Source of the DNA: Octopus vulgaris
Lineage: Eukaryota
Length of the DNA stretch: 64,000 nt
Reading direction: 5' to 3'
Assembly: GCA_951406725.2 (NCBI GenBank)
Contig: OX597821.1
Span: 28,892,001-28,956,000 of the forward strand
The notes below the pieces were generated by a model. The model saw nothing but the letters and a program-made list of their open reading frames with translations, made no database searches and was not told where the DNA came from. This document shows positions 1 to 64,000 of the stretch, in pieces. Each line of letters starts with the position of its first letter. Position 1 is the first letter of the stretch. Position numbers and translations under genes: made by a program.

Positions 1-399
1 CATATCTGATATGAGTATAAGTCCACAAAATATTTTATATAGTAGATATCTATGCACTCAATTTGTATTCATATTATATTCAATGCGCTGCACAAAAACC
101 AAGGTAAAAAATATAAAATTCCAAGTATTTTCCATATTTCTTGTTTACTAACGCTAAATAAACAGTGATAGTTTCTATGGCTGTGCAATCAAACCTATGC
201 AATTATACGAGTATGTTTCCCGTATGTGGATAAAAGTTTCAACATTTTCCTTCAATTTCCTTACACCATTTATGTGGCTGTTTCTGACAAGAAATTTCGC
301 TTTCATGTAAAACAATTATATTTTGTAGTCATTATCTGTAATCTACTCCCCAAACACTTCAGCAGCTCTACTTTACATGGATTGAAAATTTATGTTCTA

Positions 400-1550
400 T
401 GATCATTAAAAGTGCAATGACCTCTACAATAACCAGCCTTCAATTTGATTTTCCGTTCCTAGCTTAATCGTAAACAGATTGCCATGCTACGTATAAACCT
501 TCTCGGTAGTTCAATTATTTGGTGAAAAAAATACCACGAAAGCAACTTAAACCGTCCGAAGGACGGGTGCGTTTGCTAGTCATTATATATTTGTGTGAAG
601 CTTATATGCAGTAGCGTTATTGATGTCTTGTACATGATTTTCTTTTTCATATATGCATATAATTGTTACGATGAGAGTGTTCTGATGGAAGGGGAGTTTA
701 AGATATATAGTGATGAATATGGTATAAAGGTGTGCTAAATTTCTTGTGCTTTTATGTTGCGGATTGAGTGGTAGGTAGGAAAAAAAGCCGGAGATTGCTG
801 GGTTGAACTTGAGGTACGATTACGCCTGGAACGTGTTTAAAGTTTCGAAATTCAAAGCGTTTTATATATGGGGTGGTGATAATGTTGGTTCCCTTCTGCG
901 TTTTACCGCCAAGGTCAATATTTCGTACGTTATATTTACTGATTTTAGCAAAGCTCTCACAATTCATGCGTGGATTATCCATTCTGCATACCTCTTGATT
1001 CCATTAAAATCCAGATAATAATATCGCATTACGCTTGCTTCTAGTACTGAGAGAAGCTACATGTTATGTGAATCTTTACTTGAGAGGCTTTGTCATGCCG
1101 CCAATATCGGGAATGTCATTCATCTGAAGTTAAATAATTGTTGTGAGGAGTTTAAATTATTGTAAAGATCTGTGAACTTATTATAGGGATGTAGCTATAA
1201 CAAATTTTAACAGAATTTTGGTATGATGAACTAAACTCTGGCATCATTCTACGTCGTTGGAATCTATTTTGGCGTACGTTCAGTATGTGCAATATTTTCA
1301 GTAAAGTTGTGATGTATAGAAAGGCTTTAATGCAGGTTTTTTTTAATCCATGGTTAAACTAGAAATACACCAGCTAATAGTAATTGTAAGTGATTTAATG
1401 ATTGATAGTGGGTGGTTTGTGACTGTATTAATGTAGGTAGTTTCTTCGTTTGGGTTATCAAACAGGCTGCATTTACTTGAGGTAAGATTTGCGTCAATAT
1501 TTACACACTTCGTGTTCTCTGTGACTTTTAGGTTAAGTAAATATCAAATT
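400..1550 (-). mobile_element. Degraded Penelope-like element (RT C-terminus/linker, probably Naiad-type)
   Basis: Minus-strand translation LNLKVTENTKCVNIDANLTSSKCSLFDNPNEETTYINTVTNHPLSIIKSLTITISWCISSL resembles the PLE RT consensus (LKITIE..NFLD..L...KPN..P.YIN..SNHP.SIIK). NSVKICYSYIP at ~1190-1220 resembles NTVKISYSCMPN. The left boundary is uncertain. Confidence 0.7.
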
Positions 1551-1619
1551 TTTTTATCATTTTAAATAGAAAAAAAAATTAGCTGAAGAATAGTACAGGA
1601 AGAATAATGCATAAAACCA

Positions 1620-1698
1620 CATAGATAGATATTTATATACATATATACATATATAAACAGACAGACATACAGACATGCAGACAGACAGACAGATAGAC

Positions 1699-1747
<49 letters not shown>

Positions 1748-1830
1748 TTTATATACATATATACATATATAAACAGACAGACAGACTGACAGACAGACAT
1801 ACAGACATACAGACAGACAGACAGACAGAC

Positions 1831-1920
<90 letters not shown>

Positions 1921-1922
1921 GT
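1620..1922. repeat. (GATA)n/(GACA)n microsatellite
   Basis: Direct sequence. Confidence 0.97.
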
Positions 1923-2262
1923 AGATCCTCTTTCCCTAGGGACATGTTAATACTAGAGTTTGGGAGATTTTTCTTGAGTTTATTTCTTATTTATAGTCGA
2001 CTGAAATTGACACTGGAAATTTTGTCTACCTTCTCTCGAAAGAGATAATTTCAATGAATTAAGCGTTTCTTTTTTATGGTATTTAGTATATCCCCCTTCA
2101 TCTTTTTCATTTAATTCCATGCCACTAACCTCTCTGAATTATTCCTGTTAGCTCGTTCCATACACACATACGTACGTACGCACGTACGTACATAAATACA
2201 TACATACATACATACATACATACATACATACATACATAATACATACACACATACATACATGT

Positions 2263-2600
2263 GTGACCCCCTTCGGTCAGACACTAACCATGGGCTTCCA
2301 CCTAGAAAGTTACCCCCCCCCCAGGCAAAGTCCGGGCAAGGTTGTTTATGGAAGACTAGCAGTCGCCCATGCATACCAACTTCCCCTCTCCACGTCACCA
2401 GTGTTATCCAAGGGAAAGGCAAAGACCGATACAGCTTGGTACCTGTGACGTCGCAACTCATTTCTACAGCTGAGTGAACTGGAGCAACGTGAAGCAAAGC
2501 GTCTTGCTCAAGAACACAACACGCAGCCCGGTCCGGGATTCGAGCTCACAACCTCACGATTGTAAGCTCGACGCTCTAACTACTGAGCCACGCGCCTTCA
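2263..2600 (-). mobile_element. tRNA-derived SINE (family A)
   Basis: Minus strand begins GAAGGCGCGTGGCTCAGTAGTTAGAGCG (A box) ... GCTCGAATCCC (B box). A close copy lies at 50549-50885. Confidence 0.9.
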
Positions 2601-3373
2601 CATACATACAAACATACGTACATACGTGTGCACGTGCGCATGTATGCACATACGTGTGTGCATGAATGTAGCTATATAACAAGGCACTAATAGAGAATGA
2701 TGGTGAGCGAAAGAGGCACCATCGTTCAAAAGCATAAATTACTCTTGCTAAATTATCACGATATATATTTAACTTGTATATTAACGGATTAGGCGAACAA
2801 AACAAGTTTTAGACTCCTTAAGAACACTCAACTATTGCAATTGTGATGCATGCTAGGATTATGGTATGTAGATAGGTGTAGAAATAAGTATATTTATCAC
2901 GTTTGATGACAAAGATGAAAGACATATTTCTACATCAGAAAGAAATATTTATATAGACTGCTGGCATTGCTTGCCTCGGGAATGTTAACCATCGACGATA
3001 ATGCACATTCGAATACACACATTTTTACATGTCTGAATTATTGTATATGTATTTAAGTGTTTGTGCGTGTGTCAGTGAGCGTATGTGTGTGAATGAGTTT
3101 ATATCATACCAATTACGCTTGATGCATTATTATGATTTATAACTTTGCGAAAATGTTAAAGTTTTTTTATATATATCGGGCAACTAAGTAAACTATATCT
3201 CTTTTCATAGTTTACTGTAATTTGTTATCTAGAAACCAGCTATTCTAGAGTGAGAGAATGGATAACGTAGAACTAAAGCAGTGGGCGAAAAATAAGGGAT
3301 GTTACCTTAGTTCACTAGTAGTGAACAGCTGACACCGTAGTACTTCTTCAGCGTTAGAAGCTGTGCAAAGACA

Positions 3374-3375
<2 letters not shown>

Positions 3376-3453
<78 letters not shown>

Positions 3454-3520
3454 GAGGATAATAGTACTATTATCATTACTATTATTATTATCATTATTAT
3501 TATTATTATCATTATTATTG
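3376..3520. repeat. (TAA)n/(TTA)n microsatellite
   Basis: Direct sequence. Confidence 0.95.
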
Positions 3521-3529
3521 CATAACATT

Positions 3530-4022
3530 TAGTGGTTTCAGGTAATTTTTTGTTGCATCACCCGCTATACCAGCATGTTGCTGGGGTGTGTGTAGCATTG
3601 TGTGTTCGTTTTGGTTGTTGGGAGGGAGGTTCAAATACTGAAATGTTGTAATCCGTCAGTTACTTTTTGTCATGGGCTCTATTGCAGTCTTTTGCTGTAT
3701 TAGTGTTTGTATTGTGTATTGTGTGTGTAATATGTTGTTTGACTAGCCTGCTGGTGGTTGTTTATTTTATTGGATATTTGCTATATAGACTGTGCCTTGT
3801 GTTTGTGAGTTGTTTTGTTTGGGTTCTATTAGTGAATTTATAGTGTCTTTTGTATAATGTGGGCTGTTCCTAGCAGGGATATTTTTGGCTAGTGTGTAAT
3901 ATCGAAAATCCAGGTATAGCTTCTACGTTATTGATATGTTTCTTATCATGCCCAATGCTCTAATTATTACTGGTATTGTTTTTCACCTCCATGCCCCTCA
4001 TCTTGAATACTTCAATTCCGTG
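3530..4022 (-). mobile_element. 3' end of an R4/Dong-like non-LTR retrotransposon
   Basis: Minus strand ~3940-4010 reads ..TIPVIIRALGMIR, matching the RLE C-terminal IPVVIGALG motif; it lies between TAA tracts. Confidence 0.55.
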
Positions 4023-4023
4023 C

Positions 4024-4073
<50 letters not shown>

Positions 4074-4074
4074 G

Positions 4075-5530
4075 AAAACTAAAAGCTTATTTTGCTGGGT
4101 ACGTTGCAAAGTGTCAGCTGTCCACAGCCAGCAGACTAAGGTGATACTTGTTTACTGGTCATGCTTCAAGAACCCTGTGGAGAATTCTTGAAGTTCAAGC
4201 TTTGCTGGTTTTTGTAGGTGTTATAACTTCCCACTTGCACCGATCTTTTTCAGCCATGTTGGTAGTTGAGTGTTGATACTTCCAAGTGAACCAATTACAA
4301 ACGGTATCACGTCTACTCTCTTCATTGACCACGATCTTCGTATTCCTCAATACAAATCGTCATAATTGTTTATTTTTTACTTCCTTCACATTGATCTTGT
4401 TGTCACCAGGCATGCTATGTCCATTATCATACATGTTCTTTTTTATTCACCGCAATACATGTCCGGTTACCGATGTCTGGTCGGGTGATTGCATTGGTTC
4501 ATTGCATCCCACAGGATTTTGCAATTCTCGTTTTCGGTGACTCCTTCGGGAGTGTTCTTACCACGTCTTTGCACTTTGTAGGCCGTGATTTCCACAGTGA
4601 TCTCAATGGATCATTCTTGCTAAATTGTCATGGCGTCTTTTTTATTTGCGTTGTGCCAATTTCGGACATTCGCTAACGATGTGCCACACCCTTGCACCCC
4701 TCTCACCATACTCTGCATTTGTCGCTATCGGTAGTGTTGTCTATTCAGCACTTCATATGATTAATCCTTAATGCCTGTTCGTAAGCTGCGCATGAGTGCT
4801 TCTGTCTCTATCTTCAGGTCACTCCTCCTCATCCATAGCCACCGGGCCTCTATATCTATCTTGGTGTTCATATCTCTTTCAAACTGACCTTACATTTTCT
4901 TTTTCTTCCATGATTTTTTTGTGTTCATTTCATGTTTAAATTTTTCTTTCATTACACAATTTTCAGTTTTGATGACACCGGATTTTTCGTGTGTTTCGAC
5001 AGTGGCTCCACGACATTTTTTATATACTACCCTAGGCTGTTTTCCTCTGCTTCGATCTAAAATTCTGTCTATGATTAATCGACATTGTTTGAGTAGTCAC
5101 TGATCTCAATTCTTTAACAATTCACGGTGTTATATGTTTGCGAACAATTGTCCATCCCTTCAACTATACCACTTTCGTTCCCCGCATGCCCAGCATCACC
5201 CGACATCCTTCTTTTAACTGCTTCTAGCTCCAATTCTGTTAACCAGCCATTCTTTCGTATTGCTGTTGCTTGGTCACATAATCTCTGTTTAGTAATTTCG
5301 AACAGTTTCGTTGCCCATTCACTGTGCATTCGTTTTCTGTACCCTCTGAAAAGCACGCCATTCGCATCCACTGGGGTGCTCCGATAGTAACACTTCATAA
5401 CCATCATGTTTACTTGTTCACTCCACTTATGCTTTGTACTATGGCTAGCAGTTGCTGGATTACTACCGGGCTCACCCTACTGCACACTGGGGCACCTGGC
5501 GAGTGCGACACCTTCACCATTCATTTCAGT
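4075..5530 (-). mobile_element. R4/Dong-clade non-LTR retrotransposon, internally deleted
   Basis: ORF 5114-5407 has the R4 N-terminal motif GYRKRM..W..TKQRLCDQ..AIRKNGWL.ELELE. Bases 4150-4900 encode a frameshifted zinc knuckle (KCRVW..HIVSECPKLAQ) and a PD..D restriction-like endonuclease. A (TAA)n tract follows the 3' end. Confidence 0.85.
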
Positions 5531-5565
5531 CCCGTTCACACAGTTATCGTCATCTATTTTGCTTG

Positions 5566-5778
5566 GCAAGGCAGCGAGCTGGTAGAATCGCTAGGATCCT
5601 CGGAATAGTGCTTAGCGACATTACGCCCATCTTTACGTTCTGAGTTCAAATTCTGCCGTAGTTGACTTCAGCCTTTCGGGGTCGATAAAATAAGTATCAG
5701 TTAAGCACTAGGGTCAATGTAATCGATTTACCCGCTCGCCGAAATAGCTGGTTTTGTGCCAACATTTGAAACCATTAT
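5566..5778 (+). mobile_element. tRNA-derived SINE (family B, Meta-domain-like)
   Basis: GGCAGCGAGCTGGTAGAATCG head, GAGTTCAAATTC B box, CCTTTCGGGGTCGATAAAATAAGTA body; many copies in the window. Confidence 0.8.
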
Positions 5779-5999
5779 TATAATTGTGATAGTTGTTATT
5801 GTCGTTGTATTTTCTGCTGCTACTGTTATTGTTATTAATCACGTGTTAAATTGTATAAACGTTGTAAGCGGTCTGCAAGGGGAAGCATTGCTTTGTACTT
5901 TCTATATAATTCTTTTCAACACTTCACATCTGTTCATACTTTCTGTCGAGGATTTTCTGGATAATTCTTGCCGAACGAATTAAATTGGTTTTCTGAACT

Positions 6000-7550
6000 G
6001 CGCTTAGTCACAGGTTAAGTTCTAGTTATCGCAACTTTACTATCAAATTGTTTGCCACAATTCGCAAGGCTTCAATGATAATTGGCAGGATCATGACTGT
6101 TTTAACTACATAGAAGCAGCATTTGAGAATTTCTTATTTCATGTCTGTATGATGCAATCAACGTTTTCTTTTCCCTCTATTCTGACTCTAATTTGAAATG
6201 GACATGCTTTATCGATCACAATACATAGTTTCTTCTTCATATCCAGCTTGTTGAGATCTATTTTTCTTTTAGTTAGACAAGAAAAATCCTGGAGTACATA
6301 CTTCATAGTTTTCGAGGACTTTCTTTTCTATTCCCAGAAAATCATGTATATCTTTTCTGTACATGCTAAACTAAATTTGTTACAGAAATTTCAATGAATT
6401 ACTGCACCAATCTTATATGTTCACATTTTGTGCTTATTGTAAGCTAAATGTGGACATTCTAATACAATGTGAGACATAATTTTGTCTAAATCATTACACA
6501 TATTAAATTTGAATGAGCAGTCCTCTATACCTGTTACATTTTTAAACTGTTTTACTCTTAGGACCTGTTAAAATCATTCTTTAGATCCCTTTTTAAAGCA
6601 TCTTTTTTTAAGCAGAGTCAACTGTCCTTATCATCCTTTATTTCTTTTGTCTTACTGAGAGAGAAAAAACCTAATGACGTTTATTTCTTTTAAATTGAAT
6701 TTCCATTTATTTTTTTTTTATTTTTCTCGTTTCTCTTTCTAAGCTCTGAGAATTCTATATCAACACTTATCAATTTCTTTAGAACTTGTTCCCCAGTTAG
6801 AAACCTAACCCACTTTCCTTTAATTCTATTATTTCTTCGCTACTCAATAGCATTCTTATCCTTTCTCCATTCAATAAGTCCAGATCCATTTTTGTATGAG
6901 ATGCCTTTGACTTTTTTGCTATTTTCAAATTTGATATTTAGATGTAATTTTTATATTCCCATAAATGGGTAGACCTACTCTAGTGCTTTTCCCCGTTTCA
7001 TCCGTATCGTAGCACATTTCTACATTCCGTAATTAAATAGTCTTAGTTTGCAATACGAAGTCCAGTTGAGTTTTGTATTTGCCATGAAGCTTTAATCGAT
7101 AAAGAGGAGATTATCTACTTTTCCCCTCTTCTTGAACGCTGAGAAACACTCCTTGGTTTTGTTTAGTGAAATCCACAAAAGGATCATCTGATTACAAACA
7201 AGATTTGAGAGAGACTCTCCACACAAAAAATTTCTCTTCTGATTTATACATCGCCTAATTTTCCTATACCACTTAGATCCACTCTCTTATGTCGCATTGC
7301 ATTTTCTAACAGGTATTTAACATCTGCTTTTCTATAATCGTTCCACGCAATGCATAGTCGTGTCAATCTCTTTCAAAAGTCTCTGAAAACCATATTGTTG
7401 ATCATTGCTTGATTTTTCCTTCCCTTGCTCTCTAGTTTTTCTTTACCTTTTCTGCTCAGCTCGTTTAAGCGAGGACATATATTAACTCTATTCGATTACA
7501 TCTGATAAAGAAGGACAATTTTTGTACAAAACGATCGTCTGCACCTTTGC
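6000..7550 (-). mobile_element. Highly degraded R4/Dong-like RT-zinc knuckle region
   Basis: Minus-strand remnants AWNDYRKA, NLLFID..KLHGK, KCATIRMKRGK and SHIVLECPHLAY appear in the expected order, with many stops. Confidence 0.7.
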
Positions 7551-8199
7551 CTTTTCATTTAGCGTTGTAATCTGTGCATAAAGTTACAATATTATTAATA
7601 TAAATTAAGCATAAAACACTATGTTTCTGTTTCACACGGAACTATGCCCTGCTAGACAGGATAAAACCTATGATATCAATAAAAATAGAAAAACTAGAGT
7701 ATTAATGCTACTTCTAATAATTTTTTTCCGCATTAATCATAAACTTCATAAACAAGATATGTCATTAAAAAAAGAGTTAAATACAAATGTTGAGGAGAGT
7801 CACTCAAACCCTACAATGTCTAACAGTGATAAAACATTGGATTTATTGTCCAGGCTGTTCGTAATATTTTTGTTAGCATTTATTTTTAGAAACCTTACGA
7901 TCTGGTGTCAGATTCCTAATGGTGTAAGATACAAATTTCCTTGTTTTCATTACGAATATATCTCCATACAAGCTTTTGGTAGTTTGTTCTTAATGCAATC
8001 ATTATTTTCAATGTTTTCCACTCTGATCAAACAAATTTAACTTCAAGTTGACAAGAAAATAGTTGTAATACTTTAACAGAAAGATGTGTTGACACTTAGC
8101 TTTAAATATTAATCTAATACATCTATATTTCTTTCTAATTTTTTCTTTCATTTGTGTGTTGCAATCGGTTTATTTCACTTTGATATATTTCCCTTATCA

Positions 8200-8410
8200 C
8201 TGTTTCTTATTCTCACATGATATCTCTAGATTTAATTAGTCTTCCTCTCGTCTCGACCGTATACCCTTCGGCTATTTTCTTTAAACCGAACTATCACGCT
8301 AATATATTCACTGAATTCGTGTATCGTATTAGACAGAGTTTCAAGCTGTTTTTCTCTACTACAGCTTATAGATCGAGGTTATCCATCTACAGCAGGCGAC
8401 CGTTTGTATC
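8200..8410 (-). mobile_element. R4-like RT fragment
   Basis: Degenerate LLYMDDL.LY..EKQLETL..TIHEFSE.I...FGLKK on the minus strand. Confidence 0.55.
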
Positions 8411-8937
8411 CCATAACAGTTTTATTCTTATCCAGTATGATTTAGTATCGTATCGTTGATATCGTTGTTGTTATTATTCGTAAAAGATCAACTCTGATCA
8501 ATAAACCCGGTTATCAAAGGCACTGCATCGATGACTAATTTTATTTTTTCCTTCTTTGTACCTCAGGGACTATATTTCAATATGGGTCGGCAATTTTTTT
8601 TTTTTAAGATGTAGGGAATTTGGCTACTATTCATAGCAGATTAAGCAACCGCTCATAAACTTTCTCTTTAACCCGTTACATGACATGTTGCTAAAAGACG
8701 TTCACGCTCATCAGAAAAGAGGTACTGGGAGACAGACTGGGAGAAGAAAGAGGGGAAGAGAGAGGAAAGTGCGAGAGAGAGAGAGAGAGAGATCTTTTGA
8801 ATTTTCTTTTCCTACAGGATTTGGTTTCGTGTCTACGATTCACACCTTTGTTTGGATTTGGACAACTATCTTCATTTATTCCGGGCTTGTTTGATGTACC
8901 TGCTTCAAACTTACGATTGCAGTATACTACTCATAGT

Positions 8938-9142
8938 AAGGCGGTAACCTGTTAGGCTCCTTAGCACGCCGGGAAAACTGCTTAGCGGCATTTCGTCCTT
9001 CTTTACGCTCAGAGTTTATATTCAGCCGAGGTCGACTTTGCCTTTCATCCATTCTGAGTCGATAAAACAAGTACCATTTAAGCACTGGGGTTGATGTAAT
9101 TCCTCCAAAACTGCTGGCCTGGTGCCAAAATTTTAAGCCAAT
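8938..9142 (+). mobile_element. SINE family B
   Basis: GAGGTCGACTTTGCCTTTCATCC..GTCGATAAA body shared with the other copies. Confidence 0.8.
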
Positions 9143-9424
9143 ATGCTGCACATAGTCAACAATTCCAGAAGCTGAGGTTACTATTAATACCACATTACTA
9201 TCAGGTCCATACCATACGCAAAACCTTCATTTTTCTCTTACAATTTTTATTTATGGATTTTAGTAATAACCAACTAATTTTTCGATTTATATGGGGGCAC
9301 TCCGTCATTCCATCTGTTGAAAATTTATGCAGATAGCACGTATCAGGCGCGTTCAGTAATTTCATATTAAGTAGGTTGTACATACTTAATTCTAAAATCT
9401 TAACGTTTCTTTTACTTCTTTTTA

Positions 9425-10030
9425 CCTTTCGCATGTTTCAGCCATTAGAATGCAGTTATGCTGGGGCACCGCCTTGAAGAATTTTAGTCGAACGAATTGA
9501 CCTCAATATCTTTTTCTTTTTAAGTCTGGTACTTATTCTAACGGTCCTTTGCACGAACCGCTATGTTACAGGGAAGTAAGGAAAACAGGCACAAAGGCGC
9601 ATACATACACATATGTATGTATATGACAGACCTCTGTCATTTCCATCTACTAAATCTATTGACAGTAGAGGCGCGTGGCTTAGTGGTTAGGGTGTCATCA
9701 TAATGATCGTAAGATTGTGGTTTCGATTCCTGGACCGGGCGACACGTTGTGTTCTTGAGGAAAACACTTCATTTCACGTTCCTCCAATCCACTCAGCTGG
9801 CAAAAATGAGTAACGATGCGATGGACTGGCGTCCCGTCCAGCTGGGGAACACATACGCCATAGAAACCGGGAGACCGGGCCCATGAGCCTGGCTAGGCTT
9901 TAAAAGGGTGCATTTATTTATTTTAAATCTATTGAGAAGGCTTTAGTGAATGCAAGATTGTAGTATGAGGTGCCATGCACCGGGGCTGAACGCAGAACTT
10001 ATTGGTTAGGAAGCAGATGTTTAACCACGC
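9425..10030 (-). mobile_element. Old SINE family C copy interrupted by a younger SINE
   Basis: Similar to 46205-46645, and split at the duplicated site TAAATCTATTGA. Confidence 0.7.
9663..9923 (+). mobile_element. tRNA-derived SINE with V-domain-like 3' module; 12-bp TSD
   Basis: A box TGGCTTAGTGG, B box GTTTCGATTCC, and GCGATGGACTGGCGTCCCGTCCAG module. TSD TAAATCTATTGA at 9651-9662 and 9924-9935. Confidence 0.88.
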
Positions 10031-10403
10031 ATCCACCTCACTATTGGCTTTTAAAATCCTTTTCTGTTGTTTATTAAATGAGCTATTCAGACACTTTTAC
10101 TAAGTAATTTACTTAAATCATAGAATAACTTCTTAAGCGTTATATGGGTATCTATTAGCTATATCCGGAATGCATTCAACATTCTGTAATTTCTACGTAG
10201 GCTTCAAGGCGGGAGATTGGTATATTCGCAGGGTTCTCGCAGCTTTTCTTACGTGTCTCAACATTCCGAGTTCAAATCCTGTCGTGTTCAATGTCTGCCT
10301 TTCACCTCTTCGGAGTCAATACAATAAAGTATGAGTCATGTACTTAGAAATAATCATCTAACTCACTCATCTCCAAAGTTCATGACTCGTGTTTACATTC
10401 ATG

Positions 10404-10835
10404 GGATCTCTTCGGTTTGAACGGCAGTTTTTAACATAATTTCTAGGTAACTAAAAAATTTTAAACTTCATATTCTGGTAGAATGTGTTTATAAAACATC
10501 TTTTTCTATTGGCTTTATTGAGAAAATTCTATAGTTTGTAAAATATTTGTTGTTTTTTTTTTCTTCAATTTCTGCAATTTCAACCAATCAAATACGTCTA
10601 TTGAGGTAAAAAAAAAAAACAACATTCTGTGCCGTATAAATATGTCCCTCGTTTAAGAAACAGATTGGGTTTATTTACATTTGTGAAGAAAAAAAGATAC
10701 CCTTCCCCCCCAACCCTAACTAACCCTAACCCTAAAACAGATTGAAATGCAATAGATCGATACTAGGGTCATAATAATGAGTGACAATTTCATATGACAC
10801 CGCTTGAAAAAACTGTCGTGCAAACCGAAAGATCC
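10404..10835. mobile_element. MITE with ~28-bp TIRs (GGATCTYTTCGGTTTGAACGGCAGTTTT)
   Basis: TIRs at both ends, internal AACCCT repeats, and an inverted second copy at 12046-12456. Confidence 0.88.
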
Positions 10836-11121
10836 CATTTTTATTTTATTGGTTTTCTATAGGGGTGCTAATCTTTGATTTTATAATTGTATATAAATGC
10901 ATATAAACCCTTATATATTATAGATAGTTTATAATATATATGGGTTCTATCTTCACTATGTATTTCATATAATGCTTGTTTCCATTATAGTAACTTATAT
11001 TCCATATATTTCCTCATATACTTTATATAATGCTTATATTTTCATAATGTATTCTATAATACGCCTCTCTTTACATTATATTTTCTATATAAATCACATA
11101 TATTTTCATTTTATATAATAT

Positions 11122-11512
11122 TCTTTTATTCTTTTACTTGTTTCAGTAGTTTGACTACGGTCAGGCTAGAGCACCGCCTTAAAGGGTTTTAGTCAAAGAA
11201 ATCGACCCCATGTCTTCTTTTTTGTAAGCCTAATATTTATTCTGTCGGTCTCTTTTGCCGAACCGCTAAATTATGGAACATAAACTCACTAGCGTCGGTT
11301 GTCAAGCGATGGCTCGAGGAACAAACACTACCCACCCCCCACATTTATATATATATATACGACAGGCTTCTTTCAGTTTCCGTTTACCAAATCCACTCAC
11401 AAAGCTTTGGTCGGTCCGAGAAGATACTTGCCCATGTTGCCACGTAGTGGGACTGAACCCGGGACTATGTGGCTGGGAATCAAACTTCTTACCACACAGC
11501 CATACATGCACC
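11122..11512 (-). mobile_element. SINE family C (CORE-like, internal microsatellite)
   Basis: Matches 32510-32925 and 42268-42700 in reverse. Confidence 0.85.
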
Positions 11513-11657
11513 TACGACTGAAATTTTTCTGGTTATGTCATATGTAATATATTCCTCTGTTATTGATGTTACAACCTCAACCGTTGTGTTTTCATGAAAG
11601 TTTTAACGCATTTGAGTCACATCATGTTTTTAAGGGTGGTGCTTAGGTTTCATACCT

Positions 11658-11859
11658 ATTTCTTTATTACCCACAAGGGGCTAAACATAGAGGGGACGAA
11701 CAAGGACAGACATAGGTATTAAGTCGATTACATCGACCCCGAAAGGATGAAAGGCAAAGTCGACCTCGGCGGAATTTGAACTCACAACGTAACGGCAGAC
11801 GAAATTACCGCTTAGCATTTCGCCCGGCGCGCTAACGATTCTGCCAGCTCGCTGCCTTA
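11658..11859 (-). mobile_element. SINE family B with 15-bp TSD
   Basis: TTAGGTTTCATACCT at 11643-11657 and 11860-11874. Confidence 0.88.
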
Positions 11860-12045
11860 TTAGGTTTCATACCTGCTTAGGTTTCATACCTGCTACAGGA
11901 TTAGTGTTACGCCGGACGGTAACTGTAGAGAATACCACGTGCTGTGTGCTGTGTGGTTTGTTGTTCTGTAGCAACTGCGCAGAATCTAAGTTGTGTGATT
12001 TCTTTGCCGTATATTGTCGAGCATCTTTTATTGAAGAGAGTGTGT

Positions 12046-12456
12046 GGATCTTTTCGGTTTGAACGGCAGTTTTTTTCTAGCGGTGTCATATGAAATTGTC
12101 ACCCATAATTATGACCCTAGAATCGATCTATTGCATTTCAATCTGTTTTTGGGTTAGGGTTAAGAGTGGGAGAAAGGGTATCTTTTTTTCTTCACAAATG
12201 TAAATAAACCTAATCTGTTTCCTAAACGAGGGACATATTTATACGGCACAGAATGTGTTTACTTCAATAGACGTATTTGATTGGTTGAAATTGCAGAAAT
12301 TGAAGAAAAAAAAACAACAAATATCATTACAAACTATAGAATTTTCTCAATAAAGCCAAGAGAAAAATATGCTTTATAAACACATTCTACGAAGTTTAAA
12401 ATGTTTTAGTTACCTAGAAATTATGTTAAAAACTGCCGTTCAAACCGAAAAGATCC
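12046..12456. mobile_element. MITE, second copy, 8-bp TSD
   Basis: Perfect TIRs; GAGTGTGT at 12038-12045 and 12457-12464. Confidence 0.92.
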
Positions 12457-12699
12457 GAGTGTGTTATTATATAGAGTGTTGACTGCGTTAGAATATGCGT
12501 TATGTTTAACGTTAGGTGTCATTCAGTGTATTTTGTGTAAGCTGCGGGATTTTCTGTGGTAGTAATTGTCTAGATTATGTCGTGTGTTATTTGATTTGAT
12601 GTTGATTGTGCTACATCTGTGTTTGAGTGTGGAAAGCGTTTAGTTTGAGTTATACAATTGAATAGGAAGTGTCAGTTTATTACCTTTAGTATTCATGGC

Positions 12700-13100
12700 T
12701 TGAGAGGTACATTAAAAGTTTTCTATCTCGAAACAAGAATTAGGAAGATCTTGGAGGATATACATAAAAATATTAGCATCCAGGCTCAGTGTTTAGAAAT
12801 TCTTCAAATATATTCATGGTAAACAAAAAGCATTAAACAGGAAACAAGCTTAAAAGTATTCATAGTTGAATACTTTTGTTGAAGATTAAGAATGATTTTG
12901 AAGCCTAAGATAGATGTTCTGGATTGCCAAATATAATATGAGGATGTTTTAGTAAATAGGAGAGGAAGTGCTCATGATCATTTATAGAAAATCTGAGAGA
13001 AGGGTGGGTGTGTCCTGACAGTGGAATCCTGATCGAAGGCTTTTGACAGGAGGGACTCTGCTAAAAGCACCCAAGGTATCAGTTGGTAGTGTTAAACCGG
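12700..13100 (+). mobile_element. Degraded LINE RT fragment (L1/Tx1-like)
   Basis: TCGAAGGCTTTTGACAGG encodes SKAFDR; the rest is heavily decayed. Confidence 0.4.
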
Positions 13101-14287
13101 GCGACTAGCTACGTGTGCTGCTCAGGTATGTTATAGCGGGATTTGACCTCAGAAAGCAAAGAGCTGGAATAGGAAACACAAAAGCGTACGGTACGATGGT
13201 CATACAGTTCTTCCAGTCTACTGCTTTAGTTTACTACTTTTGTTTTGACCCCGAGAAGAAAAAAAAGATAAAGCTGACGTCCCCAGGATTTGAACTCAGA
13301 GAAAGTCAGTAAAAATACTGTAAGACACAGCCTTTCCGCCGTTCTGTCGTCTCTGCCAATTCAGTCACTTTATCAAACAGCATCTTATATGATATTGCCA
13401 TTTTCTGAAATGTGTTTGTATAGATAATAAGTGAATGTATTTAAAGACATGTCGTTTATCACTCTACTTGCATCAGTTAGAAGCAGTACGATGGACAACT
13501 TTCTTAACTGCCGTAATTGGTTTTAATTCAACACACAAGTGAATAAAATTCCTTATATTTTTAGCTCGTTTCTGCAGAGCATGGTAGTGTTTTGGCATTT
13601 TTTCTATCAAGAATCAGTACACTATCATGTTGTTTTTTTTTTGTTATGGCCTGTGATATCAGCCTTATGACATGGACTGTATGTATACTGCAATTTCTTT
13701 GCATTTTCAAATTGTGGTTTACTACGACAGATTGATGTGTCTCAATTTATCAGCAAATGTAGAAATTAAAATTTGGCTCTGACAATGGCGGTGCCCCAGC
13801 ATGGCCACAGCTCATAAGCTGAAACTAGAATCAATCAATCAATCAATTATTATCCAACGTAGAGTATTGTCTTTTGTCTTAAGATATATATCATACAGGC
13901 GATATTTTTCATCCATATTGCAGGAGCTGAATATATTCCTTTCAATACAACTTCTAGAGATGGTCAGTTCCTGTAGTATGAATATTTATGTCTCTATGTT
14001 AAACGATTCAGGTCGGAGATAAGACATTTTTTAAAAGTTCTGTTTGTGCCTCAATTTCAAGGAAATACTGACCTGTAAACTCTTACCTTTATGCTTGTTT
14101 ACCAGATTAAAACCGAGTGTTATCAGTACGTATATGTTACCGGCAATTTTCATTTAGACTTTTATCTATTGTTAGTCTAATCTAATTTCTTGTGAGGTTT
14201 TCGTTGCCTTTTTACATGCCTTTTTACAACAACAATCAATGAGATAAGGCAGAAGGCTTTTGGTTTAAGTTGGCCATATTAATAATG

Positions 14288-14728
14288 GCCGCAAGGCGAC
14301 GAGCTGTCGGATTCGCTAGCATGCCGGTCGATATGCTTAGCGGCAATACGTCCGTCTTTACGTTCTGAAATCAAACACCACCGGGGTTGACTTTGCCTTT
14401 CAACTTTTCGCAGAGGATAAAAAGAGTACCAGTTGAACAATGGGGTTGATTAAATCGACTTCTCCCCACCTCCAAAATTGGTGGCCTAATTGAAGTCAAT
14501 ATTAACTATAGCCTATAAGGTGGCGGGCTGACAGATAGTTAGCACGCTGGGCAAAATGTTTAGCAGCATTTTACCCGTCTGAGTTCATTTTTACGTTCTG
14601 AGCTCAAATTCCGCCGAGGTTGACTTTGCCTTTCATCCTTTCAGGGTCAATAGAAGCTGAGTACTGGGATCAATGAAATCGACTTAGCCTTATTACCCTG
14701 AATGGAGCTAGAATTTGAAACCAATATT
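14288..14728 (+). mobile_element. Two tandem SINE family B copies
   Basis: Two GGCG..GCTG..AGA heads, each followed by GTTGACTTTGCCTTTCA. Confidence 0.8.
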
Positions 14729-17029
14729 AATTATGATCTCATTAGACTGGTCTACTACGTTCGTGCATCAGGTCTTCAAGACCATAAATGAGAGAGCACA
14801 ACAAGCAAAGCTAGTCGGGCCCAGTACAGCAATACATGTAGTGAAATAAACTCATGCACCAAGTCTTAGTCTGGTCCAATGTCACAACATATGGGTGAGA
14901 CAGGCAGCGAAGTGGTATTGGCCTCGGAACAACGTATTTGCGAACAACCTAGTTAACTGAAAGCCCATACCTGCCCTATGAGGTAGGATGAGGGACATTA
15001 ATATAATTTCTCATTCATGGCAGTGAACAAGCCAGGTTCGTTAAATCGTCGGGCAAAACTACCTTGCGATATTTGCTCCGGATCTTTACATTCTGACTTC
15101 AGATCTCATCAAAGTCAATTTTACCTTTCCCCTAGTCGTTATGGATAAAATAAAGTATTAGTCAAAACCTGGGTTCGAAGGCATCGATTAACCGTTTCCC
15201 TCAAAATAAATGGCCTTGTGCCAAAATCAGTAACCGTGTTTGCAATATTAACTGAAAAAGACCATGCTCTAATTGATTTCAAGTATTGGAACAAATCCAT
15301 TATTTGAAGTCTAACTTCACTGCCGTCTTCTTGCGGATAATTGCTCACTGACAATTAAAACCCTCAAATAGTCGTTCTAGGACAAGTGTATTTGAAAAGT
15401 TGCATCCTGAAAATTCCCCCAAACCCACAATAAGATGAAGTTGTATTGTAGGGCGAAGTTGCTGTACAGGTGGTATAGTTCGAAACAGTGGTGATAACGT
15501 ATGTTGAAGTTGTGGTTTATCTTGTGGTTGTGATATGTGAAACTGTGGTATAGGAGGTATGAATAGCATCGATACTCCAGAAGGGGACCGTTTTATGGGA
15601 TGGGGCTGTTAGTTTTGGGTGGAATAGTATTTTCACAATGTTTATCCATCAACAATTATCCGGCCAATTAAGACCACTGCAGAGAGACGGGAAAGGATTA
15701 AGTACTGGAAGTTTTTTGTTTGTTTGTTTTTGTTTTTTGTTGTTTTTTTTTGTCTTCATACCAACATTTTTGAGTTGGAAATAATCTGATCTATCGATTC
15801 CAGTACTTGATTGATAAATTATTTTACTGAACGCAGAAAAAATGATATACAAATTCTACCATATCGCGATTTGAACTCAAAACGAAAATCGTTGTAGATA
15901 AATGCTTTCTAAGCATTCACTATAACGTTCTAAAGATTCTATTGAAGTTTGCCAGTTACGGCACGAGTTTACGGAATAACGTTCCATGAATTTGTTATTG
16001 GTTTACCGTTTCTTAGAACTACAATCAATTTTCTGATAATTATTCTTGAGCAATGTTCCAGATAGTGTGACAAAAGACAATGTACTGTAACTATACAAAT
16101 TATAGAATTTAAGAATATAAAATGTTGAAGAAATTTCACCAATATTTCTGACAAACGTCGTTCTAAGCATTCGTTTATATTGAAAGAGATGTAAAGGTAG
16201 ACATTTTATAATTGTTAAGGACTAAATGACAGAGGGTTTGCCCTTTTCGAGCTTGAATTATTCAACTGAAAGACGCTAACAGAGCAGTTTCTATGCTGCT
16301 TCAACATCATTAGCCGAATTCCTAACGCTTTGACAGTTAACCGATATCAAATTGAATTTCTGCCATTAGGAATGTAAGACACTTGTGTAACTTCACCTTT
16401 GCCCTCTAATAACAGCCAGGCAGAAACAATATTCTGATTGGCAAGGATAAAACGTCTATACTTAATTGATTTTACGCGAGCCATTCAGTATAGCTATTCG
16501 ACCAAAGAGCCTGCTACACTATATAGGTTATCAGTACCCTCTACATTAGAGATGCAAACCAACGAGAAATAATTTAATAATGACAAAATGTGCCGTAATG
16601 GTGTCTTCAAATATTGTCGGCTTGTAGTCTCGGTCTCTCTCGTTCTATTCTCATTTGCATTTATACAAATACATTTCTTAACGTCCGTGTACTGAAGTTT
16701 TCACTTTTCATATTTAATCACATATTTTTTACTTTTTATTTTTATTTATTTATGTATTTATTAATTTTTTTTTTGTAACTCGCCTTCGTTTACATTTTAA
16801 CCGAACACGAACATAGATTCACAGACATACGATACGCAGCCATGTAGATATTTGGTCTGTGCGACTCTGAAACATAGACTTGTATATATATGAGTGTGTA
16901 ATGTTTTACGACTTCACTACATCAGTAGGTGATACGGAGCAGTGTATATAAATGTATTGGAATATATAACAATATGTGTTGTTGCCGGTGAAGAAACAGT
17001 AAACGTGTCGGTATTTTCATATTTACATA

Positions 17030-17224
17030 ATTGTATGTTTATGTATGTATATGTAGATACCTTTGTGAAAATAAATATTTTTTACAGACATATTTATCTG
17101 TGCGTTTATCTATCCAATTTTTCTCTCTCTACCAGTTTATCTGCATATGTGTCTGTGTGTGTCTGGCTATACATGCATACATACATGCATACATGCATAC
17201 ATGCATACATACATGCATGCAAGC

Positions 17225-17292
<68 letters not shown>

Positions 17293-17456
17293 ATGTGTAT
17301 GTTTGTGCGTTTGTATATATGTGTGTGGGTATATATATATATATATATATATATATACCACACACATATATATATACGCATATAAAGTTTTTATGAATGA
17401 TATATATTTTGTATTTGATACGTGTGTGTCTTTATATACGTATGTACATACATCCG

Positions 17457-17490
<34 letters not shown>

Positions 17491-17631
17491 TATATGTATG
17501 CATGCTTGTGAGTGTAGATATATATTTATATGTACAAATATACCAGTGCGTATATATGCATACCTTTATATACACGTGATTATATATATATATAATGTAG
17601 TTCTACATGCATAAGGTATATACATGTTTAT

Positions 17632-17708
<77 letters not shown>

Positions 17709-17798
17709 TGTATGTACATATATATAAATATATATGTATGTATATTTGTATATATATGTGTGTGTGTATATATATATAATATGAGTGTGTTTGTGTGA

Positions 17799-17829
<31 letters not shown>

Positions 17830-19146
17830 CTTAAATACAGGTATACACACACATATATAAAATCAGTTCACATAATAAGACGCTCACACAGTGACACACA
17901 AAATGAATATTTACAGACTACATCCTGTCTGTGTATTTACATATATTTACATATACAAATGCCGTTATATTCGGCCTGTGCTTGACTTTATTCCAGATTA
18001 CGTTCAAAAGCAAGCATCAGACACCATTATTCTTGTCTGTCTGTATGGTTTAGATAAGTTTAATTTCAATTCTCCCTCCTTAATTTTACTTTTTGTTGTT
18101 TATTTGAAAACTTTCTGTCGTTTCTGTTACCATTGGCTTCCACTTGTACAGACATGACACTTTTATCACACGTCTTCATTCCTACTGTGGCCTGCTGTTC
18201 TTCTTTTTCTCTGCGTATATATGAAGGTATGTATATATATATATATACGTGTGTACCAATGTGCGCGTGTATATATATGTATATATATATATACATACAT
18301 AGATATATATATATACATATATATACATATATATATACATACATGTATATATATATATACACACATACACTCATATATGTGTGTGTATGTATGTATGTAT
18401 GTATGTATGTATACATGTATGTTTGTGTGCATGTACGCAAACATGTATGAACATAAATATATATATATATATATATACTTATGTATATATATATCTTCAG
18501 TTAAATATGAGTAAGTGCATGTGTGTATATATATATGTATATATATATTTATTTATTTATATACAGATGTGTGTATATATATATACATGTGTGTATATAT
18601 GCATATATCTACCTATATATCTATCTATATATATATACAGATGTGTGTGTATATACATATACTCATATATATTCATGTGCACTCACACACATCTGTGCGT
18701 ACGTGAAGATGTATCAGCGAGTATATATATGCATAAGTGTGTTTGCCTCTGTGTACTCGTGTCTATATGTATGTGTGTTTGTGCGTGTGTTTCAGTGACT
18801 AGATCTGTGCGTACATACAATTTATGTAGCCTGTACTATTGCATTCAAATCATGATGCTTTTAAACTCAAACTAAAACTCAACAGAATCGATATTACCAA
18901 CCTCAGAAAACAGGATGAAACCAAACTAGAAAAGCTTATTTCAAAGGACTGAATGGAAAGACAGCACAAAGCACCATACTTAGCCATCAACTACACTTAA
19001 TACATTTATCTCTCCGTTATTGTTGTTCAGAACGTGACGTAACATTTACAGTTTTCAGCATGTTTCTCTCCCTATTCACTAATAAATCTGCGAATAGATA
19101 TTCTCAGAGACTGAGTCGGAGTAGTTTACAATAGAAAAGAAAAAAT

Positions 19147-19209
<63 letters not shown>

Positions 19210-19244
19210 GTATATATATATGTATATATCTATCTATATATATA

Positions 19245-19314
<70 letters not shown>

Positions 19315-19356
19315 TATATACATATATATATACATATATATATATATGTATGTATG

Positions 19357-19419
<63 letters not shown>

Positions 19420-19422
19420 CTA

Positions 19423-19473
<51 letters not shown>

Positions 19474-19510
19474 GTGTATATATTTATACATATATACACA
19501 TACGGATTTA
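17030..19510. repeat. Compound (TA)/(TG)/(TATG) microsatellite region
   Basis: Direct sequence; source of the many YI-repeat pseudo-ORFs. Confidence 0.95.
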
Positions 19511-19769
19511 TGTATATAGAATATTATTTGTATTTATTATAAAATAATAACATCAGTCATTTTTCCCTATCTATTTTCGCACCTGCCACTGTGGTTTTTC
19601 TTGCGTTGTGTCTCTTCTCTCCGTGGTGTCTATCTATATGTGTGTTTACTTTCGACCTCCCAGCTAGACAACATCAAAACGTGCAGACCTCCGACGCTTC
19701 AAACGTGCTTCCTCTCCCTAACCGTCTCATCGTCTCACTCACCCTCTTCCTCTCCCTCTCCCTCGCTTT

Positions 19770-19806
<37 letters not shown>

Positions 19807-20191
19807 TCTGTCTGCCGCACACATGCACCCACAAATTCACATACATACACACATGCACACACATATACACACATACATACACTGATACACACTTCAACAC
19901 ACGCACACACAATTTTCTCACTTTTTTCGTTATATTCATTTCAGTGTCTTCTTCCCCAGCCCGTGCATGTATGACAACCTGTGGATATGATTCAATATAA
20001 ATCACACACACTGATACGCACACACACAGACACACACACGACACACAAACATGTTCGTCGTTCGAAATTTGCGTATATATATCTATATATATATATAGAT
20101 ATAGGTATAGATAGATATGCTGTTTTCTTCCACCATCCTTCACATGATTGCATTTTCCTTTTACTCTCTCCGTCACCATCCTTTATATATG

Positions 20192-20235
<44 letters not shown>

Positions 20236-20353
20236 TTAGGAATGACCCTAACAGGTCATTCGTCCACCAGAAAGAGCAGCCATAACTCACACCGCCAAGT
20301 AGTAGTAATTCAAAAATTAGGTGAAAATTCAAAAACATTTACCCTAATTCATC

Positions 20354-20451
20354 TTTTAGACGTTGCAACGTTTCTGTGTCATTAATGATTAAATTAGCTT
20401 AATTAAATTAAATTAAGCTAATCTACCATAGGTTACACTTCATCAGTAAAA
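20354..20451 (-). ncRNA. Type I hammerhead ribozyme (474-bp unit)
   Basis: Reverse complement of 21216-21313. Confidence 0.8.
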
Positions 20452-20827
20452 AACCTGGGAGAGACAAATATACACGAGGCGTCTGTATCGATGCCTAGGG
20501 AATATCTGTCTTAAAATTTTCAAGACTGACGTATTCGCGCCAAACTTATCAGCAGTAAATATAAACTGCCGATTCAATCTCAGAATTATTCAGAAAATTA
20601 TCAATTAGTCAATTTAGGGTAGCAAAAAAATTCAATAGAAATTTATCGCTACCAACGGCCTAGTGGAAAAGAGAAAATAGTCAACGACTAAGTATATAAA
20701 TATAACAATTTAGGAATGACCCTACCAGGTCATTCGTCCACCAGAAAGAGCAGCCATAACTCACACCGCCAAGTAGTAGTAATTCAAAAATTAGGTGAAA
20801 ATTCAAAAACATTTACCCTAATTCATC

Positions 20828-20925
20828 TTTTAGACGTTGCAACGTTTCTGTGTCATTAATGATTAAATTAGCTTAATTAAATTAAATTAAGCTAATCTAC
20901 CATAGGTTACACTTCATCAGTAAAA
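20828..20925 (-). ncRNA. Type I hammerhead ribozyme (474-bp unit)
   Basis: Reverse complement of 21216-21313. Confidence 0.8.
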
Positions 20926-21215
20926 AACCTGGGAGAGACAAATATACACGAGGCGTCTGTATCGATGCCTAGGGAATATCTGTCTTAAAATTTTCAAGAC
21001 TGACGTATTCAGTGGTAGCGATAAATTTCTATTGAATTTTTTTGCTACCCTAAATTGACTAATTGATAATTTTCTGAATAATTCTGAGATTGAATCGGCA
21101 GTTTATATTTACTGCTGATAAGTTTGGCGCGAATACGTCAGTCTTGAAAATTTTAAGACAGATATTCCCTAGGCATCGATACAGACGCCTCGTGTATATT
21201 TGTCTCTCCCAGGTT

Positions 21216-21313
21216 TTTTACTGATGAAGTGTAACCTATGGTAGATTAGCTTAATTTAATTTAATTAAGCTAATTTAATCATTAATGACACAGAAACGTT
21301 GCAACGTCTAAAA
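21216..21313 (+). ncRNA. Type I hammerhead ribozyme (474-bp unit)
   Basis: TTTTA-CTGATGA-[AGTGT..AGATTAGCTTAATT/AATTAAGCTAATTT..ACACA]-GAAAC-GTTGCAAC-GTC-TAAAA. Complete core, stem I TTTTA/TAAAA, long stem II, palindromic stem III ACGTTGCAACGT; predicted cut after 21308. Confidence 0.82.
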
Positions 21314-21688
21314 GATGAATTAGGGTAAATGTTTTTGAATTTTCACCTAATTTTTGAATTACTACTACTTGGCGGTGTGAGTTATGGCTGCTCTTTCTGG
21401 TGGACGAATGACCTGGTAGGGTCATTCCTAAATTGTTATATTTATATACTTAGTCGTTGACTATTTTCTCTTTTCCACTAGGCCGTTGGTAGCGATAAAT
21501 TTCTATTGAATTTTTTGCTACCCTAAATTGACTAATTGATAATTTTCTGAATAATTCTGAGATTGAATCGGCAGTTTATATTTACTGCTGATAAGTTTGG
21601 CGCGAATACGTCAGTCTTGAAAATTTTAAGACAGATATTCCCTAGGCATCGATACAGACGCCTCGTGTATATTTGTCTCTCCCAGGTT

Positions 21689-21786
21689 TTTTACTGATGA
21701 AGTGTAACCTATGGTAGATTAGCTTAATTTAATTTAATTAAGCTAATTTAATCATTAATGACACAGAAACGTTGCAACGTCTAAAA
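21689..21786 (+). ncRNA. Type I hammerhead ribozyme (474-bp unit)
   Basis: Identical copy; predicted cut after 21781. Confidence 0.82.
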
Positions 21787-22162
21787 GATGAATTAGGGTA
21801 AATGTTTTTGAATTTTCACCTAATTTTTGAATTACTACTACTTGGCGGTGTGAGTTATGGCTGCTCTTTCTGGTGGACGAATGACCTGTTAGGGTCATTC
21901 CTAAATTGTTATATTTATATACTTAGTCGTTGACTATTTTCTCTTTTCCACTAGGCCGTTGGTAGCGATAAATTTCTATTGAATTTTTTTGCTACCCTAA
22001 ATTGACTAATTGATAATTTTCTGAATAATTCTGAGATTGAATCGGCAGTTTATATTTACTGCTGATAAGTTTGGCGCGAATACGTCAGTCTTGAAAATTT
22101 TAAGACAGATATTCCCTAGGCATCGATACAGACGCCTCGTGTATATTTGTCTCTCCCAGGTT

Positions 22163-22260
22163 TTTTACTGATGAAGTGTAACCTATGGTAGATTAGCTTA
22201 ATTTAATTTAATTAAGCTAATTTAATCATTAATGACACAGAAACGTTGCAACGTCTAAAA
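22163..22260 (+). ncRNA. Type I hammerhead ribozyme (474-bp unit)
   Basis: Identical copy; predicted cut after 22255. Confidence 0.82.
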
Positions 22261-22636
22261 GATGAATTAGGGTAAATGTTTTTGAATTTTCACCTAATTT
22301 TTGAATTACTACTACTTGGCGGTGTGAGTTATGGCTGCTCTTTCTGGTGGACGAATGACCTGGTAGGGTCATTCCTAAATTGTTATATTTATATACTTAG
22401 TCGTTGACTATTTTCTCTTTTCTACTAGGCCGTTGGTAGCGATAAATTTCTATTGAATTTTTTTGCTACCCTAAATTGACTAATTGATAATTTTCTGAAT
22501 AATTCTGAGATTGAATCGGCAGTTTATATTTACTGCTGATAAGTTTGGCGCGAATACGTCAGTCTTGAAAATTTTAAGACAGATATTCCCTAGGCATCGA
22601 TACAGACGCCTCGTGTATATTTGTCTCTCCCAGGTT

Positions 22637-22734
22637 TTTTACTGATGAAGTGTAACCTATGGTAGATTAGCTTAATTTAATTTAATTAAGCTAATTTAAT
22701 CATTAATGACACAGAAACGTTGCAACGTCTAAAA
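22637..22734 (+). ncRNA. Type I hammerhead ribozyme (474-bp unit)
   Basis: Identical copy; predicted cut after 22729. Confidence 0.82.
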
Positions 22735-22953
22735 GATGAATTAGGGTAAATGTTTTTGAATTTTCACCTAATTTTTGAATTACTACTACTTGGCGGTGTG
22801 AGTTATGGCTGCTCTTTCTGGTGGACGAATGACCTGTTAGGGTCATTCCTAAATTGTTATATTTATATACTTAGTCGTTGACTATTTTCTCTTTTCCACT
22901 AGGCCGTTGGTAGCGATAAATTTCTATTGAATTTTTTTGCTACCCTAAATTGA

Positions 22954-23013
<60 letters not shown>

Positions 23014-23150
23014 CATACATACATATAGTCACAATAAGGATATTTAAACCTCTTATACGTATATTTTATCCAAGATACACCGGTTTAATATATTATATTT
23101 TGAAGAAATATTTCTTCAATGATTATATGTAAAATATCATAAAATATTTA

Positions 23151-23185
<35 letters not shown>

Positions 23186-23231
23186 GCATATATATATATG
23201 TATATCTATATACATATATATATATACATAC

Positions 23232-23262
<31 letters not shown>

Positions 23263-23299
23263 CATACATACATACATACATACATACATTACATTCATT

Positions 23300-23640
23300 C
23301 ATACAGCGAATGTTAACATAAACCTGAAGATCAGTAAAAAAGAGAACACCTATGCTGAACTATTAAGTAATCTGCAGCTTCTCTATCCAGATTGCAAGTT
23401 CAGGTTTATACCTGTAATTATTGGTGCCTTGGGATATGTAACACACCTCCTATGTACCGATCTTGAGAAATTAGTCTTCTCAAAACCAGAAAGGAGAAAG
23501 CTAGTTCGAAGACTACAGATCCAATCACTTGCGCTGTAAATATCTGTAAAACTTTCAAGGAGTTTATCATTTAAATATAAAGCATGTCTAGATAAGCAAC
23601 TATATGCATGAGAATACATACATAAAACATACAAATGTGC
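23300..23640 (+). mobile_element. 3' end of an RLE-type (R4-like) non-LTR retrotransposon
   Basis: [36 protein letters not shown], an RLE C-terminus, embedded in (TACA)n. Confidence 0.8.
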
Positions 23641-23856
23641 ACATACATACATAGACACAGCATTTATATCTCTGATGCTATAAGTTTCCTATAGTTTAGC
23701 GTGGCATGTAATATCCGGCAAAATACTATTTATATCTAGCTGGTTGGAGTACTTCTTTTGTTGCACCTACTAATAACGAAACAGTACATTACACACATAC
23801 ACACACACACACACTCGCACCTGCGCATACATATGTATCATATGTATGTATGTATG

Positions 23857-23918
<62 letters not shown>

Positions 23919-24691
23919 AATATGAGAGAGAATCCACTATGTATATATATATATATATATATATACATTCACACTCACATGCATGAAAGTTTATTTCAGG
24001 AAGTTTTTTTTTCTTTGAAGAAATTTTAAGAATAACAACAGATTTTCTCGTCCAGAGATTAGCACTTAAAGAAAATGTGAATTTTATATAAATTTCCTTT
24101 TAAATATTACTCTATATTTCGCATGACTGTTTATTTAACCAGTGAGGCATATCTTTGCTTCTGGTGTGTGTGTGTTGGAAGAAAAGATAGAAAGCTCCAT
24201 TCTTAGAAGGAATTACTGGAATGGAGAATTATAGCTGTTGTTAAAATCCCAAATGAATAGGGTTTTTTTTCACTTATTTCTTTAAAGGCAAAAATGTGGA
24301 GAATAACTGTAAATGTCAGACAAGGAAGTTTAAATGTAAGTAAGGGATGCAACTAAATAACCATTAGGCCACCTACACATTACATACATGAATGGTGCGT
24401 TTCAGAGAAACGTTTTTGTGGTAATTTCGAAATAAAGATTTCTGGTTTCGATCCAGTTACATCCAGATATTTACATAGCTTTCTACCATGATATTGAACC
24501 CAGAATTTGGCATTTTTATGACATAGATGCCTGTTGGTTGCTACAAAGCCTCCCAAATTAAAAAATATCACCACAAAAGCACCCACCGCTCCATAAGGCA
24601 TGTATAGAGAATAACAAATATTTCAATATGTCTGACGATTTCTGAGTTTACAGAGACATTCTATGAATTATTACTTATGTTACTGTTGCTG

Positions 24692-25067
24692 ATGCTGTTG
24701 AGCGAACGGTCTTAGTCCCAGAGCTCACAAGATGGGAGAAGTCCGAAACGTGGTCCTTTGCTATTCGTAAGACCCGCAGAAAAGAAAGCAGGTCAACCCC
24801 CGACACCGAGATCATCGACGGATGGATGGATGCGCATCCAGGCTCAGCGGTTGCGTAGGAAGTCGAGGACAAGAAACAGGAAGAAAGAGTGAGAGAAAGT
24901 TGGGGCGAAAGAGTACAACAGGGGTCGGCACCACCCCCTGCCGGAGCCTCGTGGAGTTTTAGGGGTTTGCGCTCAATAAACACACACAACGCCCGGTCTG
25001 GGAATCGAAACCACGATCCTCCGTCCACGAGTCCGCTGCCCTAACCACTGGGCCATTGCGCCTCCAC
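24692..25067 (-). mobile_element. tRNA-derived SINE (family D), 11-bp TSD
   Basis: Head GGAGGCGCAATGGCCCAGTGGTTAGGGCAGCGG, B box GTTTCGATTCC. TSD TACTGTTGCTG at 24681-24691 and 25068-25078. Confidence 0.9.
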
Positions 25068-26418
25068 TACTGTTGCTGTTGTTATCCTCGTTTAGTTAGC
25101 CCTAAGGTTTACCTTCTTTAAACCGATTTAGACTCAAGGGATTCCAGTTAAGACCCTCTCATATTTTTGTTACTTATGATTACATTATCTGATGCCTATT
25201 TTAATTTTTTTTAAGGAAACAGGGTTTCTTTTGAGGAGATTTACTTGCTATTTCTAGCAAATAGAACAACCTCTATTGGGAGCTCCTCCGTGTTGTTTTT
25301 TAATCAAGGACTAATAAACCAACGAAAAAAATGTTTCTTCAGTCGTTACCATCACATCATTTCTCAACCCTAGTTTAGTTTAGATTTACAGTTCCTTCTC
25401 TTAGGGTGTTAAGGTATAATGTGAGTAAATTTTGAATTTCTATTTCTAGCAGAGTAAGTAACCACATGTTCTACTACGCTATTGTCTCGATAAGACAAAC
25501 TAACTCAATAGGCGTGTATAGTTTACTAATGATTCACTGACAGTTCAGTGCTATTAAATGAATGCTGAAAAGGATAACAGAATCATAAAAAGTACACAGT
25601 TAAGAACAAATGAATATAAGACTACATTAATAAAGACAAATACAAAAGGTAAGCGATGGAGAGATGAGAGTTACTCGATGATGAATCACCTGTAGTATTA
25701 GAGATGAAGAGATGACAAGCCCGAACTTGTTTACAAGACAAACATTTGTACAGCTCTACTCCAAGAGACAGCTCAGCTACTTCGCGTGAACAATGCATGT
25801 GTGTGAGTGGGTATGTATGATGGGAGAGAGAGAGAGAGAGAGAGAGAGTAAGAGGGAGAGAAATAAAGACAGAGACAGACAGACAGACAGAAAGAGACAG
25901 AGAGACAGGCAGAATGAAAGAGAGAGAGAGAGAGAGAAGAATGTCAGAAAGAGAGGGAGGTGGGAAAGTGTCTTGAAGCTGAATCAATCATAGTCACCGA
26001 TGTTGCAATTGTGGTTTCTCAGTTCTCCGAATCCTGAAACTCATCATTCCCTGCAGATAGGGAGTAGGGAAAAAAATATTCCCGAATTCCCGGGGAATTT
26101 TTCGAGAATAGATGCCAATATTAATATTTCATTTTCTTTTAACAATATATATATTTTTTTTAGTCATTCACAAACTTGGATACTTAGAAGGCAAGAGTTA
26201 TCAATATTCCATTAGAAAATAATAATGCCATTATAATATAAAAGAAAAATGTATACTTGCGTGGAAATCTTTTACAATTTACGAAATACAATACTATAAT
26301 AAAATTTACCCAAATACTAAAAAATATTTCAATCAAAATGGTTAAGAATCATATATCACTGATGGTGTATCCCAAATTTTATTGCAGTTTTCATAGTAAA
26401 GGTTCCCTCCTCTTCGAT

Positions 26419-26437
26419 AGAAGAAGAAGAAGAAGAA

Positions 26438-26469
<32 letters not shown>

Positions 26470-26625
26470 AGAAGAAGTGGAAGAAGAAGAAGAAGAAGAA
26501 GGAGGAGGAGAAGAAGTAGGAGATGAAGAAGAAGAAGAAGAAGAAGAAGGAGGAGGAGGAGGAGGAGGAGGAGAAGAAGGAGGTGAAGAAGAAGAAGAAG
26601 AAGAAGAAGAAGAAGAAGAAGAAGA
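26419..26625. repeat. (GAA)n/(GGA)n microsatellite
   Basis: Direct sequence. Confidence 0.95.
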
Positions 26626-26634
26626 GTTAATATC

Positions 26635-26850
26635 TGCTTCAAATTGTTCACCACGTTAGCAATTTCGGTGAAGCGGGTAAGTTGATTACATCGACCCCAG
26701 TATTTATCTGGTACTTTATTTTATCAAATCCGAAAGGACAAAAATGGTAAATCGACCTCAGCGGAATTTAAACTCAGAACATGAAGACGGGCGAAATGCC
26801 GCTAAGTATTTTTGCCCGGCGTGATCGTAATTCTGCCAGCACGCCGCCTA
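26635..26850 (-). mobile_element. SINE family B
   Basis: Reverse complement of the family B head and body. Confidence 0.8.
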
Positions 26851-27071
26851 ACAAGGAGGTATAATATTAAGGGTGAACATACATATATGTGTGAGTGAAT
26901 ATACAGGGGATGGGCCTAAGGTCCTAATAATGCCCTTGTTTAACTAGGTAAGTTCTAGTTATATGTGATATTTATTTAATATGAGCTTGGTCCACTTCTG
27001 GTGTCTAAAATTCCGCAATCTAAATTTTTTACTTCATTACAAATCGGATAGTTCACTCATTTTAACTTATT

Positions 27072-27140
<69 letters not shown>

Positions 27141-27379
27141 TATATATATTTAATCCGGAAAAACAACCTGAGAAAGCAGAGAGTTGTATCAGCATGTACA
27201 AAGCATACATACGGTATATGGGCATGTGTATAGAGACTAGAAGAGTTTTGAGTTTGTTATATTAAAAGTATAAAAAGTAGTTAAACAAAGCGGTGTTTCC
27301 ATTATTTTATTCTACTCATACGTGTGTCTATATATATGTATACATAGGCAGAGCGTGAGAGAAAGAGCTCTTTCATGGA

Positions 27380-27772
27380 TGTCTCCTCAAAGAGAGTACC
27401 ATCGGCTAGAATTGCCTTTTAGGACGTCATGCAGCCATTCTCCAAGTTTTCCTGTAATAGAAAGGTCACGCAGCATGTGACCTCATCCCATGTTCAACTT
27501 TGTCAAAGGCCTCGGCAAAGTCGAGATATACTCACATTTGAGAGGTTCAACAGCTGTTTCAGTTACTGGTCTTAATGCTGTAGTTGTTGTGTGAGGTAGC
27601 TCTTCCATGTTTTGTGTTTCTGAACAAGTTATTTTCTTCTAGGAACTTGACCACCTTTTCTCTGACAATGCGTTCCATAGCCTTGCTAAAATATGAAATC
27701 AGAGAGATAGGCCTGTAAAATTTAGCATCCAATCTGATTCTTTCTTTATAAACAGGGTATATTGCAAATTCT
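27380..27772 (-). mobile_element. CR1-like LINE RT fragment
   Basis: [21 protein letters not shown]...FLEENNL followed by IYLDFAEAFDKVEHG. Confidence 0.85.
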
Positions 27773-27774
27773 TT

Positions 27775-28312
<538 letters not shown>

Positions 28313-29229
28313 TGACGGAATTCTGCTGTTTACTTCTACGAAATCCACTCACAAGGCACTAATCGACCTGGCGATATCTGCCTAATGTTACACGCCGTGT
28401 CCAGTAGAGCTGAACCCGCCATTTGACGGTTACAAAGTGAATTTTTTAACCACGTAGACATACATGGGCCCATTTGTTCACTATTTTTTAAGATAACTTT
28501 ACTTAACTTACATGCCCTCCTCTTTAGAAAGGCCAATAACATTTTATACAAGTAGAAAAACATGGAATAGAAAAGAAAAACATCGAATGGCCACAATTTC
28601 TAGATCGAAGTAACCTTCAACTCTTATAAGAAGTAAAAGAAAAACAACATAACAGTTACGTGCGAGGATTTTAAATTTATGAGATAGTCATTTCTCTCCT
28701 AGCTAAGCTGCTCAAACAGAAATCTAAGAGTGAATTCCAGTCAACCAATATAATTGCGTTTTTAATTGCTGTTGGTTATTTATATTCTTATTTTCTTCAT
28801 TTATGTATATATTTTTTGCAACACGCCATGGGTACACACGAAGCTTCACAGTGAAACGTGTTTGGCCATGAAGAAACGCTAGGCCAGTTACGTGGAAGGT
28901 AAATATTTTTCCTCGGCTTAGTTTTAGGGCATGACTTTAAATACACATAAACACACGTGCGTGAAACAGAAAGCGTAAACATGCAATGGAATGCACGCAC
29001 GCACGCACACAAATATGCAGACATGTATGATTGCATAATACATGCACATACGCGCACTATTCACACGCAGACAAACACACATGCACATGCAGAGAGTGGG
29101 AAAAAAATTGTGTACGAGTGCATACATACCTCGGAGAGGAAGAGAGAGAGAAAGAGAGGGAGAGAAAGAGAGAGAGAGAGAAAGTCATTGTGAGGAGGGG
29201 TCAGATACACAGATAGACGGACGGGGAGT

Positions 29230-29230
<1 letters not shown>

Positions 29231-29321
<91 letters not shown>

Positions 29322-29528
29322 TAGACAAACAGACAGATAGAGAGACAGGCACACACACACACACACACACACATACAGATAGATAGAGAGAGACACAGAC
29401 AGACAGTCCGACAGATAGATAGATAGATGGATAGATAGATAGATAGATAGATTGATAGATAGATAGATTGATAGATAGATAGATTGATAGATAGACAGAC
29501 AGATATACAGACAGATAGATAGATAGAC

Positions 29529-29594
<66 letters not shown>

Positions 29595-29692
29595 ATATAT
29601 ACATACATACATACATACATAGACTGACAGACAAACAGACAGACAGACAGATAGATATATAGATAGATAGGTATATAGATAGATAGATAGAT
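29231..29692. repeat. (GATA)n compound microsatellite
   Basis: Direct sequence. Confidence 0.97.
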
Positions 29693-30267
29693 ATTTCTCT
29701 TTATTAGCCACACAGGGCTGCACACAGATAGAACAAATTACAAGGTAGAGCTTTTCTTTTGAAGGTTTAAAAAAAAAAAAAAAAAGGAAGGGGGAGTTTC
29801 GATCAAAAGGGATCGTAAAAGGAGAGAAAGAGGACAAAAAAAGGGGGTTAAAAAAAAGGGGGAGAGGAAAAACATTGATCAATAGGGATCGTTATCACAG
29901 AAATGTCAATATGAAGTGTAAAGGGGAGGACAGGTGAGGTTTACCCGTGGAAAGAAAAGCCTACGGAAAAGACCACGGTAACCTCGGTCAATGAAGTCAC
30001 ATTTTATATTTCTTTTTTTTTTTTGCAAATAAGCAACTCTCTGTTTTCGATTTCTGGGTTCATAGGACTATGCTCAAGGTGGCTTCGTCATTCATACGTG
30101 CCATTCTTGCTACATTCACCCATCTTTTTTTAAAACATTCGCTAGACAAACCTTGCCTCTCTACTCTCACTTTCCTTTTCAAGTGGTACTTGAAGAAGTT
30201 GATGAGAGATTGACCAGAGAGGAAAGTGTTTGTCTCCAATCCTTTCAGACGCATCCACCAGATACAT
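29693..30267 (-). mobile_element. 5'-truncated L1/Tx1-like LINE (ORF2 C-terminus plus 3' UTR)
   Basis: CIWWMRLKGLETNTFLSGQSLINFFKYHLKRKVRVERQGLSSECFKKRW resembles the IW..R...F...W C-terminus of L1/Tx1 ORF2. The 3' UTR ends in AATAAA followed by (TATC)n. Confidence 0.7.
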
Positions 30268-30288
30268 AGATGAATAGATAGATAGATT

Positions 30289-30380
<92 letters not shown>

Positions 30381-30593
30381 TACCTCTCTCTTTTTGCTCC
30401 TCACTTCGTATTTCCAAATACATTCCACTTCCTTGCTTCCAGATATCAGTATTTATCCATTATATTCTTTCACTGTTCCTCTATCTCTTTCTTCACTTTC
30501 TTATGCTCTCAACTTTAATATGCTCCATCGTCTACCTATGCAAATATACGACAATTTTTCCAAGTACCTTACCTACTCTCCACATCTCTTCCC

Positions 30594-30650
<57 letters not shown>

Positions 30651-31772
30651 CTGCTTATTTCTTCTCTATCTCTCCATATACGTTATTACACAATTTGAGA
30701 ATGGGTATTTTCTACAGTGCATATATATATGGTTGGATCGTTACCCGTCGGGTTCGTCGAGGAAGTTTCAGATTTTTGTTCGATCAACCGAGTTACCTGT
30801 TCATTGAATTGTTTTCGAAGTGGCTGAACCATCCACAGACACCTTTTCTCCTAATATAATTCTCAATGAGAATCAGCTTGTCACTGTGCAATAACAAATG
30901 CCTAACTTTGAATTATCGATACAACCCATTCGATATGAGCTTTTAGAATGTTTCAGTCAGCATATTTCAGTCACGAGTTATGAATTGGTCCGAGATGACC
31001 GAAGATGACAATCGCTCAACATGCCACGCAGTAGTATCGCAGTAGTATCGAATCGGAATCAATCTCACAGACTACTTCCCTACCCTAGCCTTTGAAATTT
31101 GCTGGACCTGTGCCTATGTTAAGAGCAATCATTAAGGAGGCGGAATTAGCAGAATCGCTGGAGTACCAATAAAAATTCTTTTGCAGTTTTGCTCCAGTCT
31201 CTTTATGTTCGAAGTTCAAATTCTCCTGAAGACAACTTCACGTACCATTCCTTCGGGGCCGAGAAAATACCAGACTAATCCCCTTACACGAAAGGGAAAC
31301 ATTTGTCCTTGGGTAGCAACTGTTATTTCCTATTTGCTTACCCCTCGGAAGAACGATAATTGGCTAATATTTCCTCAAAGTTTACTTTTGTTGCACTTAT
31401 TAAATCCCCAAAGAATCATTCTCAACACGTGGTTGTGATGCTCCGCCACTACTCCTGCTTACAATCAGAGAGGCACATATTGTCAGCCACTAAGTGACAT
31501 GCTCAAGTTAAGGTCAAATAACTAAAAAGCAAATCTGTGGTATTGAGTACAATATTTGCTATAACGATATTTTTGCTCCAGTAAATCAGCGCTGAATCTA
31601 TTTATTTGAAATGTAATGTAAAATAGGTCAGTTTCAAAACACTGATTTCTAGGTCACAAAAGCAACGTTTGAAAGAAATAACAGTAATTTTCTTTGATTT
31701 CTAGAGAGAGGCAAATAGAAAATAACACTTACTGACCAAGCATGAAAATAAAAATCTTGTTCCACAGTGTAA

Positions 31773-32168
31773 TCTTTATATATAAAAGAGAGGTTGTGTG
31801 CTGTCTGTCTCCTACGATTTAGATTCCTAACTACTTCCACATTTTGCGGTGCAGTTTAACCAAAACCGGGTATCTTATAGTCGTGATTCATATCGAGCCC
31901 TTCTGGGTATTAGCGCGCGTCTACGATGAGTCTACGATTTAAAAAAGAATTTATCATCAATTTTTCCCATTTTAAATGCATTTTTGGCATATATAAGGGA
32001 AGTAACTCTCTAAAAATTTATTATTAAATCTCAGATCGTAAAAAGCTACAGTAACACCCCCCCTTTGTGGTTAGCCATATTGAGATGGCTATTATACTTT
32101 ACATCTCTAAAAATGCTTATATAGTTATTTCCCTTACAAACCCGAGCAACGCCGGGCGATACTGCTAG
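31773..32168 (+). mobile_element. Non-autonomous Helitron
   Basis: A|TC start, hairpin CCCGAGCAACGCCGGG at 32141-32156, CTAG|T end, no TSD. Confidence 0.85.
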
Positions 32169-32509
32169 TATAGAATAAACCCATCCTCATAATAATACTG
32201 TCGATGTGCCTAAATCAGGAGTCATTAACGGCAGCGAGCTGGCAGAATCGTTAAGGCGTTAAAAAGAACTTTTAGCAGCATCTGTTTGGTTTTTTTACGT
32301 TCTGACTTCAAATCGGCCCTGGGTCGGTTTTTTGGTATTCATCCTATTCGGCTCGATAAAATAAAGCACTAATTGAGCATTAGGGGTATTAGTTTCGACT
32401 GATTCCCTCGTCTTAGAATTCCTGGTCTTAACCTTAAATCTAAAACCATGGTATAATACTTATGCACAAGTCCTAGTTTTTATTTATTCGTTTCAACTTC
32501 CTGGAAGAT

Positions 32510-32925
32510 AGGCGCAGGAGTGGGTGTGTGGTAAGTAGATTGTTTTACCAGCCACATGGTTCCCAGTTCAGTCCCACTGCGTGGCATCTTGGGCAAGTGT
32601 CTTCTGCTATAGCCCTGGGCCGACCAATGCCTTGTGAGTGGATTTGGTAGACGGAAACTGAAAGAAGCCTGTCGTATATATGTATATATATATATACATG
32701 TGTGTGTGTGTTTGTGTGTCTGTGTTTGTCCCCCTAGCATTGCTTGACAACTGATGCTGGTGTGTTTACGTCCCCGTCACTTAGCGGTTCGGCAAAAGAG
32801 AACGATAGAATAAGTACTGGGCTTACAAAGAATAAGTCTCTGGGTCGATTTGCTCGACTAAAAGGCGGTGCTCCAGCATGGCCGCAGTCAAATGACTGAA
32901 ACAAGTAAAAGAGTAAAAAGAGAGA
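32510..32925 (+). mobile_element. SINE family C
   Basis: GGCGCAGGAGTGG..GTTCAGTCCC..GGCATCTTGGGCAAGTGTCTT, internal (TA)(TG) tract, GTAAAAGA tail. Confidence 0.9.
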
Positions 32926-33550
32926 GAGTATACCAAAACAAGTAAAAGTTGTCCATGTCAAAATCTGAACTGAGAACGTAAAGATACATAACTAAATACT
33001 GCCTGGAATTAAATCAAGTATTCAATCTTAGCTGTTATCTCTCATTTAACGACATCACATGCAAGCAAAGGGGATTGAATATTAGACTGCGTTGAGCTAA
33101 TCAACGAAGAGTTAGACGGGAAGGAATAAGTGACACGGTCTCGAACGAAACGTGTAATTTGGTAAACCCATCAGATTTAGCAGTTCACATCGCAATTCTT
33201 GAAATTAAGAACAAATGTTTCCCTATCGTGTAAGGGGATTAGCCGCTACTGGTTTGCTTCAGGTTTTAGTCAGCTAAATAAATAAACGAAACGGAAAGAA
33301 AGGAAAAGAAATACAGAAAGGGCGAAAACAAGAAAGAGAGAAAAAAACTACTAAAGAAATACAGGGAAGATAAAGAGAGGAAAATTATCCCATACGTGTA
33401 TAAAATGCATGTATTAAATAACGATAATATGTGTATAGGCGGATGTGTATGTTTGTTTCTATGTGTACATATATATATATATACATGTATATCAGAGTAA
33501 GGGAGGAACAATAATATTCGAATACCGGTGGTAGAGTAATAGGCCTTATT

Positions 33551-33596
33551 AAAACTGTCCGACGAACGGGAGCGTGAAACACTGAGTAACTGTTTT
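33551..33596 (+). ncRNA. Degenerate minimal type I hammerhead
   Basis: AAAACTGT-CCGACGA-ACG(GGAG)CGT-GAAAC-ACTGA-GTA-ACTGTTTT, with a U-to-C change in the core. Confidence 0.4.
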
Positions 33597-33738
33597 TGTG
33601 ATGTCTTTGCAGCTTTATGAAGAAAGCATATATGTGTATGTTTGTATGTATGTATGTATGTTTGTATGTATGTATGTATGTATGTATGTATGTATGTATG
33701 TATGTATATATGCATATATATGTATGTATGTATATATA

Positions 33739-35011
33739 CGAGGGCCGTTCAATAAGTAATGCCCCTGACCTACTTCCCATAGCAGTAGAGCAACGAAACT
33801 TGGCACATTTATTAGTCTTGTTCTACATAGGAACCACCCAGAGTTACGCATTTCACCCATCGTTTGATGCGGCTCTGGAGACCGTTTTTGTAGAAGACCC
33901 CAGCTTGGTCCTACAACCACGACGTGACTTCAGAAATCAAGGCTGCATCATCTGGGAAACGCTTTCCTTTCAAAAACAACTTTATGGCTGGGAAGAGGTG
34001 AATATCAGAGGGTGCAAGGTCAGGAGAGTAGGGGGGGATGGGGGAGGAGTTCATAGCCGCACGCTTGTGCTTCTGATCTGGCGACACGCGAGTTGTGGAG
34101 CGGAGCGTTGTCCTGCAAGAGGAGGATGCCTTTGCTGATCTTGCCCGCCTCTTGATTTTGATAGCTTCTCTTAATTTCCTCAAAAATGAAGCATAATAGG
34201 CTCCTGTAATTGTGGTACCCTTTGCCAGGAAATCTGTCATCACTACTCCGTCCTGGTCCCAGAATACTGTGGAGGGCTGTACCCTTGCCTTCTTTGGAGG
34301 AGGTGAGTCACGGTGCTTCCACTGCATTGACTGGGCTTTGGTCTCTGGATCATAGTGATAGACCCAGGTTTTGTCCTGTGTAATCAATCTTTTGAAAAAA
34401 TTTGACTCATCTTCTTGGCACATCTCCAAATTCATCCTCGAGCACTTGACGCGTTCTTGCTTCTGGAAAGGCGTGAGTAACCTGGGAATCCATCTGGCAG
34501 ACACCCTTTGCATATGCAAATGGTCATGAATGATAGTTTTCACAGACTCGGTACTAATCTTGACCTCATGGGCTATTTGGCGAATAGTTATGCGTCGATT
34601 TTCCAAAATCGCAGCCTCAACTTGACGAGCAGATGCCTCATCAATGGCAGAAGGGGCGACCAGATCTGAGTGCTGTTTCCGCAGAGTTCCGACCATGTTT
34701 GAATTCACGATACCAGCGTTTTACAAGGTCATATGATGAGGCATCATCACCATAAGTTACTTTTATTTCATCAAAAGTCTCCCGTGGTGTGCGTCCTTTC
34801 AAATACAAAAACCAGATCACTGCTCGGCATTCAACAGGCTCCATTTCACACTTGACTCAGTTCAAACACCTGTAAATCAGAAACCACAATTAGTTCAGAG
34901 CTGTAATTTGCCACTTAAACTGTAGACATATAAATAATTGCACATGCAAATTTTCAGCTAGATCAAACAACTGCAAGTGGGTCAGAGGCATTACTTATTG
35001 AACGTCCCTCG
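33739..35011 (-). mobile_element. Full-length mariner transposon (irritans/Hsmar2-like TIR), TA TSD
   Basis: TIRs CGAGGGCCGTTCAATAAGTAATGCCCCTGACC and GGTCAGAGGCATTACTTATTGAACGTCCCTCG, with TA on both sides; ~1.27 kb. Confidence 0.96.
33812..34844 (-). pseudogene. Frameshifted mariner DD34D transposase
   Basis: MEPVECRAVI.., RSGRP, WIPRLL, ITQDKTW, YSPDLAPSD. Split over several frames, with an internal deletion before TVFWD and a premature stop. Confidence 0.93.
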
Positions 35012-35076
35012 TACGTGTGAGTGGACAAACGAGTAAGCACGGAACTTACATCAAGCTGTTCTGATCTATATAAGTA

Positions 35077-35160
<84 letters not shown>

Positions 35161-35643
35161 CGCTCGTTAAGTCCCGTCAGGGGCTCGAAACATGCAAGGA
35201 ATTTGAATCAAACTGTTTGATCCATACATGTAACTATTAATATGTGTTGAGTGCCTTTCTTTCCTTTGCCCACTCACACGTATATTGAAGTAATTTTACT
35301 ACTACTACTATTATATTTTTGTATTACATTTCTTAAATATAGTCACGAAACACGTGTCGTTATTCTACCAAATATATCCGTTTTATTTCTTATTTTACAT
35401 ATTACTTAATCATCGTAATATGTTTTATCTTATATTTAATCTTTCTATATGTAATTTTCTTCATGGTATAATTTAATTTTTCATTATTGAATTGATAAAA
35501 GGTGTTTTTTTTCTAATTTATATATATATATATATATAATAATTTTGTTACATATTTAAGTAATATAAATTAATCATATGTATTGGCTTAAGTTTTTCAT
35601 TGTTTGATTTGCCTAATAGTGGTTTTGTCTCCAATTTAATATA

Positions 35644-35676
<33 letters not shown>

Positions 35677-36393
35677 AACACAAACACTTGTAAACACCTA
35701 TTAGCTTACAAACATGAAGTCATTAAAGTGCAAAAATTATCAGAGGAGCCATTTCTGTTTTTTTTTTCGTGAGTGTGTGTGTGTGCTTGTGTGTGTGTAC
35801 ATGTATGTATGCATCTATGTATGAATGTATGTATGCATGCATGTATGTATGTACGGTAACATGTAACCCAGTACAACCTGTTGCATGGTCGGGCCGTCGG
35901 TGACTAAACTGGCAACCCCACCAAGCTTGCTCGGTGAGGAGGATGTTTATTGGACATCCTGCAGGATGGAAAACAAAACCCGTCAAAGTAAAGCGCTCCT
36001 CGTTGTTGTCACAGTAGCCTTGTAGGAGTTGGACATTGGTGTAAGGTCCGCAGTTTTCCATGCTTACTGGTCACTCACTTCGGAATCTCACTCTGTACTA
36101 ATCACGGAAATTTAGTGAGTGGTAATAGTTTTGTACACGCATCTATCACTACTGAAAGTCCTGTGCCATAGTGAATGTGACGCATTGAGTAAATCCAACC
36201 GTTTGGAGAGCAGAGTAAATTTTGTCAGTTACTAATGCTTCAAACTATGTAGATCTTTAACGAGAGTGAGCAGTCATCGAAAGGTCATGGATGGAAAGTC
36301 AGGAATATTAAAGACAATGAAGGAATACGAAGAGACAACAATCATGTGGGAAGATGGTGCAATCACCAGACCAGCTACTATATATTCCTGTGA

Positions 36394-36711
36394 ATGTGAA
36401 GGCACATGGCCTAGTGGTTAGAGCAGCGGACTCGCGGTTGAAGGATCGCGGGTTCTAATCTCAGACCGAGCGATGTGTGTGTTTATGACCGAAACCCCTA
36501 AGCTCCACGCGGCTCCGGCAGAAGGTAATAGCGAAACCTCTGCTGACTCTTTCGCCACACCTTTCTCTCACTCTTTCCTCCCGCATCTTGCAGCTCACTT
36601 GCGACGGACCGGCGTCCCGTCCAGGTGGGGAGCCTATACGCCAAGAAACCGGGAAACCGGCCCTTATGAGCCAGGCATGGCTCGAGAAGGAACAACAACA
36701 AAAAAACAACA
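36394..36711 (+). mobile_element. tRNA-derived SINE, 12-bp TSD
   Basis: A and B boxes, V-like GACCGGCGTCCCGTCCAGG module, (AAC) tail. TSD ATATTCCTGTGA at 36382-36393 and 36712-36723. Confidence 0.9.
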
Positions 36712-38172
36712 ATATTCCTGTGAGATTCGAAATCATTATTCTTATGTTATCCCTCGTGTGTTCTCTCCTAAATTTCTGTTCCTACAAAATCGATTTGCAG
36801 TAAATATAAACTCTATATATTCAAGTAGAACTTCAAAATGCCTGCTATAGAAAAAAGTTTGACCTGGAGACAGGGCAGACATTGGGCTTCCTTTCATACT
36901 TTTGAATGGACAGTGTTGCTGTTGTTTTTGCTGCTGTTTTCTTGTATACGGTTTTGTTGTTCCTGTTGTTGTTTGTGGGATATTTTGATCTGATGATCTG
37001 TTACAATCTACTTTGTTTGTTAGCGACGACGCCCAAGCATTCGTGTGTGGTTTGCGGGTGAGCAGGTCTTCATTTGCAATATTTGCAACCGGTTAATCAA
37101 AGTTGATTTATACAATCTTGTAAATAATAAAAAAAAGAATACCTGTAAAAATAGAATGAAATTAAATTAAACGTAATGTGTGTTACCTTGCTGTGTGAGC
37201 AGAAGACAATTCTATAGCCTCTCCGAAGACTTTTGTTCTCTTTATTAAACTGATTTTTACCAAAGCACATCACCATTAGTCTCCTCAAATTCTGGTATTT
37301 AGCTCTAACACAATTATCACTTTGTCAATCTTGATGACTTCAGCAAATACCAGTCATTATTATTGCTGGGTTTTTTTTTCTTTATAAAGTTTCTGGCTTT
37401 TTTTTTAACATTGTTGTTTTTCTGTTGTTTTCTTTTTTTCTTCTTCAACCAAACAAAAGTTGTATTTGTCTTCGTTTTTTTTTTTATTGCCCGTGATTGT
37501 AAATTACCACTGTATGGATTTGTTGATTGTATCTTGAAAGAACAAATTTGTATAAACAACGCGTTTGTACTCTGCTTCAATTTTATGTTAATTGGAAGCA
37601 GTTGCATTATGGGAAGCTAATTTTAAACATGTGTTACCTGTTCGTCTGCTATAATTTCCATTTCTTCCATTATCTCTTGTTTCATCGTTACTGTTGTGTA
37701 AAACAACTTCGTGTGAGTAACCAGCGTCGAGGTGACCATTGTCTTTGGCAAAGCACACGTATTTAGCTTGTTTCAAAGCACCATTATATATTTTTTTCTT
37801 ATATTATCTACATCCAAGCCTGTGGATTGGGCAGTAGAAATTACACGGCAGAAAATTCGTTGATTTCTTCAGATGCATGTAATTCAATTACGAAAAGTAG
37901 CTTTCACAGAAATTGCATTCATCTAACTCACCTTGTGAAAACATACACTAATATATATTCGGTAAAACTGTTATAGTAAAACATTTGTTAAGTGTAAATA
38001 TATTTTTATTTTTTACTTTCATATATAGGAATACAAGTAAAAAGCCATTCACCAATTTTGTCTAAATGTAAAACTTATTTTATTTAAACTAAAGATATAT
38101 GTATTAACATTTAACACATTTCTATCCTTTCTCATTATTTCTTATATATATGTATATCTATCTATCTGTTTG

Positions 38173-38239
<67 letters not shown>

Positions 38240-38583
38240 CGCTCTATCTATCTATCTATTTATGCATACATACATACATACATTCACTGTAGTCGTGTCT
38301 CGCCTTTGCCTTCGAAACGCGGAGTAGACGAAACGGAGGCAGCTGAAGAAGGGGATTTTTCCTTGCGTTGTATGTCTTGTACCCTGTTTTTTTCATTGTT
38401 TAAAAAGATGTCCGTTTCCATGGTTCTGTTTTTATGTTTTCGTTTCTCATTGTGTTCGACGTTTTTTCTTTTTTGGTGTCCTGTACCTATATATGCATGA
38501 ATATATATACATATAGATGTAGGTACGTACATATATGTATGTATATATGCATATGTTGTATTTATTATTTTGTTATTACATAT

Positions 38584-38637
<54 letters not shown>

Positions 38638-39377
38638 TTACATTTCTTTTTAATTGTTATCTCATAACTTTGTGGGAGCAACAATACCCGAGGTGCCACT
38701 TGTATTTGGTGTGGTAAATGGATTTCGCCAAAATCCTATAACTCTGCTTTACTTACTTTTTTTCTTGCTATTATCTGCATCCTAGGTTTTATCGGTGTAC
38801 AATAATGTAGAATCTCCACATTTCTTAAAGATGTCACCTTATGTCTAGCTTCGAAAAAATAATTCTTATCATAGGGACGAGCGTAAAAAGGAAATTAGGG
38901 GTCGGCTGGCAGAAATGTTTTAATGCATTTTGCAGTTCATTTTTCGTTCTGAGTTTACATCTCTCCGCATCCACTTTGCTTTTTGCATTTCCAGTTGCTA
39001 TAAAAATTGGTAATAAAGTCAATTAAATTCCCATTTCCTTTCCTTAGAATATAAAACTGAAAGTCAGAAAGAAAGAATGAAGCAGTGAAAATGGGTCTGC
39101 ATTGTTATATCTTGTGATATCTTCTTGTATACTGATTTTTTTTTTTATCGGTAGTACCTTACTTTCCAAACCATTGAAACATGATACCCTTACTTCGAGA
39201 CGTTGAACAATAACGCCCGATTTTGTTTCGGTTCAGAAGAATTACCGGAAGAAATTATAAAACACAAAGCAATTGCTTTTCATTTAAACACAATTTGTGC
39301 AAAGTTTGTTCCCGGGATGTTCAGTGACGTACATCCTGATAACGAACTACTTGATTGAGATAGTACTAAGTTTCATC

Positions 39378-39766
39378 AGTGGAGGCGCAATGGCCCAGTG
39401 GTTAGGGCAGCGGACTCGCGGTCGTAGGATCGCGGTTTCGATTCCCAGACCGGGCGTTGTGAGTGTTTATTGAGCGAAAACACCTAAAGCTCCACAAGGC
39501 TCCGGCAGGGGATGGTGGTGATCCCTGCTGTACTCTTTCACCACAACTTTCTCTCACTCTTACTTCCTGTTTCTGTTGTACCTTGTATTTCAAAGGGCCA
39601 GCCTTGTCACTCTCTGTGTCACGCTGAATATCCCCGAGAACTACGTTAAGGGTACACGTGTCTGTGGAGTGCACAGCCACTTACACGTTAATTTCACGAG
39701 CAGGCTGTTCCGTTGATCGGATCAACCGGAACCCTCATCGTCGTAACCGACGAAGTGCTTCCATCC
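39378..39766 (+). mobile_element. SINE with family D head, 13-bp TSD
   Basis: TSD ACTAAGTTTCATC at 39365-39377 and 39767-39779. Confidence 0.9.
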
Positions 39767-41104
39767 ACTAAGTTTCATCGGTCCTGGGGCGAGCGAAAGG
39801 TAAATTTGACCTCAGAACTGACAGAAATACTGCACAGCATTGCTACGACCTATTAACGATTCTGCCAGCTAGCCACTTTAAGTATTCCTAAATTTGGCAC
39901 AAGGCCAGCAATTCTGAGGGAAGTGGGAATCGGATTACATCGACACCAATGCTGAAATGGTACTAATTTTCTCGATTCTGAGAACACGAAAGGCGTCGCC
40001 AACCTCAGCAAAATTTGAACTCAAAACATGATGAACTGAGAGATATAAGAATTTTCTCCGACGGTCAAAAATGCAATAATGAAAAATATGTATATTCATA
40101 AAAGGTAAATGGCAAAAGAGAAAAAAATTTACTTAGGTCAAACAATGAGCTTGAGAACGAGAAGAGATTATGAATGATGCTTAACATCTACAAACTAAGA
40201 GTGAAAGAGAACTAACATCATTAGGAAAATGGTCGTAGAATGCTAAGTTTTATTGAAGACTAGCAGTTTAGCCCGGCGTTGCTCGAGATTAAGTTAGGAT
40301 TATTAAACTAATCAAGAGCTTTGTTTCAAACCAAACTAAGTTACACCGACGTCAAATTTGAACGAAACCCATTGTAATTGGTAAACGTTTGCCTGAAAAT
40401 GGGTTGCAGACAATGTGAGTGGGAAATCCCATGAGGAATAGTTATATCGATTTTTCCACTCACCGATTGTTTTTTTGGTTTTTTTCGGAGACCTTAAAGC
40501 ATTCAAAGACCCCATGAGCCATAAGTAATGCCGGCATCAAGTTTGAACACAATACGTCAACATTGGTAAAAGCTGTGGTTGAGAATAGGGTGTAGCCAAT
40601 TTTAGTGGGAAATCCTATAAGGAATTGGTTTATCGATTTTTCATCCTGATTGAATGCAAAACCCCATAACGAATCAGTTTATTGATTTTTCACCCCAAAT
40701 AGGACTTCAATGAACACAACATTGCTGATTCAAAAAATCTATATTTATACTTTAAAGTTAGTTTTCACACCCAACCCAGTTCTGCAGAATCAGTGTCACG
40801 ATGGGAACGCTTGGGTTGAGAGTTTGACCGGCAGAAGTGATCAGGTTGCACATGCCGGCCCTTTCGAAACCCCCTCCCCATCATCTAACCCTCCTTGTCC
40901 CACGGGTTGGGAACCCTTCCGGCAAGGAAAATAGAACGCCCAAAAGGGTTCCCAATCCTCTGTGTCAGAAGAGGTCATGTTCGGATCACAACTAAGCCTT
41001 AACTTAAGCCTACGCTAACCTAGCGAAAGGGGCTCTGGAGCCTCTAAAAGGCAGCGACTAATCCCGATCTAGTCCTAACCCCTCCTAGGGGTATAATCGG
41101 TTAA

Positions 41105-41325
41105 GGCTGCATCGAAGATATGCATTGGAGAAGGTTGCATCGAAGATATGCATTGGAGAAGGTTGCATCGAAGGTTTGCACTGGATAAGGATGCGTCGAA
41201 GGTTTACATTGGAGATCCGCAATGAATAAGGTTGACTCAAAGATTTGGATTGGATAAGGTTGCATGAGAGATCCGCATTGGAGAAGGTGGATTCGAAGGT
41301 TTGCTTGGGGATCTGGATTGGAGTA
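41105..41325. repeat. ~28-bp minisatellite inside the Helitron
   Basis: About 8 diverging copies of GGTTGCATCGAAGATATGCATTGGAGAA. Confidence 0.85.
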
Positions 41326-41615
41326 ACTTAGGAAAACTTACTGACAGCCTTAACAAAAAAAGGTGGGGCTGGCCCTTCTAGTCAAACTCTTTGAGCAACT
41401 TAGACAAGCGCTGATATCGGCCGAATGAACACTGTTGTCGGAAAAGTCAGCATTGTCCAATAAAGAAGAGGAAGATTCCATGAGTCATGTTGCCATATTT
41501 TAAGAATATGTCCGGCCAATGCTTCCGGATCACCTGCTTATAACCACATAGGCTGCAATGATGGCTTGTTCTTTCAACGTCTATAAAACTTCGCTATAGA
41601 CAACATTGTCCTGCC

Positions 41616-41925
41616 TTACGAAGCATACACAAAAAGAGCATTTCTACTCCCCATACGGGAGTAGGCCACATAAAGTTGCCCACGTGAAACGCACAGTTCC
41701 CCCAGATGGATGCCTGTTTGGCCTTGGTACTTGTTGATGGACATGGCGAAGCATGGCCTCACCGGAAACTGTGATCTGAGGATGTTAAACGGCATGTCTG
41801 ACCCCGAGGGATAAAGGTGCATCCTTGAAAGGAAAACATTCCCCCCTCCCGCTCCCCGTAACAATAAAGTGGGCCGATAAGGACTTGACTACTAATCGGG
41901 TCCCGTTGCACTGTTTAGGTGGATA
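41616..41925 (-). pseudogene. Helitron RepHel PIF1-like helicase C-terminal fragment
   Basis: CNGTRLVVKSL..., QFPVRPCFAMSINKYQGQT, SRGQLYVAYSRMG. Confidence 0.9.
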
Positions 41926-42267
41926 AAGCGTGTACTCTTTATCCTATTTGGGTTTTATTGAATGATTGTGTAAACTTTTTCTTAACAATAGGATATATTG
42001 TAAGTCTACACACACACGCACACACACACACACAAACACACACTTGGTGTTATTGTTGTTGTGATGCGTGTACTCTTTATCCCATTTGAGTTGGTGCTTT
42101 GAGGAGTTCGACTCATTGGGTGGTAGGGTTTTTGCGGTGGGGATTAAAGCAGTAATTTATTTCTGGAATCATTATATCATCGAAGATTCTTATGGCAGGA
42201 GATATATTTCAGCGAGGGCTATTCTTTGTTTTGAGTCACAGAGTTGTCAGTGGTCTATCAGCTGTTG

Positions 42268-42433
42268 AGGCGTAGGAGTGGCTGTGTGGTAAGTAGCTTG
42301 CTTACTAATCACATGGTTCCGGGTTCAGTGCCACTGCGTGGCACCTTGGGCAAGTGTCTTCTACTATAGCCTAGGGCTGACCAAAGCCTTGTGAGTGAAT
42401 TTGATAGACGGAAACTGAAAGGAGCCCGTCGTA

Positions 42434-42474
<41 letters not shown>

Positions 42475-42700
42475 GTGTACATGGTTGTGTATCTGTGTTT
42501 GTCTCCCCAACATCGCTTGACGACCGATGCTGGTGTGTTTACGTCCCCGTAACTTAGCAGTTCGGCAAAAGAGATCGATAGAATAAGTACTAGGCTTACA
42601 AAGAATAAGTCCTGGAGTCGATTTGCTCGACTAAAGGTGATGCTCCAGCATGGCCACAGTCAAATGACTGAAACAAGTAAAAGAGTAAAAAAAGTAAAAG
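42268..42700 (+). mobile_element. SINE family C
   Basis: Same structure as 32510-32925. Confidence 0.9.
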
Positions 42701-43035
42701 AGCGTTCGGTAAATTCCGTAAAAAAATTTTATTTGTTTTTGAGCTGGAAATGTACATTTCGTTTGATGTCAACATAAAGTGAAAAAGCGAAAAAATGACA
42801 GGGGCGTGTGTATATTTTGATGGTGGGGTACGAGATAGAAAGTGTGTGTGTGTGTGTGCGAGAGAGAAAGAGAGAGAGAGAGAGTGACAGCGTACATTTT
42901 TAAAATTTATTTTTCCTTGCATCTTTTTTTGAGTGGGTGATTGACTGAGAGAGAGCGTGTGATAGCGTAACACCTCTCTCTCTCTCTTTCTCGCTCTCTC
43001 TCTCTCTTTCTCGCTCTCTCTCTCTCTCTTTCTCG

Positions 43036-43077
<42 letters not shown>

Positions 43078-43240
43078 CACACAGTAACACACACTTTCTC
43101 TCTCTCTTTCCGACAACATACACCTCTCTCACTCAATCAATCACTCACGCACTCAAAAGAGATGCGAGGACAAATAAATTTTAAAAACGTACGCTGTTAC
43201 TTTCCCTCACACTCACGCACATACACATACATCAGTAACC

Positions 43241-43289
<49 letters not shown>

Positions 43290-43980
43290 TGAGGAGGAGG
43301 AGGAGGAGGAGGAAGAGGGGAATGAGCAGGAGAAGGAGGCGGATGAGGTTAGTGTTCTGTAATGGTGAGATCAACTAAACAATACTCCACCTGGTGAGAG
43401 AAATGTTATTTAATAAACAAAGTGTATGTTTTTAGGAGTTACTACTAGATTTATGCATTGAGAGCATGCCAAACAGTAGCAAATAGTCGAAACATTTACT
43501 CCATATGTTAACGCATCAAAAAAATGTAAGCTATGCGTAGCTGAAAGAACTCAAATCCTATTCAGATCTAAGAACTCTAACTCGCTGCTGAATTCTAGAT
43601 CCGAAATTTTCAGCGGACGTAAGTATAAGGCTAAGTTCCTGTTGAGTAATTGGAAAGTGCCTCCCTCTCTGAGCTAAATAGCTGTAAGACAGTCATAAGC
43701 CACTGTCCTTTAAGCCTTATATTTTACAGCCTAAGGGGAAATAACTCTAATAACCCCTTTTCCTTCATTCCGATTTCTTTTTCGTTTTTCGGTTTTCCAA
43801 CCTTCCACATCTACATCTACTTCTCTCTTGCCTTTTCTCGCTTTCTCTTTCATCCAATCGTCCCAGTTTTAGTTCGTTATGCCATCTAGGCAGTGCCCGA
43901 TGATTGCTCTAGGACACTGTTTGACATGCTCTTAGCACATAAAACTAATCGTAGCACTTAAAGGCATATGTTTATTATAG

Positions 43981-44032
<52 letters not shown>

Positions 44033-44235
44033 ATGTATGTGTGTACATAACACTATCATATACTGTTCTCTCTTCTCTTTTTTTACATATTTCACTAGAA
44101 GAAATGGTCACATTTATTTTTTCTCTATCACTCTACAATTACAGCGCTTTATCTTGTCTTCAGTCTATGATATCAAAAGAAAAGAAAGAAAGAGAAGAGG
44201 AGGTGAAGGAGTACAGGGAGAAAGTGCGTGAAGAT

Positions 44236-44247
44236 TATGATGATGAC

Positions 44248-44288
<41 letters not shown>

Positions 44289-44510
44289 CGAAGATGATGA
44301 TGAGGATGATGATGATGATGATGATGGTTGTGGTGGTGGTTGTGGTGGTGGTGGTTGTGGTGGTGGCGGCGACGACGACGACAACGACAACGAACATGAT
44401 GGGGATGATGTCAACGGCGACGTAGACGACGATGAGGATGATGATGATCTTCAAAAGAAAAACAAAAACAAGAACAAGAACAACGAAAACAACAACAACA
44501 ACAGCAGTAA
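44236..44510. repeat. Compound trinucleotide repeats (GAT/GGT/GAC/AAC)
   Basis: Direct sequence. Confidence 0.9.
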
Positions 44511-44944
44511 GAGTAACATCAATTGCAACAACAATACAAAGTCTCTTGTACAAACTCTATATGCGGACACTCAACCATAGAAAGCAAAACGCAAAGATAA
44601 AGGAAGTGAACGGCCGACTGAGAGTGGTTTGCCATATAGACACAGTGTACATCATAAGCAATGTAACTGAAAAGAAAAATAAACTGACCTGCCTATTGTT
44701 TTGCCCTTGTTCAGACAAGTGATGTGCAAACATTTATGCATATTGATCCATGACTAAGTAAACAGAGCGATGTTGGAAAGGACATGTACCGCCATTGTAA
44801 TATTGAATTCCATTTCATTATTGCTGACCGGACACTTGATTTGTATTGTATTGTGTACCCACGCATATATATCTACATACGTGCGTGCGTACATACTTAC
44901 ACACAAATATACGCAAGCAAGTAAAGACATGCACATATACACTG

Positions 44945-45008
<64 letters not shown>

Positions 45009-45282
45009 ATATATATACATATATATATATATGTATATATACATATATGTGTATGTACGTATGTATGTATGTATCTATATCTATCTATGTATATATATAT
45101 ATATTTTTTTTTATATATGTATGTATGTATATGACTGTGTATATGTGCGTATCTGTGTTTATGTTTCTGAGTATGCATGTGTCTGGGCTTAATACAAATG
45201 GGTATATATGCGTACATGTACGGAACTGTGAGAAACAGACACGAAGATCTATGACTCAAGCTTGTTCAATATATAGGGCGTT

Positions 45283-45382
<100 letters not shown>

Positions 45383-46204
45383 ATATATATATATAATTAT
45401 ATAATATATACACATATATGTACATATATATATATATATGCATACAAATACAATCACGCATACTCACGCACACACACACACATACACACACATGATTATG
45501 TGTATATGTGTGTGTGTGCGTGTGTGTGTATGCATTTATATATGCATGTGTGTACATAATTGTAAATAAAACTAAATTTTATGTCGTCGATGATCACCCT
45601 CGTATTCATCCTGTTGAATAGAAGTGGCGGGTTCGGTTGAGTTTGTCTCCGTCCGAATCGATTACCTCCTAACTGGCACTGGCTGCTGAGAGTTACTAAA
45701 TTAATGCCTCTTTCTGATGCTTCTATATCAATAGTCAGCTACTGACTATTGTTCGTATTAGTATGTATGTGTGTATCAACAACCTATTGCCTTCCTCGTA
45801 AAGAAACCTTGTTTTGCATCTTACTGCCAACAATACGGTTAGTTATTAGTCCTTAGTTCTAAATACATCTCATATAAATTTGAAACAATATTTGTTTCAA
45901 CACACGATTACACAGCAAGAATCTTGCAAAACAAATCCATAAACGAGATATTGGAATTATTAAGCAGAACAGAGGAACGCATTCTTGAGCACCGTGTTGC
46001 AATTTCCCCCGAATAACATACAGGACAATTCAGTGTAAACTCAATAGGCGAAATATCATTGCATGGGGCATGGAGCAGAATCATGCACACTTGTTGAGAT
46101 CAGCTGCTTGAATTCCTCATCAAGCATTTAAGAAAACAGAATATCTATGGAGAACTAATGAGAACCCTACAGTACTTATATCCAGGCTATAGATTTTCAT
46201 TTAC

Positions 46205-46422
46205 TCTCTCTTTACTTGTTTCAGTCATTTGACCGTGGCCATGCTGGAGCAGCATCTTTTAGTCGAGCAAATCGACCCCAGGACTTATTCTTATGTAATC
46301 CCAGTACTTATTCTATCAGTGTATTTTGCCGAACCGTTAAGTTACGAGGACGCAAACACACCAGCATTGGTTGTCAAGCGATGTTGGGGGAACAAACACA
46401 GACACACAAACATATATACACA

Positions 46423-46497
<75 letters not shown>

Positions 46498-46645
46498 GAC
46501 GGGCTCCTTTCAGTTTCCGTCTACCAAATCTACTCACAAGGCTTTGGTCAGCCCAAGGCTATAGCAGAAGACACATTCCCAAAGTGCCACGCAGTGGGAC
46601 TGAACCCGGAACCATGTGGTTGGTAAGCAAGCTACTTACCACACA
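46205..46645 (-). mobile_element. SINE family C
   Basis: Reverse copy with an expanded internal (TA)n. Confidence 0.9.
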
Positions 46646-47361
46646 GATATTATCATATATATACTGGTCTTCGCAACAACAGATCTGCATAGAAACCTAG
46701 AAATGTTGAAGTTATCCGATACAGAAAACAACAAAATTATTCGTATTTTCCAAATTGAATCTATTAGATGTACTGAGTAAATTCAGAAAACATTCTACAT
46801 TTTCTCCACTTGAAGTTACTTACGAAACAACCACGCCTGTGCCTCGTGACTAATGACCCTGATGGAACTTGAACCCGCAATCTCCGGAGGGCAACACCCT
46901 ATCCACATAGATATAAATATACAACAGTTAAGAAATGAAGTAGATAAGGTAAACAGTCTGATCGAATCTTCTATGTGTTAATACGTATCTCTTTGCGACA
47001 GCGTAAACTTTCATACATTCAAAATACCCTTGGTCTGATGAGTAGCCCGCGGTATACACCTCACTTGGATATTTGCCACTTCCGAGGTTCCATTCGCTAT
47101 GAATCATCTGTAGCCCGGATCTTATCTCCTACATTCCCTAACGCTTGTATTCTTATTCGCAAAACCGGCAACATCGGTCCCCTACTGTGAGATATAGAGA
47201 AAATATTTTTCAGTTTATCGCACTTCGATACGGAGAAATTCACAACCCCCCCACCTCAAAGTTGTTTCTATATATTGACCCTCAAAGTTGTTTCTATATA
47301 TTTACTACGGATTGCTTGAAGCTAACCTTCTTCCTACACCTCGATACTTGAATCTTATATT

Positions 47362-47437
<76 letters not shown>

Positions 47438-47472
47438 TATAAGCGAGAAAGAAGCAACAAGAATGGATAAGT

Positions 47473-47563
47473 TTTTAGTACAATCGTTTCATACAAAGAC
47501 AGGCTTTATTAAAAGTTGCAAAAATTGCAGCATATAAACGTGTCCCGTACTCATCAGCTAAAA
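47473..47563 (-). ncRNA. Type I hammerhead ribozyme
   Basis: Minus strand TTTTAG-CTGATGA-[GTACGGGACA..TGTCTTTGTAT]-GAAAC-GATT-GTA-CTAAAA. Confidence 0.78.
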
Positions 47564-47573
47564 TACATGTGAG

Positions 47574-49335
<1,762 letters not shown>

Positions 49336-49589
49336 TCTTGCTGAACAACCTTACCCAAATGACTTGTTTCTAGAGATCAAACGTAATGCACTGTACATTA
49401 TCTCACTCCCTCCATAAAATCGACGTTGCTTGAACAGGTGCGTGGTGTACCATACACCAAATGTCTAAGTGATCACAGACCAACGTCATAGGAATTGCTT
49501 TCTTCAAGAACGCAAAGCGCCAATCGCGATCGAGAGTGTAAACACATTGACTGTGTTAGGTCATACATGCTTTTACTCAATCGGTTGTG

Positions 49590-49742
49590 TAATAATATTG
49601 TTTCACAACCGCATGGTTCCGATTTCAGCCCCAGTGCGTGGCATCTTGGTCAAGTGTCATTTACTGTAGCCGCGGGGCCGACCAAAGCCGTGTGAGTGGA
49701 TTTGGCAGACGGAAACTTAAAGGACTCATCGTATATGTGTGC

Positions 49743-49818
<76 letters not shown>

Positions 49819-49935
49819 ATGTGTGTGTGTGTGCGTGCGGGCATCTGTGTGGTGTGCGTGTGTTTTCTTTGTGCTTGTCCCCCGTGCCCATCACCGCTTA
49901 GCAACCGGTGTTGATGTATTTCCGATCCCATAACC
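49590..49935 (+). mobile_element. SINE family C, diverged, internal (TG)n
   Basis: GGCATCTTGGTCAAGTGTC..GTGAGTGGATTTGGCAGACGGAAACT. Confidence 0.75.
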
Positions 49936-50221
49936 ACTTTGTTTTCGTCCGGTTTCTTTGTCTGTCTTTACTGCCTGTGTTTGTTCCCAACTTTACTCTC
50001 CATAAATCCGAAAGTTATGCTATTTATGGGAGAAATTGTCTTCCAAGACTCATATTGTCGTTGATTACTCGAAATGGGGAGTAGATAGACAGCCAACAAC
50101 TGCTTTCCATTTTTTTCTGTCGTTCTTTACGGATTTAACTCATTTGTTTTCGTATTTCATGTTGTTTACTGTTGGTGACGTCCTGTACCCATATACACAC
50201 TCAGATTTATGCGTGTGTAAG

Positions 50222-50265
<44 letters not shown>

Positions 50266-50270
<5 letters not shown>

Positions 50271-50410
50271 CCAAAAAATAAGCAACAAGAATGGATTCGG
50301 TAATTTAGTACAATTGATTCATACTATAACAGTTTATTAATAAATTGTTATAGTATGAAACAATTGTACTAAATTACCGGATCCATTCTTGTTGCTTATT
50401 TTTGGTTATA
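50266..50410. repeat. ~145-bp spacerless palindrome
   Basis: Arms of ~72 nt centred at TTTATT|AATAAA (50338/50339), with few mismatches. Confidence 0.92.
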
Positions 50411-50507
50411 ATTACCCCACATAATTTTATGGGTAATACCCTAAAAAATTCTGCTGCATCTAAGTTAAGTACCATATTCATTTGAATCTAAATTGTTTTG
50501 CTGAAAG

Positions 50508-50544
<37 letters not shown>

Positions 50545-50548
50545 TTTA

Positions 50549-50885
50549 AGACCCCCTTCGGTCAGACACTGACCATGGGTTTGCACCTAGAGAGTTACTC
50601 TCTGAGGCACAAGTCTGGGCAAGATTGTTTTATGGAAGACCAGCAGTCGCCCATGCATACCGGCCTCCCCTCTCCACGCCACCGATGTTGTCCAAGGGAA
50701 AGGCAAGGACCGATACAGCTTGGCACCTGTGACGTCGCAACTCATTTCTACAGCTGAGTGAACTGGAGCAACGTGAAATAAAGTGTCTTGCTCAAGAACA
50801 CAACACGCAGCCCGGTCCGGGATTCGAGATCACAACCTCACGATCGTAAGCTCGACGCTCTAACCACTGAGCCACGCGCCTTCAC
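50549..50885 (-). mobile_element. SINE family A
   Basis: Homologous to 2263-2600. Confidence 0.9.
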
Positions 50886-50929
50886 TATATATTTATAAAT
50901 GTAATAGATGTATGTATGTCTCTTAACTT

Positions 50930-51320
50930 TTACTAATTTTAGTACTGGACTACAACCATGCTGGGACACTAGCTGGGAATGCTTAGTCGGACAAATCGAC
51001 GCCAGTACTTATTCTCTAAGCCTGGTATTTATTTCATGTGTCTCTATGCTGGAAAATTAAGATAAACTGACATAAACAAACCAGCACCGGTTGTTAAGTG
51101 GTTTTGGGGGGACAAACTCAAATACAAGGTCACTCACGAAGAAATATGCACTTATACAACGAGTCTCTCACGGTTTTCTTCTAACAAATCCACTCAGAAG
51201 ATTTTTGTCGGCCTAGGTTAATTCTAAAATCACTTTCACAAGGTGTAACGCAATGGGACTGAACCCGAACACATGTGGTTGGAAAGCAAACTTCTAACCA
51301 CACAGTGTCGCATGCGCCTA
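50930..51320 (-). mobile_element. SINE family C, old copy
   Basis: GGGACTGAACCCGAACACATGTGGTTGG head in reverse. Confidence 0.7.
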
Positions 51321-51326
51321 TACATA

Positions 51327-51449
<123 letters not shown>

Positions 51450-51619
51450 ATATATAAAACATCCAAATTTCCTTATTCCTCATTCCACATTGAGAGAAGA
51501 AAGAGATGGACGCTTCAATTCTATGCTGTTGCCGCATTATGTCGTACGCGAATGAGAGGATTTGCATCCCCAACCAAGAATTTTTGATGTAACACATGTC
51601 CTTGTGGAAGCTGTTGTGC

Positions 51620-51697
51620 GCGGCTGAAGAAGGCCACAGACATACATTATGCATTGTTATAAATCTGTCTAATAAAGGCCCGAAACATATGTACCGC
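51620..51697 (+). ncRNA. Type I hammerhead ribozyme
   Basis: GCGG-CTGAAGA-[AGGCC.AGACA..TGTCT..GGCCC]-GAAAC-ATAT-GTA-CCGC, with palindromic stem III ACATATGT. Confidence 0.72.
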
Positions 51698-51733
51698 TGA
51701 ATCCTTGGCATCATGTTTTTATTTTGATCAATT

Positions 51734-51793
<60 letters not shown>

Positions 51794-52675
51794 TATATGT
51801 TGGATAGGTTTATGATACTAATGGCTATGTGCTCCATTTAGTCGCAGTTTATGAAAACATAGTCTGCGTACAAATATGATCACACCCACAGAAACACACA
51901 CGCAAACACTAGCACAGAAACAAGGGCACTTTAACGGAGATACTGAATTTAATACTGAAACCTAATGAAAAAATTGTCTCAGGTTTCTTCTATGCTGCCA
52001 TCATTTCCCATAGCTTCGTAGTTTTTCCCACACGGATGTACCTGATTACAGGTTCGGGCTATGTGAAAATTCGAGATTACTCAGTGCTCGTGTACATATG
52101 TTGCACTGTTTGCTTATCTCAAATTTTATTTTTACATGTTCAAGTCTCGACAGTCTACTATCTCTAATTGTAAAAATAGCCCCATGTAATTTAATTAGTT
52201 AAAATATTCATGAAGGTGGCGAATTTGCGGTGTTGTTACAGCGTCGGATAAGAATATTTCACACCAATTTCGTCCGACACTCTGTACTCTAAATCGAAAT
52301 TCCACTGGGTTCAATGTTGATTTTCGTCCTTTTGAGGAGATTCATAATGGGGTACTAATCTAGAGTACGAGTTAGCAACGCCATTAGAGCTTTGGGTCAA
52401 ATGATTTAACAGTTATTTCTGCCTCCATTTGACGTCCTGAGTTTTCTCTGTAGTATGCATTTTTCTCGGGTTGTGTTAGGAGGCGTAATCTATCACCATC
52501 TTTAACACTGTCATCTGGAAAGTTTGGTGTGGCTTTATGGAGGTCCCGTCTGTTGCAAGCATTTGGATTATGGCTCTGCTTTGAAGGATAGTTTCTTCTC
52601 TACCCTCATCTACAATATCCGAGTGCCTGTGCAGGGAGAATGGGCACTACATTTCTTCCCATTTGAAAGATGACT

Positions 52676-52952
<277 letters not shown>

Positions 52953-53583
52953 GCAAGGTATGCATGTAATATTTTCATGTATATATGCGTGTGTTTCTGG
53001 GTGTGTATGTATGTGGATGTATTTGTGTGGGTTATAAAATATTATTTTAAAGCACTTGTAATAACAAATAAGTATTTGCAGTTGATGTGACTCTATTAAA
53101 AGAGTAGAATCGACTTGACCTTCACAATATATGTGTATATATATATATATATATATACATATAATGTAGTGTGTGCGTGTGTATGTGTGTATACGGGTAT
53201 ACATACATATATATAGATATAGATATATAATATATATACCTGTATATATGTGTGTGTGTGTATGTGTGTATACATGTGTGTTTGGGTGTAAAGTATGCGT
53301 GCATTATTTTTATTCATGTTTATATGTAATATATTACATGAATGTATTCATGTAATATCTTATGTAATAAACACATGTAATATCTTTCTGTAAAATCTTA
53401 TATATTCACGTCTGGTTACCACAGAGAAATCTACGGGTGATAAATGTACAATATTATTGTTAATTTTCTGCTGCAAACTGCATTTAATAAGATTAATTGA
53501 AAAAACCTATGCTTTATTCTCTAACAGTTTATACACGATAAAAATATTCATACAAATTTATATTATAATATATATATATACAT

Positions 53584-53697
<114 letters not shown>

Positions 53698-53754
53698 GTA
53701 TATATATATATGTATATATATATACAATTATACATACATATATATATATATACA

Positions 53755-53814
<60 letters not shown>

Positions 53815-53816
<2 letters not shown>

Positions 53817-54359
53817 CTCTTTTACTCTTTTACTTGTTTCAGTCATTTGACTGCGGCCATGCTGGAGCACCACCTTTAATCGAGCAACTCGATCCCGGGA
53901 CTTATTCTTTTGTAAGCCCAGTACTTATTCTATCGTACTCTTTTGCCGAACCGCTAAGTAACGGGGACATAAACACACCAGCATCAATGCTAGGGGGACA
54001 AACACACACACGCATATATATATATATATATATACATATATATGACGGACTTCTTTCAGTTTCTATCGGTCACTTTTACCGAACCGCTAGGTTACGGGGA
54101 CGTAAACACACCAGCATCGGTTGTCAAGCGATGTTGGTCGGACAAACACAGACACACAAACATAAACACTCATATACATACACATATATATATACATAAA
54201 TACGACGGACTTCTTTCAGTTTCCGTCTACCAAATCCACTCACAAGGCTTTGGTCAGCCCGAGGCTATAGTAGAAGACAGTTGCCTAAGGTGCCACGCAG
54301 TGGGACTGAACCCGGAACCATGTGGTTGGTAAGCAAGCAACCTACCACACAGCCACTCC

Positions 54360-54360
<1 letters not shown>
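53815..54360 (-). mobile_element. SINE family C with partial internal duplication
   Basis: The segment CCGAACCGCTA..ACACCAGCATC..GACGGACTTCTTTCAGTTTC occurs twice. Confidence 0.88.
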
Positions 54361-54427
<67 letters not shown>

Positions 54428-54677
54428 CTGACAGGACACAGAAAGTGTGTCTATGGCCAGCTGGAGGAGTGTGTCCTCCTGGGGCTAAAAACTACAGTAG
54501 CATCCACCCTTAGGGGTAGCCATATTGAGATGGCAAATATACGTCACGATGTGTTACCGCTACTGTATATAACTCACTTTGATATTTATCATTGTTTGAT
54601 TTCACTTTTTCAATATCAGCGACAGTGGACGCTGGAAAAAGTATAAGTATTTGTGAAGGAGATCTAATTCTCGCCGA

Positions 54678-54747
54678 CAACTATGATTGTCACACGCTGA
54701 CGAGAGGTCAATACCTCGAAACTCGAGTCCGTGTGTATCATAAGTTG
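54678..54747 (+). ncRNA. Type I hammerhead ribozyme (352-bp unit)
   Basis: CACACG-CTGACGA-GAGGT(CAAT)ACCTC-GAAAC-TCGA-GTC-CGTGTG, with stem I extended by CAACTATGAT/ATCATAAGTTG; predicted cut after 54729. Confidence 0.93.
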
Positions 54748-55029
54748 AAGACGGGAAGGATGACTTCCCTTTGCAAATACTGACAGGACACAGAAAGTGT
54801 GTCTATGGCCAGCTGGAGGAGTGTGTCCTCCTGGGGCTAAAAACTACAGTAGCATCCACCCTTAGGGGTAGCCATATTGAGATGGCAAATATACGTCACG
54901 ATGTGTTACCGCTACTGTATATAACTCACTTTGATATTTATCATTGTTTGATTTCACTTTTTCAATATCAGCGACAGTGGACGCTGGAAAAAGTATAAGT
55001 ATTTGTGAAGGAGATCTAATTCTCGCCGA

Positions 55030-55099
55030 CAACTATGATTGTCACACGCTGACGAGAGGTCAATACCTCGAAACTCGAGTCCGTGTGTATCATAAGTTG
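55030..55099 (+). ncRNA. Type I hammerhead ribozyme (352-bp unit)
   Basis: Identical copy; predicted cut after 55081. Confidence 0.93.
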
Positions 55100-55250
55100 A
55101 AGACGGGAAGGATGACTTCCCTTTGCAAATACTGACAGGACACAGAAAGTGTGTCTATGGCCAGCTGGAGGAGTGTGTCCTCCTGGGGCTAAAAACTACA
55201 GTAGCATCCACCCTGAGGGGTAGCCATATTGAGATGTCAAATATACGTCA

Positions 55251-55286
<36 letters not shown>

Positions 55287-55979
55287 CGTCTGTACTTCAT
55301 ATATCCGAAAAAGAAGCACATATGTACGTGGAGAGCAGTTAAACTTGAGTACACCTCAACTCAATGTTCAACTAACTAAACAGTCCGTCAGTGTTCCAAT
55401 GTAATACAGAATTAGAGAAACTGGCATAGTTGCTAATTACCGTGGATGTGCATGTAGAGGAAATAAATAAAAATAGAGAGTGAAGGAACAGAAACAATCA
55501 GAAGTGACAGAGGCAGTGACGAAGGGGAGAAACAGTGGGAAAGAGATGAGTGAAAGGCAGAGAGATGGATTCATAATAATGATATATGGGAGATATTCCT
55601 CTAATATCTTTACCTCACATCTCCATGTTATATTTCCATGTAATATCTCCATTTGACTTATTCACGTTCTTTGCTTACGTTAGATCATCTAATATCTTCG
55701 ATTAATATATTTATGCAATATTTTCAAATATTCATGTAATATCTTTGGTTAAAGCCTTCATATAAAATATTTAGTTTAATTTTCTTATTATACTAAGTAC
55801 GATATTTACTGAAAGTAATTACGGTCACAGATGTCACCTAGATGCAGGCATGGCTGAGAGGCAAGCAGCTTCTTTTTCAACACCATAGTTGCGATTTGAA
55901 TCCTAAGTGTCTTCTACTGTAGGCCCGTGTCGACCAAAGTCAGGTGAGTGGATTTAATTAGATTGCTATTATGCAAAAG

Positions 55980-56189
55980 TGTCGTAAGTCCAAAACGTTG
56001 CCGTTTAAGAAAACGAAAATGTAGTTTCACCATTCCATAGCAAAACCTTTGTACTACACTTTGAGAATGTTTGATATCTTGGCATCTGAAGCAATTGGAG
56101 ATACGATAGTTTGACCAAAAAGAACCGGCTATTGCAACCAAAAATAAATACTGAAAAGAACTCATTTGGCCAAATTCGGACTTACGACA
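55980..56189. mobile_element. Small TIR element inside an old SINE C copy
   Basis: TGTCGTAAGTCC ... GGACTTACGACA inverted ends; no clear TSD. Confidence 0.55.
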
Positions 56190-57329
56190 ATTTAACATAA
56201 TAAAATGATATGTATGTATATATACCTACGTGCGTGTCTTTGGGTTTGTGTTAGTCCGCCAACCCCACTTGTCGGCTGGTATTGGTTTGCTTAGAGCTCC
56301 GTAAAAAAAGTCCCATAGCATAAGATAAATGAGTATTAGGGCCGATTCGTTCAACGAACATTTTTCGAGGAGGTACTCCAGCATGACCGCAGTCCAATGA
56401 CTGAGATAAGTGAAAAATAACCATAAAATCATTAAATAATGATTAACGATGGTAATTTTAAACGAGTGGCAAGTCCAACATGACTTATCCAATGACATTT
56501 ATCCCATAAAACTTAATATGAGCTTACCAAGCTTAATTAACTTGAGTGATCGATATTTTACTTTTCATATATTCAGTGCTCGTTTTCCCTCATCCGTTTT
56601 TAGTTCAATGTGTAGCAACATCGCTGGATTAAATGTAAATGTAAAGCAGCTTGTACCTCATAAATATACATAGAGAAATAGGAATTTTGAATCCGGGCCG
56701 GTACCTTACAAGTTCTCTAATATAATCCATCGAATGATATAGAAAATGTTTATAGCAAACAATTGCATTGTATTTCGTCCGATGGTTAAATCCTGAGTTC
56801 CCTTCCTTGGATTTTAGATAGTATACAGAGTGTATATTAAAGACATTGAAAATAAGAATGGGCAATTATACAAACACAAAAGCATTTTTATTACAATATT
56901 ATATACAATAAATTCACGTTAAATCTCAATCTGACAGGTGTTTCTACTACACAGACATCCAAAGATGTGGCGTCCAGTTGTATGTATGCATACTTATCTA
57001 TGCATATACTCATCCGTCCACCCATCCACCCATTCATCCATAAATCAGTCTCTCAACGCATCCATGCACTCACATACATGTCTGTATGTATGTGTGCGCG
57101 TTTAATATACAAATGCGCATATAAACATGTATGTGTGAACATTTGTATAAGTGCAAGTTGGGAATCGACTTGTGCTCAAGTACGACCACCTCTTGAAAAG
57201 TTGTAAATCTCTTGGATGTCATAGAAAAGACGGCGGTGCAGGCATGCATGTATACATATATACATATATAAACATACAAACACAGTGACCTTGAACACAT
57301 TCTTCAGTGTGTCCATGACAAACAACAGC

Positions 57330-57720
57330 AAAATTTTCCAAGTACCGTTTCCCCACTTAACATGAGCAACGCTCAGTTAAGAACCTCAAAGTCGTTCTAA
57401 ATACCCTACTCCCATTCAGGATCTCCCTTGGCCCAAGCACGTCTTTAACACAGCTAAAGCAGCATCCCAAAATTGGTGCCTCAGTTGAGAGTCAAAAATT
57501 AATTCAGTTCTCAACGGTTGGCACTCTAAAGGGCTCCTATGAGGCTTGCAATTGATTCTGCTACGCATAAAGGCATTTTTGATCGCATCAGGAGAATGGC
57601 CATGAAACTAAGTGGAATTTAATCCATCACCGACTTGGTTTGGCTTCTGGCCCACTGATATGCTGTGTTCTTTCACTGTCTTTGCTATCCATACTATAAT
57701 AGCTTGACTTCGTCGGAGAT
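57330..57720 (-). mobile_element. Degraded CRE-like RLE C-terminal fragment
   Basis: Minus-strand remnants resemble RPDG.. and LSVAHVKWGNG (compare QRISVAIQRGN). Confidence 0.45.
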
Positions 57721-57759
57721 GTTAGTTCTTGCCTGTATGACTGAGTTTGTGGTTAATAG

Positions 57760-58385
57760 TGATCTACTTGTGAGGTTTCACCAGATATTACAGTGATGTG
57801 GTTTCTCTTCTGCATGACTACGTTTCTGTCTATTCAACCTACTGCTTCCAGAAATGTTTACGCATGGTTAAGTTTTCTGCATGAGAGAATGATTTATCAT
57901 CCACATCACAGTAATACGGTTTCTTTCCCGTATGAATATAAACATGTATAGTCATGTTAGCATTCTCACAGAATCGTTGGCATCATACTCATGTGCTTTT
58001 TCTCTCGAATGAATACATTTAGACGTAGTTAAGTTACCTTTATGAGAGAAATATTTACCACAGACATCATAATATTATGGACTCTCTCCGATATCAATGG
58101 ATTTGTGTCTAACTCACTTCCTACAGAGAATGATATTTCCCACAGATGTTGCAGTCATATAGTTTATCTCCTGTATGAATGTTTTTGTGCCCAGTTAGAC
58201 CATTTCTTTGAGGGAATGGTTACTACAGTTATCACAGAGAAATGATTTCTCTCCTGAATGAATATACATGTGATTTATTAAGCTTTCTCTGAGAATGATT
58301 TACCACACATATCACAGAGTAAGTTGGTGCATAGATCAATCACCAAGGCCAGAAAACGAATTATCACAGATATCAGTGATATGTA
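57760..58385 (-). pseudogene. Decayed tandem C2H2 zinc-finger array
   Basis: Repeated frameshifted units such as ICGKSFS..HMYIHSGEKSFLCDNC, HKNIHTGDKLYDCNICGK, HVYIHTGKKPYYCDV and HAEEKPHHCNI. Confidence 0.88.
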
Positions 58386-58526
58386 TATATGTCATTGTTC
58401 AATTTTATTTCAAGATTTCTTACCAATAGAGAAAGAGCCGATTTCTAACCTAGATCCAAGGCTCCTTCATTGCAATTTCTACATTAACAACAGGGTATTT
58501 CTGATTGTATTATGTATGTATGTATA

Positions 58527-58742
58527 AGGCGGTGAGCTGGCAGAAACGTTAGCACGCCGGGCGAAATTCTTAACGGTAGTTCGTCTGTCTTTACGTTCTG
58601 AGTTCAAATTCCGCCGAGGTCGACTTTGCCTTTCATCCTTTCGGGGTCAATAAATTAAGTACCAGTTGCATACTGGGGTCGATCCTATCGACTAGCCCCT
58701 CCCCAAAAATTCCGGGCCTTGTGCCTACAGTAGAAAAGATTA
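58527..58742 (+). mobile_element. SINE family B, well-preserved copy
   Basis: GGCGGTGAGCTGGCAGAAACG..GAGTTCAAATTCC..GCCTTTCATCCTTTCGGGGTC. Confidence 0.9.
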
Positions 58743-58779
58743 TGTATGTAAGTATATGTGTGTATGTATTTATGTATAT

Positions 58780-59065
58780 ATAGCTCAGTGGTCAGAGCAT
58801 CGGGCTCACGATTATGAGGTAGTGAGTTCGGTTCCTTGTCCGGGCTGTGTTTTGTCTTCTTGAGCAAAACACTTTATTTCACGTTGCCTCAGTTCACTCA
58901 GTTGTAGAAATGAGTTGCGACATCACTGGTGCCACTCTGTATAGGATTTTGCCTTTCCCTTGGTTAACATTGGTGGTGTGTGGAGAGAGGAGTCCTTTCC
59001 CGGACTTGTGCCTCGGAGGGTAACTGTCTAGGTGTAATCCCATGGTCATTCATGAACAAAGGACG
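58780..59065 (+). mobile_element. SINE family A, diverged
   Basis: TAGCTCAGTGG A box; body homologous to 2263-2600. Confidence 0.8.
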
Positions 59066-59954
59066 CTTTTACATACATACACACATACATACACACACAT
59101 ACACCCTGCACACACACACATATATATATATATATATGTGTGTGTGTTTGTGTGTACCTTTTCCCCACGTAAAGTGAAAGAACCCAATATGCCCCCGATA
59201 TCAGCTTGTAAAGTATAGCCATGTGAGATTAATTCGTATTGTGACTGTTTTTTTTTCCTCTACGACTACGAATGTCCGCTGAAATCACTATCCCAAATAC
59301 CTAGAAATTATCATGAAAACATAAGAAATTAAGAAAATATACGCGCACGTACATAAATGAGTATATGTACAAATACCTATATATGAATGTATACACTGGT
59401 CAATCAAATTCGAACACAGTCGGATTTTCACATTTCATTTTTGAATTTTCTCAATATTACATGGGAGAGTATTTCAATATAAATCTTTACGTTAAAATCT
59501 TAGCCAAAAAGTAAAGTGCTTTACATTCGACAATTGTAGAGAAATGACTGAATTTTTCCTATGAATACTTACTTGTGGGTTTCAACTGGCCAAAGGTTAC
59601 ATACAGTATTATAACCAATCATTGAGCACAATTGCTCAATGATTGGTTTGATGAATGCAGTAACATAGTTGTCTTCGACAGCGCTTATTCATTTTAACCA
59701 AGGAGTCACCTGTAGAGGACTCGGCTAAAATCAGGTGTTGAGAAGCAAATGATACTATAAACTGTGTTTATGCTTTAAACATTTTAAAAAGAAATTAAGT
59801 GCAAATTCGATTTAACAATATTGTCAATATTCTTAGTTTTTGAGTAAGATTAAATTTTGATCATTCATCTTGATATTATTGGCCATTCAGAACGGGTTCA
59901 TTTTTCGTCTTACCCGTCTAAATTTACTTCGGACGTAAAGATTGTAAACTGAAA

Positions 59955-60165
59955 ATATTGATTTCAAAATTTAGCACAAAATCAGCAATTTCAGACCAGT
60001 ACCAGTACTGCTCAACTGGTACTTATTTTATCGACCCCCCACCCTGCACGAACAAGGAAAGGCAAAGTCGACCTCGACGGAATTTGAATTGATAAAGTAA
60101 AAACAGGCGAAATGTTTCTAAGCATTTTTCCCGGTGCGGTAACGATTCTGTCACCTTACCACCTT
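59955..60165 (-). mobile_element. SINE family B
   Basis: GAAAGGCAAAGTCGACCTCGACGGAATTTGAA. Confidence 0.75.
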
Positions 60166-60966
60166 TCGTAAACTGAAGATATTACAAATATTTTCCTACC
60201 GCCTGTTTCTAAATGATTGCTTAATGGGATCTAACGGGCATTAGCGTCCCTAATTTGTCGCTGGCCTACTCAAAAGCGTTCCGATAATTAGTTGCTTGTC
60301 TTGAGAATGTATATTTCTTCACGATTCGGGTCTTCGATGAAAAAGGTCATATTTCTGCTTCGACAGATCATATTTCAATTTGGAAATATTCTCCTTCGGT
60401 TCTGTTGATAGACTGGTCGGTGTATATGAACAGATATGTATCTCACCGATTGCTAGTGCATTTGCATAGGATGAACCTTGTATCATTTTTGTTTAGGTTA
60501 AATTTTCCCTTCTCTTACAATTACTTGAAGTTCAGACAGTAACTAGGTTCTCAGTTCCGATGTTGCATATTTTTTATGAACAGACGAAATAGAAGATAAG
60601 TATAAAATATTGCCTTATAGAGTAAATTCGTCTTCATTATGAGTCCAACGCTACTTAAGCAGAACTTTATTCAGAGCATTCAGAATAACCTTAACCACCA
60701 CCAAACCAACTGCTGGTTTATTCCTCATTTACTTTGCTAATATCAGAATCGTTACCTCGAATACCACGTCGTCATTTGGGTGTTCACGCTCAGGTGGAGC
60801 AGAGTTTTTTTTCACAAAAAGTACTGTTTGTAGTTCCGCGCAGATATTATCCCTTGACGTTGTTGCGTCGGGAAATAAACCTCCTCAGCATGATCGCACC
60901 TGATCAAGAAACAGGAGAATTTGTTCATAGGAAATGGGAATTCTAAGTGTACACACTAATATACAT

Positions 60967-61035
<69 letters not shown>

Positions 61036-61129
61036 CTTCTACACATACATACGATTGGAGAAATACACATAGATCTGTAAAATATATATATGTGTGTGTA
61101 ATATGTATATATATACATACATATATATA

Positions 61130-61169
<40 letters not shown>

Positions 61170-61179
61170 TACATACATG

Positions 61180-61300
<121 letters not shown>

Positions 61301-62954
61301 TACATATATATATACATATATATATACATATATATATATATATGTACATATATAGAAATATTTTTCAATATATTTTGCCGATAAATTTAGATATTTTTGA
61401 AACGCGTTTGCCACATTTAATTAAAACTAACCTGGCAGGCATTTTCTTTCTTTTCATTCTTTGTTGGATCTAACATAGTTGTTATTGTATTTTAACCCAA
61501 CAAACAGCACAAACAGTTCCCCTGTTATTAATCCTAACGGCAATGCAATTCATTTTTTTTTAATATCTTTATATCTTTTTTAATGATATTTTTATCAATT
61601 TTTTTTTTTTTTTTTGCTGTTTTGGGGTAGAAAACTTCAATGCACAATTATACTGAAAACAAAAGATATTGATTTTTTTGTCAAGCATTTCAGAAGTGGC
61701 TTCAAAAAGATTTGATCGTCCTTCATACTAAAGAGTTTAGATATGGAATAGTTACACTAAATATATCGCAGTTTTATAGAGAAGGGCAATTATTTTCCTA
61801 AAATAGTGGAGAGGAAGATTATCCCACCCACCTATTCAAAATTAACACACATAACCACGCACGCACGCACGCACACACACAGACACACATATAGAACCAT
61901 ATGCTCACATGCAATTTCAAGTCATGTGTCTATTTATCTAAAAGCATGGATATGCACGCGGTAGTGCATGTATGTGTACGATTGTGTGTACACATACATG
62001 TCTGGCTTTGTACCTTTATTTGCATGTGCGTGAGTGTGTGCGTGTGTGTGTGTGCGCGCACACATGATTGTATGCATATATATATATATCGCATACCGTA
62101 CACACATATATACATACACACACTCAAAAATATACAAATACCTATGTATATTCATATGCTTTCATATATATATATATGTATATATATATATATTATATAT
62201 TATATATATATATGTATATAAACACACTGACATACACACACACTTATAAATATATAGGTAGATAGATAGACACACACGCACATGCGCACATATACACATG
62301 ACACATAGATCAAAGTGCCTCTGTATATATCTAGCTTTTTCCTCAGTTCTTTTCTCTGCATTTCTTGATAATACCCTGACTCATAGTGCCTCTCTAATGA
62401 ATAATTTATAGCTTCCGCTTCCGTCTGTATCACCACAGTATATTTCTATGTAAGCCCAATTATGGATTTTCTCTTTCCCTTTTATTGATGTTCATCATTT
62501 CTAGATCTATCCCTCACGTGGACATCTTTCGAGACATAAAACTTCAAATAAAAATGTGAATTAGAATTTACATTAATGTTCTTTTCAATTTTTGTCGCTT
62601 TCTCGTTTTTGTGTTTTGGGTTTTTTAATAGAAACGTCAAGGCATATAGAAAATATTTATAAAAAAATTTAACTATTGATGTATACCATATTTTCCCACC
62701 AGAATTACAATAAGAATGTAGGAATAAATGTTGTGATAGAAATGAAATAAACAAAAAATATACAGTGTGGCTGTGAGGCTAAACATTTCTCTTCGGAATC
62801 ATATAATTCCATGTTCGATGCAACTCTGTGACTGTCACCTTAGACATGTGTAATCGACGTGGGTTTCAACTTTACCAATTTCTTTGTGAAGAAATTGCAC
62901 AAAAAGATATCCCATGTGTGTGTGTGTCTGTCTGTCTTTCTGTGTGCGTGTATC

Positions 62955-63151
62955 CTTTACTGTTTATTTGTTTCGGTCACAAGACTGTGGCCATGCTAGG
63001 GCACCGCCTTGAAGCAATTTAGTCGATCGAATTGACTTGATCTTTTCTTCATTTATTTATTCTATCGGTCTCTTTTGGCAAAAGCCTTATGTTACGTGAA
63101 CGGAAACACAGCAACACCGGCTTTCGAACGGTAGTGGTGGACAAAAGCAAC

Positions 63152-63196
<45 letters not shown>

Positions 63197-63380
63197 TTAT
63201 ATACGCACACACACATATATTTATATGTATATATAAAGATACAAAAGGTTTCTTTCAGTTTCAGCGAGCATAATTCGCTTACAAATCCTTGGTCGGCCCA
63301 AAATACCACCCAGTGGGAGTGATCCCGACACCATGAGGCTGGGAAGCAAACTTCTTACCACCCAGCTACGCTGGTGCCAA
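62955..63380 (-). mobile_element. SINE family C, old copy
   Basis: GGCCATGCTAGGGCACCGCC tail and GGAAGCAAACTTCTTACCAC head. Confidence 0.7.
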
Positions 63381-63421
63381 TTTCCACACATACATATATC
63401 TGTACAAATATATATGTATAC

Positions 63422-63561
<140 letters not shown>

Positions 63562-63786
63562 TATACATATATATAGATACATCTGTACAAATATATATGT
63601 ATAAATATATATACAGTGTGTGTATATATATATATTGATATTTTGTTTAGGCATAGCGAGACTAACACTCAACTAAGAGTCCACCACTTCTTAAAGCAGA
63701 AACACCTGTAAGCTAATGAAGTTCATAACATAACATTTGGTTTATTCCGGTTCCATCTCTTTTTTTTTTACATATATATATATATA

Positions 63787-64000
63787 CTAGCTTAAGGTGA
63801 CCCGCTCTACGCGCGGGTAAGAGTGTGGTTGTTGCTTTCTGTTGCTTCCTTTCTATTTTTTATCACCACATTCTCCCTCTTTGTTTCTCTCTCCTTTCTC
63901 TCTTACTCTTCCTATCGGACTCTCTCTCTCTCTCTCTCGCTTTTTCTTACTCCCTATCTTTCTCTATCTAACTCTCTCCCATTTATTAACAACAAAAGAT
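63787..64000 (-). mobile_element. Probable Helitron 3' end (runs off the window)
   Basis: Minus strand CCCGCGCGTAGAGCGGG hairpin, ~10 nt, then CTAG|T. Confidence 0.6.

Follow-up and report, generated by a model that had tools for sequence, protein, structure and literature searches.

What kind of element is the 474-bp hammerhead array in this part of the Octopus vulgaris genome, and by what route do its units enter the DNA? The window (the whole stretch of DNA analyzed, 64,000 nucleotides, contig OX597821.1, positions 28,892,001 to 28,956,000) had been annotated with four plus-strand hammerhead units between positions 21013 and 22957, read as a retrozyme or a non-autonomous Penelope pLTR multimer.

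Layout of the insertion

The array is real. TRF places it at 21013 to 22958, with a period of 474, 4.1 copies, and 99% matches, and its hammerhead cores begin at 21221, 21694, 22168, and 22642. The spacing of C17 gives monomers of 473, 474, and 474 nt, as had been predicted. However, the annotated extent is that of the forward arm alone, and an inverted arm carrying two more hammerheads was overlooked. The insertion spans 20231 to 22957 and has two head-to-head arms with (TA)n at both ends. Positions 20231 to 21010 form the inverted arm of 780 nt, which is 100% complementary to part of the 474-bp array; the arms meet 5' to 5' at 21010/21013, and the outer ends of both run into (TA)n. The parts of the insertion are as follows.

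20231..22957, no strand: entire insertion, a head-to-head pair of arms flanked by (TA)n tracts
20231..21010, minus strand: inverted arm with ~1.65 units, running from unit position 297 (5' end) to site A (3' end) and then into (TA)n
21013..22957, plus strand: forward arm with 4.1 units, running from unit position 179 (5' end) to site B (3' end) and then into (TA)n
21011..21012, no strand: 5'-5' junction, 2 nt belonging to neither arm
20184..20231, no strand: (TA)n target, left
22957..23027, no strand: (TA)n target, right

The unit is low in GC (G or C at 159 of 474 bases) and non-coding, with stop-free frames wholly within the element of at most 61 aa; no RT plus GIY-YIG ORF is present in the element at 20231 to 22957. 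The unit has a folding z of -5.9, and 0 of 100 shuffles are equally stable. Outside the core it is unlike the 352-bp hammerhead unit of the same window, as had been noted (longest match, 10 nt; E, 0.24). The initial annotation also remarked that the array starts and ends within the same ~50 nt. This holds in the window but is accidental as a general rule: 5' arm ends vary across loci, and the 3' ends alone are fixed. The inverted arm and the two fixed ends, both of which had escaped attention, hold most of the mechanistic information. Outside the element, a short frame at window positions 23303 to 23540 bears what we take to be a resemblance to the C-terminal end of a restriction-like-endonuclease non-LTR retrotransposon.

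A dispersed family and its sister

The hammerhead repeat is a dispersed, genome-wide family. In the genome searched (2.8 Gb, 227 contigs, microsatellite-rich), a 14-mer of the unit has 453 exact matches, compared with 5 for the reversed control, and a DNA search with the unit gave at least 222 matches (39 of 1520 candidates scored). Copy identity runs from 75 to 100%. Three sets of loci were analyzed: set 1, the 38 best-scoring loci plus the window; set 2, 40 stretches chosen by the 14-mer alone (39 of them aligned), from contigs 1 and 2 and in one case from contig 3; and set 3, 28 non-redundant loci found with two diverged queries. There is also a sister family with a 470-nt unit and ~73% identity (loci L100 to L128; e.g., L100:1261-1731, minus strand). 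One sister copy, arm 2 of L057, was excluded from the counts for the 474-nt family.

The hammerhead ribozyme

Each unit contains CUGANGA, GAAA, and NUH in type I order, and the element contains six such hammerheads.

21213..21316, plus strand: type I hammerhead 1, core from 21221, C17 at 21308
21686..21789, plus strand: type I hammerhead 2, core from 21694, C17 at 21781
22160..22263, plus strand: type I hammerhead 3, core from 22168, C17 at 22255
22634..22737, plus strand: type I hammerhead 4, core from 22642, C17 at 22729
20825..20928, minus strand: type I hammerhead of the inverted arm, C17 at 20833
20351..20454, minus strand: type I hammerhead of the inverted arm, C17 at 20359

The stem descriptions given earlier largely stand. 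The distance from CUGAUGA to GAAA is 65 nt by count, in keeping with the reported long stem II; its 14-bp contiguous helix is predicted, with an internal loop near the base of the stem. Stem III is a palindrome as claimed. Stem I, which had been called weak and A-U only, can be extended to 8 bp with two G·U pairs. The base of stem II, which had been called imperfect, can be drawn in the window copy either as A·A or as a G-C pair with an extra A on each side. The closing pair of stem II next to a hammerhead core is usually G10.1-C11.1. In relatives the position adjoining the core is G-C, A-U, or A·A, and A·A is typical of the youngest subfamilies; the sister 470-nt family has the canonical G-C at the stem II base and a GC-richer stem I. 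Published precedents, cited here and below for the available parts of each text, include the axolotl HHR_Amex2, which has a U·U mismatch at the base of helix II and still reaches 22% cleavage (PMC7229834), and the extra base after A9 that is a trait of PLE hammerheads (PMC4209133).

Across 15 related representatives, hand-chosen to span the subfamilies, 88% of cells pair, compared with 30 to 47% in slid controls, and changes on both sides of a pair occur at three pairs of stem I, four of the stem II base, and two of stem III. Stem III is present as four different palindromes, a class of sequence in which template switching can produce compensatory changes without selection. Paired changes persist in stems II and III of the A·A subfamilies, which suggests that these may be under continued selection. 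The core is conserved as well: in 24 diverged, non-independent loci, it differs in 10 of 229 calls, compared with 272 of 2114 neighboring calls, so that the outcome named beforehand as counting against the annotation, a core no better conserved than its flanks, is not what is seen. Eight of the 10 core differences are at C17 and resemble gap placement beside a 1-nt deletion; the hammerheads concerned keep GUC, although the search pattern itself required GUC.

The predicted active fold lies 0.7 kcal/mol above the local MFE and ~5 kcal/mol above the minimum in the full circle, and eight of nine Xenopus retrozyme dimers gave no cleavage in vitro (10.64898/2026.07.22.740005). Judging from sequence and predicted folds, activity of this hammerhead is likely but would be modest, perhaps assisted by dimerization or by protein. 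Only 3 of 128 5' arm ends lie at the cleavage site, which is no enrichment and speaks neither for nor against cleavage. Among the matches listed (150 of 250), Rfam Hammerhead_1 marks only the 352-bp array, and motif searches such as those of PMC8557442 used a core spacer of 7 to 17 nt; a hammerhead with so long a stem II would escape short-spacer searches, and it is absent from the listed Rfam matches. Other long-stem-II hammerhead-like cores, unrelated to the unit, were seen at L077, L113, L115, L138, and L109, the last of which repeats at 558 bp. Long-stem hammerheads may be common in the Octopus vulgaris genome.

Two fixed 3' ends and the (TA)n target

Arm 3' ends fall at one of two positions, site A (unit position ~131, range 128 to 140) or site B (~228, range 226 to 230), each preceded by a hairpin and the nine letters CCTAAATTG. 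A representative unit shows both sites.

21878..21921, plus strand: site A, 9-bp hairpin, CCTAAATTG, and TA-like patch; putative reverse-transcription start
21960..22010, plus strand: site B, GGTAGC..GCTACC hairpin and CCTAAATTG; putative second reverse-transcription start

The TA-like patch of site A has 11 of 12 matches to (TA)n, and hairpin A has one compensatory pair change. In the sister 470-nt family both sites carry CCTTATATT; the motif changes jointly at A and B between families.

The pairing of the two ends is strict. Sixty-three loci were scored as two-armed or almost two-armed. Both ends could be classed in 57 of them, and all 57 are A+B (24/24, 21/21, and 12/12 in the three differently chosen sets), with no A+A and no B+B. 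In five further two-armed loci one end is unclassed. Among single-armed loci, 25 end at A, 14 at B, and 4 elsewhere. The sister family ends at sites A and B too, and 10 of its loci are A+B by eye. One sister locus (L115:980-1800) is B+B; since its inverted match continues into unique flank, it is probably a later inverted duplication. A tract of (TA)4 or longer adjoins 158 of 160 A or B ends. At 55 simple junctions between arms, the overlap is 1 to 8 nt in 27 and longer in 2; a further 7 are blunt, and a gap or insertion separates the arms in 19.

These ends resemble those of PLEs, whose hallmarks are inverted 5' copies and a tail of 30 to 40 bp at one end (PMC8557442). The PLE RT starts at two internal sites, the stretch between them becoming the tail, and the PLE protein, which is predicted to be a dimer, cleaves and extends both strands of AT-rich DNA (PMC11167929). 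Because PLE RT starts define the tail in this way, and because PLEs of the same genome have the same architecture (see below), we infer that sites A and B are RT start sites with a tail of ~95 nt between them.

Two other ways of making an inverted arm were rejected. Snap-back copying is ruled out by the 32 of 57 loci in which the A arm is longer than the B arm minus 90 nt. In L1 twin priming, two primings give a head-to-head inversion. In contrast, the putative priming sites of this family are both fixed, and its arms overlap in the template; they abut, the B arm stopping near site A, in only 3 of 57 loci, which rules out priming of the L1 type.

The 352-bp array of the window is single-armed and lies between (TA)n tracts (54423 to 55254), and its end is at about the same unit position as that of another copy (L137:2808-3368). 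Its (TA)n location and the position of its end suggest that it shares an insertion route with the 474-bp element.

Penelope elements of the same genome

A GIY-YIG search (150 of 6136 candidates scored) gave at least 148 matches. RT plus GIY-YIG elements with a CxxC linker are present, many with 781-aa frames, and by that motif they would be Neptune-type. Two other RT plus GIY-YIG families have an inverted arm and a one-sided tail and lie in (TA)n. No autonomous element sharing the sequence of the unit was found among 83 partly overlapping GIY-YIG-anchored stretches, and no PLE ORF was found in frames of at least 200 aa in 40 motif-picked stretches. In the sampled stretches, neither these GIY-YIG matches nor a second, older GIY family yielded a pLTR resembling the 474- or 470-nt unit. 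The single match, at L277, was rejected as a partner: it is on the opposite strand to the GIY match and more than 2 kb away, and we read it as a separate copy of the sister family.

The pLTR of the 781-aa Neptune-type PLE and its relatives (L129 to L134, L075 to L098; e.g., L132:5355-5395) carries a hammerhead-like motif of its own, in the order UUGAUAA, stem II, GAAA, CAUG, U, in which U3/A8 replace C3/G8 (more than 25 copies). A related family has GCAA instead of GAAA. Such a U3/A8 motif would escape canonical motif searches. The 781-aa family also has, upstream of its RT-GIY frame, a frame of 479 aa that lacks a convincing Pfam match (L132:768-2204).

Unit homogeneity and the template

Within a locus, the units of both arms carry the same variants, so that there is one haplotype per locus across arms. 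In set 1, 208 of 210 shared variants that could be scored (at least two units) are present in all units of their locus, and the 39 loci have 28 haplotypes. Of 93 scorable private variants in this set, 27 are in all units, 59 in a single unit, and 7 in some units. No single-unit variant is common to different loci. Set 2 agrees: relative to the window unit, 359 differences are carried by each copy in their locus, with 34 within-locus mismatches in 4286 positions. The sequence is unchanged at 151 of 152 crossings of the cleavage site, which is evidence against imprecise template jumps from one cut monomer to another. Even in loci with 10 to 25% divergence from the window locus, the units are near-identical to one another, so within-locus identity reflects a shared template. 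The near identity of units had been taken to mean a recent origin; the window insertion is indeed young, with one single-unit substitution, but its lineage spans 75 to 100% identity.

Variants shared across arms and the unchanged junctions fit rolling reverse transcription of a circle. Our main reading is that 474-nt monomers are copied as circles into (TA)n by a PLE-like RT-endonuclease that uses both target strands and two sites on the RNA, to which we give a probability of roughly two in three. In the window itself the variant T108G occurs in every second unit, and the two arms keep a common register (6 of 6 positions); the template there was therefore probably a two-unit molecule on which both primings fell in the same unit. 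Alternatively, two RNA molecules from one source locus may have served as template.

The strongest competing explanation, which we regard as unlikely, keeps the double priming at A and B but makes the template an uncleaved linear multimer from a homogeneous master array, so that copying would need neither the hammerhead nor circles. Mutation of the hammerhead had no effect on PLE insertion in vitro, where the main substrate was unprocessed RNA (PMC11167929), the inert Xenopus dimers point the same way (10.64898/2026.07.22.740005), the A·A at the stem II base may slow cleavage, and the alternating window variant requires a template of at least two units. However, a linear multimer should pass on unit-specific variants, and no single-unit substitution is shared while 59 are private. 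New lineage variants have instead been fixed repeatedly in all units; 28 haplotypes among 39 loci with all-unit variants require a recurring one-unit bottleneck, which is a prediction of a monomer circle template. The conserved core and covarying stems also argue against a dispensable ribozyme.

Considerably less probable is that a short PLE-type insertion, only slightly longer than one unit, was later expanded and homogenized by unequal crossing-over and gene conversion, as in the satellite-birth model (10.64898/2026.07.22.740005). Inserted arrays do recombine, as seen from the partial variants (7 of 93) and from two units of L065 with a common deletion; partial patterns occur at L065, L046, and L063. 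AT-to-GC transitions make up 38 of 90 all-unit variants compared with 32 of 197 single-unit variants (P = 6e-6), and GC-biased conversion would equally lead one to expect the all-unit spectrum, which shows no strand bias (A>G, 15; T>C, 23). The same counts, from 105 loci (P = 0.66), led us to reject heritable ADAR-driven mutation of the template, at which 9 A>G among the 27 private all-unit variants of set 1 had hinted. Against later expansion, however, the variants are common to both inverted arms, also in loci that are 10 to 25% diverged; partial patterns are rare; very young loci, almost without single-unit changes, are already multi-unit; and the first insertion would already have had to span the cleavage site.

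Helitron- and Helentron-like elements have tandem units and a hairpin shortly before the 3' end. Rolling-circle transposition of DNA, with the hairpin before each end as terminator, would account for this likeness and has a similar phylogenetic distribution (10.64898/2026.07.22.740005), but it is highly improbable given that the 5' ends are scattered across the entire unit rather than fixed, that two alternative 3' ends are always paired head-to-head, that a ribozyme acting at the RNA level is conserved, and that RT-encoding PLEs of the same genome show the same architecture.

Transcript hints

Among 20 sequencing runs, none recorded as RNA and 14 guessed to be RNA, 10 contain at least half of the sampled unit words. 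In contigs of guessed-RNA runs, a 474-back joint is equally compatible with tandem DNA and with a circle. Contigs of two guessed-RNA runs from different studies have clustered A>G changes at window positions 21787 to 21990 (depth, 3 to 4). Several of these changes are absent from genomic units, and the shared positions 21925 and 21936 are never G in ~230 genomic units each. These changes hint, though only weakly, at editing of sense transcripts, possibly of the A-to-I type.

Proposed mechanism

We conclude that the element is an animal non-LTR retrozyme, likely mobilized by a Neptune-type Penelope element. The retrozyme features and PLE insertion hallmarks described above mean that the initial annotation was right in kind.

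Monomer copying could proceed in three steps. First, arrays would be transcribed, the hammerhead would cleave after GUC, and a host ligase would close the 474-nt monomer; circularization by host ligase has been shown for other retrozymes (PMC7229834). Second, the PLE protein, probably as a dimer, would bind the hairpin-plus-motif sites A and B and nick both strands of (TA)n. Third, one (TA)n strand would prime at A and the opposite strand at B, each RT would travel round the circle for 0.1 to 7 turns, and the two cDNA 3' ends would be joined via 0 to 8 nt of microhomology or short insertions. The outcome would be head-to-head arms with a ~95-nt tail on one side only, and single-armed copies would be events in which one priming alone left an arm. 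In its most specific form, which we put forward only tentatively, this is double rolling-circle target-primed reverse transcription, in which a PLE dimer sits on one 474-nt circle at two evolved hairpin-plus-motif sites, each of its subunits primes from a different strand of the (TA)n cut, and two RTs chase each other around the circle.

Relation to known systems

The kind of element is already known. Metazoan non-LTR retrozymes are likewise dispersed, non-coding, low-GC tandem units with a type I hammerhead each (PMC7229834; 10.64898/2026.07.22.740005), and PLEs have been proposed as their mobilizing partner as well. Mobilization by PLEs via circles is proposed in these papers and in PMC4209133; across the papers covered, the copying of a small RNA circle from both target strands by a PLE RT is put forward without demonstration. 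The 474-nt unit is longer than the ~170 to 400 nt of PMC7229834 and falls within the 51 to 972 nt of 10.64898/2026.07.22.740005, while the 65 nt of stem II contrast with the 4- to 8-bp helices of PMC4209133.

With PLEs, including Anolis Poseidon, the element shares an inverted 5'-truncated arm, a tail at one end, two RT starts downstream of the hammerhead, and microsatellite targeting (PMC8557442; PMC11167929), as well as the extra A after A9 (PMC4209133). Unlike PLEs, it has no ORF, and its arms are rolling multimers of one unit; the ~95-nt tail, with two similar hairpin-plus-motif modules, is longer than the 30 to 40 nt of PLEs (PMC8557442), and the unit has no sequence similarity to the autonomous pLTRs sampled. 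Another parallel is offered by non-autonomous Chlamys PLEs such as MRC1, which also have multicopy head-to-tail insertions (PMC8557442). However, these derivatives resemble their autonomous partners at the 3' end, whereas the unit has no such partner among the sampled stretches, and their clade mostly lacks canonical hammerheads according to the same source.

What seems new is the two-armed, two-ended layout, the strict A+B pairing, and the long stem II, none of which we found described for retrozymes in the literature covered, mostly non-subscription main texts. For metazoan retrozymes, the available texts describe neither arms arranged head-to-head, nor two fixed ends, nor targeting of (TA)n; "inverted" and "microsatellite" have no occurrences in the text of PMC7229834, and "ribozyme" and "retrozyme" are absent from the available main text of an octopus repeat paper (PMC13282606). 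File S1 of PMC8557442 includes cephalopod PLEs and "half-core" hammerheads with 35- to 50-nt spacers, and that file or the repeat library of PMC13282606 may already contain the family or its partner.

The sources available base the link between animal retrozymes and PLEs on co-occurrence, on homology of pLTRs, and on the proposal of a circular template. The family adds footprints at the level of the insertion: two fixed starts, the strict pairing of one end of each kind, and a single haplotype in each multi-unit insertion. It also names exact RNA sites and a target that can be tested in the existing in vitro assay with purified PLE protein, and it bears on how the tandem and inverted structures of PLEs form, an open question in PMC8557442. 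If double rolling-circle copying is true, it would explain how retrozyme circles enter animal genomes and why PLE insertions have an inverted arm and a one-sided tail, and it would mean that a retrozyme uses a partner with no sequence similarity to itself.
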